Shown here: in pieces, positions 1-64,000 of the stretch | How the letters are laid out: each line of letters starts with the position of its first letter | How positions within the stretch are numbered: the first letter of the stretch is position 1 | Assembly: GCA_051117335.1 (NCBI GenBank) | Contig: JBNPEB010000009.1 | Location: 138,058 to 202,057, forward strand | Direction of reading: 5' to 3' | Origin: Elainellaceae cyanobacterium | Lineage (GTDB): Bacteria; Cyanobacteriota; Cyanobacteriia; CAZCXK01 | Length of the DNA: 64,000 nt | Made by a program: the position numbers and the translations under genes | The notes under the pieces: model-generated | Seen by the model: only the letters and a program-made list of their open reading frames with translations | The model's database searches: none | What the model was told of the DNA's origin: nothing

Positions 1-61
1 ACTTTTTTCTCGAATCCATTGCGATCGCCAGATTCTCATGAGATTTTAACTCTAACCTCAA

Positions 62-160
62 ATCTATAGCGACCCTAAATCGCTTGTGAATTGTGTGTGA
101 GCGGTGGGGCGGGCGTCGCCCGTCCCACCGCTCACAACCCATTTGGGATTGCTATATTCT
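62..160. repeat. Imperfect ~100-bp palindromic element, copy A (GC-rich core palindrome 97-135, TATAGC-type inverted termini)
   Basis: Core gtgagcggtggggcgggcg / cgcccgtcccaccgctcac is a 19-bp inverted repeat with 1 mismatch; flanks ctatagcg ... ttgctatat are inverted; same architecture at 50725-50830 and 59553-59665. Confidence 0.5.
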
Positions 161-274
161 GCTGGAGATTTATCAAAAATGGTAACGTAAAGTCAACGCC
201 TTCACTATGCCCGATAACTTCTGCGATAGTGAGGGGGTGTGGGTTTTATATTTAATTGTGACTATGGAAGAGCA

Positions 275-3200
275 ATGTCGTTGGTTCTGCGGATTCAGGT
301 ATTGGGCGAGCTCTTTATCACCTATGGCGATCGCCCATTAGCAGGCATCACAACAGCGCGATCGCAAGCCTTGCTAGCGTATCTACTTTTACACCGCCAT
401 ACTCCCCAACCGCGCCAGCGAATTGCCTTTGATTTATGGAGAGATTCGGTAGATGCCCAAGCTCGCTCAAACCTCCGCAAAGAGTTAAGCTATCTACGCC
501 GTGATTTGCCAGACGCCAACTCGTTTCTATTGGCCGAGACAAAGACGCTGCAATGGTCACCAACAGCTCCATTCATGCTTGATGTGCTTGACTTTGAGAA
601 CGCGGTCAACGCAGCAGAGCAAACAACTGATCTCAACCAGGCGCGATCGCTCCTTGAACGGGCAGTGCAGCTCTATCAGGGGGATCTATTGCCAAGCTGT
701 GAAGACGAGTGGATTGTCCCTGAACGAGAACGGCTGCGGCAGATGAGAGGCCGAACAGTCGAGCAATTGATTGACGTGCTGAAAACCCAGCAAGACTATC
801 GGACGGCGATCGGCTATGCCCAGCAACTATTGCGAATCGACTCTCTTAATGAATCAACCTACGCATCACTGATGCAGCTACATAGCCTGAGTGGCGATCG
901 CGCGAGTGCGCTTCAGGTTTACTACCAGTGTATGGCCACACTCCGCGACGAGTTAGGCATTGATCCCAGTTCGACAACCCGTGATCTTTACCAACGCATC
1001 TTAAGTGAAGATGAGCCGTCGGAAGAGTCTTCTATCATCTCGGTCTCCCCTAGATCTACTTCCTCTGCTCCCTATCATGATTGGGGAGACGCAATCGATG
1101 TTTCTGTCTTCTACGGGTGTGACACTGAGCGATCGATATTACACCAGTGGATTGTCCATAATGGCTGTCGGCTTGTTTTACTGTTGGGCATCGGTGGAAT
1201 CGGTAAGACGGCCTTGGCAGTTAAACTGGCGCAAGACGTGCAGGCAGAATTTGAGTGTGTGATTTGGCGATCGCTACGAAACGCGCCTCCCCTCGAAACG
1301 CTGCTGGCAGACCTCGTGCTCTTCCTCTCAAATCAGCAAGACACAACCGCAGATGTCGAGCGGTTCATCCATTGGCTGCGGATGCGGCGCTGTTTAGTGG
1401 TTTTAGATAACCTTGAAACCATCTTCCAAGCGGGCGATCGCGCCGGACAGTATCGCCCAAATTACGAAGCCTATGGTGAATTATTCAGAGCACTGGGCGA
1501 GTTACAGCACCAGAGCTGCGTGATCCTCACCAGCCGCGAAAAACCCGCTGAAATTGCAACCTTGGAAGGCGCAGCAGCCGTTCGTACGCTTCAGTTGAGC
1601 GGTTCATTAGACACGGCCATGGCATTGATTGAGTCAAGGAATTTATTTGGTTCTGAAGCAGATAAACAACTACTCGCAAGGCAGTATGGCTGCAACCCTC
1701 TAGCCCTCAAGATTGTAGCGAGCTCGATTCAAGATTTGTTTGATGGCGATATTGATCAGTTTTTGCAGCAAAACGCCATCTTCTTTAGCGGCACTCGGCA
1801 GTTGCTAGAGGAGCAGTTTGAGCGACTCTCAGCCTTAGAGCAAACCATCATGATTTGGTTGGCGATTAATCGAGAATGGACAGCGATCGCCGAGCTAGCA
1901 GACGACATCCTCTCCCCCGTTTCACGCGCCAGTTTATTGGAAGCACTGCAATCTTTAAGTTGGCGAAGTCTGATTGAGAAGCGATCGGGCTACTATACTC
2001 AACAGCCTGTGGTGATGGAATATGTGACCCATTGCCTGGTAGAGCAGATTACAGATGAACTGCTCACCAAACAATTAAATCGCTTCAACCAATATGCCTT
2101 GATTAAAACAACGGCCAACGACTACGTACGCGAGAGCCAAACTCGATTAATTCTGGCAGAAGTCGCTGGCAAGCTTCGTCATGCAATCGGTGATTCCGTT
2201 CGACTGGAACAGCAGCTTTGGGCAATTCTGGCGGTGCTTCATGCGGAAGCGTCTGCACGCTCCGATTATGCCGTCGGTAATCTGCTCAACCTTTGCTGCT
2301 ATTTGGAGATGAATTTAACAGGGTATGATTTTTCCAACTTAAAGATTCGCCATGCCTATCTCCGGAAAGCAAACTTGCATCATGTCAACTTGCAGAATTC
2401 AGATCTAACTCACTCCACGTTTTCTCAGATGCTTGGAGGGGTTTTGGCTGTCGCATTCAGTCCAAGTGGTCAGCTCTTAGCGACTGGAGATAATCGAGGT
2501 CAAGTGCAGGTGTGGCGAGTAGCAGACGGACAGCTTCTGTTAACCCTCGCCGATATTCCAACCAACATCTATTCTGTGGTTTGGAGTCCTGATGGGGAAA
2601 TCCTTGCGAGTGGAAGCGGCGATCATACGATTAAACTTTGGCCTGTTTCAACAGGCCAATGTCTCAAAACCCTACAGGGACATACCAACTGGATTTTGTC
2701 GTTAGCGTGGAGTCCTGATGGAAAGATCTTGGCGAGTGGTAGTCAGGATTCAACCGTAAGATACTGGGATACGTCTACGGGACAGTGCCTGAAACGCTTA
2801 AATCATGCAGGTGCAGCTTGGTGTGTTGCCTGGAGTCCAGATAGCCAAATCCTCGCCAGCGGAGGAACTGGAGGGACGATCAATCTTTGGGATACATCGG
2901 GTAGACCCTATTTAGAGAGTTTCTCAGGTCATCGTGATGTCGTTTGGGCGCTTGATTGGCATCCAGAGGGTCAAATTCTTGCGAGTAGTAGCTCCGATCA
3001 AAGCATCAAACTTTGGGATATTTCGCGTCTGAGCACACCGCGCAACTCTACGAAAGAGCGCTTGAGCAAAGAGTGCTTAAGAACCCTGAATGGTCATAGT
3101 AACTGGGTCTTGTCTGTTGCCTGGACACCCGATGGGCAATTCCTCGTGAGTGGTAGTGCCGATCACACCATCAGACTGTGGGATAAGCAGGATGGTCACT

Positions 3201-4435
3201 GTTTGAAAACCCTGCAAGGGCATAGTAATTGGGTGTGGTCGGTTGCATGCAGCCGTTTATCAAAGAAAGCCGCTTCAAATGACACAGCATCTCAAAAGTC
3301 ACTTGGATTGATCCTTGCCAGTGGGGCTGATGATGAAGCGGTAAAATTTTGGGATCTGCAAACAGGTCAATGCTTAAAAACATTGCAGGGATATCGAGAT
3401 TATGCCTGGTCTATCTCATGGCATCCAAAGGGGCAAATGCTTGCGAGTGGTGGAGCCAGCCAGGTTGTGCGGATTTGGGATACCCACACGGGGCAGTGCA
3501 TTCGAACGCTAGAGGGGCATGATGACTGGGTCTATGCTGTTGCCTACAGTCCAACCTATGAGGAATTCTCAGACGAATTTGATTCCTTACTTGCTAGTGG
3601 TTCCCGCAACTATACGGCGATAGTATGGACGGTGCCAATCTCGGAAACAGGCCAAGAGCACGGGACAGAACCGCCCAAAAGCGAGTGTTGGAAAACGATT
3701 AAAGGATATCAAAATGTGATCTGGTGTGTGGCTTGGAATCCCAATCGACCTCTGCTTGCCGTTGGTAGCATGGACGGTGCGATCCGGTTTTGGGCAACCG
3801 ACACTGGACAGTGTATTCAGACACTGGACGAGCATCGGGGTTGGGTCATGGATATAGACTGGAGCACAGATGGACACATCCTTGCAAGTAGCAGTCAAGA
3901 TAAAACCGTCAAACTCTGGAACAGTCAGACAGGACAATGTCTCAACACCTTAGAGGGGCACGAGCTGGATATCTGGGCTGTTGCTTGGAATCCACACCAG
4001 GCATTAGTTGCAAGTGGTTCATTTGATAAAACGGTGAAACTCTGGAACCCTGATAGCGGTGACTGCCTGCAAACTTTATGCGGACATGCTTCTGGAGTTC
4101 TCTCGATCGCCTGGAGTCCAGACGGCAACACTCTGGCCAGTGGTAGTTCTGACAATACGATTCGACTTTGGAGTGTGGAAACAGGAAGATGTCTCAGAAC
4201 CCTTGAGGGGCACCATAATTGGGTGATGTCTGTGTCTTTCGCTTCAACGGGTGATGTTTTGGCAAGCAGCAGTCAGGATGAAACGATTCGACTCTGGGAC
4301 TGGAAGACAGGTCAGTGTTTGAAGGTGCTGAGAGCCACTCGCCCGTATGAAGGCATGAACATTACCGGCGTCACGGGGTTAACTGAGGCTCAAAAATCGA
4401 CGCTCAGGGCATTAGGGGCGATCGAAGTCAGTTAG
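275..4435 (+). CDS. STAND-type signalling NTPase: N-terminal SARP/BTAD DNA-binding domain, central NB-ARC/AAA ATPase, C-terminal WD40 beta-propeller repeats (AfsR-like)
   Basis: ORF 239-4435; ATG at 275 (MSLVLRIQVLGEL) preceded by GGAAGAG; SARP-like N-terminus; Walker A GIGGIGKT (nt 1189-1212); Walker B CLVVLDNLE; about 14 WD40 repeats (GHxNWVxSVAWSPDGxxLASGSxDxTIKLWD) from nt ~2440 to 4300. Confidence 0.85.
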   Translation: MSLVLRIQVLGELFITYGDRPLAGITTARSQALLAYLLLHRHTPQPRQRIAFDLWRDSVDAQARSNLRKELSYLRRDLPDANSFLLAETKTLQWSPTAPFMLDVLDFENAVNAAEQTTDLNQARSLLERAVQLYQGDLLPSCEDEWIVPERERLRQMRGRTVEQLIDVLKTQQDYRTAIGYAQQLLRIDSLNESTYASLMQLHSLSGDRASALQVYYQCMATLRDELGIDPSSTTRDLYQRILSEDEPSEESSIISVSPRSTSSAPYHDWGDAIDVSVFYGCDTERSILHQWIVHNGCRLVLLLGIGGIGKTALAVKLAQDVQAEFECVIWRSLRNAPPLETLLADLVLFLSNQQDTTADVERFIHWLRMRRCLVVLDNLETIFQAGDRAGQYRPNYEAYGELFRALGELQHQSCVILTSREKPAEIATLEGAAAVRTLQLSGSLDTAMALIESRNLFGSEADKQLLARQYGCNPLALKIVASSIQDLFDGDIDQFLQQNAIFFSGTRQLLEEQFERLSALEQTIMIWLAINREWTAIAELADDILSPVSRASLLEALQSLSWRSLIEKRSGYYTQQPVVMEYVTHCLVEQITDELLTKQLNRFNQYALIKTTANDYVRESQTRLILAEVAGKLRHAIGDSVRLEQQLWAILAVLHAEASARSDYAVGNLLNLCCYLEMNLTGYDFSNLKIRHAYLRKANLHHVNLQNSDLTHSTFSQMLGGVLAVAFSPSGQLLATGDNRGQVQVWRVADGQLLLTLADIPTNIYSVVWSPDGEILASGSGDHTIKLWPVSTGQCLKTLQGHTNWILSLAWSPDGKILASGSQDSTVRYWDTSTGQCLKRLNHAGAAWCVAWSPDSQILASGGTGGTINLWDTSGRPYLESFSGHRDVVWALDWHPEGQILASSSSDQSIKLWDISRLSTPRNSTKERLSKECLRTLNGHSNWVLSVAWTPDGQFLVSGSADHTIRLWDKQDGHCLKTLQGHSNWVWSVACSRLSKKAASNDTASQKSLGLILASGADDEAVKFWDLQTGQCLKTLQGYRDYAWSISWHPKGQMLASGGASQVVRIWDTHTGQCIRTLEGHDDWVYAVAYSPTYEEFSDEFDSLLASGSRNYTAIVWTVPISETGQEHGTEPPKSECWKTIKGYQNVIWCVAWNPNRPLLAVGSMDGAIRFWATDTGQCIQTLDEHRGWVMDIDWSTDGHILASSSQDKTVKLWNSQTGQCLNTLEGHELDIWAVAWNPHQALVASGSFDKTVKLWNPDSGDCLQTLCGHASGVLSIAWSPDGNTLASGSSDNTIRLWSVETGRCLRTLEGHHNWVMSVSFASTGDVLASSSQDETIRLWDWKTGQCLKVLRATRPYEGMNITGVTGLTEAQKSTLRALGAIEVS

Positions 4436-5146
4436 CTTGATGGTATTTCTTAATAAATCCTGCTATTCAAGTAATCTAGCTTTTTCGCCTTTTCCTAACC
4501 TTAGTCAATCAAGAGTTGACGCCTTGGGAGCGCTTTGGGAGCGCTTTGGGATCACGTGGCTAGTTAGGCTAATACAAATTCTAGAAAGTTAGCTGTAGGG
4601 CAAAGCGTCTCCTGCCAATCAAATTGAGTTGGCTAATTATAGCTTCAGTCTCCTTATTCGTTAATCTAATATGACCCTACGGCTCAGGTTTGTGAGGTGA
4701 AGCTCAAATTAAATCTAACCGAGGATTTTATGGACTTTTATTTGATTGATAAATGACTCATTTTAAGCTGTCAAAATTGATCTAAAATCCCAAATAAAAA
4801 GGCTTATTAATTAATTTATAACAGCAAAACTGCCCGCCAAATTAAGGTTTGACGGGGAATTTGGCATGTGAATATTCGAGGAAAACTTGGCTTTTTTCAA
4901 ATAGATAAATCATAGGTTTTCATGTCAGAGAGTTCTCAAAAAAATTTCGAATCTTCTCGATTTCTTCTCGATCTATTTCTAATCTGATAATCAAGAATCA
5001 ATCAAATACAAATTGATGTCTATTCTTGGGATAAATCAGATGAAAGATTTCTGAAAGATAATCCAGACTCAATTTAGAGAATGGATAGTTTCAAATCTTT
5101 TAGCTCCCAATATTAGGTATCAGTTCATCATCACTGGAGGAAAATC

Positions 5147-5314
5147 ATGATTACGAAATTCTCGAACAACTCTGCGACAGGTGATTTAGGCTCCATGCCG
5201 AATCGTAACTTAATGGAGAAATTCTCTCAAGATTGTACAGCCCGTCCAAAATTAGTTGCGCAGTGGGAACGCTTTGATAACCGATTGGTGTGTCGCTGGA
5301 CCTTACCGAACTAA
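5147..5314 (+). CDS. Small ORF (55 aa), hypothetical; below the ORF-track length cut-off
   Basis: ATG at 5147 with GGAGG 8 nt upstream; translation MITKFSNNSATGDLGSMPNRNLMEKFSQDCTARPKLVAQWERFDNRLVCRWTLPN; stop TAA 5312-5314; 98 nt upstream of the next gene. Confidence 0.3.
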   Translation: MITKFSNNSATGDLGSMPNRNLMEKFSQDCTARPKLVAQWERFDNRLVCRWTLPN

Positions 5315-5412
5315 CAGCAAATCGTTAAAGATCAGCAGGCTAATATCAAAATCCCGGAAAATAGTGCACTTTGAATTGCACTTGCATACGCGCTAATTTG
5401 GAGAATTGTACG

Positions 5413-5715
5413 ATGACCACACAATATAAACGATTTCTTTCATTGGGGATTGGCTTTGGAGTGCTAGCATTCGCCTCTCAAACTCAAATACCCACGATGA
5501 TGGCGGATAACTCGGCTCAGCTCGTTTTGAATGGGTTGACGATGAATGGACTGTCAATGAATGGACTGTCAATGAATGGACAGGACGTTAATCGGTCTAC
5601 CAGCCTTCGTCCTGATTGGATTAACCCTGCCACAACTGAAGCAAGGCTAAACCATCAAATGGTTGAGTCTGTCAGTTTGAATGGTGGGCAGCTCACCTTT
5701 CAGTTATCCGACTAG
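5413..5715 (+). CDS. Small secreted protein with signal peptide and tandem NGL(T/S)M pentapeptide repeats
   Basis: ATG at 5413 (MTTQYKRFLSLGIGFGVLAFA); 15-bp tandem DNA repeat aatggactgtcaatg at 5530-5589 encodes NGLTMNGLSMNGLSMNG; ends at TAG 5713-5715, in frame with the downstream ORF. Confidence 0.45.
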   Translation: MTTQYKRFLSLGIGFGVLAFASQTQIPTMMADNSAQLVLNGLTMNGLSMNGLSMNGQDVNRSTSLRPDWINPATTEARLNHQMVESVSLNGGQLTFQLSD

Positions 5716-5724
5716 TACGGTGAG

Positions 5725-6597
5725 GTGTGGGTGATGAACCGCTGTTGTTGGAACCTTATCTTTGCATTCGCTGGCGGAACAGCGCTTGGCTTGACTGCTC
5801 TGCTCGCAGGCTGGTTCAAAGGAACGGAAGTCACCAGCGACCTAACCAGGGGCGATCGCCCTAGTTCACAATCCCTCAAATCATCATCTGTTTTGCAAGG
5901 AGAGGCACTCATCGGAGCAACACTCACTAGCTTTGATGATCAGGGGCGATCGCTCACTCTCAAAATCGACGAGGTACACCCTGACCCCGAAGACATCGAC
6001 CGGGAGATCTATCTTTACACCGTTCTCTATCGGGGTAACGATAAGCAGTGGTACAACCTGTGTCAGCCTGATCGAGACGGTGTTGCACAAGCCATTCCCC
6101 TAACTGGACGGTGGGATGAGACAGGCGCGCACATCGATGATGGTAGCATTACGTTTGCCTGTACGAACGGTGCCCTCGCCAAGTGCGTGCGGTGGGGCTA
6201 CAAGCCCTGGGAAACGGTCAATGGCGAGTCACTTCGCACCTATCACCAGGCATGTACTCGCATGGTGCGAGCTGACTATTGCGGTAACGGCATTGGGCAT
6301 ACCCAGGATGGGACGTCGATTGATGTGTATGACCGACTCGGCATTCAGCTCCCTGTTGATGATGACGGCATGACCTTTGAAGCAGCATGGGATGCGGATG
6401 GTGCAGTATTTCTAAATCGCACGCGCTTTCCGGCGATCGCCCAACTCCGCGAGGAATGTCCTGAAAAATTAGCACAGATGCTTTACTTGCAGGAATCAGA
6501 CTCTCTAGACCCAGACTCTCTAGACATAGACTTTCTATCATCTATTCCCGACGCACTGCTATTCAACGACTCCTTCGTTCAAACAGGCACATTCTAA
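5725..6597 (+). CDS. ADYC-motif domain protein with N-terminal hydrophobic anchor
   Basis: Literal ADYCGNG motif (RMVRADYCGNGIGHTQDG); hydrophobic N-terminus LIFAFAGGTALGLTALLAGWF; GTG 5725 or ATG 5734 start; C-terminal 15-bp tandem repeat (DSLDPDSLD) at ~6497-6540. Confidence 0.55.
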   Translation: MWVMNRCCWNLIFAFAGGTALGLTALLAGWFKGTEVTSDLTRGDRPSSQSLKSSSVLQGEALIGATLTSFDDQGRSLTLKIDEVHPDPEDIDREIYLYTVLYRGNDKQWYNLCQPDRDGVAQAIPLTGRWDETGAHIDDGSITFACTNGALAKCVRWGYKPWETVNGESLRTYHQACTRMVRADYCGNGIGHTQDGTSIDVYDRLGIQLPVDDDGMTFEAAWDADGAVFLNRTRFPAIAQLREECPEKLAQMLYLQESDSLDPDSLDIDFLSSIPDALLFNDSFVQTGTF

Positions 6598-6750
6598 GTT
6601 TTAGATCTCTGCATCCTCCTCAAACATGAGCAACGAATTCGCCTGTTGCTGCCTGGTCTTTCATATCCAAATTTATTTTGGCTGATGCGGCGCTCCTTCG
6701 TTAGCACGCGCGGCCAGCAGTTAGCAGTATTAAAAATTGGAGGTTATCTT

Positions 6751-8238
6751 ATGGCTCGTCAACGATGGGCATCACGGCAAATCTTTGTGTTGGCTGCAAT
6801 CGGTTCAGCGGTCGGCTTGGGGAACGTGTGGCGATTTCCCTACTTAGCTGGCAAATATGGCGGAGGCGCTTTTCTAGTTCCCTATCTATTGGCATTCATT
6901 CTACTGGGCGTGCCGCTGTTGATTCTGGAAATCGCGATTGGTCAAAAAATGCAGCAGGGAGCCATTCACTCATTTCGCAAGCTGCATCCTGCCTTTGGCG
7001 GCATTGGATTAATGGCGATCGCCTCTTGCCTCTTCGTGGGATCTTACTATGCCGTTGTCATCGCCTGGTGTTTGATTTACCTGGTCAAGTCCTTTAGCAT
7101 TCCTTGGGCAGGAGGAGCAGAAGTATACTTCTTTCAAGATATCTTGCAGATTAACGAACATGTACAGCTTTTCGATCGCGTGAATCCTCCTATCCTTTTG
7201 GCTCTTGCCGCCGTCTGGATTGCGATTTACTTCTGCATCTGGAAAGGAACCCAAAGTGTTAGCAAAGTTGTTTTCTATAGTGTCCCGATTCCGGTCGTCA
7301 TTCTTGGCATTTTGCTAGTTCGAGCTGTTACATTGCCCGGTTTCTGGCAAGGGTGGCAGCTTTATTTGACACCGATCTGGAGTGTATTGGTAGCTCCTGA
7401 TGTCTGGACTGCCGCCTGCACTCAGATTTTCTTCACTCTGTCGGTCGGCTTTGGCGCCATGCTCACCTACGGCAGCTACAAAGACGAACAGGAAGATATC
7501 GTCAAAGATGCTTGGATAGCGGCTCTCATTAACAGTGGCACTAGTTTGTTTGCAGGCTTCGTAGTGTTTGCTGTGTTGGGACATATGGCTTGGATCGCCG
7601 ACACGCCTGTGTCAGACCTGGCTGCATCGGGTCCCGGATTGGCGTTTGTGGTCTTTCCCGAAGCGCTTAGCCTCATGCCTCTATCAGGACTGTTTAGCGC
7701 TCTGTTTTTCTTGATGCTGGTATCTCTGGGGATTGATAGCGCTTTTTCGATTGTGGAGCCAATCATCGCAGTTGTGCGCGATCGCCATCCCCAACTCTCA
7801 ATCTCCCATGTAGCAGCCTGGATTTGTCTACTACTGTTTGGCATCGGAGTCCTGTTTACAACCCGGTCTGGTCTTTACTTCCTCGACATTGTGGATCACT
7901 TTGTTACCCATTACGATATAGCGCTTGTGGGTATTGGGCAGGCTCTCCTAGCAGGCTGGGTGGTTGGAGCTGAATCGTTGCGCCGCTATATCAATCAAAT
8001 CAGCGATTGGACGGTTGGACGTTGGTGGAACATCTCAGTTCGCTGGATTGTGCCAGGTACTCTGACGATCTTGCTTGCGACTCAGCTTTCGACCGATTTG
8101 AAAACACCCTATGAAAACTATCCAGCCTGGGCATTGGCGATCGGGTGGGCAACGGTTGTGATTCCTATCCTGCTGTTTGGCTGGATGCTTGCACGCCGAC
8201 AGAAGCGCGAGTTGTCTGCGCCCCTCCACGAGGATTAA
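6751..8238 (+). CDS. Sodium-dependent transporter, neurotransmitter:sodium symporter (NSS/SNF) family
   Basis: ATG 6751 preceded by GGAGG; hallmark motif GNVWRFPYLAGKYGGGAFLVPY near the N-terminus; multi-TM throughout. Confidence 0.85.
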   Translation: MARQRWASRQIFVLAAIGSAVGLGNVWRFPYLAGKYGGGAFLVPYLLAFILLGVPLLILEIAIGQKMQQGAIHSFRKLHPAFGGIGLMAIASCLFVGSYYAVVIAWCLIYLVKSFSIPWAGGAEVYFFQDILQINEHVQLFDRVNPPILLALAAVWIAIYFCIWKGTQSVSKVVFYSVPIPVVILGILLVRAVTLPGFWQGWQLYLTPIWSVLVAPDVWTAACTQIFFTLSVGFGAMLTYGSYKDEQEDIVKDAWIAALINSGTSLFAGFVVFAVLGHMAWIADTPVSDLAASGPGLAFVVFPEALSLMPLSGLFSALFFLMLVSLGIDSAFSIVEPIIAVVRDRHPQLSISHVAAWICLLLFGIGVLFTTRSGLYFLDIVDHFVTHYDIALVGIGQALLAGWVVGAESLRRYINQISDWTVGRWWNISVRWIVPGTLTILLATQLSTDLKTPYENYPAWALAIGWATVVIPILLFGWMLARRQKRELSAPLHED

Positions 8239-8343
8239 ATATCTCTCTACTTCGGCTCTATTTCGGCTCTATCTCAAAACACGTCAGAGTGCATCGTACC
8301 CATAACCATTATTTACCTACATTCACCTAAGGAGAACTCAATC

Positions 8344-9660
8344 ATGGCAACGGTTACTATTCCTAGCGGACAACTTGAAGAGACACCGATCACCCTGGCT
8401 GATCCAGGTGACTCCTTGATTGTTGAAGGGCAAGTGATTGCAAATCCGGCAGTCATTGTCCAAGGAGATTTGAATCATATCTTTGTTCAGCAAGGTGGAT
8501 CACTTGAAAGTGAAAATGCCACCGTTCAGATTGAGGGCACCAATGCCTCGGTCGTCAACAATGGGGTGATTGATGGTGCTGTCATTGATGTTGTGAATGG
8601 AGGCCAAGCCTCAGCCGTCATTTTGAATTCGGGCACCATTATTACTCGGCAACGAGCCATCAACATGGGAGGGGCATCAACGGCTGTCGTGAACAACGGC
8701 AGGATTGTCCTTCGCGATGATCCCAGTGATGGCACTATCTATTCAGATGCAACAGCCAAGAGCTTTTCCATCGAGAATCAGGCGAGCGGATTGATTGATG
8801 TTGGGCAAGGCAACAACGGTGATGCTATTTCTTTAGAACTGGGTGAGATTGTGGACGGTTCGGTCGCCAACCAAGGGGAGATCTATGGGCGGGGAGGAGC
8901 CAACTTACCCCATGCGGCTGCGATCCGCCTCTACAAAGGAGCCAATATCGAGGGAACCTCAACGTTCAACGGCAGCATTTCAAACACAGGTCTGTTGTCG
9001 GCTGAGACCAATGCGGCTGTTTTGATTGACGAAGGAGTTTTTCTCAGCGGTGCGATAACCAACAATGGAGTGATTGAGGGTGGCGTGTACAAAGCCAATG
9101 GAGCCAAGCTTGCCATCGATGGCCGTCAAGCCGAAGACAGCCTGACTGTCGTCAACAATGGCACCATCAATGGCGATGTGCTGTTGACCGGGGGCGATGA
9201 TGTCTACCGCAGCCGTACCGGAAACATTGATGGCATGGTTGTTGGTGGGGGCGGCGATGACCTGCTCATTGGCTGCACCCGTGGTGAAACTCTCAAGGCC
9301 GGTAGCGGCAATGATCGCGTCAAAGCAGGCAGTGGGGATGACGAGATTTTCGGGCAGCGAGGGGATGACGTTATTGATGCCGGTCGTGGAGATGATGTCA
9401 TCGATGCAGGCAAGGGCAACAATGTGGTCTACGGCCGACAAGGCGCGGATGTGTTCCGCTTGTCAAAAGGCAAGGGAGTCACCGTAATCGAGGACTTCAA
9501 GATCAGACAGGGTGACGTGCTTGATGTGAAGCGAGGTGCAATCAACCGCGTTGAGTTTTCTCAGGTCGGGCGAGATACCCTTGTCAGCATTGGTAGGGAT
9601 GACCTCGCGATTTTGAGTGGAGTGAATGCAAATAGCCTTTCGGATAATGTGCTGGTTTAG
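8344..9660 (+). CDS. Secreted calcium-binding protein with RTX (hemolysin-type) nonapeptide repeats
   Basis: ATG 8344 with AAGGAGA RBS; N-terminal beta-helix-like G/N/V-rich repeats; C-terminal GGxGxDxL-type repeats (GGGGDDLLIG, GSGNDRVKAGSGDDEIFGQRGDDVIDAGRGDDVIDAGKGNN). Confidence 0.75.
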   Translation: MATVTIPSGQLEETPITLADPGDSLIVEGQVIANPAVIVQGDLNHIFVQQGGSLESENATVQIEGTNASVVNNGVIDGAVIDVVNGGQASAVILNSGTIITRQRAINMGGASTAVVNNGRIVLRDDPSDGTIYSDATAKSFSIENQASGLIDVGQGNNGDAISLELGEIVDGSVANQGEIYGRGGANLPHAAAIRLYKGANIEGTSTFNGSISNTGLLSAETNAAVLIDEGVFLSGAITNNGVIEGGVYKANGAKLAIDGRQAEDSLTVVNNGTINGDVLLTGGDDVYRSRTGNIDGMVVGGGGDDLLIGCTRGETLKAGSGNDRVKAGSGDDEIFGQRGDDVIDAGRGDDVIDAGKGNNVVYGRQGADVFRLSKGKGVTVIEDFKIRQGDVLDVKRGAINRVEFSQVGRDTLVSIGRDDLAILSGVNANSLSDNVLV

Positions 9661-9737
9661 CCAGTAGCTGTCAGAGAGTAAGCAACCATCTACTTCTAAC
9701 CATTTACTTCTAACCATTCATTACCAGGAGAATTCTC

Positions 9738-10352
9738 ATGAAAGTAAACAGACTATGGTCTGGACTGATCGTGCTGACCGTACTCGTGGGCAGTGGCTGC
9801 ACCCCTGGAGGGTCTGTATCAGTTGCTGGATCTAATCGTTCAGACCAATCCACAGCAAACGAACAGTCAGCTACAACCATTACCAGTTCTGATGGAATTA
9901 CCCAACTCACTATCCCTGCAGATTGGCACGACACATCAAACTCACTCACGGCTGAAAACTGGACTCTGTATGTGGGGACACGCGACAGTCGCGTTAGCGT
10001 CGCCGTTAAAACGATGTCCAAAGCCGAGGCTCCAGAAATTTCTGCGGATCTTCACGCCGGTGCGGCTTTGAATGCAGGTAAGGCTCCGTTTCAAGATGCA
10101 GAAGTGATTGAGCAAGACGTGCCTACTACGATCAACGGTTACTCTGCCGTAATGCACCAGGTTCGCGGCACGATGATGGACTATCCCATGGTAGCTGTCA
10201 CCTATTCCATTGAAACCCCTGAGCACTATCACAGTGCGGCAGTCATGATGTTGGCTAATGAGTTTGAGCGGCGGTGGCCTCAAGTAGAGCAGGTTTTGCA
10301 GTCGTTTGACGTGGTGGAATCCACTGAAGCCTCCGCAGAGCTATCTCCGTAG
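9738..10352 (+). CDS. Putative lipoprotein, hypothetical
   Basis: ATG 9738 with CAGGAGA RBS; signal peptide followed by lipobox-like LVGSGC (MKVNRLWSGLIVLTVLVGSGCTPGG). Confidence 0.55.
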   Translation: MKVNRLWSGLIVLTVLVGSGCTPGGSVSVAGSNRSDQSTANEQSATTITSSDGITQLTIPADWHDTSNSLTAENWTLYVGTRDSRVSVAVKTMSKAEAPEISADLHAGAALNAGKAPFQDAEVIEQDVPTTINGYSAVMHQVRGTMMDYPMVAVTYSIETPEHYHSAAVMMLANEFERRWPQVEQVLQSFDVVESTEASAELSP

Positions 10353-10392
10353 CAGTACCAGACATAACACAGCTAGACACCTAACATCCTGC

Positions 10393-10418
10393 ATCACAAG
10401 TAGCGAGCTACTTGTGAT
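10393..10418. other. Perfect 11-bp-stem palindrome atcacaagtag-cgag-ctacttgtgat (hairpin or protein-binding site) after the lipoprotein gene
   Basis: Read directly from the sequence; the T-tract expected for a plus-strand intrinsic terminator is absent. Confidence 0.3.
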
Positions 10419-10495
10419 CAGAAAAACCAGCTCACCATCATCTGTTCTTCAAGGAGGTGATGCCCTATGTGACTACCATCTGGGGTCTTTCCCCA

Positions 10496-10530
10496 ATCCA
10501 AAATCTAAAATCCAAAATCTAAAATCCAGA
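10496..10530. repeat. Heptanucleotide tandem repeat (AAAATCY)n, STRR-like short tandem repeat
   Basis: aatccaaaatctaaaatccaaaatctaaaatccag; a related aatccaaaatcgcaaatctaaaatcgag occurs at 54962-54990. Confidence 0.5.
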
Positions 10531-10570
10531 CTCCCATCACCAACCTATATTCACTAAAGGAGAAATCATC

Positions 10571-12577
10571 ATGGCACTCGAAGATCTCAGAGCAATTGAC
10601 TTTGATGACATTGTTTCCGTTACTGAAGCTGAAAACTTTGCCGAAAACATCACGAATGGTTCATTTCGTACTGCCGAAGACCTAGGCGATATCACCGATT
10701 TGACACGAGGGGTTTCTGGCACGATAGAAGCAAGGGCTGCAATCGGAAACGCTAGCGACTTTATTGATACCTACAAGTTCACCGTCGATGAGCCCACCCA
10801 ATTCAACGCGATTCTAGACACCCTCGATCCTCAGCGTCAGGAACAGGTGGTCCTGCGCCTGTTCAAAGACTTTAATGGGGATGGGGTTTTTAATTTGGAC
10901 GGCCCCACGAGATTCTCTGATTTGCTACAAGGCACAGCCTTTCGAGGTCCCGAAGATACTATTGCGTTTGATCGGCTCGATCCAGGGGAATATCTTCTAC
11001 AGGTCTCCAGCCAGGTTGTAAACGATCCGATCGACTATCAAATCAAATTCGAAGCTCCGGAACTGGATACCGCCCAGCTTAACCTTGACCTGAGAAATAT
11101 CATTGCTGAAGATGATTTGAGCAGTGGACAATCGCCCATTCGATTTGAAGCTGAAATTGCAGGACAGGTGTTTGAGCAACGATTTGAGCAGGATTTTCAA
11201 AGGACTATTTTACCTGTTCAAGTTGACCCGAACGAGCGGGCGTTTGATATCAAACTTCGAGCCTTCAGGCTAAATGCCAACGGGACTGAAAGTCGGCTTG
11301 ATTTGGATAAACGTCGGGGAGACCTGGAGTTTGATGCCACGTTTGATACGTTGGGTGAAAAGTTGTTCAAGATAGGAGCGGGGATTAACGTCAATGAAAA
11401 TCAGGGATTTGTACAGATTGCCCGTGGTGATGAACGCGGCAATGAAGTAAGAGACGGATTTCTCAGCTTGCGCGTGTCCTATGACACCACTGCCGATCTC
11501 GATAATCCAGGGAACGATACTCCTGGCAACGATGATCCAGGTAACGATGCGCCTCAAATCCCGGACCCAGACAGTGTTTTGATTATCGGGACCGATCAGG
11601 ATGATGTCCTTGATGGGAATGAGCGAGGGAACCGCATGTTTGGCCTCCAGGGTAATGACACTCTAAATGGCAACGGCGGCAACGATATCCTCCAAGGGGC
11701 AGGCAATCCTGAAATTGCCACGACTGTTGGTGAAGGAGAAATCGATCGCCTCAATGGTGGTGCAGGGCGAGATACCTTTGTCCTCCACACCAACCGGGGC
11801 ATGACCGTGCTCTACGACGAGGGCGATCGCCGCAATCCTGGCAAACAAGACTTCGCTATCATCGAAGACTTCAACAAAAATCAGGACACCATCGAGTTGG
11901 CAGGCTCCCGCGAGGAGTACTTCATTAGCCGCTCCAACGTACGAAAGATTGCTGATGGTCGCGCCATCTTCCGCGATACCGATAATGATGGTCGCCTCCG
12001 AAAAGGGCGTGATGAGCTGATTGCGGTCGTTGAAGGAGTCAACAATCTCTCTCTAAATGACCTAGAGTTTATCGACATTCCGGTCACGATCGGCACCAAT
12101 CAGGCTGAACGACTTCAGGGCACAGGTCAAGATGGCATTCTCAATGGTCGGGGTAAGCGTGACATTATCAGTGCTAAAGGGGGAAATGATATCGTCCTGG
12201 GCGGTAACGGCAATGATGTGTTGAATGGCGGCAGCGGCGATGACATCCTCGATGGTGGCAAGGGTCGTGACCAATATCGCGGACAGGGTGGCAGCGATGT
12301 CTTTGTGATTCGAGAAGGTCAGGGGCGCGATCGCATTCTCGACTTCAAAGATGGCGTGGATGTCATCGGTCTTGCCAAAGGGTTGGAGTTTGAAGACCTC
12401 AGCTTCAATCAGCAGGGCAACAACACCCTGATTCGCGTCGAAGACGAAAAGCTCGCCATTGTCAAAGGCGTTGCGGTTGATCAACTGAGCGCTGAAGACT
12501 TTGTCTCCGTTGACTACACCCGCTTTGAAGGAATGCGAGTGCCCGTCGTGTTGGGTGTTGAACCAACGGTGGTATAG
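10571..12577 (+). CDS. Large secreted calcium-binding protein with RTX-type repeats and PGND tandem repeats
   Basis: ATG 10571 with AAAGGAGA RBS; GTDQDDVLDGNERGNRMFGLQGNDTLNGNGGNDILQG and GGNGNDVLNGGSGDDILDGGKGRD beta-roll motifs; PGNDTPGNDDPGNDAP from a 15-bp DNA repeat near 11506-11553. Confidence 0.75.
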   Translation: MALEDLRAIDFDDIVSVTEAENFAENITNGSFRTAEDLGDITDLTRGVSGTIEARAAIGNASDFIDTYKFTVDEPTQFNAILDTLDPQRQEQVVLRLFKDFNGDGVFNLDGPTRFSDLLQGTAFRGPEDTIAFDRLDPGEYLLQVSSQVVNDPIDYQIKFEAPELDTAQLNLDLRNIIAEDDLSSGQSPIRFEAEIAGQVFEQRFEQDFQRTILPVQVDPNERAFDIKLRAFRLNANGTESRLDLDKRRGDLEFDATFDTLGEKLFKIGAGINVNENQGFVQIARGDERGNEVRDGFLSLRVSYDTTADLDNPGNDTPGNDDPGNDAPQIPDPDSVLIIGTDQDDVLDGNERGNRMFGLQGNDTLNGNGGNDILQGAGNPEIATTVGEGEIDRLNGGAGRDTFVLHTNRGMTVLYDEGDRRNPGKQDFAIIEDFNKNQDTIELAGSREEYFISRSNVRKIADGRAIFRDTDNDGRLRKGRDELIAVVEGVNNLSLNDLEFIDIPVTIGTNQAERLQGTGQDGILNGRGKRDIISAKGGNDIVLGGNGNDVLNGGSGDDILDGGKGRDQYRGQGGSDVFVIREGQGRDRILDFKDGVDVIGLAKGLEFEDLSFNQQGNNTLIRVEDEKLAIVKGVAVDQLSAEDFVSVDYTRFEGMRVPVVLGVEPTVV

Positions 12578-12915
12578 GAACTTGCTTTGAGTTTGTAGTA
12601 GCGAGACAAGCCTAAACTGTTGGGCTAAGTAAATCTCATAAAAACTCATTTGAGATGCTTTTGAGCGATCGCCTAACCCAACAAACTGACCTGGATGCGC
12701 TAGTAGAAATAAAATACCAGTGTCTTTGTTTGTAGTGTTGACTTTAGTCGGCACGGTTGAAACCGTTACTACAAACCTGTGGTGTCTTATTAACCCGCAA
12801 ATCCCTTAACGCCTTTAGAAGCGCCTTCGCGTTTCTTGGATCTCCTGGGGCTGTATGCTTCGCTCAACACCAACCTACAGCAGAACATTTGTCAGTCAAT
12901 CAGGATTAGGCATAA

Positions 12916-13158
12916 TCAATTACTATTTTGAATTAAGTCTGCAGCTCTTTTCCTTAGAAAACCGAAGTCTCGATCTACATCCAAGCTAGACAGTTTTCCA
13001 CCATAGGATAGGAATTTTAGCGCTCCGCCCACTTTACGAATATTTTCTAGCGCTTTGTCTTCGGTTTCACCTGCTGATATGCAACCTGGTAATTCAGGAC
13101 ACCAGACTGCCCAATCTCCAGTTTCAGGATCAGGCTCAAGTGCAATTCGCCATTTCAT
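12916..13158 (-). CDS. HicB-like (UPF0150) antitoxin candidate
   Basis: ATG at 13158 with GGAGA 11 nt upstream; MKWRIALEPDPETGDWAVWCPELPGCISAGETEDKALENIRK resembles the HicB/UPF0150 fold signature (xLEPdxxGGyxVxfPdLPGCxtxGdTxEEAlxN). Confidence 0.5.
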   Translation of the reverse strand: MKWRIALEPDPETGDWAVWCPELPGCISAGETEDKALENIRKVGGALKFLSYGGKLSSLDVDRDFGFLRKRAADLIQNSN

Positions 13159-13172
13159 ACTGCCTTCATCTC

Positions 13173-13409
13173 CTACGAAAATAACTGGTGTAATAACTCG
13201 TCTCTGGTTAGACCAAAATGAGTAGCGATGTCTTGCAAAATCGCATTGAGAGCGATCGCTCTGCAAGATGTAAGCCTAACGGTGCCCATCACCCGCTGAG
13301 ATAGCCTTCGCATAATGAACAATAACCCTCGACAGTCGGTGTGCATGGGCGTTGTTAGTTTACATCTATTTCCTATGAGTAGCGATTGCTTAGTGCTAGC
13401 TAAAAACAT
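13173..13409 (-). CDS. Small ORF in the position normally occupied by hicA; divergent or degenerate HicA-like toxin candidate
   Basis: Stops 14 nt upstream of the HicB-like start; C-terminal RAIALNAILQDIATHFGLTRDEL resembles the HicA C-terminus (LPKGTLRSILKQAGL), but the canonical GSHH N-terminal motif is not evident. Confidence 0.25.
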   Translation of the reverse strand: MFLASTKQSLLIGNRCKLTTPMHTDCRGLLFIMRRLSQRVMGTVRLTSCRAIALNAILQDIATHFGLTRDELLHQLFS

Positions 13410-13567
13410 TGAATTTTGTGTTTTTTACCTTATCCTAACCTACTAGATTAGCGATCGCCCCGATAAACTTAGACACGCTGTGTCAGTTGCTCCTCCTAAC
13501 CAATGTGGGCAAACAAGATTCCGCGCTATGGTGCGATTAGCATCAAAACATTTCCTTAGGCGACTTA

Positions 13568-13843
13568 TCACATCCTTTCTCTTCTGATTAATTTTTGATC
13601 TTCTTCAAGAAGTTTAAGCTTTTTTTCAAGAGCTTTGAGATCCTGTTTAAGGCTGATGAGCCTATTTTTATCCATGGCATAGCTTAGAGAAAGGACTGAT
13701 AAATAGCTAAGTAATGAGCCTAAATAGCTGCTAAGTAACGGACCTTGGGACTCTGCATCTTGTGAGACGAAAAAACCGACATAAAGAGACATAAGTATGA
13801 GCTGAACAAATGAAATGCATAGCAATACATTCAGAGTTTTCAT
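13568..13843 (-). CDS. Small membrane protein (2 predicted TM) with C-terminal coiled-coil, hypothetical
   Basis: ATG at 13843 (MKTLNVLLCISFVQLILMSLYVGFFV ... LKALEKKLKLLEEDQKLIRRERM); sits in AT-rich DNA. Confidence 0.4.
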   Translation of the reverse strand: MKTLNVLLCISFVQLILMSLYVGFFVSQDAESQGPLLSSYLGSLLSYLSVLSLSYAMDKNRLISLKQDLKALEKKLKLLEEDQKLIRRERM

Positions 13844-14156
13844 CTTTTGTCTTCCCACGAATATTAAGGTTGTGTGCTGCCAAAGACCTTGATGCCTTCG
13901 TCTTCGTAGTCGTATGCCCAAAAAAGCACACCGTATCGTCGGCATACCGTGCAATTGCAGGCTGTTGCTCTGTCAGGTTGGCTTGTAAACTGCCATCAAA
14001 CAGAACCGCAACAACAAGAGCCCTGAATCATTTCGATAGCACCTCCTGATGCACCTTCTACCTAGCTAACGGTGAAGTTGTGCGGCGGCAGACAAGCTTG
14101 GCTTCTCACCGACAACATCTGTTCCGTCCGCACCAACGCAGTGTTAGCTGGCTACA

Positions 14157-14504
14157 TCAGATGTAAAGAATCTGGTTTTCCATTTCATTTGCTGTAGTGC
14201 TGTCCAAAATTGTAAGCAATCTCCGTACAATTTCTGTGTAGGGCTTTCTGACCGCAACGATGATTCCAGAATGGGATTTACCTGTATTAAAGTACTCCCG
14301 CGCAAGATCTTCAAAGTCAGTACGATTGTGCGTTAGGATAGCAGCACCTTGACCGGTTGCGTACTTTAGTTGCTCAGCATCTGTCTTGCCAAGTTGTCGA
14401 GCTTGTTGTGCTGTTGTGGCATTAAAACCACGAGATTGCAAAAGACTTGCAACAAGAACATCAACATCTTCATCTAGATAAACATGAATGAAAATATCAT
14501 TCAT
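14157..14504 (-). CDS. DUF5615-type PIN-like protein (putative toxin)
   Basis: MNDIFIHVYLDEDVDVLVASLLQSRGF ... ILTHNRTDFEDLA matches the DUF5615 pattern; its start overlaps the upstream DUF433 gene stop by 4 nt. Confidence 0.7.
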   Translation of the reverse strand: MNDIFIHVYLDEDVDVLVASLLQSRGFNATTAQQARQLGKTDAEQLKYATGQGAAILTHNRTDFEDLAREYFNTGKSHSGIIVAVRKPYTEIVRRLLTILDSTTANEMENQILYI

Positions 14505-14782
14505 AAATTTCGTACTCGTGGGTCAATTAGCTCATCAGGAATGCGATTGCGCTCAATGTATTCGTTGATTTCTGCTTGATGGTCTAGATAATAGCTGAGT
14601 GCATCAAAGACTTGGGATAAACCGAGGTGTGGTAATCGCTGAGGAATTTCCTCAGGTGAAACTCCAATACGCCACATCTCCACAATTGCTCTAACAGGTG
14701 TACGAGTACCTTTGATAATCGGTTCACTACTCAATATTTCGTCATTTTTGACAATGTGGCAATGCTCTGTTGCTTGTACCAT
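14501..14782 (-). CDS. DUF433 domain protein (putative antitoxin partner of DUF5615)
   Basis: EPIIKGTRTPVRAIVEMWRIGVSPEEIPQRLPHLGLSQVFDALSYY matches the DUF433 signature; operon-coupled to the downstream DUF5615 gene. Confidence 0.7.
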   Translation of the reverse strand: MVQATEHCHIVKNDEILSSEPIIKGTRTPVRAIVEMWRIGVSPEEIPQRLPHLGLSQVFDALSYYLDHQAEINEYIERNRIPDELIDPRVRNL

Positions 14783-15859
14783 ACTGATTTCTCCAAAGGA
14801 ATAAATATCAATAAACTCGATTCCATTTTAGCTTGATAGGAAATTCCTGAGCCTGCTCAATCGGTTAGTGCAAATTGGTCAGAAACCCACCAAAACCAAG
14901 GGTTAAACTAATATTCTCAGCGTTGAATACGCCTACGGACGGGAAGACATGCATCTAAATCAACTTCGTATGCAATGCACAATTCGCGAATATTTTTACG
15001 AAGACCAACAGCCCAATTGACCCGCTCTCCGATTGAAAGTGGTTCAATGTATCGCATCCTATCCGGCTATCACAGGCTCAAATGAAATCGGATGAAATCG
15101 TACTTTCGGTCAGGACTGGCAGCGGATCGCACTAAAGGATGATGCGAGTTATCTCTCTAATCTAAGGTCTAGCGATAGATTTCAGTTCTCTTATAAGCAT
15201 GTCTGTGACATGCAAGATCACAGATATTAAGAGTCCGGTGCATAAATATAGAGCACCAACAATTGTATCCTCTGGCAGGATAACAACCATTCCAGCAACT
15301 ATAAGTACTAGTGAAATAAACCAGAAAAAAAGAGTAGACATTGTGCAAAGCTCAACGAAGAAAATGGAAAAACCGCATTTGAGAGTAGCTTGATAGCAAC
15401 ACGATCTGCATATGGTGATTGCCGGCTAACTATTATTAGGCTGAAATTTTCCGCATAAGATCCTACAGCGGGTGGATAGGCAGAGTGATTCAGCATAACA
15501 CCCCAAATTTTATGCTTATGCAGATGATTTCTGCATAATATGCCGCTCAAGCAGATATAGCCAGAATCTTTCCGCATATTTTCAGATTCGTTACGGAGGT
15601 GAGCGAGTAGACTGTTAGTGCGATCGCCAAAGACCGGTCCTAGAGGACTAGAGGACCATCGCTCCCACAATTCCATTAAATCTTTCTAATGAGCCAAAGT
15701 ACGGTTGTATTTCTTTCACGAATACACTATTCTTTGCCATTAAGCGCTCAAACAGCGCAGCGCTCCCTAGAAGTGCCGCAAACACAACTAGGAAGCTAAC
15801 CCCTGACCCTGTCTCAGGCAGAATCAGTGGCTTTAGGCATTTTAGCTCCTATCGCCATC

Positions 15860-17160
15860 CTCCTTTGCCATGTCAAGTATCAGGGTGGCGTGTTTGTTTG
15901 AGCGCTCCTTATCAAAGCAAAAAGGAGCGTACTTCATGGTTTATCCACCCAACCCGCCCGGTGGGGCGGACAGTTCGTCCCGCCCGGATGACGATCGCCA
16001 TACCCTACGCATTATTGCAGTGGGGTCACTCACCGTTGTCAACCACTATGTGATGCAGATGTTTCAGCTTGACTATGCCGAACCCGGTGACTGGTCAAAG
16101 CCGTTGCCCACGGTGAATCCGAATGAAGTGATGCGGATTCTCACCAAACGCATTCGGGGGTTGAATACGTAAAGCCCAAAAACGCTAGGGTGCGTTGCTG
16201 TCAAGTGATGCTGTTGGCGAAACATTGCTTCATACGCTGAAAGTCTTGATACTACGCTGTCAGTCGTAAAAGCAACTTGTAGTTTTGTAACATAAACAAC
16301 CGTGGAATCAGCATTTGAGGTGTGAACAAATATTTCGCCAACAGCGTCCCTGCGTCAACCCAATCTACGGCGGAGTGTGCGATCGCACTCGACCAGGAGT
16401 TGGAACGCCGGGGCCACCGTTTTTCCCGCTATGTGGATGATGTGGTCATTTTGGTCAAATCAGCCCAAGCAGGTAGGCGAGTGTTCGCGTCAGCGTTGCG
16501 AAGCAATAGGCGAGTGTGACTCGCTATCTGACCCAGGTGTTACGACTAAAAGTGAACCCGAAGAAAAGCCAGGTTCGTCGGATTGAGCGATTGGAGTACT
16601 TGGGATTTACGTTCCAGGGAATCCGCATTATTTGGTCTGAGCGAGCCTTCCAGGACTTCAAGCACCGCTTGCGGGAGTTAACGTCGCGGCGATGGCGAGT
16701 GTCAATGGACTATCGGCTGAAGCGGATAAGCCTCTATTTGCGGGGTTGGATGGGCTACTTTGGGATCTCCCAACGGTATGGGCCAATTCCCGAACTAGAT
16801 GGGTGGCTGAGGCGTCGGATAATGCTTCGCAACGCTGACGCGAACGGATGTGCTATTGGAAACAGTTGCGTAGACCAAGGACGCGCATTGGCAACCTGCT
16901 CAAGTTGGGAACACCGAGGCAACATGCCTTCTCGACGGGCTTGAGCCGGAAGGGCTATTGGCGGTTGTCGCGGACGTTGGCGACGCAGACGGGAATGACC
17001 GATGAGTGGTTAGAACAAGAGGGATTGCTCTCGATTCGCGACCTCTGGATGAAAGCCCAGAGTTACGATGAGTAGTCCACTAATTTGTCTAGCAGTTAGG
17101 TTGAGAACCGCCCATTGCGGAGCCGCACGATGGGTGGTGTGGGAGGGGGGATTCGTGAGG
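15860..17160 (+). mobile_element. Decayed, 5'-truncated group II intron remnant
   Basis: RT/maturase fragments in three different frames (see pseudogene 16322-17075); GC-rich hairpins upstream (cgctcctt...aaggagcg at ~15908-15936; ggtggggcgg...cgtcccgccc at ~15950-15985) and downstream of the ORF; no intact RT domains 0-4. Confidence 0.6.
16322..17075 (+). pseudogene. Group II intron reverse transcriptase/maturase, frameshifted fragment (RT domains 5-7 plus X/thumb)
   Basis: Frame A: RYVDDVVILV (YxDD motif); frame B: LKVNPKKSQV..YLGFTF and LRGWMGYFGISQ (maturase X motif); frame C: CYWKQLRRPRTRIGNLLKLG ... SIRDLW; at least two frameshifts. Confidence 0.7.
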
Positions 17161-17387
17161 ATTCTCCCTATCCCGATTATGTGCGTGATCGCTTGCTTCA
17201 AGGAATTCATGAGCATGGTGCGTTCCCAAAAATCTATCGGTGGGGTAGTAGGCGTTGCAGTGGGGAACGCACCCTACAAGATCGGCGATCGCACTATTGG
17301 AAAGGGATGCTCTTCAGCAATCATCCTAGCGAATGCATCACCTACTTGCAGCCTACCTCCCTGAAACACCTATTGAGCCTCAATGTT

Positions 17388-17843
17388 TTACTTCTGCTGC
17401 TGAAGCACACGCTTGACATTCCCCAGGCAGCAAGTTCCTTGAGGATTATTCACTTCGCAACCGCAACGCTTTGCGTGGACATGAGCTGTGATGCTTTCAA
17501 TGGCCGTGCTTTGCCCAGAAAAGGCCAATTCGTTCTGCAAACGCTGTCGAGTCCATCCGAAACAATAACAAACAGGAACATCATCTCCCTCATCTTTCTG
17601 GAAGACAGGCACCTTCACATCTTCAGTCGTAAACATCTCTTCTGGACTTGAAAAGTAGACTACTGAACACTCTGGGGCATCGCAAAAGCGGTAATTGCTG
17701 TTTGGGTTTAATCGCTCTAGGGCAGAGGGTTTGAGCAAACTTTTTAAGGTCATCAACTGGATAGGCTTGCCGCGAGTATGACTTTCTGGACAAGCACACA
17801 AATGCTCGTCAGAAGACGATGGTGTGAAACAACCTTGACTCAT
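17388..17843 (-). CDS. Cysteine-rich protein (about 11 Cys; CxC, CYC, CGC...NPxGxCC motifs), putative metal-binding, hypothetical
   Basis: ATG at 17843, 17 nt downstream of the merF-like stop; MSQGCFTPSSSDEHLCAC ... VPVCYCFGWTR ... AKRCGCEVNNPQGTCCLGNV. Confidence 0.5.
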   Translation of the reverse strand: MSQGCFTPSSSDEHLCACPESHTRGKPIQLMTLKSLLKPSALERLNPNSNYRFCDAPECSVVYFSSPEEMFTTEDVKVPVFQKDEGDDVPVCYCFGWTRQRLQNELAFSGQSTAIESITAHVHAKRCGCEVNNPQGTCCLGNVKRVLQQQK

Positions 17844-17860
17844 GGCAATACCCTCGAAGA

Positions 17861-18079
17861 TTATCGGTGCCGCTGACATTGCCGACGATATCGCATGTAA
17901 GACCACAGACTAAGCCCTATCAGCGCCCCTAATGCAGGTAATAAAACATAATCGAGATAGCCTATCCAGGCACTTAACCCTATGGTAGTCAAGATCACCA
18001 CTAACACGGGTGTGAAGCAGCATAGAGCCACGATGGTCGTGCCTGTGATGCTAGTCCATAGTGCGGCTTTAGGCCCCAT
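17861..18079 (-). CDS. MerF-like two-TM metal (mercuric ion) transport protein
   Basis: MGPKAALWTSITGTTIVALCCFTPVLVVILTTIGLSAWIGYLDYVLLPAL closely matches the MerF pattern (vicinal CC in TM1; LDYVLLPAL in TM2). Confidence 0.6.
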   Translation of the reverse strand: MGPKAALWTSITGTTIVALCCFTPVLVVILTTIGLSAWIGYLDYVLLPALGALIGLSLWSYMRYRRQCQRHR

Positions 18080-18488
18080 CGGAAATCTCCTTTACCACAA
18101 CACATTCATTATTAGGAGCGGCTTGGCTAAGGTTACTTTGGCATTGATCAATCAAGGGTAAAAGCTCATCCCGTAAGACTTGTAACTTTTGGATTTGGTC
18201 TTCTAGCTGTCGCACCTTGGCTGTTAAACGGCAATGCATCGCTTCACAGGTCAAGGTTTGCCCATCCTGAAGAACCAGAATTTCCTTGATTCCATCCAGA
18301 CTCAAGCCCAAGGCTTTGACGCGAGTGATAAACCGCAACCGAGCGATATCCTGCTCGCTAAATAGTCGGTAACCTGCTGTCGTTCGCCGAAGCGGCGGTA
18401 TCAGGCCAATGCGCTCATAGAAGTAAAGCGTTTGAGGATTGACGCCCAGTGTTTGAGAGGCTTCACCAATTTTTAGCAGCTTACTCAA
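18069..18488 (-). CDS. MerR-family metal-responsive transcriptional regulator
   Basis: N-terminal HTH LLKIGEASQTLGVNPQTLYFYERIGLIPP; coiled-coil dimerisation helix; Cys at positions 81, 86, 116 and 129, comparable to Tn501 MerR C79/C114/C123; TTG start at 18488 with GGAG RBS. Confidence 0.85.
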   Translation of the reverse strand: MSKLLKIGEASQTLGVNPQTLYFYERIGLIPPLRRTTAGYRLFSEQDIARLRFITRVKALGLSLDGIKEILVLQDGQTLTCEAMHCRLTAKVRQLEDQIQKLQVLRDELLPLIDQCQSNLSQAAPNNECVVVKEISDGA

Positions 18489-18512
18489 GCGATGATGTGC
18501 TCCAACAGCTTA

Positions 18513-18544
18513 ATCCTAATCCTTATACTCAAGTATAAGGTCAA
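18513..18544 (-). promoter_or_regulatory. MerR-type promoter: -35 TTGACC, 20-nt spacer containing a 9-bp dyad, -10 TAGGAT
   Basis: Minus-strand reading: TTGACC (18544-18539), spacer with dyad CCTTATACT-ca-AGTATAAGG (forward 18521-18540), TAGGAT (18518-18513); lies ~25 nt upstream of the merR start. Confidence 0.55.
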
Positions 18545-18882
18545 GTCTATTTCTGGCAACCTTGTCTACGCTCATATCAGGCAAGCATTTGAGCGTATTG
18601 GATGAAGCGCAAATGGCAGCGTCAGGAACTGGTTGAACGTTATATTCTCACCCCAGATGAAAACCAGTTTGTTCTGAGGAACAAGGGAACTAACCGATGC
18701 CAAAATTCTCCAGAGGCTGGGGTTTCGACCAGCCATGGAAGCCGATAGCGAGGCGGTACATCAATAGCTGATTGAAACAGTACTTGCCCATCAATCCCCA
18801 CCTCCAATCCCCACATCTGGGGACAACGACTCCCCACATCCTTTTGTATTTTTTGATCAGACATCCCAAAAGGAGACTGATC

Positions 18883-19308
18883 ATGAATTTTCAGAAGCAA
18901 ATGCTGACACTGGAAACGAAAGCTAAGCTATCCACCCTGTGGATATTTTTTCTGCTCAACATAATATTTCGGGATCTGCATGAACTGGCTAAACCAGAAT
19001 ATCTGGAAGAGTTAATGAACGGGCAAGTATCAGAGCAAATGTTGCTGTTGGCTGGCTTCATGGTCGAGGTGCCGATCGCCATGGTGCTCTTTTCTCGACT
19101 CTTGCCCTATGGTGCCAATCGCTGGACTAATATCGTTGCCGCTGCGATCGTCCTCGCCCTTGCCATCTTCTATGGTACAACCGATCTAGATGATGCCTTT
19201 TTCCTGATTGTTGAGGTCGCCGCGCTGTCATTCGTGATTTGGTCGGCCTGGCGGTGGCGAAACCCGGTTCTTAAGCAGCCGGCGATCGCTCGGGAGGTGT
19301 CGTCATGA
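18883..19308 (+). CDS. Hypothetical membrane protein (3-4 TM), divergent from merR
   Basis: ATG 18883 with AAAGGAGA RBS; hydrophobic segments LSTLWIFFLLNIIF, LLLAGFMVEVPIAMVLF, IVAAAIVLALAIFYG. Confidence 0.5.
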   Translation: MNFQKQMLTLETKAKLSTLWIFFLLNIIFRDLHELAKPEYLEELMNGQVSEQMLLLAGFMVEVPIAMVLFSRLLPYGANRWTNIVAAAIVLALAIFYGTTDLDDAFFLIVEVAALSFVIWSAWRWRNPVLKQPAIAREVSS

Positions 19309-19345
19309 AAACAATTGTACTTAGTGCATAACAGGAGTAATTACA

Positions 19346-19744
19346 GTGATTAAAGGAAGCTGTTGCTGCGGGACCGTGCAATTTGAGTTAACTGAAGTGC
19401 CCAGTATGATGGGCACGTGCCACTGCAGCCGATGCCGCAAAGTTGGCGCCAGCACCCTCGTATTCGTTAAATCCGAAACGTTTCAGATCACTCAAGGGCG
19501 CGATCAAATCGCCACCTACCCGGCAGAACATCCCTATAAGTACGATCGCTGTTTTTGCTCGGTCTGCGGCTCTGCCCTAGGAGAAGTGCTATCCAAAAGC
19601 GATTCATTTCCCTTAGCGGCCAACTGCATAGACGGGGATATTGGACTTGAAAATAGTTTTCATGAATTTGTTTCAGAAAAACCGAACTGGCTCAAAATTG
19701 GCGACACGGCACAGCAATTTGATCAGCATCCGTTCAAGTCTTAA
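19346..19744 (+). CDS. GFA-family (CENP-V/glutathione-dependent formaldehyde-activating-like) zinc-binding protein
   Basis: GTG start; GSCCCG ... CHCSRCRK ... CSVCGSALG cysteine pattern typical of the GFA domain. Confidence 0.75.
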   Translation: MIKGSCCCGTVQFELTEVPSMMGTCHCSRCRKVGASTLVFVKSETFQITQGRDQIATYPAEHPYKYDRCFCSVCGSALGEVLSKSDSFPLAANCIDGDIGLENSFHEFVSEKPNWLKIGDTAQQFDQHPFKS

Positions 19745-19880
19745 GTTCCAGCAGATTCCTGTAGGCTTGCTTGAGCAAAGTGAAACCCGACAGCAACGAG
19801 GGTTTGGGTAGGTTACGCTGGCGCTCCAACCCAGTCTACGAGAGCTATCGTAAGTTTTTATAGTGGTGAGGCGATTCAAA

Positions 19881-20312
19881 ATGCAGCAATACTTAGAGCC
19901 CACGCAAGAGTCTGGTCAAGCCTTCGTCATGAGGGACATCGTTGGCAACGTGGTGATGCTGAATCTTCTGCGCTTTCGAACAGAAGCAGACTACTCCTCT
20001 GCACCAGAGCTTGCTCCGCAAAAGCCCATTTCAGGCGAGGCTGCATACAAGCTTTACATGGCGCACACCATGCCTTACCTGGAAAAGTCGGGTGGCCGAT
20101 TACTCTTCTATGGTCGAGGCGGGCGGTTCCTCGTCGGCCCAGACAGCGAACGTTGGGATGCCGTTATGCTCGTCGAGCAGTCCAGTTCGGCTGCGTTTAT
20201 GGCATTCGCCTCAAATCCCGAATATCTAGTAGGCATGGGACATCGCACGGCTGCTTTATCAGACTCTCGCCTCTTACCACTTGAGGAGATTAATTGGAGA
20301 GTACGGATCTAA
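19881..20312 (+). CDS. DUF1330 domain protein
   Basis: ATG 19881; VMLNLLRFR ... GGRLLFYGRGG ... AVMLVEQSSSAAFMAFASNPEY pattern. Confidence 0.55.
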   Translation: MQQYLEPTQESGQAFVMRDIVGNVVMLNLLRFRTEADYSSAPELAPQKPISGEAAYKLYMAHTMPYLEKSGGRLLFYGRGGRFLVGPDSERWDAVMLVEQSSSAAFMAFASNPEYLVGMGHRTAALSDSRLLPLEEINWRVRI

Positions 20313-20421
20313 TCAGGCACGACATCGGAGCAGCGAGCGAACCGCTCTTTGCCTTTCGTAAGTCATTCGTTATTGCCTGGTGAACTGAGTCGCTATGTCA
20401 TTTATGTCGAGGAAATGGCTC

Positions 20422-20916
20422 ATGAAAGTCGTTCTAATCTGTGGATCGACAGGAGTAGGGAAGACCACATATTCTATTTTATTGGCTAAAGAGCTTGGGG
20501 CAGTCAGATTCTCAATTGATCCATGGATGCAGACATTGTTTGCAAAAGATATGAAGTCTCTAGATTACGCCTGGATGATTGAAAGAGTCGAGCGCTGTTA
20601 CCAACAAATATGGGAAGTCAGTGAACAGATACTGTCTTTAGAAGGCGTGGTAGTACTAGACCTGGGATTTACGACAAAAGCACAAAGGTCAATGTTTTTT
20701 GATCTAGCCAATGCGATTGGTGCAAGTTCTGAACTTCACTACTTGAGTGCGCCTGTGAAGATTCGAAAGGCACGAGTCAAGCAACGCAACATTGATAAAG
20801 ATCCGGATTTGTACTCATTTGAAGTAACTGACTTCATGTTCGATTTCATGGAGCCAAAGTTTGAAATTCCAGATGAATCTGAGCTTCAAAATGGTCGGCA
20901 CATCATCGATGGTTAG
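20422..20916 (+). CDS. P-loop NTPase, predicted kinase (AAA_33-like)
   Basis: ATG 20422 with GAGGAAA RBS; Walker A ICGSTGVGKTT. Confidence 0.65.
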   Translation: MKVVLICGSTGVGKTTYSILLAKELGAVRFSIDPWMQTLFAKDMKSLDYAWMIERVERCYQQIWEVSEQILSLEGVVVLDLGFTTKAQRSMFFDLANAIGASSELHYLSAPVKIRKARVKQRNIDKDPDLYSFEVTDFMFDFMEPKFEIPDESELQNGRHIIDG

Positions 20917-20940
20917 TTACATAATATTGAGGAACAACCC

Positions 20941-21477
20941 ATGAAAAAAGTTGCTGTATTTGGTAATACAGGCGCAGGAAAGTCCACCCTCAGCCAACGA
21001 TTGGCAGACATAACAGGACTCCCCTGGATACCGCTTGATTCAATGCAATATAAGCCTGGTGGCGGCGAAGTTCCCCACGCCGAGTTTAAAGCAGCCCATG
21101 ATGCGCTGTTGGAGCAAGACCAGTGGATTGTCGATGGCTTTGGTTCCCCAGACACCCTATGGGTGCGACTGGATACTGCCGATACCCTGGTGTACCTGGA
21201 TATGCCTGTATGGCGGCACTACTGGTGGGTGACGAAGCGTTTTCTGCAAGGGGCTTGGGTGCCACCCGCTGGTTGGCCAGAGGGCAGTCCGCTATTGAAA
21301 GGGACGCTGAATTCCTACCGCACGGTTCGGCTGTGCCATACCAAACTGACGCCCAGGTATCGAGACTATGTGGAGCAAGCTAGGGCCACAAAGCAGGTTT
21401 ACCATCTGCGATCGCGCCGAGACATCGCCCAGTTCTACCAGACCATCGCCGCACAACTGACGTTACATAGGAGCTGA
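20941..21477 (+). CDS. P-loop NTPase, adenylate-kinase-like / topology modulation protein family
   Basis: Walker A VFGNTGAGKSTL; small size, W-rich C-terminus. Confidence 0.65.
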   Translation: MKKVAVFGNTGAGKSTLSQRLADITGLPWIPLDSMQYKPGGGEVPHAEFKAAHDALLEQDQWIVDGFGSPDTLWVRLDTADTLVYLDMPVWRHYWWVTKRFLQGAWVPPAGWPEGSPLLKGTLNSYRTVRLCHTKLTPRYRDYVEQARATKQVYHLRSRRDIAQFYQTIAAQLTLHRS

Positions 21478-21480
21478 ACC

Positions 21481-22098
21481 ATGGCTCAAGCCAACCAATT
21501 TTGGGACAAAGTCGCCGAGAAATACGCCAAGCAGCCCATCGCCGATGAAGCCGCTTACCAGAAAAAACTGGAAGTCACCCGCGACTACTTTCGCCCCGAC
21601 ATGGACGTGCTAGAAATTGGCTGCGGTACGGGGTCAACGGCGATCCTCCACGCGCCCTACGTGAAGCACATCCGCGCCATCGATTTCTCCGCCAGTATGA
21701 TTGCGATCGCCCAGGGCAAGGCCGAGCACATCGATAACGTGACCTTTGAGCAAGCCACCATTGAAGATCTCGACATTCCCGATCAGAGCCTGGATGCGGT
21801 GTTGGGACTCAGCATTTTGCATTTGTTGAGAGATCGGGAAGCGGCGATCGCTCGGGTTTACCAAATGCTCAAACCAGGCGGCGTCTTCGTGACCAGCACC
21901 CCCTGTATAGGAGACACTAAAAGCTGGTTTAAGCTGATCGCGCCCGTTGGCCGATTCCTCGGGGTTTTCCCCTTCGTCGCCGTCTTCACCACCGAAGCGC
22001 TAGAGAATAGCCTGACCAACGCCGGGTTTGAACTGGACTATCAGTGGCAACCCAGCCAAGACAAAGCCGTATTCATCGTGGCTAAAAAGCCTGCATAA
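21481..22098 (+). CDS. Class I SAM-dependent methyltransferase
   Basis: Motif I VLEIGCGTGSTAI; motif post-I/II LKPGGVFV. Confidence 0.8.
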   Translation: MAQANQFWDKVAEKYAKQPIADEAAYQKKLEVTRDYFRPDMDVLEIGCGTGSTAILHAPYVKHIRAIDFSASMIAIAQGKAEHIDNVTFEQATIEDLDIPDQSLDAVLGLSILHLLRDREAAIARVYQMLKPGGVFVTSTPCIGDTKSWFKLIAPVGRFLGVFPFVAVFTTEALENSLTNAGFELDYQWQPSQDKAVFIVAKKPA

Positions 22099-22104
22099 AC
22101 GACC

Positions 22105-22749
22105 ATGAATCTAGAATTGGATCACGTCTTTATACTGGTTGAATCGGAAGCCAAGGTGGCTGATCGGCTGCTTGACCACGGCTTTCGAGAAGGGCCGAGA
22201 AACACTCATCCCGGTCAGGGGACAGCCAACCGTCGCTTTTACTTTGCCAATGGCATGCTGGAGTTTATCTGGGTGCAGGATGCCGATGAAGCGAGAACTG
22301 GGCCGGGTCGAAGCCTGCACTTTGCTGAGCGCGCTGAGGATCCTACTGCATCGCCGTTTGGCGTCATCTTTGTGCCCCGCCAAGACAATGCCAGTCCCAA
22401 CATGCCCTTCCCTGGCTGGCATTACCAACCGGCTTACTTTCCACCACCTAAGGGGTTCCATGTGGGCGCAAATTCTCACAATATTGCTGAACCGCTCTGT
22501 TTCTACTTCCCGTTCCACGATCCGGGAGTGTCCCGACCACAGCCCACACGAAATTCTCAGACGATTAGTGAAATCGTGATTTCGACACCATCGACAGATA
22601 CCGAAGGTGTGTTAAAGCTGGTTTCTCAAGCGGATCGCCTCTCTATGCGATCAGGCCAGGAACACCTTATGAAAATCACGCTGGATCATCACAACTCGGG
22701 GCGTACGGAAGATTATCGCCCTACAATGCCGCTAATCCTGCGTTGGTAA
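22105..22749 (+). CDS. Glyoxalase-like / VOC-family domain protein, hypothetical
   Basis: N-terminal LDHVFILVESEAKVADRLLDHGFREGPRNTHPGQGTANRRFYFANGMLEFIWVQD pattern; flanked by the 64-bp direct repeats 22035-22098 and 22800-22863. Confidence 0.45.
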   Translation: MNLELDHVFILVESEAKVADRLLDHGFREGPRNTHPGQGTANRRFYFANGMLEFIWVQDADEARTGPGRSLHFAERAEDPTASPFGVIFVPRQDNASPNMPFPGWHYQPAYFPPPKGFHVGANSHNIAEPLCFYFPFHDPGVSRPQPTRNSQTISEIVISTPSTDTEGVLKLVSQADRLSMRSGQEHLMKITLDHHNSGRTEDYRPTMPLILRW

Positions 22750-22799
22750 ACAAGGATACGATTGGCCTGTGACGCCCCCTATTCACTGGGTTCGAGCTA

Positions 22800-22863
22800 G
22801 ACTACCGATGGCAACCTGGCAAAGACAAGGCCGTATTCATTGTGGCAAAAAGACCTGGATAAA
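22800..22863 (+). repeat. Degenerate direct copy (~85% identity) of the 3' end of the methyltransferase gene (22035-22098)
   Basis: gactaccgatggcaacc-tggcaaagacaaggccgtattcattgtggcaaaaagacctggataa versus ggactatcagtggcaacccagccaagacaaagccgtattcatcgtggctaaaaagcctgcataa. Confidence 0.6.
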
Positions 22864-22890
22864 TACGAAAAGCCAACTTAAGGTTTCGAT

Positions 22891-23325
22891 ATGGACTACA
22901 CAATTTCAACCGATAAAGCCAAGCTCGATATCCCTCTCATTCACGACTTTCTCTCGAACCACTCCTACTGGGCCAAGGGACGCAGTTTGGCAGCGGTCAA
23001 AACGTCCATCGAAAATACCCACTGCTTTGGCCTGTACGATCGCGACGATCGCATGATTGGCTTTACTCGTGTCCTGACGGATGGTGTCGCCTTTGCCTAC
23101 TTGATGGATGTTTTTATTCTGGAACCCTATCGCAGTCAGGGTTTAGGTCAACATCTGCTAGACCACGTCCTGCACTGCTCGGGCATTCAGGTCAAGGTGT
23201 GGATGTTGGGCACTGCCGATGCCCAGGGCCTATATGAAAAATTTGGTTTCCAGTCCTTAGAAACAGGGACGCGATACATGATCCGCAAAGAAGCAAGGCT
23301 TCCATCAAACATTCAAATATCGTAA
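22891..23325 (+). CDS. GNAT-family N-acetyltransferase
   Basis: RSQGLGQHLLDHVL (acetyl-CoA binding Q/RxxGxG/A motif); ~144 aa. Confidence 0.8.
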   Translation: MDYTISTDKAKLDIPLIHDFLSNHSYWAKGRSLAAVKTSIENTHCFGLYDRDDRMIGFTRVLTDGVAFAYLMDVFILEPYRSQGLGQHLLDHVLHCSGIQVKVWMLGTADAQGLYEKFGFQSLETGTRYMIRKEARLPSNIQIS

Positions 23326-23379
23326 GAAAAAATGACTTTGCACACCACTATAGATAGGTGCTTTAGCGGGAGAACTTCA

Positions 23380-23775
23380 ATGATTACTGGAGAGTGTTTT
23401 TGTGGCGCGATTCGCTATCAGATAAATGGCAGCCTTCGAGAGGCTCGATCTTGTCATTGCTCCAGGTGTCGTAAAGCATTTAGTGGCCAGGCATCTGCAT
23501 ATGCGCGGGTTGAGCCTGACGAGTTTGAATGGATATCGGGTCAAGACAAGCTGAGCAGCTATGTTGGAGCGCATGGATTTGGCATGTCATTTTGCAGTGT
23601 TTGCGGCTCGACACTGTGTGGCAACCATCAAGGCAAAATTCATGGTGTCACGCTCGGCTGCGTGAATGGTGACCCCGAGGTTGAGATTGAAATGCACATT
23701 TTTGTCGGCTCCAAAGCCGCATGGGAAGTGCTGCCAGATGGAATCACAACATTCAAAGAGGGGCCACCTGCCTAA
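23380..23775 (+). CDS. GFA-family zinc-binding protein (second copy)
   Basis: ATG 23380; GECFCGAIRY ... CHCSRCRK ... CSVCGSTLCG. Confidence 0.7.
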   Translation: MITGECFCGAIRYQINGSLREARSCHCSRCRKAFSGQASAYARVEPDEFEWISGQDKLSSYVGAHGFGMSFCSVCGSTLCGNHQGKIHGVTLGCVNGDPEVEIEMHIFVGSKAAWEVLPDGITTFKEGPPA

Positions 23776-23786
23776 AGGAAAGCGGC

Positions 23787-24059
23787 ATGGTTGTTTTAGG
23801 TGCATTATTCGGTGTATTTATTGTGGCTTGGAGACTGCTGGCGATCGCCCAACGCCCCCACCAAATTCGTACCGCTGGCTGTATTGCTTTTGCCGCCTTG
23901 TTTATCTTCACCGGAATCAGTCATCTTGCTTTAGCCGAAAGCATGGTGCAGATGCTGCCGAAATGGGTACCGGGGCGCTATCTGATCACTTACATTACTG
24001 GGATCATGGAAGGTGTGTCGTTCTTGACCAGTCAACCAGCTCAGGAACATTGGGGTTAG
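23787..24059 (+). CDS. Small membrane protein, hypothetical
   Basis: ATG 23787 with AAAGGAA RBS; three hydrophobic helices (VVLGALFGVFIVAWRLLAIA, CIAFAALFIFTGI, YLITYITGIMEGV). Confidence 0.4.
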   Translation: MVVLGALFGVFIVAWRLLAIAQRPHQIRTAGCIAFAALFIFTGISHLALAESMVQMLPKWVPGRYLITYITGIMEGVSFLTSQPAQEHWG

Positions 24060-24186
24060 CTCCGGTTCGACCCCATCGCCTCGCCTAACGTGATAATTCC
24101 ACTCCTGGCTCCTGGTGAGCCATAGCTTTCCAACAACCAAATCTACAAACCGTATAGCCCTCTGTATCCAGGGGGTCAATTTGACC

Positions 24187-24891
24187 ATGCCATTAAACAC
24201 CACACCCCCTACATTAGACCACTGGAGAACCGCTCCCAGTATCGACACCCTGCGATCGCTCTACGATGCATCAGCCCATCACTGGCACGATAATTTGGCC
24301 CGTCTAGGTCAGCTTCACAATTATAAGCTGCTGTTCGAGAGTCAGGTGGTGGGCGATCGCCTGAGTCATCTTGACCAGACCTCTCAAATTCTCGACTGTG
24401 GGGTGGGAACCGGAGCCTTCAGTCTGGCGCTTTTAGACAGTGTCGATCAGCCTGCTCATGTTTCCGGCGTCGATATTTCCTACCCCATGTTGACCCACGC
24501 TCAACAGATTCTGAACCATCGCTGCGCGACGCTCGATTTGAGATGGGGGGATATCAGGTGCTTGCCCTTTGCCGATGCAGCCTTCGACGCGGTCATCTTT
24601 GCCCATGTTTTGGAGCACCTAGCCGACCCCGTAGAAACGCTGCGTGAGATGGTTCGAGTCCTGAAACCAGGTGCTCCGCTGATTGGCTCAGTGACTCGCA
24701 AAGGACTGGGTCAAGTTCTCATGTCCCTGCGCTGGCAAAATCGCGGATATACCTCCCACCATCTGGACTTGTTTCTAAGAGCGGCAGGACTTGAGGTCGT
24801 GAGGTCGTTTGACTATGGTACTGGCTGGTCGAAATGGATGTGCGTCGCCGCGATCGGGGTTAAACCAAGGAAAGAGATCCAAGCATTATGA
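24187..24891 (+). CDS. Class I SAM-dependent methyltransferase (second copy)
   Basis: Motif I ILDCGVGTGAFS; LKPGAPLIGSV. Confidence 0.75.
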   Translation: MPLNTTPPTLDHWRTAPSIDTLRSLYDASAHHWHDNLARLGQLHNYKLLFESQVVGDRLSHLDQTSQILDCGVGTGAFSLALLDSVDQPAHVSGVDISYPMLTHAQQILNHRCATLDLRWGDIRCLPFADAAFDAVIFAHVLEHLADPVETLREMVRVLKPGAPLIGSVTRKGLGQVLMSLRWQNRGYTSHHLDLFLRAAGLEVVRSFDYGTGWSKWMCVAAIGVKPRKEIQAL

Positions 24892-24992
24892 AATCCCTTG
24901 TATTAACCCGATACGGATCTGCCGATAATCTTGAACTGAAGGACGTGGCAAAACCAATCCCAGGAGAGCCTATTGAGGTGAAAAATGCGTAA
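24888..24992 (+). pseudogene. Truncated 5' remnant (34 codons) of a medium-chain (zinc-type) alcohol dehydrogenase / quinone oxidoreductase gene
   Basis: MKSLVLTRYGSADNLELKDVAKPIPGEPIEVKNA then stop; ATGA overlap with the preceding gene stop; typical N-terminus of the MDR oxidoreductase family. Confidence 0.45.
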
Positions 24993-25008
24993 ATCGATAC
25001 TGCATGGT

Positions 25009-26100
25009 TTATGACAGCACAGGTGGTTGAAGTCGGCTTGGGTTAGAGGGAAGCGGAAACACTCGAATCGCGTCGTCTGAAATTGATACTTGAACCCGTG
25101 ACCCTACGGGTAATGCTTCATCAGACGAACTGCGAGCAACCAGAGTACATCCAGTTGGGGTTTTGAGACGGTAACGATGTTCTCGTCCAAGAAACTGGCG
25201 ATCGTAGATAACAATGTCACTGGTTTCGTCGAGAATTAGCTGTATGTCTTCTTGGCGAATCATCAGTTCGGTAGCATCGCTTTCAGGAGCATGATTGATA
25301 TCAAAGGGGCCTAATTCGGTGTTCCATCTGTTGTCCTGTCGAGATGCCTCGATAAAATTGGCTTGTGTCACAAACTCTGCGACAAAGCGCGATGTCGGAT
25401 TACGATAAATCTCTTCAGGAGAACCCACTTGTTCTAAACAGCCGTAACACATCACGGCTACGCGATCGCACATGGATAGCGCTTCTTCTTGATCGTGGGT
25501 GACAAAGATTGCGGATGTGCCTGCTGCTTTCAAAATATCGCGAAGCTCTTGACGAAGTTGCAGCCTCACTTTGGCATCCAGGTTGCTGAGAGGCTCATCC
25601 AGCAGCACTAAGGCCGGATAGGGGGCGAGTGCGCGGGCCAGTGCAACTCGCTGCTGCTGTCCTCCCGAAAGCTGATGAGGATAGCGGTTTTCAAGACCAT
25701 CTAAGCCAACTAGGGCGATCGCCCGTTGGAGGCGATCGCGCATTTTCACCTTCGTCTGTCGACGCAGATTTTTTAGACCAAAGGCGACGTTTTGGGCAAC
25801 TGTTAAATGTGGAAAGAGAGCATAGTCTTGAAACACCATGCCGATACCCCGTTTTTCGGGAGGCAGCCAAACGCTTGAATCAGATACGACATGATGGTCT
25901 AGCTCAATCATTCCAGTTTGGGGGCGCTCAAACCCCGCAATCAATCTAAGAAGAGTCGTTTTACCGCATCCAGACGGCCCTAGTAACCCTAGCAGCTCTC
26001 CTTGATAAAGTGTGAGATCAACAGAACAGACGGCAGGTATATCAACATGAGAAAACTGCCGGGTCAAGTTAATCAAGCGCAAAATTGCAGGTGGGTGCAT
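25009..26100 (-). CDS. ABC transporter ATP-binding protein (PotA/FbpC-like importer ATPase), no cognate permease adjacent
   Basis: Walker A GPSGCGKTT; ABC signature LSGGQQQRVALARAL; Walker B LVLLDEPLS; C-terminal TOBE-like domain. Confidence 0.85.
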   Translation of the reverse strand: MHPPAILRLINLTRQFSHVDIPAVCSVDLTLYQGELLGLLGPSGCGKTTLLRLIAGFERPQTGMIELDHHVVSDSSVWLPPEKRGIGMVFQDYALFPHLTVAQNVAFGLKNLRRQTKVKMRDRLQRAIALVGLDGLENRYPHQLSGGQQQRVALARALAPYPALVLLDEPLSNLDAKVRLQLRQELRDILKAAGTSAIFVTHDQEEALSMCDRVAVMCYGCLEQVGSPEEIYRNPTSRFVAEFVTQANFIEASRQDNRWNTELGPFDINHAPESDATELMIRQEDIQLILDETSDIVIYDRQFLGREHRYRLKTPTGCTLVARSSSDEALPVGSRVQVSISDDAIRVFPLPSNPSRLQPPVLS

Positions 26101-26199
26101 GCAGATTCAACCAATGTGCAGCAAAATACCGAGCAATAGACTCCAGGATGTTTGCTAGATGCTCAATTCTTCAGTTTAAGGCGTTTCTGCAATTAATTC

Positions 26200-27243
26200 T
26201 CAAGAGTGCAGAATTGCATCTAGTAGCGGGTCGGCTCCAAATCGAATTGCATCCGTGCATGGCAGGCTGGTTTCACGGCGGACTTCATCGATGGCTTTTT
26301 GAGCATCGGATTTGCCGAGATGATGGGTGTTGAGGGCGATCGCCACGACCTTAGCAGATGCAAATGCACCACCCGCTGACGCAACAGCTTCATATAGCTG
26401 CACCATTTCGGCTAAGGGTGGAAGTTTAACGTGGGAAAAGTGCTGGATATGGGTTTGCCCAGCTCGATGCACCAGAATTAAATGGGTCGGTTGCGTCCCG
26501 CGAATCAGGGGTAAGGTCGCTGTCGAGGCGGGATTCATGAGTGATCCCTGCCCTTCGACATACACAAGGTCATACTCATGTCCGTAACGCATCACGATTT
26601 GCTCAACGGCACCCGCCGCAAAGTCAATTCGCACCGCATCTAGAGGCACTCCATCGTGACCGAGCATGAGCCCTGTTTGCCCGGTTGCTAAAAATTTAGA
26701 TGAAATGCCCCGCTGCAATGAGGCCCTATAGAGTTCTAGACTTGTCGACATTTTGCCAACGCTCATATCCGATCCGACCGTCAACACTCGTCGGCAGGGT
26801 AGGAGTCGTGCCTGACCGCTACCAACAGTCAACCCCGCTGGCTCGCGGCGCACATCCCAAATCCACTGCTGGTCATGCAGTAGGGAGTTTAAATCTGGGT
26901 CAGCCGCCATCGCCGTGTGCAAGCCATTGACGACCGACAGCCCTGCCTCGACCGCTCGTTTAACTTCTTGATGCCACGGTTCAGGTAATGCTCCTCCCGA
27001 AGGAGCGATGCCGATCGCCAATACGTCGGGGTCAAATTGCAAGGCTTCTTTAACCGATGCCACGATGGGCACCGGACGAGGAATTCCAGTCAAATCTTGA
27101 ACCGAATCTCCTGCACATTCTTCATCAATCACAGCAACAATGGGTAACTCGCTGTAGCGAAGCAGTGAAATTCCGGTCTTACCCTTTGCACTTTTTAAGC
27201 CCTGGTGGAGCAAAATAGCCACACGATGGTTAGCCTTCAGCAC
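26200..27243 (-). CDS. DUF1611 domain protein (DgcN-like)
   Basis: GSDMSVGKMSTSLEL P-loop-like motif; the longest ORF starts at 27318 but overlaps the upstream gene by 89 nt; an in-frame GTG at 27243 removes the overlap. Confidence 0.6.
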   Translation of the reverse strand: MLKANHRVAILLHQGLKSAKGKTGISLLRYSELPIVAVIDEECAGDSVQDLTGIPRPVPIVASVKEALQFDPDVLAIGIAPSGGALPEPWHQEVKRAVEAGLSVVNGLHTAMAADPDLNSLLHDQQWIWDVRREPAGLTVGSGQARLLPCRRVLTVGSDMSVGKMSTSLELYRASLQRGISSKFLATGQTGLMLGHDGVPLDAVRIDFAAGAVEQIVMRYGHEYDLVYVEGQGSLMNPASTATLPLIRGTQPTHLILVHRAGQTHIQHFSHVKLPPLAEMVQLYEAVASAGGAFASAKVVAIALNTHHLGKSDAQKAIDEVRRETSLPCTDAIRFGADPLLDAILHS

Positions 27244-28279
27244 GTTGAACTCCCAATCCTGGTAAATCGTTTGGTTGCAGTCGCCCGCCTTGAAGAGTTG
27301 CCCCGATAAACGGGTCATCTGCCAAGTTGAGATGGCTATCTAAGTCAAGGTGGGTGGCAAATGAAGCGAGTTGAGCGGCTGCCGTGTTGGCTAAACCACT
27401 ATCTGAATAGCAGCCAAACATGAGTTGCAAATCGTGAGCTTGAGCCGTGTGAATCATCCGCCTCGCTTCTGACAGCCCCCCCGACTTCATCAACTTAATA
27501 TTGATGCCGTGTACTCGACCTGCCAGCCTGGGAATGTCTCGGCTGGTGAAACAGCTCTCGTCTACAAAGATTGGCAGCGGAGATTCGCGATAGAGCTGGG
27601 GCAAATCGTCGTCCTGACCTGGGGGTAGAGGCTGTTCGATATAGGTGATTCCTTGATCGGCTAACCAAAAGCTCATGGTCAGCGCGTCACCCAAACTCCA
27701 TCCCCCATTTGCGTCAATGCTAAATTTTGCGTGGGTCGGCGCGATCGCCTGTACAGCTTTCAACATAGACTGGTCGGCTTCAATGCCCGCTGGATTACCC
27801 AACTTTACCTTAACGGCTTGCACCTCTGTAGATTGTAGCCAGTGACGCATTCGCACTTGAGCGGCGTCGGGTGAGCTAATGCCAACGGTGACGGAGGTGG
27901 GTCCGATGCGATCGCGATCGCATCCCCAGAGTTTCCAGAGTGGTACATTCAACCGTTTACCAATCCAATCGTGAATGGCTACATCTAGAGCTGCTCGTGC
28001 AGCAGACGGAATTGACCGATGGTTTAGCAAATCGTTAAGCGGCTGCTGATCATAGGGGGTGAGAGATTTTAACGGCGGCGCAAGCTGCATGAGACTCGTG
28101 GCGATCGCCTCAGTGGTTTGGGGTGGGCTTCCGACCGAAAATGGAGAGGCTTCTCCCCATCCTTCAATGCCATCGTGTTCGAGTCGCAGCCAAACGTTGG
28201 TGCTCTTACTGCTTGTGCCACGACTGATGGTGAGGGCAAACCGTTTATGAACGGTAAAGGTCTGCACCTGAATTTGCAT
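27230..28279 (-). CDS. Enolase-superfamily dipeptide epimerase / N-acyl amino acid racemase-like (DgcA-like)
   Basis: KVKLG, IDANGGW and YIEQPL metal-ligand motifs typical of the MR/MLE subgroup. Confidence 0.75.
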   Translation of the reverse strand: MQIQVQTFTVHKRFALTISRGTSSKSTNVWLRLEHDGIEGWGEASPFSVGSPPQTTEAIATSLMQLAPPLKSLTPYDQQPLNDLLNHRSIPSAARAALDVAIHDWIGKRLNVPLWKLWGCDRDRIGPTSVTVGISSPDAAQVRMRHWLQSTEVQAVKVKLGNPAGIEADQSMLKAVQAIAPTHAKFSIDANGGWSLGDALTMSFWLADQGITYIEQPLPPGQDDDLPQLYRESPLPIFVDESCFTSRDIPRLAGRVHGINIKLMKSGGLSEARRMIHTAQAHDLQLMFGCYSDSGLANTAAAQLASFATHLDLDSHLNLADDPFIGATLQGGRLQPNDLPGLGVQRAEG

Positions 28280-28353
28280 AAGTTAGTACTACTGGCTAGG
28301 GTTGTAATTGGATATCTCTAGCAAGTTACCATCTGGATCTCGAATGTAGAAGG

Positions 28354-30297
28354 CTATTGGGAACTCAGCGCTGCGCTAGAGGTCAGTCCTGACGGATTAC
28401 TTTTCTGTCGTTCTCGAATTTCTAGATACACAAGCAGAGCGTTCACATCGGCAGGATTGACCCCCCCAATTCGGGAAGCTTGCCCGATTGTGAGCGGACG
28501 AATGCTGGTCAGCTTTTCGCGCGACTCTTTGGACAGCGTATCGATAGCGGCATAGTCCAAATCGGCTGAGAGAGGGCGATTTGCTTGACGAGCAATTTGA
28601 TCAATTTGGTTTTGTTGCCGCTGAATATATCCAGAATATTTGATGTCAATTTCTGCCCCGTCTCGTTCATCCCGACTGAGATTAGGATGACTCAACGCAT
28701 AGCGATCGAGGTCGGCATAGTGAAATCCTGGACGACGCAGCAGGTCGGCCAACGTGATTGAACCTTTAATTTTCTGCCCGGTATCTGCCGTGATTTTTTG
28801 TCCGATTTCGTCATGTTCTTTGACGCGGCTTTCGTATAGCCTTTCTTTCTCAGCCGCGATATTGGCTTGCTTCTGCTGGAAAATCCCCCAACGGCGATCG
28901 CCAATTAAACCAATCTCACGACCGAGGGGGGTGAGTCGCTGGTCGGCATTATCAGAACGCAACAACAGCCGATATTCTGACCGGGAGGTGAGCATGCGAT
29001 AGGGCTCTCGCAAATCTTTGGTACACAGGTCGTCAATCAAGGTGCCAATATAGCTTTGCTCGCGCGGGAAGACCAGCATTGGCTGTCCCCGGACGAAACG
29101 AACGGCGTTAATACCCGCAACGATGCCTTGTGCAGCGGCTTCTTCATACCCTGTGGTGCCGTTAATTTGCCCTGCACTAAACAGCCCTTCTATGTTTTTA
29201 GTCATCAATGTGGGATAACACTGTGTCGCAGGCAAGTAGTCATATTCAACCGCGTAGGCTGGACGCATCATGCGGCAGTTTTCTAAGCCAGGGAGCGATC
29301 GCAACATTTGAAGCTGCAACGATTCAGGAAGCCCCGTCGAAAACCCTTGAATGTAAAGTTCTGGAATGTCTCGACCTTCTGGCTCAATAAAGATTTGATG
29401 CGATTCTTTATCGGCAAATCGCACAATCTTGTCTTCGATGCTGGGGCAATAGCGCGGACCTTTCGCATCCACCCATCCCCCATATACAGGAGATAGATGC
29501 AGATTATCTCGAATCAATCGATGCGTTTCTGCGGTTGTGCGCGTCAGGTAGCAGTTCATTTGCTCGCGTTCAACCCATACGTCTGGATCGAAGCTAAACC
29601 AGCGCACGTCATCATCAGGCGGTTGCGGCTCTAGCTTGCTGTAGTCAACGGTGCGTTTATCAACTCGTGCTGGCGTTCCGGTTTTCAGTCGTCCGGTTTC
29701 AAACCCCATGCGATTCAGCGTTTCTGTGAGCCCAACCGCGGCAAATTCTCCGGCTCGTCCGGCGGGCATTGACTTGTTGCCTACCCAAATAATGCCGCCG
29801 AGAAATGTCCCGGTCGTCAGAATCACAGCTTTGCACTCAAACGCCACGCCAAAATAAGTTTGAACGCCGATGATCTCATCGTTTTTGCCGAGAACTAAAT
29901 CTGTCGCCATTGCCTCTCGAATCACGAGATTTTCCTGGTTCTCGACGATGCCGCGCATAACTCGCGAATATTCTCGTTTGTCTGTCTGTGCGCGTAGCGC
30001 CCACACTGCCGGGCCTCGCGACAGATTCAGCACTCGCTTTTGGAGGTAAGTGCGATCAGCCATTTTGCCGATTTCACCCCCCAACGCGTCGACTTCATGG
30101 GTCAGTTGTGATTTGGCAGGAGCCCCAACTGCTGGGTTGCAGGGTTGCCACGCAATTTTGTCGAGGTTGAGAGTCAGCATCAAGGTGCGGCAGCCAAGAC
30201 GAGCGGATGCAAGTGCTGCCTCGCAGCCAGAATGTCCGGCACCGACCACAACGACATCAAAATAGTCTTGAAATTCGGCAGGCATTTGCACAGTCAT
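28354..30297 (-). CDS. mnmG: tRNA uridine 5-carboxymethylaminomethyl modification enzyme MnmG (GidA)
   Basis: FAD-binding [22 protein letters not shown]; 647 aa; conserved throughout. Confidence 0.95.
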
Positions 30298-30943
30298 AGT
30301 GATTGGGACGCTTGGAGAACCGTATCTTAAATTTTAACGGGTCGTTGACCTGCACAACTTTTAGTGTGTTTGTCGGCTCGTTGCCTATAGGATTATCCTT
30401 TAGATCTTGTAGTGGTACGACACAGCTAAAATGGTGCATTAGGTAGGGTGCCGTTAGCGCAGCGCAACGCACCGGTTTCAAGAGTTTCAGCCCTTTAAGA
30501 ATTTGCACTATTTTAGGCATGTCACAACACTACCAACGATACGCCGTGAACGTCCTTCAAACTCCAATTCGTTTGTTTTTAGAACCATTGCTTTGTTTTG
30601 AGGGGGCGATCGCATTCAATAATGGGTTAATCGAATCGAGTAACGGATTGATTTGGCTACACCAGATCTTGAATGGCATTGAGCAGCCGTTTCACCTGTT
30701 TATCCCATGTCCAATCTTGCATAAACTGAGCGGCTGCAATCCCCCGTTGACGGGCTTGCTCTCGATTGTGGTAGATGGCAAGGTTTGCGTAAGTCGCATA
30801 CGTGTAATGACACGAGAGGATATTCCCGACGGGGTGCGTTACGCTGGCGCTAACGGCACTACGTGAACTGATGTGTCATTACATGTAGGATTTAGGAGCA
30901 AATCTCCGTTTGACGTTGGGCGAGCCGTCCGCCCGGGTGAATT

Positions 30944-32377
30944 ATGGTGCTTGTGATCGCAGGAGAACGCAGTGGCGTGGGTAAGACCACCGTAACCCTT
31001 GCACTTCTTGCCTATTTACGGTTTTCTTCTACCGTTTCAAAGTCTGCCAAAATTCAATCTTTTAAAGTGGGACCTGATTACATTGATCCCATGTTTCATC
31101 GGCATGTGACTGGGCAGCCCTGTCGAAATCTTGACCCTGTGCTGACATCTGAAGACTATATTCGGCAATGCTTTGAAACCCATCGGCACACTGCCGACTT
31201 CGCGCTGATCGAAGGAGTGATGGGGTTATTTGACGGCGCTAGCGGTGAACATGACTGGGCAAGCACGGCTCATATAGCTCGACTGCTCGACGTGCCGATT
31301 GTATTGGTGCTCGACTGTAGCCGACTATCTCGTTCGATTACAGCCTTGGTGCATGGCTATACCACCTTCGATACGCGGCTCAAATTTGCTGGCATTATTC
31401 TCAATCGAGTCGGGAGCGATCGCCACCTTGACCTGCTCAAATCTTCTCTGGCATCTCAAAGCCTCCCGATTTTAGGAATTCTCAGACGACGCGACGATAT
31501 TGCCCTTCCGAGTCGTCATTTGGGACTGATCCCCACTGACGAACTTCCCGAACTAGATGCCCGCATTCACCGACTCGCCACGCTCGCTGAAACCTGGTTC
31601 GACTGGTCTTCACTGCTGCCTCAACTTAGCACCCAAACTCCTCCCTACTCCTCCTTATCCCCTCATCCCCTCATCCACCCTCTCCCTCATCCACCCTCCC
31701 CCCCCTCTACTCCCACACTCCCGCACTCCCCCAAACTTGCCGTCGCCTACGACCCAGCATTCAACTTCTACTACGCCGACAATTTTGATTTGCTGATCCA
31801 ACGTGGAGCCGAGCTAGTCTTCTGGAGTCCGCTTTGCGATCAGGAATTACCAGACGGCATCAGCGGGCTTTATTTGGGTGGGGGGTTTCCTGAGATGTTT
31901 GCTGTACAGCTCGCCAATAATCAGGCGGCTAAAGAAGCGGTGAAGCTAGCGGTGAACAGCGGCATGCCTACCTATGCGGAATGTGGCGGATTGATGTATC
32001 TGTGCGATCGCCTCATCGACTTTTCCGAGCAATCATGGTCAATGGTAGGCATCATTTCTCTCTGTGTCCGCATGGGGAAACGATTGACCTTGGGCTATCG
32101 GCAGGCTGTGGCATATCACGATACCCCGTTGATGACTCGTGGGGATGTCGTCTGGGGACACGAGTTTCATCGGTCTGTCTTGGAGGTGGCGTCTCCCCAT
32201 CCGGTCTATGAGATTCGAGGATATGACGCTCAGATGCCTGCTCGGTTAGACGGATGGCGATCGCACCAGCTCCATGCATCTTATGTTCATCTTCACTGGG
32301 GCAGCCGTCCAGATATTCCAACTCGGTTTGTGCAAGCATGTCGAGAGTTTGCCAAACAGCACGATATCTCATCCTAA
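30944..32377 (+). CDS. cbiA: Cobyrinate a,c-diamide synthase with an internal Pro/Ser-rich low-complexity insertion
   Basis: N-terminal ATPase IAGERSGVGKTTVTLAL; C-terminal glutamine amidotransferase domain (ECGG); CT-rich insertion at nt ~31630-31740 (PPYSSLSPHPLIHPLPHPPSPPSTPTLPHSP). Confidence 0.85.
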   Translation: MVLVIAGERSGVGKTTVTLALLAYLRFSSTVSKSAKIQSFKVGPDYIDPMFHRHVTGQPCRNLDPVLTSEDYIRQCFETHRHTADFALIEGVMGLFDGASGEHDWASTAHIARLLDVPIVLVLDCSRLSRSITALVHGYTTFDTRLKFAGIILNRVGSDRHLDLLKSSLASQSLPILGILRRRDDIALPSRHLGLIPTDELPELDARIHRLATLAETWFDWSSLLPQLSTQTPPYSSLSPHPLIHPLPHPPSPPSTPTLPHSPKLAVAYDPAFNFYYADNFDLLIQRGAELVFWSPLCDQELPDGISGLYLGGGFPEMFAVQLANNQAAKEAVKLAVNSGMPTYAECGGLMYLCDRLIDFSEQSWSMVGIISLCVRMGKRLTLGYRQAVAYHDTPLMTRGDVVWGHEFHRSVLEVASPHPVYEIRGYDAQMPARLDGWRSHQLHASYVHLHWGSRPDIPTRFVQACREFAKQHDISS

Positions 32378-32534
32378 GCAGCGTGCTTCGCTATCCTCGA
32401 TGAGCACATTGCCCAGAAACTCGGCGTTCTCGACTTGGCACCACACCGTTACACAAACTGCAACTCCAAATCTATGACGCGCTTACGCGGCCATAATCGG
32501 GCTAGCTTGCCCAATGAGAGGAGGAACTATTGCC

Positions 32535-33473
32535 ATGTCGGGTTTTGCTCGTATCCAACTCCAGTCTATTCTGATGGCTAGTGTGCTTGGGAGCATGCTG
32601 GTGGGTTGTTCTGCATCGATGCGCCAGCTCCAATCATCGGTTGACCAAGCTGATATATCAGCCACCGAAGAAGCGGCGATCGCACCCGAGGTCAATCAAA
32701 ATCAGGCACCGGGCGCATCCAATCAAGTTGAGTCAACAGCCGACGTGCCGCGATCGCGCCCTCAATTAATCAAGCAGGCTGAATTAGCGCTACGGGTAGA
32801 GTCAGTTGAGCAGAGTATCGAGCAAGCAACGGCGATCGCCCAGCAACAGCAAGGAGAGGTTGTGCAATTGCGGAATCAGCGTCCGTCCCGTGCGTCAGAT
32901 CCTCAGACCGCATCACTTACTCTCCGCGTTCCTCAAGCCAACCTTGATGCTGCCCTGACAGCGCTCTCTGATTTAGGTCAGGTTCAGCAGCAAACAATTA
33001 CAACTGAAGATGTGTCTAATCAACTCGTGGATTATCAGGCTCGCTTACGCAACCTACGCAAGCAAGAAGAATTGCTTCTTGACATTATGGAGCGCTCAGG
33101 TAGCGTTGGTGATGTGCTACAGGTCGCCCGAGAACTGAGCAGCGTGCGCTCAACCATTGAACAGATCGATGCTCAGCTGAGCGATTTGCAAAGCCGTGTC
33201 GCGTATTCGACCATCAACCTCAGCCTAGAGGGGGCGATCGCCCGCCATGATTCTGAGCTGAAATTAACCCAACAGCTTCAAAACACCTGGATACACTCAA
33301 CCCGCTCGGTTGGTGACTTCACCGTTGACTTGATGCAACTTGGCATTTGGCTGATGGTCTATAGTCCCTACTGGCTTCTGCTGGGTGGATGTGGCATATT
33401 CGCTCATTTAGGACTCAAACGCCTCAACAACGCCAGTCACATTGATGCCGGTCACATTCGTCATGAAGAATAA
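32535..33473 (+). CDS. Secreted/lipoprotein-like coiled-coil protein with C-terminal TM (DUF4349-like)
   Basis: ATG 32535; signal peptide with lipobox LVGCSAS; long coiled-coil; C-terminal hydrophobic helices. Confidence 0.5.
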   Translation: MSGFARIQLQSILMASVLGSMLVGCSASMRQLQSSVDQADISATEEAAIAPEVNQNQAPGASNQVESTADVPRSRPQLIKQAELALRVESVEQSIEQATAIAQQQQGEVVQLRNQRPSRASDPQTASLTLRVPQANLDAALTALSDLGQVQQQTITTEDVSNQLVDYQARLRNLRKQEELLLDIMERSGSVGDVLQVARELSSVRSTIEQIDAQLSDLQSRVAYSTINLSLEGAIARHDSELKLTQQLQNTWIHSTRSVGDFTVDLMQLGIWLMVYSPYWLLLGGCGIFAHLGLKRLNNASHIDAGHIRHEE

Positions 33474-33487
33474 ATCAATATCAATCC

Positions 33488-33853
33488 CTAAAATTCTTCA
33501 TCATCGCTGTAGCCAGACATCGAAGCTTCGTTATCACGCTTAGACCCCAATAAATCCAAGCGTTCAACCCGGATGACGGGTTTAGATCGCTGGGCACCAG
33601 TCGTTCGGTCTTGCCAATGGTCGAGCTTCAAAGAGCCACTAATGCCAATCAGACTGCCCTTTCGAACATAATTTGCCGCAATCTCAGCCGTTTTTCCCCA
33701 AATTTCTAAATTAAACCAGTCAGGCTCATCTGTATTCCGCCGCCGCCGATCGACTGCAAGCGTAAGATTACAGACCACACTGCCCGATTCAAAATACTTT
33801 ACATCAGGATCTCGGCCCGCACGACCCACCAAGTTAACAACATTTAATCCCAT
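33488..33853 (-). CDS. ssb: Single-stranded DNA-binding protein
   Basis: OB-fold N-terminus MGLNVVNLVGRAGRDPDVKYFESGSVV..NLTLAV; acidic C-terminal tail DDEEF. Confidence 0.85.
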   Translation of the reverse strand: MGLNVVNLVGRAGRDPDVKYFESGSVVCNLTLAVDRRRRNTDEPDWFNLEIWGKTAEIAANYVRKGSLIGISGSLKLDHWQDRTTGAQRSKPVIRVERLDLLGSKRDNEASMSGYSDDEEF

Positions 33854-34213
33854 AATTTCTGAATAAGATGCCTCAGTTTCTTCCCATCAATTTATTCTAA
33901 AGGTGGCATTTGACAAACGACATTTGTAAACCTGTTGCATGTAACAAAATATCTCGAATACATGGCAGGCTAATGATTTGAGATGGAACAGATTCTTCTA
34001 GCAATTCGTCCTGATGGGCATTGATTTGTCCGGAATGACAGCTAATAGCGCATGATTTCTAAATTCGACTTGGTAGTGCCATCCTGACTAGACTCAGGAA
34101 AAAAAACATAATAGAATCCTCATCGACTCCGTTTTAGTCATTTTTTTCGTTACGACCGAATTTAGAGTCATACAACCATTCCAGCCGTTGGGGGAATAAA
34201 GCTCGTGGGCTTC

Positions 34214-35251
34214 ATGAATCGCTTCTCGTTTTCTCGTGATATGGGTATCGATTTAGGTACCGCAAATACATTGGTGTATGTCTCTGGCAAGGGCATTGTT
34301 CTGCAAGAACCCTCTGTTGTGGCAATGGATGAAGGAGAAAAAGTGCCGCTAGCAGTCGGTGAAGATGCCAAGAAGATGCTCGGACGCACACCCGGAAATG
34401 TAGTGGCGCTTCGCCCTCTGCGAGATGGTGTCATTGCTGATTTTGATACGGCAGAGATCATGCTGAAGCATTTTATCCGCCGAGTGCATGAAGGACGAAC
34501 GCTTGTCTCTCCGCGGATTGTCATTGGCATCCCGAGTGGGGTGACAGGCGTCGAGCGCCGAGCGGTTGAAGATGCTGCCAGAGAAGCAGGTGCTCGCGAG
34601 GTTCACCTCATCGATGAGCCTGTGGCAGCTGCGATTGGGGCTGGGCTCCCCGTTGCAGAACCAACCGGCAATATGATTATCGATATCGGCGGGGGCACCA
34701 CTGAAGTCGCAGTTCTTAGTCTTCAGGGAACCGTACTCAGTGAATCGGTTCGGGTCGCGGGTGATGAACTCAATGAAGCGCTCACTCAATACATGAAGAA
34801 GGTGCATAATCTCGTCATTGGTGAGAGGACGGCTGAAGAAATCAAAATCACGATCGGATCTGCCTACCCTCTCGATAGCGATGATGAGATCATCATGGAT
34901 GTGCGCGGATTGCATCTATTATCGGGTCTACCCAGAACGGTGACTGTTAAGTCTCCAGAAATGCGAGAAGCGATGTCAGAACCTCTCTCTGTAATCATCG
35001 AAGCGGTCAAACGAACGCTCGAGCGCACTCCTCCTGAATTGGCTGCCGATATTATCGATCGGGGCATTATGCTGGCAGGCGGGGGAGCCCTTCTCAAGGG
35101 CCTAGATACTCTAATCAGTCATGAAACGGGGATTGTCGTTCACGTTGCGGCTGATCCCCTAAGCTGCGTTGTGTTAGGAACGGGACGCGTTCTGGAGAAC
35201 TTTAAGCAGCTTGATCGCGTCTTTAACACAGGGCGGACACGTAACTACTAA
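34214..35251 (+). CDS. mreB: Rod shape-determining protein MreB
   Basis: Actin-fold motifs [13 protein letters not shown] and [11 protein letters not shown]. Confidence 0.95.
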
Positions 35252-35450
35252 TTGTGTTGAGTTCGTGAGGACGGGCGATCGCCGTACATCGTCAAGTGTT
35301 GAAATTAGCACTAGAAACGTTCGTTTCTTCAACTCGCTTGGGCGAGAGACACTGTGCTCAAATGTACTGTTGACATGATCAATGCGTTGAGTCAGTCTTT
35401 GTAGACGATCATTTGCATGGTAGGCTGATTTTAAGGATTCCATGGCTTGA

Positions 35451-36230
35451 ATGTACACATTACGTCGTTGGTGGGATCGGTACGGAATACGAATTGGGCT
35501 AATTTGCCTCGCCATTGGCGCAGCGTGGGCGTTGCGTCAGACGCGAGCATCTTTAGTTTTAGAGATTTATCGAGGGGTGTCTTATCCCTTTCAGTCAGGT
35601 CCAAGTCAGGAAGACGTATTAGACACCGCCCAAGTTCTTGAACTTCAGCAAAGACTTGTTGAATTAGAGAGCCAGAATCAAGAACTTCGTGAATTGTTGG
35701 GGTACATTGCTGAGCGTCCCGGTGACGGCATTGTTGCATCTATTATTGGGCGTAGTGCCGACCATTGGTGGCAACAAGTCACGTTAGGCCGTGGTAGTCG
35801 GGATGGAATCAAGGTTGGTTCTGTCGTTTCGGGAACGGGAGGTTTGGTTGGGAGAGTGATTCAGGTGACTCCAAATACGAGTCGCGTGTTGCTAATTAGT
35901 GATCCAACGAGTCAAGTTGGAGTGGCAATTAGCCGTTCTCGATCCATGGGATACATGCGCGGACAGTCAGCCAATCGCGCTGTCATGGAGTTTTTTGATA
36001 AAGTTCCCGACGTTCGACCCGGAGACGCTGTTTCAACGTCGTCATTTAGTCAACTTTTTCCTGCTGGTTTACCGGTTGGCACGGTAGAGTCAATTAACCT
36101 TAATAAGAGCCCTGCACCTGAAGCCATCATTGAGTTGTCTGCACCTATCAGCTTTTTAGAATGGGTCATCGTGTATCCGGGGCGGTCGGCACCTCTGTCT
36201 GGAGAACCGTTGCAAAGTCCTCAACCTTGA
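35451..36230 (+). CDS. mreC: Rod shape-determining protein MreC
   Basis: Position directly after mreB; N-terminal TM then coiled-coil (LELQQRLVELESQNQELRELL) then beta-rich domain. Confidence 0.85.
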   Translation: MYTLRRWWDRYGIRIGLICLAIGAAWALRQTRASLVLEIYRGVSYPFQSGPSQEDVLDTAQVLELQQRLVELESQNQELRELLGYIAERPGDGIVASIIGRSADHWWQQVTLGRGSRDGIKVGSVVSGTGGLVGRVIQVTPNTSRVLLISDPTSQVGVAISRSRSMGYMRGQSANRAVMEFFDKVPDVRPGDAVSTSSFSQLFPAGLPVGTVESINLNKSPAPEAIIELSAPISFLEWVIVYPGRSAPLSGEPLQSPQP

Positions 36231-36304
36231 TGTCTGATCTCAAATACCCAAATACGTTCGACAGAGATAGATTAATCCTGATTCGTCATGGAGAAGATTG
36301 ACGA

Positions 36305-36877
36305 ATGATAAGTATACTCAATCTCAATCCCGGCATCCGGCAAATTCTAAATTGGATAGTGACGATCGCCTCGCTGTTAGTATGTCTTCTAGTTTTACCG
36401 GCCCGCTTGCCGGGAATGCAATTACTAGGTGTAGGCCCCAACTGGTTACTAATCTGGGTAGTCGCTTGGAGTGTCAAACGGACTGCATTTCAAGGGGCGA
36501 TCGCTGGATTGTGTCTTGGCTTTATCCAAGATGGGATGACCTATCCCTATCCCACCCATGCCATCAGTCTTGCTATTGCAGGTTTTCTGACTGCCCGCAT
36601 CCAAAAACAAAAATATATTCAAGAAGATTTTATTTCAGTTGCCCTGATCGTATTTGGTATGGCAGTGTTGGTCGAGACGGTCACTGCCATCCAATTTAGT
36701 GTGCAGATTTTCTTCGGAAACGTGCAGAATTTATACTTGGTCTTAACTGAAACTTGGCTCCATCATCAACAGATTGCCCTAAGTTCGGCAATTTTGAGTA
36801 GCCTCTGGGCACCCGTTGTTTACTATCCACTCAACCGCTGGTGGGAACAGTTTAATGCGACCGAGCCTCAATCTTGA
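36305..36877 (+). CDS. mreD: Rod shape-determining protein MreD
   Basis: Position after mreC; polytopic membrane protein, 190 aa. Confidence 0.75.
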   Translation: MISILNLNPGIRQILNWIVTIASLLVCLLVLPARLPGMQLLGVGPNWLLIWVVAWSVKRTAFQGAIAGLCLGFIQDGMTYPYPTHAISLAIAGFLTARIQKQKYIQEDFISVALIVFGMAVLVETVTAIQFSVQIFFGNVQNLYLVLTETWLHHQQIALSSAILSSLWAPVVYYPLNRWWEQFNATEPQS

Positions 36878-36976
36878 CGCTCATCTAAGACAGAAAACCA
36901 AAGGACAGAAAACCAAAGGCACGCAAAGTGTCTCACATCTTATGTCTTTAGGATCCTGCGTTATCTTACCGGGTGA

Positions 36977-38107
36977 TCAGTCCCAAAGCCGCCGTCGTTT
37001 AGATCCGTTGAGGCGCTGATGGGCATCGTTTAATAGCGATGGGATATCGAGATTTTCGGGGCAGCGCGGCAGGCAATCACCACATTCTGTACAGCGATCG
37101 CCCTTGTTTCCTGGAAACCAATGTCCCGCATTTTCAAACATGCCATATCGGTATTGACCAAACGCGGTCATGTCATATGCGATCGCCAGGTTTCGAAGTC
37201 TCAGTACTTCGGGTATATGAATCGATTCAGGGCATGGCAGACATTCGTAGCATTGGCTGCACCGTTCAGTCCCTAAGGCATTGACGGGGTGCTGCTGCAG
37301 ACGTTTTAGCACCGTGTCTTCGTCCGGAGTGAGCAGGTCGACAGAATTTGCAACATTGAGAGGGCAATCTAGTTCATCAGGATGAGCGGCTCCGATGCTA
37401 AGCGTAGTAATGCGCGGATCGCTGAGAAGAAACCGATAATTTAGCTCTAACGGAGAAAAAGGAGCGCAGAGCTGCGTGAGTAACTTCGGGGGGGCGTATA
37501 GCATTCCTCCTTTGTCAGCAGGAGAAATAATAAAAATTCCCATATCGTTTTGGGAGGCACGCTCGATAGCTTCGGCATTGCGCTGAAAAAAGTATGTGTA
37601 ATGAAGATTAATAAACTCAAATCGATCGGTGGCGATCGCCCGTAAGATAATCTCTAGAGGAGCATGGGTCGAAAACCCCACATGACGAATTCGACCATCC
37701 TCAAGAGCCGCATCGACCGCGTTCATGCAGCCATTTGGATCTTCGATCAGAGCCAGGTGTTCCCAAGTATTGACGCCATGCAGCGCGAGACAGTCTAGGT
37801 AATCGATTCCCAATGCAGCCAGAGACTGATCGAGGCTACGAGCCATAGAGTCTGCATCGGGTGTAGGTTGAATCTTAGAAGTGATAAAAAGTCGAGAACG
37901 AGGCGCTCCTACCCCAGATCGGAGAGCTGCGCCCAAGTAATCCTCGCTCTTCCCATATCCTCTAGCAGTTTCGAGGTGATTGATTCCGAAGGTTAAGGCA
38001 CGCTCTATGGTGAGTCGGGCATTTTCTTCAGACTCTAGATAGCGCATAGTTCCTAAAGAAAAGACCGACATGTTGATGTCGGTTTTGCCAAAGCGACGAT
38101 ATCGCAT
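36977..38107 (-). CDS. Aldo/keto reductase with C-terminal Cys-rich (4Fe-4S-like) extension
   Basis: AKR N-terminus MRYRRFGKTDINMSVFSLGTMRY ... ARGYG; C-terminal CSQCYECLPCP and CTECGDCLPRCP motifs. Confidence 0.8.
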   Translation of the reverse strand: MRYRRFGKTDINMSVFSLGTMRYLESEENARLTIERALTFGINHLETARGYGKSEDYLGAALRSGVGAPRSRLFITSKIQPTPDADSMARSLDQSLAALGIDYLDCLALHGVNTWEHLALIEDPNGCMNAVDAALEDGRIRHVGFSTHAPLEIILRAIATDRFEFINLHYTYFFQRNAEAIERASQNDMGIFIISPADKGGMLYAPPKLLTQLCAPFSPLELNYRFLLSDPRITTLSIGAAHPDELDCPLNVANSVDLLTPDEDTVLKRLQQHPVNALGTERCSQCYECLPCPESIHIPEVLRLRNLAIAYDMTAFGQYRYGMFENAGHWFPGNKGDRCTECGDCLPRCPENLDIPSLLNDAHQRLNGSKRRRLWD

Positions 38108-38117
38108 AAATCAAATG

Positions 38118-38618
38118 CTATGCTTCACCACTGCTCAGGCGCCCCCGTTGAGCAAAATCTTCGGGGCTAAGATTTGATAAAAAGTCTCGAAAGGCTTTTC
38201 GCTCAGCCTCGTCAGCATCACGGTCAACTGGAATCGAAGCATCGGCAATGACCTCTTCCATCACCCAAATTGGGCTGTCGGTGCGAAGGGCGATGGCGAT
38301 CGCATCACTAGGGCGGGCATCAATTTCTTTTTTGACATCGCCTTGACGCACCGTCAAGATTGCGTAAAACGTGTTGTCTTGAAGGGAGTGAATAACCACT
38401 CGCTCCAGGGTCATATCCCATTCTTCAAGCAAGTTAACAATCAAATCGTGGGTTAATGGACGAGGCGGTGCTTGGTTTTCAAGTGCATTAATAATCGCCC
38501 GTGCTTGATCCTGGCCGATATAAATGGGTAATTGCCGCCGATCAGCAGTATCTCTCAGCAAGACGATGGGGCTGCGAGTTGCTGCATCTAGGGCAATTCC
38601 GGCGAGTTTCATTTCAAG
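38118..38618 (-). CDS. Bifunctional nuclease family protein (BFN/DUF151)
   Basis: PIVLLRD..RQLPIYIGQDQARAI ... PRPLTHDL ... ARPSDAIAIALR; start taken at MLEMKLAG (the longest ORF extends to 38660). Confidence 0.7.
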   Translation of the reverse strand, partial: LEMKLAGIALDAATRSPIVLLRDTADRRQLPIYIGQDQARAIINALENQAPPRPLTHDLIVNLLEEWDMTLERVVIHSLQDNTFYAILTVRQGDVKKEIDARPSDAIAIALRTDSPIWVMEEVIADASIPVDRDADEAERKAFRDFLSNLSPEDFAQRGRLSSGEA

Positions 38619-39006
38619 CATTGACTTAGCCTCCAGAATCCGTTGAGCAAGGAAAATCAAACCGGGAAAAGAGAGATCACGACTGAATCAGCATAGATTA
38701 AGGATAAACCCATCTTTGGGCGTTGAAACTAGATAGATGTACTCAGATTCGCCTCGTTAGGAGAGCAAACGTCACCGCTAGTAATCTCAAGCCCCTGTCT
38801 CATTTCAGGGGAAAGTGTGTCAAGATCTAAATCAGCCCCTCGCCGATTGATAAGTTTCACTGAACTCCAGTATGCCCTGATTTTGCTCCGAGTCCATAGA
38901 CCTAATTTTGAAAGTTTAACCAAACGATAAGTCTAGCCAGCACTCAGTCAAGTAATGGCAAATCAGGTACGATCACTTTCTATGCTTAGCATCTATTTTT
39001 AACGCC

Positions 39007-39711
39007 GTGTTTACCGGAATCATTCAATCTTTAGGAAATATTCAGCGCATTGGCACCGACAAAGTCCGAATTGTGTGGGGAGGGGCTACACCACCCGGCG
39101 TTACGGCGGATCTTGCCTTAGGCGATAGCGTTGCTGTCGATGGGATTTGTCTCACCGTTAGCCAAATCCTTACGAATGGGTTTGTTGCCGATGCCTCTCC
39201 CGAGACTCTCAATCGGACCACGCTTGGGCAACTTGAGAGTGGAAACGCCGTCAATATAGAAACTTCACTCCGCGTCGGTAGCAAATTGGGTGGACATTTT
39301 GTGACGGGGCATATTGACGGAGTGGGCTATCTCCAGTCGACCGTGCAAACTGCTAATGCTTGGGAAATGAGGATTTGCGTGGCCGATTCGCGTGTGTCAT
39401 GTTACATCGTGTCGAAAGGGAGTATCGCGGTAAACGGAGTCAGTCTAACGGTGGCGGACTGTGATTCGGCAGGAAGCTGGTTTAAGGCGGCGGTGATTCC
39501 AGTCACCTATGCCGAAACAAATCTTCAATATCTAAAGGCGGGCGATCGCATCAATCTAGAGGGAGACTTGCTGGGCAAGTATGTTCAGAAGTTCCTCAAT
39601 CTGTCACCTAGCTCTGATGGTGTGCGGATTGACCAACCTGATGAGTCTTTGGCTCGATTAGATCATGATTTCATCACCCCGTCATTTTTGAGCGAGCACG
39701 GATATCTCTAA
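39007..39711 (+). CDS. ribE: Riboflavin synthase
   Basis: GTG start; MFTGIIQSLGNI N-terminus; two lumazine-binding repeats (VAVDGICLTV / IAVNGVSLTV). Confidence 0.9.
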   Translation: MFTGIIQSLGNIQRIGTDKVRIVWGGATPPGVTADLALGDSVAVDGICLTVSQILTNGFVADASPETLNRTTLGQLESGNAVNIETSLRVGSKLGGHFVTGHIDGVGYLQSTVQTANAWEMRICVADSRVSCYIVSKGSIAVNGVSLTVADCDSAGSWFKAAVIPVTYAETNLQYLKAGDRINLEGDLLGKYVQKFLNLSPSSDGVRIDQPDESLARLDHDFITPSFLSEHGYL

Positions 39712-39855
39712 CACCGGGCGATAGGATGAGCTTGAATATATAGCAACTGCTACAGTGCTTTGTGCGGTTGCACGCCAGATAGCTTACCCAGCTTTGGTTT
39801 CAGACAGGAGTCATGTCCTAAAGCTATCTGGCTGACGCTACATAAGCAGCCTGAG

Positions 39856-40722
39856 TTAACTCGGTTTTGCAACGAAGTAGTAGCCTTCGTGTATGATCTC
39901 GAAGCCAGCTTTCGTGAAAATTTGACGATTGCTGTGCCGATTTTCTAGAGATGCTGGCGGGAGTGGCGCACTGGTATATAAGAGCCCACCGGGTTCAAGC
40001 CGCTGCCTTAGCGTTTGGAAGAGCGCTGTAATCCGATCGGTTGACCAGTAGTGATATAGAAACCCAGGGCGGCTAAATAGGTTAAACCCAGAGATGACAT
40101 CAAATGTCTGAGGAGAGTCATTTAGCCAGTTTTCGATCGCATTGAAATTTACATTTTGATGCTTGTAAGACACCCGGTAGTCATAAGTTTGAGGACAATG
40201 TCGTCGGGGGTCAATTCCAACCGTTTGTGCACCCAGGAGTTGAAGCATTTCGGCTGCCATGGGAGGGCGATCGCCATAAAACTGATTGAGCAAATCATCG
40301 TCGTCATCGACAGCCCCGTATTCCGACAAGGCCCCGCAACCGATGTCTAATACTCTTAATCCATATAGAGGACTGGTATTCATGTAATCAAACCCGTCGC
40401 ATAGGGTGCCAATCAGAAATAGGATGTGGGGTTTAACGATACGGTTATTCACATCAACTTTGTAGCCCCAAAAGCGCCGATTGCTTCTCAGCATTCGGAT
40501 GACAATTTGCTTGGCAAAACTGTTGAGGTGTTTCAGTTTAGAGTATTCATCGAAAAGAAGATCAAGGTCGCTTGCAGTGATGGACTCCGAACAAAAAGAT
40601 TTCTTTAGCAAATCTTCAATTTTCTCTGCTTCCCATTCAATTCGCTCAACGTTAAGGAGTCCGTGAGCTTCAAACCCCTGAGAACTAATATGACCCTTGT
40701 CCTCACAAGGTTTGATGACCAT
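39856..40722 (-). CDS. Hypothetical protein with class I methyltransferase-like glycine motif
   Basis: VLDIGCGALSEYG; ATG at 40722 (the longest ORF extends to 40752). Confidence 0.4.
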   Translation of the reverse strand: MVIKPCEDKGHISSQGFEAHGLLNVERIEWEAEKIEDLLKKSFCSESITASDLDLLFDEYSKLKHLNSFAKQIVIRMLRSNRRFWGYKVDVNNRIVKPHILFLIGTLCDGFDYMNTSPLYGLRVLDIGCGALSEYGAVDDDDDLLNQFYGDRPPMAAEMLQLLGAQTVGIDPRRHCPQTYDYRVSYKHQNVNFNAIENWLNDSPQTFDVISGFNLFSRPGFLYHYWSTDRITALFQTLRQRLEPGGLLYTSAPLPPASLENRHSNRQIFTKAGFEIIHEGYYFVAKPS

Positions 40723-40902
40723 GGCGATCGCCCCCCAGCCAGAAAAAATCAAGAAATTTGGTAGCGAATGAACCCTATCGCGTCACAAATGAATCTCATT
40801 CTATTGCTATAGACTTCATGAAAACTTTAAGGTTCCCACAATAATTATGCCGTGTAAATGTGAGGATAATTCGATCTGCGTGCGGCATTTAGATAGAATG
40901 TC

Positions 40903-41982
40903 ATGTCAGGCTACAACTGTTTAAATAACGATGAGCTAACGATTTGCATGAGTCAGGTTAACGGTGCGCTGACCCTATTTTTTAGCTTGCTAGTAGAGGC
41001 AATGCCCTTTTTGCTGATCGGGGTACTGTTTTCTAGTTTGATTCTGCTGTTTGTAGATGAGCGTAAGCTTGTGTCAGCCTTGCCTCGAAATCCATTGTTA
41101 GGCGCTTTAGCAGGAAGCTTGGTGGGCTTTTTGTTTCCGGTTTGCGAATGCGGGAATGTTCCGGTTGCCCGTCGTCTTTTAGTTCAAGGGGCACCGGCAT
41201 CGGTAGCAATTGGATTTATGCTAGCGGCCCCTACAATCAATCCCATCGTATTTTGGGCGACGTGGACTGCATTCCGAGGTCAGCCTGAGATTGTGTTTCT
41301 ACGCATTATTTTGTCGCTATTCATTGCAACCACAATCGGCTGGGTTTTTAGCACACAGGCAGACTTGCGTCCGCTATTGCAGCCGTCGGTTGCTCGGATG
41401 ATGTCGCCACCGGAGCCGTCTCCGCGTTTAGGCCAACAGCAGGCAGGGGAGTCTCGTTCGTTGTTGCTTCAATCTGGAACATTTCTGTTAGGGCGGGAGG
41501 GCCAACCCCAGCGGTTAGACGGCAATGGAGCCGCGATCGCCGCAATCGCTGCCCCGCTGCCATCGAGGTCATTTCCCGAACGCCTTCAGCTGATGATCGA
41601 TAATGCCATTCAAGAATTGCGAGAGCTGGGGGGAATGCTCGTCATCGGCAGTGCGATCGCCGCTGTTGTTCAGGTTGCCATTCCTCGCGAGGTGGTGCTA
41701 AGCCTTGGCCAAGGACCGACCACGTCAATTTTGGCGATGATGGTGCTGGCGTGCGTCGTATCTATTTGTTCGACCGTTGATTCATTTTTTGCGCTGTCGT
41801 TCGCATCTACGTTTACGACGGGCGCTCTTTTGGCATTCCTGGTTTTTGGTCCCATGATTGACCTAAAGAATATCGGTCTGCTATTCTCTGTGTTTCGAGG
41901 ACGAGCCATTCTTTATTTGTTTGCGATCGCGGGTCAAATGACCTTTCTTTTGGCGTTATTGGTCAACCTTTACCTGAGCTAG
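40903..41982 (+). CDS. Permease (DUF318/ArsP-like predicted permease family)
   Basis: Conserved PVCECGNVPVARRL motif; polytopic membrane protein; alternative ATG at 40948. Confidence 0.7.
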   Translation: MSGYNCLNNDELTICMSQVNGALTLFFSLLVEAMPFLLIGVLFSSLILLFVDERKLVSALPRNPLLGALAGSLVGFLFPVCECGNVPVARRLLVQGAPASVAIGFMLAAPTINPIVFWATWTAFRGQPEIVFLRIILSLFIATTIGWVFSTQADLRPLLQPSVARMMSPPEPSPRLGQQQAGESRSLLLQSGTFLLGREGQPQRLDGNGAAIAAIAAPLPSRSFPERLQLMIDNAIQELRELGGMLVIGSAIAAVVQVAIPREVVLSLGQGPTTSILAMMVLACVVSICSTVDSFFALSFASTFTTGALLAFLVFGPMIDLKNIGLLFSVFRGRAILYLFAIAGQMTFLLALLVNLYLS

Positions 41983-42058
41983 CCATTGAGAACGAGAAGA
42001 CATAATGAGTGCTATTGACTTAGCCATTCAACGAAGTTCTAAGTTTTAACGAGGTTGC

Positions 42059-42883
42059 ATGACCGTTCGATCGAGGTCTACAAGAACGCGGTTTACGCCT
42101 CCCCCGCCTCCGCCATCGGGTCGATCAGTATGGCTTTTTTGGATAGATACGTTAGCCCTCTTAAGCTGGGGAGGATTACTCCTCAAATACTGGTTTACTG
42201 GGCAAATCAATTTGCTTCTCCACCCTGACTACATGTGGTTGGCAAATTTGGCGGGCTTATTTTTGTTGGGGGTCGGTGGGTTTAGAGTGGCGCAGTTTGT
42301 TCAGTGGAGGCAGCGGCGATCCATTCGAGCTCGCTCGTTCCAGACCGCATCAACGCAGCACTTTGCATTGCTGCCACCCGGTTGGGGAAGCGTGCTGCTG
42401 ATTGGTGTCGCCCTGATGGGATTTGTGATTGTTCCGCGTCCGTTTGACAGCCAGATTGCGCTCGAACGAGGAGTCACGGATACGCTTGCAGCGACTCGAT
42501 CGCAGCCCCAATCCTTTCGAGCATCGACCCGACCTGACGAGAAAAGCCTGATTGAATGGATTCGCACCCTAAATGTATATCCTGAACCCGATGCATATAC
42601 GGGGCAGACGGTTAATGTTCAAGGATTTGTAATCCATCCTCCTGATTTGCCTGATAACTACTTAATGATTTCTCGGTTTATCTTGACTTGCTGTGCAGCC
42701 GATGCATATCCGGTTGGGTTGCCTGTCAAACTAGCCGAACGACGTTCGGCTTATCCGCCCGATACCTGGCTTGATATTCAGGGGAAGATGATCACTGAAA
42801 CGCTGAATGGCACTCGTCATCTCACCATTCAGCCAGATTCGATGACGGAAATCCCGGAACCCAAAAATCCCTACGAATACTAA
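42059..42883 (+). CDS. TIGR03943-family membrane protein (usual partner of DUF318 permease)
   Basis: N-terminal TM helices; conserved LTCCAADAYPVGLPV; directly downstream of the permease. Confidence 0.65.
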   Translation: MTVRSRSTRTRFTPPPPPPSGRSVWLFWIDTLALLSWGGLLLKYWFTGQINLLLHPDYMWLANLAGLFLLGVGGFRVAQFVQWRQRRSIRARSFQTASTQHFALLPPGWGSVLLIGVALMGFVIVPRPFDSQIALERGVTDTLAATRSQPQSFRASTRPDEKSLIEWIRTLNVYPEPDAYTGQTVNVQGFVIHPPDLPDNYLMISRFILTCCAADAYPVGLPVKLAERRSAYPPDTWLDIQGKMITETLNGTRHLTIQPDSMTEIPEPKNPYEY

Positions 42884-42890
42884 TCGCTTT

Positions 42891-44480
42891 TTGCCCATGT
42901 TTCAACCGTCAATGAAATCGTCTAGGCAGTTTCCTCAGGCGCTCGACCGCACCGCGTTAATCGTGATTTCTGTGTTGAGCGTGATAATAGCGGGGTTGCT
43001 GCTGTTAGGCGATCGCACGGCAGCACACGTGCGGAGTTTTAGTTGGGATGATAAACGGGTTGGCGCAGAGGATACCGCGTTTATCTTAGATTTCAGTCGC
43101 CCGATGGATCGAGAGAGCGTCGAGAACAACTTGCACCTCAAAGCGATTGTGCCAAATGAAGAACCTCAGCCCATTCCAGGCAAATTTAGCTGGGCAGGCC
43201 GTCGGATGGCGTATACCCTTGATGCTCCTGCACCGTATGGCTATGAATTTGAGCTGACTCTAGAAGGAGCATCCGATCGCTTTGGCGTTCTCGGTGACGA
43301 CAGCAGCACGATTCGACCCTTCAAAGCCCGATTCCATACCCGCGATCGCGCTTTTTTGTATCTCGGTACTGACGATGACGAAACAGGACGACTGATTCTC
43401 TACAACATTACTCAGCAAGAAAAACGGCTTTTAACCCCAGAAACGCTCGTCGTGATGGACTATGAGGCATATCCAGAGGGCGATCGCGTTTTATTTTCGG
43501 CCACGAATCGTGAATCGTACGAACAGGGGCTGCTCAATCAGCAGCTCTATACGGTTTCGACAGGCATCCGCGCAGAATCGTCGGCAGACGCGCCTGGCAA
43601 CCACTCCAACACATTGGTACCATCTCAACTCCCTGAGTCCATTCCAGTGGATGGCGAAATCAAGCTCGTCTTAGATGATGATGACTATCAAAATCTAAAA
43701 TTTGACCTGTCTCCTGATGGTCAAACGATTGTTGTCTATCGAGTCAACCGGAGTAATCCAGCAGAATTTGGCTTATGGGTTATCAACTCCGATGGAGAGC
43801 CAAAACCGTTGGAATCAGAACCGGGTGGAGATTTCCTGATTACGCCTGATAGTCAGGCATTAGCATATCTGCAAGGGGAAGGATTGGCGATTTTGCCGCT
43901 TAATGCAGAGGACGATGAAACGAATGAACCGCTCGAATTCTTGCCAACCTACGGCATGGTGTTGAGTTTCGCATCCGATGGATCAGCCGCAGCACTAGTC
44001 AAGTTTAATGCTGATCCCTACAATCCGACGCGATCGCTCTACCTAGTAACAAATCAGGGCACTGAGCAAGAATTGCTCAAGACGACCGGGTCGATTTTGA
44101 ATGCTACCTTTGACCCTACTCAAACCATGCTCTACTGTCTACTCACAGAACTTTTACCGGGTGATATATATGTCGAGCAACCCTATTTAACAGCGATTGA
44201 CCTAGAAACGGGCGATCGCATCGATTTGCTTCAGCTTCCAATCCAGCAAGATATCCAAATGAGCCTTGCCCCAGATGGGTTGGGTATTTTATTTGATCAA
44301 GTTGTTTCGTCATCAGAGCCAACTCCTGATAGTGAAGCGATTCGGGGAATTGACGGTAAACCGATTGACACGAGTCGGCTTTGGTTTCTACCTGTGCTTA
44401 CCGACGAGGATGGAAACGTGGTGCAAACCGAACCCGAAGTTTTGCCCTTCTTGGGACTACGGCCTCGTTGGCTACCCTAA
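42891..44480 (+). CDS. Membrane-anchored hypothetical protein, possible beta-propeller (TolB/PD40-like) domain
   Basis: N-terminal TM LIVISVLSVIIAGLLLLG; repeated DG..I..YRV / SDG motifs; start 8 nt after the TIGR03943 gene stop. Confidence 0.5.
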   Translation: MPMFQPSMKSSRQFPQALDRTALIVISVLSVIIAGLLLLGDRTAAHVRSFSWDDKRVGAEDTAFILDFSRPMDRESVENNLHLKAIVPNEEPQPIPGKFSWAGRRMAYTLDAPAPYGYEFELTLEGASDRFGVLGDDSSTIRPFKARFHTRDRAFLYLGTDDDETGRLILYNITQQEKRLLTPETLVVMDYEAYPEGDRVLFSATNRESYEQGLLNQQLYTVSTGIRAESSADAPGNHSNTLVPSQLPESIPVDGEIKLVLDDDDYQNLKFDLSPDGQTIVVYRVNRSNPAEFGLWVINSDGEPKPLESEPGGDFLITPDSQALAYLQGEGLAILPLNAEDDETNEPLEFLPTYGMVLSFASDGSAAALVKFNADPYNPTRSLYLVTNQGTEQELLKTTGSILNATFDPTQTMLYCLLTELLPGDIYVEQPYLTAIDLETGDRIDLLQLPIQQDIQMSLAPDGLGILFDQVVSSSEPTPDSEAIRGIDGKPIDTSRLWFLPVLTDEDGNVVQTEPEVLPFLGLRPRWLP

Positions 44481-44521
44481 ATGGCCCCGACCTCATGAAC
44501 CGAGCGAGTCAACTATCTGCG

Positions 44522-44965
44522 TTAAGGATTCAGATCTCTGTTGGCATGATGATTGGACTCTTTATCGATTTCTAGGGCGCGCTCATAGCTAGCGTATGCC
44601 TTTTTGTGCTGCCCCAAATAGCGCAATGCAGCCCCTCGGAAAATCCAGGCTTCTACCTCATCGGGATTGATTTCTAATGCCCGCTCGCAACTTGCCAATG
44701 CGGCTTGATATCGACCGAGATATATGAGCATTACGCCTCGAAAGACAAGAACCTCAGCGCTATTAGGATCAATTGCTAACGCTTGGTCAAAACTATCAAG
44801 AGCCTCTTGATAGCGGTTCTGATTCGCTAACTCGTCACCTCGCCTATACCAAGCGGCGAATGAATTTAAGTCTGCCGGGTGGGCATCAACGTCCATCAGC
44901 ATCGTTTGCTTCACGTCAAAACGAGAATGGATTCTGGATCCTAAGCATCGAGTATCTTGGTACAC
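44522..44965 (-). CDS. Tetratricopeptide repeat protein
   Basis: Three TPR units (AWYRRGDELANQNRYQEALDSFDQALAIDPNSAE, etc.). Confidence 0.7.
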   Translation of the reverse strand: MYQDTRCLGSRIHSRFDVKQTMLMDVDAHPADLNSFAAWYRRGDELANQNRYQEALDSFDQALAIDPNSAEVLVFRGVMLIYLGRYQAALASCERALEINPDEVEAWIFRGAALRYLGQHKKAYASYERALEIDKESNHHANRDLNP

Positions 44966-45175
44966 ACCAGCCTAGCTCACAATCTTGCCGCATTACCTGA
45001 TCGACGAATCATTGGATGGACTCTGCTATCTCGTATCCTAATTTCAGATGTAGACGGGATATCAACCGATAAATTGCTCAATTTGGGTCAATCTTATGCG
45101 ATATTCAGCATCTATCCGAAGATAGAACTCCTAGTCTTAAGAATTCGTAGGATAGCGTCGCACCACAGATTAACA

Positions 45176-46039
45176 TCAGCGTTGAGTCGTGCTCACAATT
45201 CCTGACCACTGAATTTTTTTGAGGCGATCGCGCCGATAGGAAAAGAAATGCTCTGCATCTTGATAGGTGCAGTGGGGGGCAGTAGCAACATGGTCTGCAC
45301 AAATTCCCAACGATTCGAGCTGAAGCTGGTTCACCAGTCGAATATCAATTCGTGCTCGATTAGGCATGGGGTCGTCTAGAAGGGGAGACGTTGGAAGCTG
45401 CTCTAGCTGCTCTAACACCGTAGTGGGGTCGTCATCTATTGTGGGGCAAGCCGAATTGCCGATGGGTGCAGTGATTGGCACAACCGTTTTACCCACCTCG
45501 GCAGCAACCGTGGTTGAGACTTGATACACAGTTCCAGCGATCGCTGGTCCTAATGCAATGCGAAGATTTTGGAGATGGCTCCCCTGAGATTGAAAGCGGG
45601 CGATCGCCTGGGGCAAGATTTGGGCGGCTGTACCCCGCCATCCCGCATGAACAGCAGCAACCTGCCCCGTAGCAACATCTGCAACCAATGCCGGCACACA
45701 ATCTGCTGTCGCCACCCAGACCGCCTGATCGATCCGGTCAGTTAAAATTCCATCGGCTTCCGGCAATGGGCTAGAGTCAACTGAGTCAGCATCGGGAGGA
45801 GACGATTGCTGGATGACAATTTCAGTGGGTGTTAAAACCGTACCGCCATGAACTTGCCTGACCCGATAGATGTCAGCGGTGGGAGACAAAACATGTCCAA
45901 TCTCTGCCAGAGACATTGACCCAAATGATTGGGTAAAAAAGCCATGGGGAAACGGGGCTAAGAGGCTGCAGGTGAGATACGGTAAATCTTGCCAGGTATG
46001 CCAATGCCAGGTGTGCATAGAATTCAACAGATACGTCAA
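45176..46039 (-). CDS. pgeF: Peptidoglycan editing factor PgeF (YfiH/laccase-domain family)
   Basis: Conserved RQVHG, ADCVP and HAGWRG motifs. Confidence 0.8.
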   Translation of the reverse strand: MTYLLNSMHTWHWHTWQDLPYLTCSLLAPFPHGFFTQSFGSMSLAEIGHVLSPTADIYRVRQVHGGTVLTPTEIVIQQSSPPDADSVDSSPLPEADGILTDRIDQAVWVATADCVPALVADVATGQVAAVHAGWRGTAAQILPQAIARFQSQGSHLQNLRIALGPAIAGTVYQVSTTVAAEVGKTVVPITAPIGNSACPTIDDDPTTVLEQLEQLPTSPLLDDPMPNRARIDIRLVNQLQLESLGICADHVATAPHCTYQDAEHFFSYRRDRLKKIQWSGIVSTTQR

Positions 46040-46288
46040 GATACGTGAATCAATGGACAGGCTAATTGTCAGAACCGCACAAAAACATCCTACAGGGGCT
46101 CAGCGTTTTCCAATGAGCTAACGCCGAATTAACGTCATGAAGACTTGATAGATTAGCCGCACAGCTTATACTAAACAACACCTTGCTCGACCTCTGAAAA
46201 TTTCTCTTAGCTAGAACGTGAGGGTTTGGATGCGGGCAAAGATTGTTTGACAGGCGCCCATTATCGTGTTGTCAGTTATCTATCATCT

Positions 46289-47131
46289 ATGCATCAGCCA
46301 TCTGATCCCCTCAACGGGATTCATATCAGTCGATTAAATGCTGCCCTTGAGCAGTATTCGGTTCACCTGAATGGCACTGTTTCTCCGCGTCCCCACCTTA
46401 CAATTCACGGGTTTGAAACCGTATTATCTACCAATTCAGTCGTATGGAACCTAATTGACGAAGGGGCATGCTCAAACACAGTGGTGATTGCGTCTCAGCA
46501 GAAGACTGGAAAAGGACAGTGGGGTCGTCGATGGCAGTCCTCTACAGGTGGCTTGTACCTGTCTGTTGCGATCGCCCTAGATTGTCCTGTCGATCGGGGC
46601 AAACAACTTTCCCTCGTGAGTGCTTGGGGAATTGCCTCAGCCCTGCGCCAGCATAATATTGCCGTTGGTATAAAATGGCCGAACGACCTCATTCTACAAG
46701 GGCGTAAACTCGGCGGCATTCTAATTGAAACTCGAATGCATCAAGAGCGCATAACCTGGGCTGTCATTGGAGTGGGTATTAACTGGGAAAATCCTGTCCC
46801 TGATATGGGCATTACGCTGACATCGTGTTTAGACCAGCCTGCCAATTCGTCGATTTCCTCCATTGAAGATCTGGCTGCTGTGGTGCTTCATGGAATAATG
46901 GCAAGCTATCATTGCTGGCATGGTCAGGGCATTTCAGATATAGTGTCGTCCTATCAGTCACTATTGACCCATCTGGGGCAGTCTATTCACATTCAGGGGC
47001 AGCAAGGACACATTGTCGGTGTCTCACCTCAAGGCGATTTACGCATTTCTGTTACGAATTCTGCGACAGAAATCAGCGTTGAACCCGGCACTATCAGCCT
47101 CGGATATTCGTCGCTCTCAAATCATGGCTAA
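46289..47131 (+). CDS. birA: Biotin--[acetyl-CoA-carboxylase] ligase
   Basis: GKGQWGRRWQS (GRGRRGR-W type biotin-binding loop) and KWPNDL..GRKLGGILIE motifs. Confidence 0.8.
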   Translation: MHQPSDPLNGIHISRLNAALEQYSVHLNGTVSPRPHLTIHGFETVLSTNSVVWNLIDEGACSNTVVIASQQKTGKGQWGRRWQSSTGGLYLSVAIALDCPVDRGKQLSLVSAWGIASALRQHNIAVGIKWPNDLILQGRKLGGILIETRMHQERITWAVIGVGINWENPVPDMGITLTSCLDQPANSSISSIEDLAAVVLHGIMASYHCWHGQGISDIVSSYQSLLTHLGQSIHIQGQQGHIVGVSPQGDLRISVTNSATEISVEPGTISLGYSSLSNHG

Positions 47132-47304
47132 CTGATGTGCATTCGCTGTATCGTAGTGGTTGGGGATTTGCCTCGATTCTAAGTTTAAGGTGTAGTTAAT
47201 TTTGTTATTCGAGGAACTGATTGGTTAGAATAGCAGACTAGACATCTGGCTAAAAGCCAACTCGGTGAATCCATCTCATTGATTTGAGGAGTGAAAGTTT
47301 GGCG

Positions 47305-48621
47305 ATGATTCAACGGCATAACATTGAAGCCAACGTCTGGCGGACGAGTCAACGTCGATGGCTGGTTGGGAGTTTAAGTTGGCTGACCGGAATGGGACTG
47401 TTAGGCAACCCTATCGTTCTCGCTCAAACATCGCCGTCCTCTTCGACGTCTGTCCCGAGTGCCCAAGATTTATTAACCTCTGACGAGTTAGAGGCAGCTT
47501 CATCAACCTCTTCCTCCTCCAAGCAGAACGACGCTCAACCTAATGCGAGTTCCAATAATTCTGTGACCTTGCCTGAGCAGATTCCTAGTGAGCGATCGCC
47601 TTCAAATTCTCCAGATGATCCAGCAAGCGCCGTGCCGCCACTAGATCCGGCTGATTTGAACGCCGATAGACCAACGCCAACGCGCGTCGGAACGACCGAT
47701 TACAGCACTGTCTACATTGACACGACTGACTACAGTCTAGGGGCAACCAATCAGAATCAAGATATTCCGTCTATTGTGTTGTCTGAGCGCTCAACTGGCT
47801 GTCAGGCGGTTGTCGAGCAAGGGCAGACTGTACCTGCCAACATTTGTGGCTCGGCGGAGAGCGTAGCGAGTGCACTGGGATATGCCGCCGGGAACCGCCG
47901 AGGAACCGTCAGTTCAGTCAATGTGGGGCCGCTCAGTATTGGCCCCAACGGGGTTAGTCTAAACCGTTCTCAGTCTGTCTGGGACTACTACAATCAAACA
48001 TCCCGCCCAGCCGCGATGTCTGGAAATGGTAATTCGAGATTGCTGTTTCCGCTATCGATTCCGGCAATGATTTCGTCACCGTTTGGCTGGCGGGTTCACC
48101 CTATTTTTGGTTCAGAACGGTTTCACACGGGCACGGATTTAGCAGCTCCTATGGGAACGCCCGTCGTTGCGGCCTATGCGGGGCAAGTGGCGATCGCCGA
48201 CCTCATGCGGGGCTACGGGCTAACGGTGGTTTTACGGCACAACGATGCAACTCAAGAAACCCTGTATGGCCACCTATCTGAGCTATTTGTGAAGCCGGGT
48301 GAGTGGGTTGATCAAGGCGAAGTCATTGGGCGAGTCGGTAGCACGGGTAATTCAACGGGGCCTCACCTCCATTTTGAGCTTCGAGAAGCGACATCAGACG
48401 GTTGGCTCGCTCTAAATGCTGGAGAAATTCTTCAGGTCGCATTAGCTCACTTTGGAAGCTCTTTCCAGCTCGTCTCCGCTGATACGACACCACTCGAAAA
48501 GGATATTAATCTACTAGAGGTTCCTGAAACCCTACAGTCAGGCAAGAATGCCATTAAGACAACATCAACGGACTTCCAAGCCTTGGTGAAAGAAGAAAAG
48601 ACGTCACTGAACCAAAACTAG
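47305..48621 (+). CDS. M23-family metallopeptidase with N-terminal signal peptide and Ser-rich linker
   Basis: HTGTDLAAPMGTPVVAAYAGQV and GPHLHFELRE zinc-ligand motifs. Confidence 0.85.
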   Translation: MIQRHNIEANVWRTSQRRWLVGSLSWLTGMGLLGNPIVLAQTSPSSSTSVPSAQDLLTSDELEAASSTSSSSKQNDAQPNASSNNSVTLPEQIPSERSPSNSPDDPASAVPPLDPADLNADRPTPTRVGTTDYSTVYIDTTDYSLGATNQNQDIPSIVLSERSTGCQAVVEQGQTVPANICGSAESVASALGYAAGNRRGTVSSVNVGPLSIGPNGVSLNRSQSVWDYYNQTSRPAAMSGNGNSRLLFPLSIPAMISSPFGWRVHPIFGSERFHTGTDLAAPMGTPVVAAYAGQVAIADLMRGYGLTVVLRHNDATQETLYGHLSELFVKPGEWVDQGEVIGRVGSTGNSTGPHLHFELREATSDGWLALNAGEILQVALAHFGSSFQLVSADTTPLEKDINLLEVPETLQSGKNAIKTTSTDFQALVKEEKTSLNQN

Positions 48622-48747
48622 CGCCTGTTTGACAGAAGGCGAGTAGGCGTGTACGTAAGCGTGCTAAACCTCATGGTGCAGCACGCTTGCTATGTTATAG
48701 TTCGCTCTATATCTTTTACCCTCTTCTCTACAGAAAATAAGTGATGA

Positions 48748-50406
48748 TCATGCCGTTGGAAGCGAGACAGGCTCTAGAACCGGCAAGAGTTTGACGCCAA
48801 ACTCTGATTCAAAACACTCTTTTTTGTAGTCGAGGCTCCAGAGCTCTAAGCTACAGTCATCATTGGGCTTGATGCCATGCAAATAGAGATAGAGTTCGCG
48901 ATCGCTCTCACGATAATCACATCGTATACTTTGGATTGCGCCAATTTGCCTGCGATCAAGCGCAACGGCTAACCGCAAAAGTGCGCTCAGTTGATCAACG
49001 ATATGACGATGACTTTTGCTGCCTAAGTTGCGGTAGTTCTCATGCTTTTTCTTGGGAGCGCTCTTGCGATGGTATCGAGCTAAATTCGCAATGGTTTCAA
49101 TTTCCACCTCGGTGTAGCCCAATAATTCTCCGTTGCGGATGAGGTAGTAAGAATGCTTGTGATGAGAGGCGTGGCTGACGAAGTGTCCACAGTTGTGGAG
49201 AATGGCAGCAGCCCATAATAACCCACGTTCCTCAGTGCCCCAGTCATGCAGGTTGCCCTGAGTCTGGTCGAATAGGCTGAGGGCAAAGTCAGCTACTCGT
49301 TCACCGTGAGCAAGATTAATGTGATATTTGTGGGCGAGTTTCAAGACACTCCGCTGGCGAATCGAGCTCTGGTAACGCAAGCGGTCTTCAATTAACCCGT
49401 GGGTCAGCATCCAGTCAACAACAACCCCTTCTCGGAGCGATCGCTCACAGATCGTGATAGAGTCCAGGTTCAACAGCGTCATCGCCTCCTGAAGAATTAC
49501 GGCGCCGGCTAAAATAATTTCCGCCCGCCGTGATGACATACCCGGAACGTTGAGCCGTTCTTCAAAATCAAGCTTGCGCAACCGATTAACAATTTCTTGC
49601 AAGTCTTGGAGACTAAATTCGTAACCATTCAGCGTGCTCGGAGTTTCTCCGTACTTGTCACACGCATGAATGGCGGCTAATGCCTCAATCGTGCCGGATG
49701 TACCGACGAGTCGAGGTGTTTCTTGGGGGGATAATTGAGACTGTAATTCTTCAATGGGGCGTTCTAGCGTGCCCCGCACAAATGCCTGTAAATATTGAAA
49801 CTCGATATTGCTAATTGGGTCAGTGGTTACAAATTCGGATGTCAGCCGCACGGCGCCAACTTTAGTACTGCTGAGCGAACGGGGATCATCGCCGTCTCCA
49901 AGAATTAGCTCCGTTGAACCGCCCCCAATATCGATAATGGCATGGGGTTGATGATGAAATTCCATCCCCGACAGCACGCCTAAATAGATGCGTCGAGCCT
50001 CTTCCTCCCCAGAAATTAGATCGATCGAAAGCCCTAGCTTAACCTCAACCTCGTGGAGAAAATCTCGCCCGTTGGGGGCTTCTCGGACGGCGCTAGTTGC
50101 CACAGCGACAATGTCTTCGGCATTCATACCCCTAGCCATTTCGCGGCACCGCTTGAGGGCACCCATCGCTCGTTCCATGGCATTGGCAGTGAGCCGACCT
50201 GTTTGTTTATCGCGATCGCCCAACCGAACCGTATTTTTTTCACGGGCAATGATGGTGAACGACGGCAGATCGGGCTGAATCTTGACAACCACTAGATGAA
50301 TTGAATTCGTACCGACATCGATAGCGGCTAGGATGCGATCTTGATTGAGAGGCGATAAAGGAATATGGAGCAAATCGTCTTTGCTCTGAGGCATTGAATA
50401 AACCAT
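48748..50406 (-). CDS. Ppx/GppA-family phosphatase with C-terminal HD domain
   Basis: N-terminal AAIDVGTNSIHLVV and DIGGGSTELI (ASKHA fold); C-terminal LHNCGHFVSHASHHKHSYYL HD motif. Confidence 0.85.
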   Translation of the reverse strand: MVYSMPQSKDDLLHIPLSPLNQDRILAAIDVGTNSIHLVVVKIQPDLPSFTIIAREKNTVRLGDRDKQTGRLTANAMERAMGALKRCREMARGMNAEDIVAVATSAVREAPNGRDFLHEVEVKLGLSIDLISGEEEARRIYLGVLSGMEFHHQPHAIIDIGGGSTELILGDGDDPRSLSSTKVGAVRLTSEFVTTDPISNIEFQYLQAFVRGTLERPIEELQSQLSPQETPRLVGTSGTIEALAAIHACDKYGETPSTLNGYEFSLQDLQEIVNRLRKLDFEERLNVPGMSSRRAEIILAGAVILQEAMTLLNLDSITICERSLREGVVVDWMLTHGLIEDRLRYQSSIRQRSVLKLAHKYHINLAHGERVADFALSLFDQTQGNLHDWGTEERGLLWAAAILHNCGHFVSHASHHKHSYYLIRNGELLGYTEVEIETIANLARYHRKSAPKKKHENYRNLGSKSHRHIVDQLSALLRLAVALDRRQIGAIQSIRCDYRESDRELYLYLHGIKPNDDCSLELWSLDYKKECFESEFGVKLLPVLEPVSLPTA

Positions 50407-50724
50407 CTGACCGAGTCCAAAGGCACAAAAAAAGGGAACTGACGTTCGAATACTACGGGGGATAGTAGAACTTATCGGGATAAATTTATCCGGATTAAAC
50501 CGAGTGAATTAAATCAATAGTGAATTAAATCGATGTTGATGAATTCAACTCAATTTATTAGGATTGCCCTGATTTTATCGTGACCCGTTACAAATTCTGA
50601 TGGATTCCATATGAAAATTGCATAGTAGGGATGAATGCTTTATTCCATATTCATAAAGCACTATTCACAAACCCGCAATCTAGCAATGGGGGTATTTGCT
50701 GATTAAACTCAATCAGTGCCGACT

Positions 50725-50830
50725 TCCTAATATAGCCTTACGCTCTCGCGTTCGGACGCTGAACGTGTGGTGAGTCCCGCGCCGCGAGGGCTCACCACAC
50801 AAACCTAGACCCATGGGGCTATAAAGACGA
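50725..50830. repeat. Imperfect palindromic element, copy B
   Basis: Core gtgtggtgagtcccgcgccgcgagggctcaccacac; flanks taatatagcc ... ggctataaag; shares gtgtg(g)tgag ... ctcac(c)acac(a)aacc with copy A. Confidence 0.5.
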
Positions 50831-50885
50831 TACTCTTAAAGTTGAGCTCATCCGGTCATTTACCAGCAATCCGACTATTTAGACC

Positions 50886-51791
50886 ATGCTGACGCATTCT
50901 CAATCTGAATCAACGCGGCGTGCCATTGTAAAGCTTTTGCGCTGGCATAAGCCAGCTGGACGACTCATTTTGATGGTGCCCGCCCTCTGGGCGTTATTTC
51001 TTGGTGCGCACAGTGTCAACCCGGGTGAGTTGCCCCCCTTGCCACTCGTGTTGGTCATTATTTTAGGCAGTTTAGCCACAAGCGCAGCAGGGTGTGTGAT
51101 CAACGATCTCTGGGATCGAGATATCGATCCAAATGTAGAACGAACGCGCGATCGCCCCCTTGCCTCTCGCCGTCTGACAGTCAGAACGGGAATTGCCGTT
51201 TTAATGGTTGCCTCTGCCTGCGCGGCGGGGTTGGCGTTTTATCTGCTATCGACTTCAAATGCGCTGACGTTTTGGCTATGCGTTGCAGCAGTGCCAATCA
51301 TCGTGCTATATCCGCTTGCAAAACGAGTCTTTCCGATACCGCAGCTCGTATTATCGATTGCCTGGGGGTTTACCGTACTCATTAGCTGGACAGCCGTTAC
51401 GCAGAGCCTCAACTTCCCAGTTTGGTTGCTCTGGGGAGCGACCGTCTCGTGGACACTCGGATTTGACACGGTATATGCCATGTCCGATCGAGAGGACGAT
51501 CGGAAGCTCGGCGTAAATTCCAGCGCCCTCTTTTTTGGAGACAATGCCTCCGAAGCTGTTGGAGCCTTTTTTGCTGGGACAGCATTTTTGCTAGCCAGCA
51601 TCGGGGTTGCCCTCAGCCTCAACGCTTGGTTTTGGGTGTCATGGCTGGTGGCGATCGCCGGTTGGGTATGGCATTATGCTGAGCTGCGCCCGCGTCATCC
51701 TCATTCATCAGTCTATGGACGAGTATTTAGGCAGAACGTGTGGATCGGGTTCATTCTCCTACTCGGAATGATGTTAGGGGTTGTGATGTGA
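50886..51791 (+). CDS. ubiA: UbiA-family 4-hydroxybenzoate polyprenyltransferase (plastoquinone/ubiquinone pathway type)
   Basis: First Asp-rich motif NDLWDRDID; polytopic membrane protein. Confidence 0.85.
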   Translation: MLTHSQSESTRRAIVKLLRWHKPAGRLILMVPALWALFLGAHSVNPGELPPLPLVLVIILGSLATSAAGCVINDLWDRDIDPNVERTRDRPLASRRLTVRTGIAVLMVASACAAGLAFYLLSTSNALTFWLCVAAVPIIVLYPLAKRVFPIPQLVLSIAWGFTVLISWTAVTQSLNFPVWLLWGATVSWTLGFDTVYAMSDREDDRKLGVNSSALFFGDNASEAVGAFFAGTAFLLASIGVALSLNAWFWVSWLVAIAGWVWHYAELRPRHPHSSVYGRVFRQNVWIGFILLLGMMLGVVM

Positions 51792-53756
51792 ATGGCACGC
51801 ACCATTTTTATGCGCCGACGGAGGCACGTCGAGAGCAGGATTTTGGTTAAAGAAACCGACGGGTTTGAGCACAAAGCCCGCATACGAAACAGGCATGACG
51901 GGCCAGTCCTCAGGACGCGGAATATGATGCTGCCCAAAGGTATACCACAGTACAACATCCGTGTTTTCAATGGAGCGGTTGGCTTGGGTCCATTTGGGTA
52001 GCCCGTCTCCCCCCGGGTGCTGATTGGGATAGTCACCGGCCGGATATTTTTCATCCGAGCTGTATGGAGTTGCCCAAACGTTTTTGGTGATGAAGGTTGC
52101 TCGCTTCGTAACGCTGGCTTCGGGATGGGCAAACGAGAGGACGGTATCTCCGGGAATGAGCTTATACCCCACCGGATTTCCGACGCTGTTAAGTTTTGAC
52201 GGGTTCATGACCTTCCAATAGCGTCCCTTAAATGGGTCAATGGTGCGTTGAGCCTCTTGCTCAGTCGCTAGCAGCGTTGATTTAGCGACACACGCATTGC
52301 CGTGAGGATTTTCAGGCCCTAGAGGCAGCGGTTCAGTATTGACTTCATAAACAGAGTTGGTTTGCCCGTCAACGGCCATATCCATCCGCACGTTAAAGAA
52401 GTGTTGATGGATATGCCCCACTAATTGAGGCGCTAATAATTCGCCATGCTGAGGCGTTTCACCCGGGGCGATCGCCGATGTGTTGACAATTCCCGTGAGT
52501 TTAACTTCAAACTGAATCGTACCGTCTTGATAGAAATACCAGTAAAACCCGTATTCATAATTGCCTACGGTAGCGATAAACGAGACCACCAGTCGCCGCG
52601 ATCGCCTGACCTCTGTATGCTCAGTCCGCCAATCCATATGCTTCCAAAGAATGCCAAAGTCTTCTTCATGCATACAAATAGCGTTTTCAATGGTGGCAAC
52701 CTCTCCCTGGCTGTTGGACAAGAAGGCGTCAAAATACCGAATCTCACCCAAACAATCACAGCCCAGTTTTAACGAATTTGCCAACATGCCGATGCCATAC
52801 TCACCGACATCGAAGGCATTTTTTCGGTAGTGATTTGAGTCGGGCACCCCCGGATCGTTGTATGGCACGACCATTTCTGCCAGCGACGCCCGATAGATAA
52901 TAGAGCGAATGCGCCCTTGGTCTTCATAGCCGATGTCATAGAGCACCAGCCCCTCACGAGGCGTGAATCCAATGCGGAAATGCCATTTTTGCCAATAGAC
53001 CTTGTAGCCGTCAACTTGAAAACTCGGACCCTCTGGCTGAATGATATCTAGGGGCTTTAAATCAGTGCGAAATTGCGGAATGTAGTCGCTGGCATAGTTT
53101 CCTGGCTCAGGGGGTAACGGGACAATGCCATAGTCTTCAACCTTAATAACGGTCATAGTATTGAGGTCAACCACAGGCACGACGCCTTCGATGGGTCGGG
53201 CGTAGCCGTTATCATTGGGTTCTGACCGAATCCAGCAAAATGCCCGTGAGAGCCTTAGTCCCTTTTCGCTGTCGATACCAAAGTTACCGGCTGACCACGG
53301 GTCAACCATAACCAAATCAACGTCGGTAATGCCGCGCTTTTTTAAAGCCTGTTGAAAGTCAGGATTCGCTTTAACGGCTGCTTCGCATTCTAAAAATTCA
53401 TCGAGCATGATTGACGGCTGCACGTCTGGAATATGAGTCCAAGACACGATGCGCTGTTCGGTGATAGAGGCGATCGCCTCGTATGTGTTTCCTGTAGCGT
53501 TATCGAGCAAGATAACAAACGCTTCTCGATTAATGGAATCACCTGGCTTAAACGAGCGAATCACCGATTTAGGAGGTTCATTTAGAACCACAGTGGCAAA
53601 CCGAACGCGATCGCCAAACTGGGGATGAGTTGTCACGATTGCAACAGTTGCCGCAATTTCCTCGGGTGAAAGTGGATCAAGCGGATGCTGCCCTGTGATC
53701 GTTTGACTCAAATGGTTGGGTAGCGGCGTGGTCGTCATGGTTGTTCTCTCAATCAA
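51774..53756 (-). CDS. Copper-containing primary amine oxidase (TPQ cofactor)
   Basis: TPQ consensus region TVGNYEYGFYWYFYQDGTI; Cu-ligand His motifs; 660 aa. Confidence 0.9.
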   Translation of the reverse strand: MIERTTMTTTPLPNHLSQTITGQHPLDPLSPEEIAATVAIVTTHPQFGDRVRFATVVLNEPPKSVIRSFKPGDSINREAFVILLDNATGNTYEAIASITEQRIVSWTHIPDVQPSIMLDEFLECEAAVKANPDFQQALKKRGITDVDLVMVDPWSAGNFGIDSEKGLRLSRAFCWIRSEPNDNGYARPIEGVVPVVDLNTMTVIKVEDYGIVPLPPEPGNYASDYIPQFRTDLKPLDIIQPEGPSFQVDGYKVYWQKWHFRIGFTPREGLVLYDIGYEDQGRIRSIIYRASLAEMVVPYNDPGVPDSNHYRKNAFDVGEYGIGMLANSLKLGCDCLGEIRYFDAFLSNSQGEVATIENAICMHEEDFGILWKHMDWRTEHTEVRRSRRLVVSFIATVGNYEYGFYWYFYQDGTIQFEVKLTGIVNTSAIAPGETPQHGELLAPQLVGHIHQHFFNVRMDMAVDGQTNSVYEVNTEPLPLGPENPHGNACVAKSTLLATEQEAQRTIDPFKGRYWKVMNPSKLNSVGNPVGYKLIPGDTVLSFAHPEASVTKRATFITKNVWATPYSSDEKYPAGDYPNQHPGGDGLPKWTQANRSIENTDVVLWYTFGQHHIPRPEDWPVMPVSYAGFVLKPVGFFNQNPALDVPPSAHKNGACHSHHNP

Positions 53757-53864
53757 TAACGAAGGCTATCAACAAACCGCAGCGCGCGATGGCATGACTG
53801 CATGACTCTGACTACGCTAATGTGCTTATTGCCCATTGTTTGTGTGACACGCTACCAACCCCCC

Positions 53865-53905
53865 CTCCAAACACAAAGAAACCCGATGTGGCTAAACATC
53901 GGGTA
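53865..53905 (-). terminator. Putative intrinsic terminator downstream of aroH
   Basis: Minus-strand hairpin cccgatgtttagccacatcggg followed by tttctttgtgttt. Confidence 0.4.
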
Positions 53906-54111
53906 AGCTGCTCTATTCGTCTTTGCTCACTAGTGTTCCCTTAGCCTGAGTTTAAATTTATAGCGTTAGCCAGATTGCTTAGGATATGACTCCTGATTCA
54001 GATCCAACGCTGGAGAAGCTATCTGGCATGCAACCGCACAAAGAACAGTGGCGATTGCCATAACATGCGGGCTGAGGTTGCCTGATGCGATAGGCTGCGA
54101 TAGGCACAGGA

Positions 54112-54504
54112 TTAACTTCCAAGCCCGACTTCGGTTTTGCTCAAATCAGGACGAAGCTCTTTAGCTTGCCGCAGATAGGAGTGATGAACCGATGCTAACG
54201 GTTCAGGCACATTAACATGAATCAACACGCGGATGCAGCGCTCCAGACTGCCTTCTACATGCATCTGTTGGACATCGAGCAGAGGCACATGTTGCCAGTG
54301 GGGACGTTCGCGGGCGATCGCCGCTGGAAATACCGCATCTAGATCTCGCGTCACAGAGAAAGTGGCGCTAATTACGTGGTCTGGATTGAGATGGTTCAGA
54401 TGTTCGAGCGCATCAAGCAACTCTGATACAGCGTCTCGGATTGCTTCGATCGAATTTTCTGAGGCAGTTGTTGCACCCCGAATTGCCCGAACTCTCCACT
54501 CCAC
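54112..54504 (-). CDS. aroH: Chorismate mutase, AroH class (monofunctional)
   Basis: VRAIRGATTASENSIEAI ... VISATFSVTRDLDAVFPA ... IRVLIHVNV matches the AroH pattern; GTG at 54504 with GGAGG RBS (the longest ORF extends to TTG 54528). Confidence 0.8.
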   Translation of the reverse strand: MEWRVRAIRGATTASENSIEAIRDAVSELLDALEHLNHLNPDHVISATFSVTRDLDAVFPAAIARERPHWQHVPLLDVQQMHVEGSLERCIRVLIHVNVPEPLASVHHSYLRQAKELRPDLSKTEVGLGS

Positions 54505-54800
54505 GCCAAATTCCTCCAATAAAAGCAACGAGCTGTTCGCCGTTGATGACAGCCAAATCGCCCTCCACTCATTCCTTCACTCATTATGGATTCGCAGCAG
54601 GGTCGACGACCGATTAACAACAAGCGCCTGTGTCTATTAAACCCTACTTAGAAATTGTTACCAGAGGGTCAACAGCGCGTCTTCATAGACATATCCATTG
54701 GGAGTATCCCGAATGGGGCATTTACAGGACTTACGCAAATTCCCATTCTTGAACCTAGATTTAGCTTAGGGTGGGCACTGCCAGCCTACTGATACTTCAC

Positions 54801-54884
54801 TGCGTTCACAATTGCTAGAAATGCGTTCACATTTATTCGAAATGCGTTCGCAATGGCTAGAAATGCGTTCACAATTGCGAGAGC
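54801..54884. repeat. Four contiguous 21-bp tandem repeats (consensus TGCGTTCACAATTGCTAGAAA)
   Basis: Units at 54801-54821, 54822-54842, 54843-54863 and 54864-54884; ~300 bp upstream of aroH on the minus strand. Confidence 0.7.
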
Positions 54885-54961
54885 GTTTAGGTTTTCGTGT
54901 AATACCAATTCTTCGAAGTAAGGCTACAAATGAACAGGCTAGAACCCTTGCAAGGCTGGTG

Positions 54962-54990
54962 GCCGTCAATCCAAAATCGCAAATCTAAAA
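54962..54990. repeat. Heptamer-type short tandem repeat related to 10496-10530
   Basis: aatccaaaatcgcaaatctaaaatcgag. Confidence 0.4.
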
Positions 54991-55201
54991 TCGAGAATTG
55001 GTATAAGTGCGACCGAGGACGGTCGCGTATTCCTTAACGGTAGGGTCGCCGAGACGTTATGCTCCGCATTGCCAGGGCAAACGCACTTGATTAAACAAAA
55101 TTCGAAACACTCTCCAATGAAGGTTATTTTTTAACAACCCCTTAGTGGCAATCAGGCGATTCAAATAATGTCAGAGCACGCACGCATCAGGATACGAGAC
55201 A

Positions 55202-56020
55202 TTAGGGACGATAGAGCCAAAGCGGCAACCCACTTGTCAAAAGCTCGAATTCGAGCCAATCTGCGCCCGTTGACAGGCTGGATGACACCCGATTACCCGG
55301 CAAAAGCCGACTCAAAAATCGCTTAGGCTCCTCGATAGTAAAGCATTCAGCTTTTTCTGGATCAAGCCCTGCTAATTCTGCTGCCCAGCGACGAGCATCT
55401 TCTTCGGTGCCGAGGCGATCGACCACTCCATGCTCCAAGGCTTGCTGTCCAGTAAAAATTCGCCCATCCGCAAAACTCTTAACCGTATCAACAGCTAGAT
55501 TCCTAGCGTCAGCCACTGTTTGCACGAATTGGTCATAACTCGTGTCAATCAGTTCTTGAAGAATGCTTTGCTCAGGCTCGGTTAGCTCTCGATCAAATGC
55601 CAGAATATCTTTATAAGGTCCTGACTTGACCACTTTGAATGAAATGCCAATTTTATCGAGCAGTCGTTCAAGATTATTGCCGCGCAAGATGACACCGATA
55701 CTGCCGGTGATAGTTCCAGGATTCGCCACAATGTGCTGGGCTCCCATGCCAATGTAAACGCCTCCTGAGGCAGAAATATTGCCGAAGCTGGCAACAATCT
55801 TGACTTTTTCTCGAAGACGCTTTAAGGCGCTATATATCTCTTGGGAATCGCCCACCGTTCCACCAGGGCTATCAATCCGCAGCAAAAGAGCCGGAAATTT
55901 TCGGTCTTCGACTGTATTTAATGCGTCTAACACTCGCCGACGAGTCGATCCGGTGATCGCTCCGCTAATCTCAATTCGTGCAATTTGTTTCCGAAAGGGT
56001 GGCTTAAAGGGCCAAATCAT
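55202..56020 (-). CDS. sppA: Signal peptide peptidase SppA (S49 family, 36K type)
   Basis: ALLLRIDSPGGTVGDSQEI and catalytic-region GNISASGGVYIG motifs. Confidence 0.85.
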   Translation of the reverse strand: MIWPFKPPFRKQIARIEISGAITGSTRRRVLDALNTVEDRKFPALLLRIDSPGGTVGDSQEIYSALKRLREKVKIVASFGNISASGGVYIGMGAQHIVANPGTITGSIGVILRGNNLERLLDKIGISFKVVKSGPYKDILAFDRELTEPEQSILQELIDTSYDQFVQTVADARNLAVDTVKSFADGRIFTGQQALEHGVVDRLGTEEDARRWAAELAGLDPEKAECFTIEEPKRFLSRLLPGNRVSSSLSTGADWLEFELLTSGLPLWLYRP

Positions 56021-56330
56021 AAGTAGCTAACAACGTGAATAATTCTAAGTTTGCGATTCTAAGTTTGCGATCGCCACTGCTAATCCAGTGTGTCTCATTT
56101 ATAGCGTTCATAGAGATTCATCCCGGAAGGCTAGACTGTGGTGATATCCGAACGAACAGTTTATGCCGAAATCTATACCAACTTGAATAAAAACCCTCAA
56201 AGGAGTGATCGATCGCACAGATAACGCTTGTAAAGAGCGACACACTAGAACTTAAAATCTTAACATAATGAAATATAGGGCCATAATTAAATAGCAGGTT
56301 TAAAGAATTTCATTCTGAATATTCATATTC

Positions 56331-57371
56331 ATGCAGTTTAAGCTTACTAATTCCAAAATCCCGTTTGCCTCTCTGCTGCTCATTGCGCCTTTTTTCTTGT
56401 GGGGAACCGCAATGGTAGCAATGAAAGGCACTATCTCTCATACGACTCCACTCTTTATGGCAGGAGTACGCACGCTGCCAGCCGGAGTCTTGGTGATAGG
56501 AGGCGCAGCTTGGCTGGGGCGATCGCAGCCGAGAGGCTGGGCAGCTTGGCTCTGGATCGGGGGATTTGCCCTGATTGATGCGGTGATGTTTCAGGGATTT
56601 TTGGCAGAAGGGTTGGTAAAAACAGGTGCAGGGCTAGGGTCAGTGATGATTGACTCTCAGCCAATCGCGGTCGCTCTGATGGCTCGTTTTTTGTTTGCTG
56701 AATGGGTTGGTTTGTGGGGCTGGCTCGGCTTGACGCTGGGTATTGCCGGAATTAGTTTGTTAGGATTGCCTGACGACTGGATTGTTAGCCTAATCCGGGG
56801 TGATATTAGCTTCTTGACGTGGCAGTTTGGCAGTGATGTGGTCGAGGCTCTATTCCAGAATGGCGAGTGGCTGATGCTGCTAGCCGCCCTATCGATGGCT
56901 GCTGGAACCGTCATGATTCGGTATGTGATTCGCTTTGCTGATCCGATCATGGCAACTGGCTGGCATATGCTTATTGGAGGTGCCGTGCTGTTTGCGCTCT
57001 CAGCACAGTGGGAATCTCATCAATGGACATATTTAACCGTGTCAGACGGATTGGCACTGAGCTATGCAACGATTTTTGGAAGCGCGATCGCCTACGGATT
57101 GTTTTTCTACTTCGCATCGACCGGAAGCTTAACGAGCATCAGTTCATTAACATTTCTCACTCCCGTGTTTGCACTGCTTTTCGGCAATCTGTTTTTGGGT
57201 GAAACCTTGAGCTTCATCCAATGGATCGGGGTTTTGTTGACTTTAATTAGTATTTATTTAATTAATCAGCGAGATGCGTTATCGGCAAGGATTGGAGGGC
57301 GTCAGACAGAATGGATAGAACCTGATGATTCTCCTGCGTCTGTCGACGACGAAGCAGGCGTTTCGCTATAG
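56331..57371 (+). CDS. DMT-superfamily (EamA-like) transporter
   Basis: Ten hydrophobic helices in two EamA-like halves. Confidence 0.75.
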   Translation: MQFKLTNSKIPFASLLLIAPFFLWGTAMVAMKGTISHTTPLFMAGVRTLPAGVLVIGGAAWLGRSQPRGWAAWLWIGGFALIDAVMFQGFLAEGLVKTGAGLGSVMIDSQPIAVALMARFLFAEWVGLWGWLGLTLGIAGISLLGLPDDWIVSLIRGDISFLTWQFGSDVVEALFQNGEWLMLLAALSMAAGTVMIRYVIRFADPIMATGWHMLIGGAVLFALSAQWESHQWTYLTVSDGLALSYATIFGSAIAYGLFFYFASTGSLTSISSLTFLTPVFALLFGNLFLGETLSFIQWIGVLLTLISIYLINQRDALSARIGGRQTEWIEPDDSPASVDDEAGVSL

Positions 57372-57777
57372 TTCAGGTTCTCGCGCGATCGCTTAGGCGC
57401 AGAGCGTTGCGTCGTAGAGGCTGAATCGCGATTATTCTAGATCGTCCCGCTCTCAAACAGGGTGTAAGTAATGCGTTGCGCTATTGACAAACTCGCAAGG
57501 TTTGCACACGGTCTTGTAGAGTGTAGATGAGAAACCTTGACTCGCATCTCAATAGCGATCTAAATCGGAAATGATCTAGGTCGTTTCCGATCAAATCAAT
57601 CTAAAACAGGTTAAAAAAGAGCCAACAGGTTGTGTTTATCGTAAAACCGAATTTCAGCCAGCGATATAGTCAAGAGTCATAGTTAGGAACTTTACGAGCA
57701 ACGTTGGCGGCTCGTGCATAAATCAGGATGCATCTCAACTCAAAGTTCACGATGTTGACGCTTGGTCGTCGTCTTCA

Positions 57778-59439
57778 ATGTCCAATTGCTCATCTTTGCT
57801 GCTATTTGCTTGTCTGAGCTATTTTGGTGTTTCCCCGGGTTTAGCCATCGGCGTTTCTGATAGCAGGGGCGTCGAATGGAAACAGCGTCAGTTTACTGTG
57901 GCTACGGTCAGTCTGACACCAGAATCTGATTCGCTTGCGACGGAAGGTTTAAGTCTGAGTACTCAGCCATATCGACTCGCTCAAGCCTCCCCCTCCTCTG
58001 CTAATTCTCCAGATCCAGTATTGAGATTGGGCGTTTATGGCAGAGACGTTGCTGAAGCTCAGACTCTTCTCACCGAATTAGGATACTATAGCGAAAATAT
58101 AGACGGAATCTACGGCGAACAAACCAAGATTGCTGTGTCTGAGTTTCAAAGCGATGCTGGCTTGCCGTCAGATGGTCAAGTTGACCAGCAAACTTGGCAA
58201 CAGTTGCTAATGGCTCGCAATCAGGCGCAGCCTGCTTCATCGGGGGGGACAGAGTCTGTATCGGTACCAGAGTCATCAGCCTCAACTAGGGTTGAGGACG
58301 GGCAAAACTCCGAAGAGAATAATGCCAACGGAACGGAGATTGCTTCTGAAGAAATTTCTGAAGACATCGAAGCTAACGCATCCGCTAATCCCGAAGAAGA
58401 AAATACAGTCGACGTTAATCCCAATACGGATACTAATCCAGCAAATGCCTCCCAGCGTTCTGGAGAAACTTCTTCAACAGGAGAGGGATCAGCAACTCCG
58501 TCTTCAAATTCATCATCTCAACTCTCCTGGCTACAGTGGCCGTTGCTGCTGATTGTCATCGGTATTGCAAGTGTTGGGCTTTATCAGGCAGGGCGTTGGC
58601 GCGGAAAGCGAGAAAAGCGGCAAGGGGGGCTGTTTGGCGGGCGATCGCCCGTACGGCACTCGTTGGCTCACACAGCGTCTGCAAAATCTGAAGCAGAATC
58701 TACGAACTTGCAGTCAGAAACCACACCTCACGAATCATCAAAAGAATTATTAAATGGCGTCACCGCTTCATCACCTCATCAATCTGAGAATAGAGAATCT
58801 GGGAATAGAGAAGATGATTATCCGTCAGATCCAGTTCCGTCTAGCGATACATCCATCGTTGAGAGTCACAATGGTGTGGGTGAGGTTGCGAAATCACCCC
58901 CTGCGATGGATGACATTCCGATAGAAGCAACAACGCGGCTAGCCAAAGTCAATATCGTCCAAGAATTAGTCAACGACTTGCACACTCCCGATCCAAGCAA
59001 ACGGCGCAAAGCAATTTGGGAACTAGGGCAACGAGGTTCGTCAGAAGCCATCCAGCCGTTATCTGACTTACTCATTGATTCTGACTCTAGCCAGCGTAGT
59101 TTGATCTTGGCTGCTATGTCAGAAATTGGGATGCGATCGCTCAAACCATTGAACCGAGCACTCATTATCTCAATGCAAGACGAAAATCCTGACGTTCGTA
59201 AGAACGCTATTCGGGATATCACTCGCGTCTGTGATTTGGTTGCTCAAATCAGCCAGGTTTTACACCACGCTGCGTATGACGAGGATCAAGAAGTCCAAGA
59301 GACAGCTCAATGGGCGCTGAAGCAAGTTGACCGCATTCGAGGAAGCTCTGATTTAGATCACCTTCCCCCATCTGATGTAGCTCAATCGGCCTCTGAACGC
59401 CTACCGAGTGCATCATCAGATCCTCCTGAAACACAATAG
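57778..59439 (+). CDS. Peptidoglycan-binding domain protein with acidic low-complexity linker, TM segment and C-terminal HEAT/PBS-lyase-like repeats
   Basis: PG_binding_1-like LRLGVYGRDVAEAQTLLTELGYY..IDGIYGEQTKIAVSEFQSDAGLPSDGQVD; HEAT-like DPSKRRKAIWELGQ ... DENPDVRKNAIRDI. Confidence 0.7.
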   Translation: MSNCSSLLLFACLSYFGVSPGLAIGVSDSRGVEWKQRQFTVATVSLTPESDSLATEGLSLSTQPYRLAQASPSSANSPDPVLRLGVYGRDVAEAQTLLTELGYYSENIDGIYGEQTKIAVSEFQSDAGLPSDGQVDQQTWQQLLMARNQAQPASSGGTESVSVPESSASTRVEDGQNSEENNANGTEIASEEISEDIEANASANPEEENTVDVNPNTDTNPANASQRSGETSSTGEGSATPSSNSSSQLSWLQWPLLLIVIGIASVGLYQAGRWRGKREKRQGGLFGGRSPVRHSLAHTASAKSEAESTNLQSETTPHESSKELLNGVTASSPHQSENRESGNREDDYPSDPVPSSDTSIVESHNGVGEVAKSPPAMDDIPIEATTRLAKVNIVQELVNDLHTPDPSKRRKAIWELGQRGSSEAIQPLSDLLIDSDSSQRSLILAAMSEIGMRSLKPLNRALIISMQDENPDVRKNAIRDITRVCDLVAQISQVLHHAAYDEDQEVQETAQWALKQVDRIRGSSDLDHLPPSDVAQSASERLPSASSDPPETQ

Positions 59440-59552
59440 GTTCACTATGCTTAAGCGTCCGAGATTGGGGCTAATCATATCCAAAGTCCATCATGATCTC
59501 AATCTTGGTCTTTAAAAAATCTGAAGCGAATCTTGAGATCTCTGGCGACTTA

Positions 59553-59665
59553 GGATCGCTATATAGCAATGTGCGCGTCAAGTACAGAAACGGTGGTGTG
59601 GGGCGTGCCGCGCCACACACACCACCGTACTTAACGCAAGCGCATACCGCTATATAGCGAATTCA
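59553..59665. repeat. Imperfect ~110-bp palindromic element, copy C
   Basis: Termini cgctatatagc (both ends, inverted); core acggtggtgtggggcgtgccgcgccacacacaccaccgt; the two halves align as an inverted repeat. Confidence 0.5.
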
Positions 59666-59849
59666 AATCATCGGGTGCCTGGAATAGTACGTTCGCTGAG
59701 TTTCTATAGTTCACCTAAAGTTAGCCCCTGTTTTGAATATGTCTCCCTAAGATAGAAAGAGTTAGCAAGTTTACGATGTGTTGCTACAAAGCACCCAAAA
59801 GCTTTGCAGCAGCTACAGGAGTATATCCTCAGCAGGAGGGAAGGGACAT

Positions 59850-60926
59850 ATGGCTGATGTTGAACAGCTAGGTTTAAGTCACGAGTATTTATTAGATCGT
59901 GATTGCACCACACTATCCCGCCACGTGCTTCAACAGCTTCAGAGTTTTTCTCCAGAAGCTCAAGATTTGAGCGCCCTAATGAATCGAATTGCATTGGCAG
60001 CCAAGCTAATTGCTCGTCGTCTAAGTAGAGCAGGGCTTGTCGAAAATGCGCTTGGATTTACAGGCAACACTAATGTACAAGGCGAATCCGTCAAAAAGAT
60101 GGATGTGTATGCCAATCAAGTCTTTATCTCGGTATTTGAGCAGAGCGGATTAGTTTGCCGCCTCGCTTCGGAGGAGATGGAGAAGCCATATTACATTCCA
60201 GAAAATTGTCCGGTCGGGCGATATACTCTGCTTTATGATCCGATTGATGGGTCGTCTAATGTTGACATTAATCTGAACGTCGGCTCAATTTTTGCAATCC
60301 GCAGACAAGAAGGAGACGACGTGGACGGGGATGCAAAGGACCTTCTTCAAAGCGGCCAGACACAAATTGCAGCAGGATACGTTCTCTATGGTCCGAGCAC
60401 AATGCTCGTGTATTCCATTGGAAAAGGCGTTCACGCATTTAACTTAGACCCCAGTTTAGGCGAATTCATTCTCTCTCATGAAAATATTCAAATTCCAGAG
60501 CATGGCCCCATCTACAGCGTCAATGAGGGAAATTTCTGGCAGTGGGATGAGTCCATTCGCGACTATACTCGCTACGTTCATCGGCATGAAGGATATTCTG
60601 CTCGCTACAGTGGCGCATTAGTGGGTGATTTCCACCGCACGCTGTTTCAAGGCGGCGTCTTTATCTATCCCGGTACGGTTAAGAAACCAGAAGGAAAACT
60701 GCGATTGCTCTATGAATCTGCTCCCTTAGCCTATCTTGTCGAACAGGCAGGGGGGCGAGCGAGCACAGGCACGCAAGATATTATGGAGGTGATCCCGGAT
60801 CAGCTCCACCATCGCACGCCCCTGGTTATTGGTAGTAGAGAGGACGTTGCCCTAGTTGAATCGTTTGTTCAAGAGCGTGCTCGTCAGAATCAAGAAAAAT
60901 CTGGACTTCCTCTCTCATCCAGTTAA
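59850..60926 (+). CDS. fbp: Class 1 fructose-1,6-bisphosphatase
   Basis: ATG 59850 with AGGAGGGAAGGG RBS; [23 protein letters not shown] and GKLRLLYE motifs. Confidence 0.9.
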
Positions 60927-61030
60927 GCCAGACAATTAAGCCAGAAAACATGTGTCAGATTGATTTAGATCTGATGATGCGGTTCTTAATCCGCTGAACC
61001 TTTGTTCTTTTAACTTTATTTTCAGCGCCC

Positions 61031-62560
61031 ATGGTGACTCTTCTTGAAAACCCTCTTCGAGTTGGACTCCAACAAGATCGCATTCCGGAGCCCCAAATTC
61101 TAGTAATCTTCGGGGCATCTGGTGATCTGACTCAACGAAAACTAGTCCCGGCCTTATATCAAATGCGCCGTGAGCGTCGTCTTCCTCCAGAATTGACAAT
61201 CGTTGGCGTGTCTCGCCGAGATTGGAGCCATGACTATTTTCGTGAACATATGCGAGAAGGCGTCGAAGAGTTTGGGGGTGGGCTCGGGTCTGAGGAGCTC
61301 TGGAAAGATTTTGCTAAGGGCTTATTTTACTGTTCTGGGGATATTGATAAGTCCGAAAGCTATCAGAAGCTCAAGTCATTTTTAAGCGAGTTAGACGATC
61401 AGCGAGGAACTCGCGGCAATCGCGTTTTTTATCTGTCAGTTGCGCCTCGGTTTTTTGCAGAAGCATCTCAGCAACTCGGTGATGCAGGGATGCTGACCGA
61501 CTCTAGTAAGCAGCGGCTTGTCATCGAAAAGCCGTTTGGGCGTGATCTAAGCTCTGCTCAGATTCTCAATCAAGTGGTTCAGCGCGTCTGCCCAGAAGAG
61601 CAGGTTTATCGTATCGACCACTATTTGGGCAAGGAGACCGTTCAAAATCTTCTGGTCTTTCGCTTTGCAAACGCAATTTTTGAACCACTCTGGAATCGAC
61701 AATTTGTCGATCATGTCCAGATCACCGTTGCCGAGACAGTCGGACTAGAAGGAAGAGCCGGGTATTATGAAACGGCTGGTGCACTGCGGGATATGGTGCA
61801 AAATCATTTAATGCAGCTATTTTGCTTGGTTGCGATGGAGCCCCCCAACTCGTTGGGGGCAGACAGTATCCGCAATGAGAAGGTCAAAGTTCTTCAGGCA
61901 ACTCACCTGGCTGATTTGGAAGACCTCCGCTTATCCGCAGTTCGAGGTCAATATACCCAAGGCTGGATGCGAGGAAAATCAGTTCCAGCCTATCGAGAGG
62001 AAAAAGGCGCTGAGGATGGATCGACAACTCCAACCTATGCAGCATTGAAACTGTTTATCGATAATTGGCGATGGAAAGGTGTTCCTTTTTATCTCAGAAC
62101 GGGTAAGCGGATGCCCAAGAAAGTCACAGAAATTTCAATTCACTTCCACGAAGTGCCTTATATTATGTTCCAATCTGCCGCAAAGCAGGTTAACCAAAAT
62201 GTGCTTGCAATGCGGATTCAGCCAGATGAAGGTATTTCCTTGCGCTTTGAAGTCAAGACACCTGGCAATTCGCTGCGAACCCGTTCAGTTGACATGGATT
62301 TTCGATACGATACAGCCTTTGGTCAAGCGAATACCGATGCATACAGTCGATTACTCGTAGATTGTATGCTAGGCGATCAAACTCTCTTTACTCGCGGAGA
62401 TGAGGTTGAAGAGTCATGGCGGCTTCTGACGCCTATCCTGCAAGTGTGGGATGCTCCAGCACCTCCAGAGTCTATTCCGCTTTATGAGGCGGGAACGTGG
62501 GGACCTGTTGAGTCCGAACTGTTATTGAACCGTGACGATCGCCGCTGGCGTAGATTGTAA
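61031..62560 (+). CDS. zwf: Glucose-6-phosphate 1-dehydrogenase
   Basis: NADP site [14 protein letters not shown]; active site RIDHYLGKE. Confidence 0.95.
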
Positions 62561-62684
62561 GAACTTGGGAGTAGAGTTAGGGTGTAGAGGTATCCAACTC
62601 TTTCATATTCCAACTCTGTTCTATTGAGTCCCGCGATCGATTTGCTTGAGTCTCTGTTAACGATGATTGACGATCGACTAACCT

Positions 62685-64000
62685 ATGACCACTCCACTTG
62701 TTACCCTCCAAAAACCCAAAGACATCTCACTCGATGAGATTGAAGCCGAACTGAGTAATATCTGGCATACCCAGAATGGCGGCAAGGCTGCACCAGCTGC
62801 AACCCGCGCGGCAACATTTAGCATGGTTGTCTATGAGCCCGAGGAATTTCAACAGCTTTTGGCAACTCTCGGATTTTATGACGGACCGATTGACGGAGTG
62901 CATGGCCCTAAAACAAAGGCAGCAGTACGAGAAGCGCAGACTGCTTATGGGCTGCGGGTAACAGGCCGAGTTGACTCACAGACCCTGGCGATGTTGCGAG
63001 AAGAGGTCAGTAAGCAACCGATCGATCGGATTGAGGTTTCGAATGCGGATGGGCGCGGATTTAGCATCAGTGATGCGATCGCCGCTCAAAACCCTTGCCG
63101 AATTATTACACTCTGTCCGGTTCTCGGAGAGGATACGGGTGTAACGGCTCAAGTGTCGGCATATTGCCCTATCCAAACTACTAGCGGCAGTAATCTCATC
63201 TGCTGCGAATACATTACGTTGCGGGGAACCAAAGAGGCATTAGAGCGGGTGAGCGACCTCGTTGAGTCGCTGATGATCCCGGATCTGCCTAGATTTGTGT
63301 GGTGGAAAGCGACTCCTAATCCTGAGCAAGAGTTGTTTAAGCGGCTCTCCAAGTCGTGTAATTGCATCATTGTTGACTCTAGCTTTTTTAGCGATGCAGA
63401 GTCTGAACTAGTGAAAATTCAAAATTTGCTCGATTCGGGAACGTTTGTAGCTGACTTAAACTGGCATCGCCTCTCATCGTGGCAAGAGTTAACCGCTGCA
63501 GCATTTGATCCACCAGAACGACGAGCTGCGTTGGTTGAAGTTGACCAGATCTCGATCGACTATGAGAAAGGCAATTCTGCGCAGGCATTGCTGTTCCTCG
63601 GCTGGATTGCGAGTCGCTTAGGGTGGAAGCCCATTGGCTACAGAATGACAGGCGGTGACTATGATCTGAAGTACGTAACGTTTGAAGGGCCAGGTCAGCA
63701 TAAAGTTGAAGCTGAGCTGGCAGCGATTCCGACTGCCGATTGGGGAGAAATCTTGGGCGATCTGGTTGGCTTACGGCTCTCGTCTACCAATCTCGACGCA
63801 AATTGCTGCACCATTTTATGTTCTGAAACAACGGGCTGTATGCGCATGGAAGCCGGTGGAACTGCCCAAGCCTGTAGAACGGAGCAGGTTACAGCTCTCT
63901 CTGACCAGCGAGCCGAAGCATTAATGAGTCAACAGCTTCAACGTTGGGGGCGGGAAACGCTATACGAGGAAAGTCTCGCCGTTACAGCGCAGATTCTTGA
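62685..64000 (+). CDS. opcA: OxPP cycle protein OpcA (G6PDH assembly factor), 3'-partial at window edge, with an inserted peptidoglycan-binding-like segment
   Basis: My own translation from ATG 62685: MTTPLVTLQKPKDISLDEIEAELSNIWH..TRAATFSMVVYEPEE; insertion LGFYDGPIDGVHGPKTKAAVREAQTAYGLRVTGRVDSQTL; open to the end of the window, so absent from the ORF track. Confidence 0.85.
   Translation, partial: MTTPLVTLQKPKDISLDEIEAELSNIWHTQNGGKAAPAATRAATFSMVVYEPEEFQQLLATLGFYDGPIDGVHGPKTKAAVREAQTAYGLRVTGRVDSQTLAMLREEVSKQPIDRIEVSNADGRGFSISDAIAAQNPCRIITLCPVLGEDTGVTAQVSAYCPIQTTSGSNLICCEYITLRGTKEALERVSDLVESLMIPDLPRFVWWKATPNPEQELFKRLSKSCNCIIVDSSFFSDAESELVKIQNLLDSGTFVADLNWHRLSSWQELTAAAFDPPERRAALVEVDQISIDYEKGNSAQALLFLGWIASRLGWKPIGYRMTGGDYDLKYVTFEGPGQHKVEAELAAIPTADWGEILGDLVGLRLSSTNLDANCCTILCSETTGCMRMEAGGTAQACRTEQVTALSDQRAEALMSQQLQRWGRETLYEESLAVTAQIL

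Follow-up and report, generated by a model that had tools for sequence, protein, structure and literature searches.

Elhai and co-workers are said to have described in 2008 the small dispersed repeats SDR1-8 of Nostoc punctiforme and its relatives, which are hairpin-forming sequences of 21-27 nt found precisely inserted, and reportedly proposed RNA intermediates for them. To our knowledge, no elements smaller than repeats of this type have been claimed to be mobile, and we know of no mechanism for their mobility. A passage of PMC4390886 places the insertion of SDR5 between nucleotides 3 and 4 of HIP1, and a passage of PMC5861425 states that SDRs are absent outside the Nostocaceae lineage. No link between SDRs and group II introns was found in the literature that we searched.

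Class C (IIC) group II introns, such as GsI-IIC of Geobacillus and the integron-associated S.ma.I2 of Serratia marcescens, are the other described system closest to the locus analyzed here. The copy in our window (the whole 64-kb stretch of DNA that was analyzed) resembles them in having an RT/maturase with a thumb/X domain and without an endonuclease, and in domains V/VI with a 2-nt bulge and a bulged A. It differs from intact IIC introns in that only the 3' 38% is present, domains I through the 5' part of IV and RT0-4 are lacking, and the ORF is frameshifted twice. It also differs from known IIC introns in that RF00029 does not recognize the domains V/VI of its lineage. We concluded that window 16388-17178 is very probably a dead, 5'-truncated IIC intron in a HIP1-rich cyanobacterial host, with its reading frame broken by inserts of a tiny repeat.

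Extent and class of the intron remnant

The window was searched with tblastn, and three RT pieces were found in three forward frames. The motif YVDDVVILV lies in the first frame (ORF 16322-16519), LRGWMGYFG in the second (ORF 16516-16944), and CYWKQLRRPRTR...SIRDLW in the third (ORF 16848-17075). The sequence-only reading had called at least two frameshifts from these motifs, and the number of frame changes turned out to be exactly two. Together, the pieces form an RT/maturase pseudogene on the forward strand at 16388-17075, identified with Pfam, NCBIfam, and tblastn, which contains RT5-7, thumb/X, and the C-terminal DNA-binding region but no endonuclease. The ORF ends about 10 aa past ...SIRDLWMKAQ. 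No second RT was found in the 64 kb with tblastn.

When the pieces were joined into one protein, it matched Pfam RVT_1 at positions 137-205 of 205 (E 4.9e-8), Pfam GIIM (E 1.4e-16), and NCBIfam TIGR04416, the group II intron RT/maturase profile, at positions 198-352 of 353 (1.9e-30). It aligned with residues 240-446 of the 451-aa LtrA of an S. marcescens plasmid intron with 40% identity. This partial coverage of RVT_1, TIGR04416, and LtrA indicated that the N-terminal RT half (RT0-4) is absent, as the sequence-only reading had proposed when it called the element a decayed group II intron. Complete members have RT0-7 plus thumb/X; since only RT5-7 and X were seen, the protein is a fragment of a IIC member and not a complete one. 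Among 1427 homologues, the best was P0001 (94% aa identity), encoded on the JGI metagenome contig L001. The homologues carry PF00078 (RVT_1) and PF08388 (GIIM) only, without an endonuclease (HNH). The nearest solved structures in a PDB search were the GsI-IIC RT (E 1.3e-118) and the RT of a Eubacterium rectale IIC intron. Both the lack of an endonuclease and the kinship with IIC RTs place the intron in class C, and the RNA domains V/VI described below agree with that class.

Of the GC-rich hairpins that the same reading had seen on the flanks of the ORF, two were found downstream of it, both 3' of the stop codon on the forward strand, and they fold as domains V and VI. Domain V (17107-17138) has a 9-bp lower helix with CGC, a 2-nt 3' bulge, a 4-bp upper helix, and a tetraloop. 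In domain VI (17141-17174), the A at 17170 bulges out as the branch point, 8 nt before the probable 3' splice site after 17178. We gathered 80 related intron loci from metagenomes and aligned 71 distinct 3' ends (alignment A3). The intron end was placed after 17178 on the basis of a conserved ...CCCGATT end followed by a variable 3' exon in the 71 copies, and of the GTT^/RRRY arrangement in the relatives. The window copy has lost its 5' junction. The relatives are inserted behind a hairpin followed by ...GTT^, with RRRY downstream, which is the IIC/attC-type arrangement; the 3' exon in the window begins with ATGTGC, as in several of them.

RNAalifold analysis of the 71 sequences showed compensatory double changes in 11 of the 24 pairs of both helices (5 of 13 in domain V, 6 of 11 in domain VI). 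Rfam group II families gave no match in the window, either at gathering thresholds or at E<=10. RF00029 also missed domains V/VI of the full-length relative L001, so the Rfam result was not counted against the intron, and a custom covariance model (R1) was made from alignment A3. The window copy, being itself one of the 71 seeds of the model, scored 68.2 bits (E 1.4e-15), and no further domain V/VI copy was matched by the model in the 64 kb. Thus, of the two comparisons proposed in the sequence-only reading, the one with RT profiles gave clear matches, and the one with RNA models failed with Rfam but succeeded with the custom model. Domain V was 93-95% identical to that of annotated group II introns of Klebsiella and Serratia plasmids (93% for S. 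marcescens); one such plasmid intron sits between integron cassettes, adjoining intI1.

The extent of the remnant was determined by comparison with L001, which holds a complete intron with the conserved 5' start GTGTACGCCC and with Rfam matches upstream of the ORF (RF02001 group-II-D1D4-3, 134 bits; RF01998 D1D4-1, 57 bits). With blastn, L001 1508-2253 aligned with window 16388-17179, giving a forward-strand intron remnant with its left edge at 16388 and its right edge at about 17178. A span of 15860-17160 had been proposed before; its core holds, and its left edge was too wide, as 15860-16387 is unrelated to the intron and showed no match to domains I-IV of the full-length relative. The part kept is the 3' 38%, that is, the last ~745 nt of ~1960 nt plus 46 nt of inserts. 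The rest of the L001 intron, including its 5' half, was not found with word-7 blastn in the whole 64 kb, and domains I-III, with the 5' GUGYG start and the exon-binding sites, are likewise absent from the 64 kb. A likeness of 15820-15885 to domain I of L001 in a first MAFFT alignment was spurious; word-7 blastn found none there. Because domains I-III are present in L001 and absent in the window, the window copy is a truncated remnant. Its pseudogene still covers RT domains 5-7, thumb/X, and the C-terminal region, and on the RNA side domains V and VI are intact.

The remnant lies in a patchwork of a small-ORF unit, a MITE-like element, a HIP1 site, and the truncated intron. An ORF at 15870-16172 had been taken for non-coding intron RNA. 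This view was abandoned: the ORF has 30 protein homologues, no match to domains I-IV was obtained upstream of 16388, and what it contains is a 78-aa gene, conserved and multi-copy in cyanobacteria, that is separate from the intron. The 78-aa frame (15937-16172, MVYPP...) belongs to a multi-copy unit at 15658-16180 on the forward strand, recognized by protein and DNA homology. Its homologues (E down to 4.5e-44) occur in Elainellaceae, Nodosilinea, and Leptolyngbya, with several inside one MAG, and the ~520-bp unit is 78-85% identical in DNA over 15658-16180 in six unrelated loci (L127-L132) with different neighbors. A homologue of the 78-aa ORF and the closest RT had appeared to share one contig, which was ruled out, as they are on separate contigs. 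The 158-aa gene beside the small-ORF paralogues showed no similarity to the CopZ-like gene of the window and thus provided no "empty site" of the patch.

The MITE-like element, which is not part of the intron, is placed between the small-ORF unit and the remnant at 16206-16350 (~145 nt, unstranded). Its terminal inverted repeats (16207-16222 and 16333-16348) match perfectly over 16 nt and occur nowhere else in the window, and its DNA fold gave z = -3.1. A counterpart, 71% identical and with conserved termini, was found in an IS-rich stretch of the Acaryochloris marina plasmid pREB1. The HIP1 palindrome GCGATCGC at 16379-16386 (unstranded) abuts the 5' breakpoint of the intron, with L001 homology starting immediately after it. 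Upstream of the patch is a DUF433/DUF5615 pair, downstream of it are CopZ-like/MerR genes, and a neighboring gene has its nearest relatives in Elainellaceae MAGs.

Since domains I-III and RT0-4 are missing, the remnant would be able neither to splice nor to move, and may be regarded as a fossil. Abortive reverse transcription from the 3' end is the classical origin of 5'-truncated retroelement copies, and the intron copy may have been truncated in this way during retromobility. Alternatively, the truncation may have been caused by a later rearrangement at the adjoining HIP1/MITE-like junction. Both routes fit the data. The intron itself is ordinary and has no likely function.

Two inserts of one 22-mer in the maturase frame

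The two frame changes, which had been interpreted as decay, each proved to be caused by an inserted copy of one 22-mer, TGCTTCGCAACGCTGACGCGAA, and the two copies point in opposite directions. Hyphens in the target sequences below enclose the replaced nucleotides. Insert A (TATTGCTTCGCAACGCTGACGCGAA) occupies 16484-16508 on the reverse strand, with the exact 22-mer at 16484-16505, and replaces the AT of a conserved Met codon, GTG-AT-GG. It adds a net 23 nt, shifts the frame, and creates TAG at the junction. Insert B (TAATGCTTCGCAACGCTGACGCGAA) occupies 16820-16844 on the forward strand, with the exact 22-mer at 16823-16844, and replaces 2 nt at CGGA-TN-CGGATG, where the codons read R-I-R-M; it also adds a net 23 nt and causes the second frameshift. 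At each site, 2 target nucleotides are therefore changed to 25 nt of the form TA(T/A)+22-mer, with insert boundaries uncertain by 1-2 nt. Neither site has a target duplication, and the short direct repeats beside sites A and B pre-exist in empty copies.

Deletion of 23 nt at each place joined the pieces into a single frame that runs from the breakpoint as far as the stop codon, with a single TAG remaining where relatives have a conserved Met codon. On the sense strand, site A reads GTG AT GGCGAG when empty (L001, L003) and GTG TTCGCGTCAGCGTTGCGAAGCAATA GGCGAG when filled (window). Site B reads CGGAT T CGGATG when empty (L002), with one-base variants in L001, L003, and L004, and CGGA TAATGCTTCGCAACGCTGACGCGAA CGGATG when filled (window). 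The sites filled in the window are empty in L001, L002, L003, and 80 metagenomic copies. No further copy of the 22-mer was found in the 64-kb window within 3 mismatches (chance expectation 0), and neither loose patterns nor a structure-based scan detected diverged family members elsewhere in the window. These results indicated that the frame breaks are insertions of a recurrent tiny repeat, not random decay.

The repeat in other introns and genomes

The same insert was found in an intron of another genus. In the IIC intron RT gene of Pantanalinema (L004; 67% identical to P0001), the identical 25-mer is present at the site A codon. Between the window and L004, the sequence beside site A is 60-67% identical, and the insert matches at 25 of 25 positions (P about 5e-5 if it had diverged like the flanks); an identical 25-mer within diverged flanks points to independent use of the same target. 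L004 has a second copy, one base shorter and in the opposite orientation, at GGCA-T.-CGGATC (site C), which resembles site B. Variant inserts were present in L002 (TAATGCCTTCGGCAACGCTTCGCGAA, at GTTC-TT-TGACACC) and in L003 (28 nt, at a different GTG-AT-GG). In all, five distinct sites are filled over four intron copies, each with empty counterparts, and the variants range from 24 to 28 nt in length.

All six variants fold as two mini-hairpins of 4 bp and 3 bp. The first hairpin shows compensatory changes (TTGC/GCAA to TGCC/GGCA to GCCC/GGGC), in variants too few for statistics. Energies of the single hairpins are -3.6 to -5.4 kcal/mol, not significant relative to shuffled sequences. A structure scan of ~113 kb, covering the window and ten loci, located all 6 elements with the two-hairpin architecture in IIC intron ORFs, which make up <5% of the DNA scanned. 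No such element was found in 80 mostly non-cyanobacterial relatives of the intron.

An exact-match scan of 185,579 species genomes found the 20-nt core at 43 loci, at least 39 of which are cyanobacterial, dispersed in Okeania, Nostocales, and Leptolyngbya-like genomes. Two core matches, in Myxococcales and Streptomyces, are consistent with chance, and the 20-mer had no viral copies. Okeania genomes contain many copies of the core each, inside a composite repeat of ~90 nt; the source genome of the window, which did not appear among the genomes with matches, has two in 64 kb. Solitary exact copies of the core occur in Pantanalinema, Scytonema, Dolichospermum, Anabaena, and Trichormus, mostly with TA before them. 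The element also interrupts genes other than introns: when 23 nt were taken out, an ORF for DUF433 was recovered in Scytonema (Pfam E 5.4e-23), as was, in two uncultured genomes, a PIN-like N-terminus, where the PIN label is our own reading and the L018 fragment is too short for Pfam. We concluded that the repeat family consists of 24-28-nt elements with two predicted mini-hairpins, distributed across several cyanobacterial orders and inserted without target duplication, and that it reuses particular short targets, GTG-AT-GG and AT-N-CGGAT.

Among known small repeats, the inserts appear to resemble SDRs best, as judged by description and not by the sequences of SDR1-8. With its 22-nt core (25 nt in, 2 out), the element falls within the SDR length range of 21-27 nt. 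It appears to be dispersed and to form hairpins, is placed precisely at short specific sequences, is nested in larger composite repeats in Okeania, and has filled and empty sites that speak for recent mobility. It differs from SDRs in lying inside protein-coding sequence (intron RT, DUF433) and in occurring outside Nostocaceae, in the Elainellaceae-like window, Pantanalinema, and Okeania, contrary to the passage of PMC5861425 cited above. REP/REPIN sequences are likewise short, palindromic, and dispersed, and occur in inverted pairs. Unlike REP/REPIN-RAYT systems, however, the window element has no GTAG/CGTC tag at either end and no RAYT in the window, its pairs are not a mobile unit, and it is inserted inside genes, not between them. 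The element shares with MITEs such as the cyanobacterial Nezha a dispersed, non-autonomous nature and, if our proposal below holds, mobilization in trans. In contrast to MITEs, it is 3-10 times smaller, without terminal inverted repeats of the usual length and without target-site duplication, 2 target nucleotides being replaced instead.

Origin of the inserts

We propose that, after the truncation, the already useless intron ORF would have been struck twice by the mini-element, which would have been mobilized in trans by a function encoded outside the window. A DNA-level cut-and-fill mechanism, guided by the hairpin or by the sequence, is our preferred reading, to which we give roughly an even chance. 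Insertion mediated by RNA and RT ranks clearly lower as a mechanism but keeps a real share of the probability on account of the striking concentration of the element in intron ORFs. We found no single simple cut-and-paste rule that accounts for the AT-to-TA change at the junctions.

The concentration in intron ORFs may mean that the 23-nt hairpin element is functionally tied to IIC introns, either inserted by the intron RT or targeting intron DNA or RNA, which we consider unlikely on the whole. The more specific form of this idea, in which the intron RT places the inserts during retromobility by switching templates onto a small hairpin RNA and back, seems to us slightly more doubtful still. 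IIC RTs, GsI-IIC among them, switch templates proficiently, and insertion by them would account for the pile-up of 6 of 6 elements in intron ORFs within ~113 kb; the RNA intermediates said to have been proposed for SDRs in 2008 would also agree with it. However, both orientations occur inside one intron, the same element disrupts the DUF433 and PIN-like genes, it is part of Okeania and Nostocales repeats unrelated to introns, and none was found in the 80 mostly non-cyanobacterial relatives.

The identical 25-mer at the same codon in the window and in L004 could instead have been inherited, so that the insert at site A would be ancestral to an intron sub-lineage, an old conserved part of the ORF region and not a mobile repeat. 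We regard this as improbable. L001, L002, and L003, at 85-94% aa identity, are far closer relatives of the window copy than L004 (67%), yet their sites are empty. Moreover, the perfect identity of the insert contrasts with the 60-67% identity of its flanks, the insert destroys the reading frame, and the same sequence is present in non-intron genes.

Ordinary pseudogene decay by random small indels, with the inverted 22-mers arising by coincidence or by local templated quasi-palindrome mutation, is less probable again. In its favor, the ORF was already non-functional, so any indel would have been tolerated, and a strand switch could have produced two inverted copies separated by only 339 nt. 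Against this, the same 20-mer is found at 43 loci of other genomes; in L004, whose intron belongs to another genus and is 67% identical, one insert occupies the same codon and a second copy has a different site and spacing; and chance predicts 0 occurrences of the 22-mer in the window.

The least probable explanation is that the inverted pair marks the ends of a REPIN- or MITE-like composite moved as a unit by a RAYT/Y1 transposase: the pair is in minus-then-plus order in both the window and L004, and a Y1_Tnp gene is near a paralogue of the neighboring small ORF in L131, but the intron ORF runs on collinearly from one copy to the other, the sites of the relatives are empty, the spacing differs (339 nt in the window, 141 nt in L004), and the window pair shows neither a GTAG/CGTC end tag nor a target duplication and lacks a Y1 gene, a tblastn search of the 64 kb with a Y1_Tnp protein having found no Y1/RAYT transposase.

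As had been suggested from the sequence, the remnant marks past retroelement activity in an accessory patch rich in mobile elements. The implications for annotation are threefold: a frameshift in a cyanobacterial gene may be due to a 23-nt insert, which can be taken out by computation, RF00029 fails to detect domains V/VI in this IIC lineage, and the small conserved gene beside the remnant should not be dismissed as intron RNA.

The value of the locus lies in its inserts, which, together with those of its relatives, offer clean filled and empty pairs for SDR-like elements and show the exact sequence change, 2 nt to 25 nt without target duplication. The same codon was reused in two genera, and the host range reaches past Nostocaceae, which had been regarded as the limit of SDRs. 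The insert adds, modestly but genuinely, to the record of a class of elements that is poorly understood. If the element is tied to IIC introns, the intron copies would be a natural record of the movement of the smallest known mobile elements, and the mechanism would be directly testable, given the hot-spot targets GTG-AT-GG and AT-N-CGGAT and the matched filled and empty sites.

Surroundings of the intron remnant

The patch containing the intron remnant (window 16388-17178) is bordered by flanking genes at 14157-14782 and 17388-18488. On its upstream flank lies a toxin-antitoxin-like DUF433/DUF5615 pair, with RTX-repeat proteins farther upstream (8344-12577), and on its downstream flank are a CopZ-N-terminal-like iron-sulfur metallochaperone, a small membrane ORF and a MerR regulator.

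Within the patch, a unit of ~520 bp (15658-16180) comprises a conserved leader of ~280 nt and a 78-aa ORF (15937-16172), for which no Pfam or NCBIfam family was found. Six loci shared this unit at 78-85% DNA identity, and its neighbours were unrelated among them (HicAB, Y1 transposase, amylase, SBP-VWA). Possibly this is a small gene unit that moves or duplicates. It is followed by a MITE-like element (16206-16350) whose terminal inverted repeats, GATGCTGTTGGCGAAA, are perfect over 16 nt. A counterpart of 71% identity with conserved termini was present in Acaryochloris marina plasmid pREB1 (171454-171592), where IS elements lie on both sides. The remnant's 5' breakpoint falls precisely at the HIP1 palindrome GCGATCGC (16379-16386), one of 85 HIP1 sites in the 64-kb window.

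Intron relatives, domains V/VI and insertion sites

In the closest full-length relative, the "intact" copy on metagenome contig L001, the RT (813-2173) is likewise broken up, its two parts being ORFs that overlap (813-1085 and 1049-2173). This indicates either a frameshift close to the N-terminus or an error in sequencing. Another close copy, L002 (3600-6030), was heavily wrecked: ISL3 transposase genes lie on its upstream side, two GATGGCGAG repeats bound an internal deletion, an IS3-family element separates the end of the ORF from domains V/VI (5940-6023), and a 26-nt mini-insert is present.

Even when permissive E-values were allowed, Rfam model RF00029 (group II domains V/VI) gave no match across the IIC lineage as a whole, and missed the regions at window 17103-17186 and L001 2177-2260. 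Domains V/VI of the lineage scored 63-84 bits with a custom covariance model built from 71 aligned intron 3' ends, including the window copy.

Exon junctions on the 5' and 3' sides (80 related metagenomic loci, L047-L126, and L134) gave RYYYAAC...hairpin...GTT^RRRY as the target site of many relatives, and these sites resemble integron attC. The homologue in S. marcescens pSCH909 sits between the aadA6 and aadB cassettes, adjoining intI1. Two intron ends were found in each of L060, L088 and L099, which suggests tandem copies.

Mini-inserts at other loci

The IIC intron RT of Pantanalinema rosaneae (L004) carries two mini-inserts, minus then plus (6041-6063 and 6179-6202), 141 nt apart; they total +45 nt, thus the RT frame is regained after ~50 scrambled codons. 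The same 23 nt broke a DUF433 gene of Scytonema tolypothrichoides and the start of a PIN-like gene in two uncultured genomes (L006 5059-5083, L008 4086-4107, L018 132-153), and these ORFs became whole again once the 23 nt were taken out.

In Okeania spp. (among L005-L046), the 22-mer lies inside a conserved composite repeat of ~90 nt, AAAAAGCGGTCGTT[22-mer]ACGCGACAGCGGAACGGAGTTCTCTCTTCGCAGCTTCCCGTAGGG, present in many copies in each genome. The module flanking the 22-mer looks like an inverted relative of the mini-insert element, and this suggests that the composite arose by nested insertion.

Follow-up and report, generated by a model that had tools for sequence, protein, structure and literature searches.

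A 21-bp tandem repeat of variable copy number in the sppA-aroH spacer of Elainellaceae cyanobacteria

The DNA analyzed here, called the window throughout, is a 64-kb stretch from a MAG assigned to the cyanobacterial family Elainellaceae. Two minus-strand genes delimit the spacer of interest. The first, sppA (55202-56020), encodes a signal peptide peptidase of the S49 family with 272 amino acids (PF01343 Peptidase_S49, E=6e-55) that is 100% identical to P0001, annotated as 'MAG: signal peptide peptidase SppA [Elainellaceae cyanobacterium]'. The second, aroH (54112-54504), encodes a type I chorismate mutase with 130 amino acids (PF07736 CM_1, E=5e-46). The aroH open reading frame spans 54112-54528 (minus strand), but the actual start of the gene is the GTG codon at 54504, in agreement with the NCBI gene call P0124, to which the product is 100% identical over 130 amino acids. 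The spacer between the two genes measures 697 bp. It contains an array of 21-bp repeats that starts 297 bp upstream of aroH, with about 320 bp left between its other end and the stop codon of sppA, the upstream gene. The original prediction had placed the repeats between sppA and aroH, approximately 300 bp upstream of the latter gene on the minus strand, and both statements are borne out by the Pfam assignments and the measured distance. No tRNA or tmRNA was found in the window.

Among all tandem repeats that TRF identified in the 64-kb window, the 21-bp array had the best score (54801-54882, 3.9 copies, 78% matches, score 115), with 0 indels and the consensus TGCGTTCACAATTGCTAGAAA. As in VNTR loci, the units are contiguous and arranged head to tail (the start-to-start spacing equals the unit length, 21), their size lies within about 10-100 bp, and their repetition is beyond chance. 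When up to three mismatches to the consensus were tolerated, matches in the 64-kb window were confined to the array, with 0 expected according to 100 dinucleotide-preserving shuffles. Neither the consensus nor the core motif was found elsewhere in the window. A CRISPR array was considered and rejected, as the units are contiguous, with no unique spacers between them.

The first three units of the window array read TGCGTTCACAATTGCTAGAAA, TGCGTTCACATTTATTCGAAA and TGCGTTCGCAATGGCTAGAAA. The fourth unit, as first counted, is TGCGTTCACAATTGCGAGAGC. Its tail, GAGAGC (54879-54884), is part of a dispersed element of ~131 bp (MITE-B, discussed below) with the end GAGAGCGTTTAGG, and without this mobile-element end the unit reads TGCGTTCACAATTGC. 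Because the final 6 nucleotides belong to MITE-B, the array proper is a 21-bp minisatellite of 3.7 units at 54801-54878. The four contiguous repeats of the original prediction are therefore real and unique in the window, except that the fourth is in part MITE-B.

Orthologous arrays with the same 21-bp unit were found at the same site in two more genomes, at 4144-4419 of L004 (a 63-kb contig of another Elainellaceae MAG) and at 3836-3979 of L005 (GCA_051162585.1). All three arrays directly follow the landmark ...GGGTGGGCAC TGCC...CTACTG. The number of units at this orthologous site, with the same flanks, differs between the genomes: the window has 3.7-3.9 units, L005 has 6.9 and L004 has 12.7-13.1. 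These numbers derive from short-read MAG assemblies, and an assembly error is possible above all for the array of L004 with its 273 bp. The flanking coding DNA of the window is 88-93% identical to that of L004 or L005, and the three genomes represent related species, not strains; the copy-number variation observed is thus that between genomes with 7-12% divergence in coding sequences. An invariant repeat number had been named as evidence that would speak against the original prediction, and the three orthologues instead turned out to differ.

Units were about as similar to units of other arrays (identity 0.78-0.83) as to units of their own array (0.81-0.84). Some variants are nevertheless private. 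An A at position 4 and, with the exception of one window unit, a T at position 15 were seen only in L004, whereas a T at position 3 and a G at position 17 were seen only in L005. A C at position 17 is frequent in L004 (7/12, versus 1/3 in the window). The L004 array also has a higher-order period of 63 bp (4.3 copies, 86% matches), which scores 407 versus 356 for the 21-bp period, and its units can be written as the string of types ABCDEFEBGHIFJ. The heterogeneity of the units, together with the array-private variants, points to an old array with continuing turnover.

Three other contigs, from independent samples, break inside or beside the spacer or at a MITE end (L006 at its end, L007 at both ends, L008 at its start), and the L008 contig, which comes from the third member of the AroH cluster, stops 45 bp before the array. 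The sppA-aroH spacer is a breakpoint of short-read assemblies, a usual effect of repeats. As a practical warning, repeat numbers taken from MAGs are uncertain at this locus and need caution.

In the loci of the closest SppA homologues from outside the clade (L001, L002 and L003), the gene order EamA / SppA / AroH / copper amine oxidase is kept. The SppA proteins of these loci are 89-90% identical to that of the window at the amino acid level, and the flanking genes are 74-79% identical at the nucleotide level. Their sppA-aroH spacers have lengths of 141 bp (L001, L002) and about 295 bp (L003), and neither an array nor a single 21-bp unit was found in these loci. The spacers can be aligned with that of the window only over the aroH-proximal ~150 bp, and the segment from ~54656 to 55201 of the window, array included, has no counterpart in them. 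A degenerate two-unit pattern, used to search 185,579 species genomes (one genome per species), matched L004 only, and the same pattern had no match in JGI metagenome contigs or viral contigs. There was also no match for the window spacer in plasmids and phages, and a conserved anchor from the spacer had 0 matches in metagenome contigs. The spacer stretch of ~550 bp that holds the array is confined to one genus-level clade of the Elainellaceae.

The original prediction had pointed to a partial palindrome in the consensus and had proposed iterated binding sites for a regulator. A conserved palindrome and regulator sites were not supported when all units were compared. The palindrome CAATTG is present in 8 of the 24 units overall and in 1 of 13 in L004, and position 11 of the unit is split between A (10 units) and T (14 units). 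Variants were found at 16 of the 21 positions, which leaves no strongly constrained core, and no recognition motif or dyad is conserved in every unit. The unit appears to match none of the cyanobacterial motifs for NtcA (GTA-N8-TAC), LexA, Fur, RpaB (HLR1) and CRP (TGTGA-N6-TCACA), of the last of which it has direct half-sites only.

Sites for a putative DNA-binding protein, which might regulate aroH or belong to the architectural or nucleoid proteins, would be spaced by 21 bp on the same face of the helix and could be occupied cooperatively. An exact 21-bp period without indels in all three arrays is what one would expect of such sites, and five positions (G2, C7, A10, T12 and A19) are indeed invariant in 24/24 units, with GAAATGC.TTC as the most constant segment. 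The conservation of the array in three diverged genomes, next to a block of DNA (block A, see below) whose conservation exceeds that of the intergenic DNA nearby, is in line with the same idea. The overall degeneracy of the unit is not, and neither is a copy number that ranges from 3.7 to 13. The position relative to aroH is not fixed either, as the distance between array start and aroH start is 297 bp in the window, 276 bp in L005 and 583 bp in L004, where a mobile element intervenes. In addition, the end of the array was the target of a MITE insertion. The syntenic relatives L001-L003 regulate the same gene pair without an array, so that the array is not conserved with the gene, and the motif does not recur at other places in the 64-kb window or at other loci in the genome collection. 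Taken together, we consider iterated binding sites, although they are the main rival of the explanation given below, unlikely, since each defining feature of an operator array that was tested is lacking. A comparison was also made with iterons and operator arrays, as known from plasmid origins and tandem response-regulator boxes. These share with the 21-bp array direct repeats of about 20 bp on one helical face, but here no replication or regulator gene is nearby, copy number and position are unconstrained, most positions of the unit are degenerate, and the array is absent from syntenic relatives.

Block A (54626-54779), which separates the array from the 5' region of aroH, is non-coding and conserved, with orthologues at 3680-3832 of L004, 3985-4150 of L005 and 1-135 of L008. 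It is 93-94% identical among genomes in which other local intergenic DNA is 81-83% identical. In the comparison with L004, there are 9 mismatches in 154 positions and 0 gaps in block A, whereas other intergenic DNA nearby has 53 mismatches in 405 positions and 37 gap columns (p=0.015, Fisher test). Single-sequence folds of both strands gave no significant signal for block A, RNAalifold detected no covariation among three orthologues (a number of sequences that leaves the test almost no power), and no ORF pattern was found that would account for the conservation. Block A could contain the promoter or a regulatory region of aroH, or else an unrecognized RNA.

At the aroH-proximal end of block A, at about 54633-54655, we noted the motif TCTATTAAACCCTAC (reverse complement GTAGGGTTTAATAGA, minus strand). 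It is the only part of the spacer that is conserved across genera (~4855-4885 in L001, ~5000-5030 in L003); past ~54655, block A is lineage-specific like the array. The motif, about 130-150 bp ahead of the aroH start, could represent the aroH promoter (-10 region) or a regulatory motif; a simple sigma-70 scan did not pick it up.

The location of this candidate has a bearing on phase variation, which had been suggested as another role of the repeat tract. The suggestion is supported as far as variable copy number is concerned, but not as regards phase variation in the strict sense. The array is intergenic, lies neither inside an ORF nor in a core promoter and has no promoter-like hexamers, and changes by whole units would keep both frame and helical phase. 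A tandem repeat in a promoter region might still switch or tune aroH by changes in copy number, since copy variation of promoter tandem repeats is documented in M. tuberculosis, where it reportedly alters promoter strength and occurs within isogenic populations too (PMC12817950). What the array shares with the M. tuberculosis repeats is limited to an upstream tandem repeat with variable copy number; the array has no promoter-like site and is 276-583 bp from the gene. In favor of such a switch, the array precedes aroH on the side of the coding strand, and its unit number differs between related genomes, but a consensus scan of both strands found no sigma-70-like hexamer pair in or beside it. 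Moreover, at least about 145 bp separate it from the segment most likely to hold the aroH promoter (54633-54655), with another ~300 bp added in L004, steps of 21 bp keep the helical phase, and the variation seen is between species-level lineages. A role of the array as a promoter-region switch of aroH would therefore seem very unlikely. A stack of promoters was rejected as well, with no sigma-70-like sites in the array.

The spacer is rich in small mobile elements. MITE-B, a MITE-like dispersed element (54879-55113; ~131 bp without a nested insertion), has the ends GAGAGCGTT...AACACTCT; in the window and in L004, the array is followed by GAGAGCGTTTAGG...CGAAACACTCT. The element adjoins and truncates the array in the window and adjoins it in L004 also. 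L004 has a second copy of MITE-B downstream of EamA (~6779-6905; 82-83% identical over aligned stretches, flanks included), without an array beside it. Empty sites for this second insertion exist in L007 and in the window (57372-57390); the empty site in L007 reads CGTTATAGGTTACG, and the occupied site in L004 CGTTATAGG-[element]-TTTACAGGTTACG. The L005 spacer is free of MITE-B and has a different sequence in its place, with a 17-bp hairpin. MITE-B itself contains a GC-rich hairpin, GCGACCG-AGGA-CGGTCGC (55009-55026 of the window). In both L004 copies, at 4445-4462 and ~6818-6835, the loop is TCCT and the stem is unchanged, a flip that would be the signature of a hairpin-mediated micro-inversion.

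Nested in the window copy of MITE-B is an inverted-repeat element of 101 bp (54903-55003). Its terminal inverted repeats of 10 bp are perfect (TACCAATTCT/AGAATTGGTA), and the target sequence TAA is duplicated on its two sides (54900-54902 and 55004-55006). Both MITE-B copies of L004 lack it and are uninterrupted at the corresponding site (CGTGTAAGTGCG or CGTATGAGTGCG). Among the genomes compared, the nested copy is found in the window only and is thus insertion-polymorphic. The end of a further element of this type was identified at 1-26 of L007, beside TTA; L004 has no insertion at the corresponding site. The 101-bp element also harbors the heptamer repeat that had been reported at 54962-54990. 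Such a tract is present, but it is weak, is located at 54968-54998 (period 7, 4.4 copies, 75% matches, TRF score 34; AATCNAA units), and is internal to the mobile element rather than a feature of the array. A 36-bp segment, TGAAGGTTATTTTTTAACAACCCCTTAGTGGCAATC (55119-55155 of the window), is present in the window and L007 and absent from L004.

On the aroH side, the array is immediately adjoined by a degraded palindrome, TAGGGTGGGCAC-TGCCAGCCTAC (54767-54789). The 25-bp palindrome, GTAGGGTGGGCA-C-TGCCCACCCTAC, is intact in L005 (GGGGTGGGCACTGCCCACCC; ~3990-4012). L004 has an element of ~142 bp (L004 3832-3973), with inverted ends of 14 bp or longer, GTATGTGTTTAGCG..., inserted precisely in the middle of the palindrome, which suggests a hairpin-targeted insertion. 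This element and about 170 bp more lie between block A and the array in L004 only, and because of the intervening insertion, the array of L004 is 583 bp instead of ~280 bp from aroH.

With at least three MITE-like elements around it, a palindrome beside it that served as an insertion target, and an entire segment of ~550 bp that is lineage-specific, the array might itself belong to the interior or subterminal region of a mobile element, as do transposase-binding repeats at transposon ends or tandem repeats inside a MITE. The features typical of MITEs (inverted repeats, target duplication, extra copies and empty sites) were indeed found, but for the flanking elements (54879-55113 and 54903-55003) and not for the array, which lies outside of the mapped element boundaries. 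It occupies one chromosomal site in three diverged genomes, and the two-unit scan of the 185,579 species genomes returned L004 and no dispersed copies. The second MITE-B copy of L004, without adjoining array, and the neighbors of the locus, which are syntenic housekeeping genes and include no transposase or other mobile-element gene, also argue against this possibility, which we regard as highly improbable. A Tn7-like transposon end or iteron was rejected in view of the syntenic housekeeping neighbors, the single locus and the up to 13 units; to our knowledge, 13 units far exceed the repeats carried by any transposon end.

A coding function of the array was also considered. A plus-strand frame, (L)LEMRSxL, would specify heptad repeats of a putative small protein with hydrophobic residues at positions a and d, and is part of a 58-codon ORF in the window (54812-54988, 58 aa). 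None of the three arrays has a stop codon in this frame, but the same is true of two others, giving three stop-free frames in total. Several common variants are synonymous in the heptad frame (TCA/TCG, CTA/CTC/CTG/TTA, CAT/CAC), and no other of the six frames has a better weighted ratio of synonymous to non-synonymous changes (33:34). Counted as distinct events, however, there are 7 synonymous versus 14 non-synonymous changes in the best frame, and permutation of the codon phase gave no significant result (p=0.10 for allele counts, p=0.93 for distinct events). The ORF termini are wholly different between the alleles, as the window ORF ends in the mobile element, that of L004 continues into sppA in antisense orientation, and that of L005 stops 12 codons past the array. 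The array-spanning ORF of L004 (176 aa) has no homologue among the 5.8 billion clusters of proteins searched, the gene calls of these MAGs do not include the ORF, and overlapping ORFs have no Pfam match. A protein-coding heptad repeat was therefore rejected on codon phase, conservation of ORF ends and homologues alike, and we regard it as extremely improbable. A structured non-coding RNA was rejected as well: Rfam had no match for 53500-56500 at E<=1, and single-sequence folds of the array on both strands gave unremarkable z-scores (-1.7 and -0.05), with no unusual folding energy.

Together, the above observations are best explained by an intergenic minisatellite (VNTR) that is restricted to one lineage and for which no sequence-specific function can be demonstrated, a reading that we consider probable. 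The spacer tolerates, or even attracts, insertions, and its clade-specific stretch of ~550 bp has been a repeated target of small non-autonomous mobile elements. The number of 21-bp units would change by replication slippage, by unequal homologous recombination between units, or by both. Such a mechanism is suggested by the block duplications in L004, the unit identities of 0.78-0.84 within and between arrays and the array-private variants; the three-unit period of 63 bp in the 13-copy allele may be the footprint of the block duplications. A step of 21 bp is a multiple of 3 and corresponds to about two helical turns, so that frame and rotational setting of the flanks would remain unchanged. 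For this reason, gains and losses of units are plausibly close to neutral, and perhaps tolerated on that account.

Some observations fit less well with a neutral minisatellite. The array persists in each of the three lineages with this spacer, although their coding DNA has diverged by 7-12% and indels are abundant around the array, and under pure neutrality and the bacterial deletion bias, one might expect the array to be lost. The invariance of five unit positions in all 24 units also has to be counted on this side. A/T-rich tracts lie about 10 bp apart in the unit (positions 10-13 and 19-21), and an array for protein binding or of bent DNA would be equally compatible with the two-turn period and these spaced tracts. 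It is conceivable, but quite unlikely in our view, that selection keeps the array as a tunable architectural or protein-binding module, whose unit number would modulate aroH transcription or DNA structure. Such a module would present sites on one helical face, with phased A/T tracts, beside the conserved block A, and we give this arrangement equally little credence as a selected feature. If it were nevertheless true, the module would be a cyanobacterial counterpart of the copy-number switches formed by promoter tandem repeats that were recently described in M. tuberculosis (PMC12817950). If repeat number tuned the expression of aroH, a gene of aromatic amino-acid biosynthesis, the locus would gain in importance, but no finding here points in this direction.

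For the lineage-restricted minisatellite, the closest known kind of locus are the intergenic VNTR or minisatellite loci, such as the MIRU-VNTR loci of M. tuberculosis and MLVA markers (VNTRDB, PMC1781188). As in these loci, heterogeneous units of more than 10 bp are arranged head to tail between co-oriented genes, and copy number is variable at an orthologous site. The differences are that the array is a single locus and not an interspersed family, that it belongs to uncultured Elainellaceae, and that its variation was seen between genomes with 7-12% divergence. The elements around the array resemble MITEs and REP-like repeats in their inverted repeats, target duplications, extra copies and empty sites (PMC3184786), whereas the array has none of these features and is a neighbor of the elements and an insertion target instead. 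The spacer is a clean example of growth from ~140 bp to 600-1000 bp by nested small mobile elements and a minisatellite, and the locus is a useful marker that could discriminate Elainellaceae lineages by copy number.

A regulatory role has been proposed for short tandemly repeated (heptamer) sequences in Nostoc (bioRxiv 10.1101/2022.06.06.494920). The heptamer tracts of the window (54968-54998 and 10495-10528) are similar in that they are tandem, intergenic and present in a filamentous-type cyanobacterium. The array is not similar, with a unit of 21 instead of 7 bp and without dispersed copies, and the tract at 54968-54998 differs from the cyanobacterial heptamers in being cargo of the 101-bp mobile element, away from a start codon or promoter. 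When the spacer was compared with the window by BLAST, only this heptamer tract was found to recur, namely at 10495-10528. This second heptamer or 14-mer tract consists of 2.4 copies of AATCCAAAATCTAA with 100% matches, and an ATG at 10572 follows after ~35 bp. Its similarity to the tract in the 101-bp element is 88%, yet it lacks the inverted repeats of that element.
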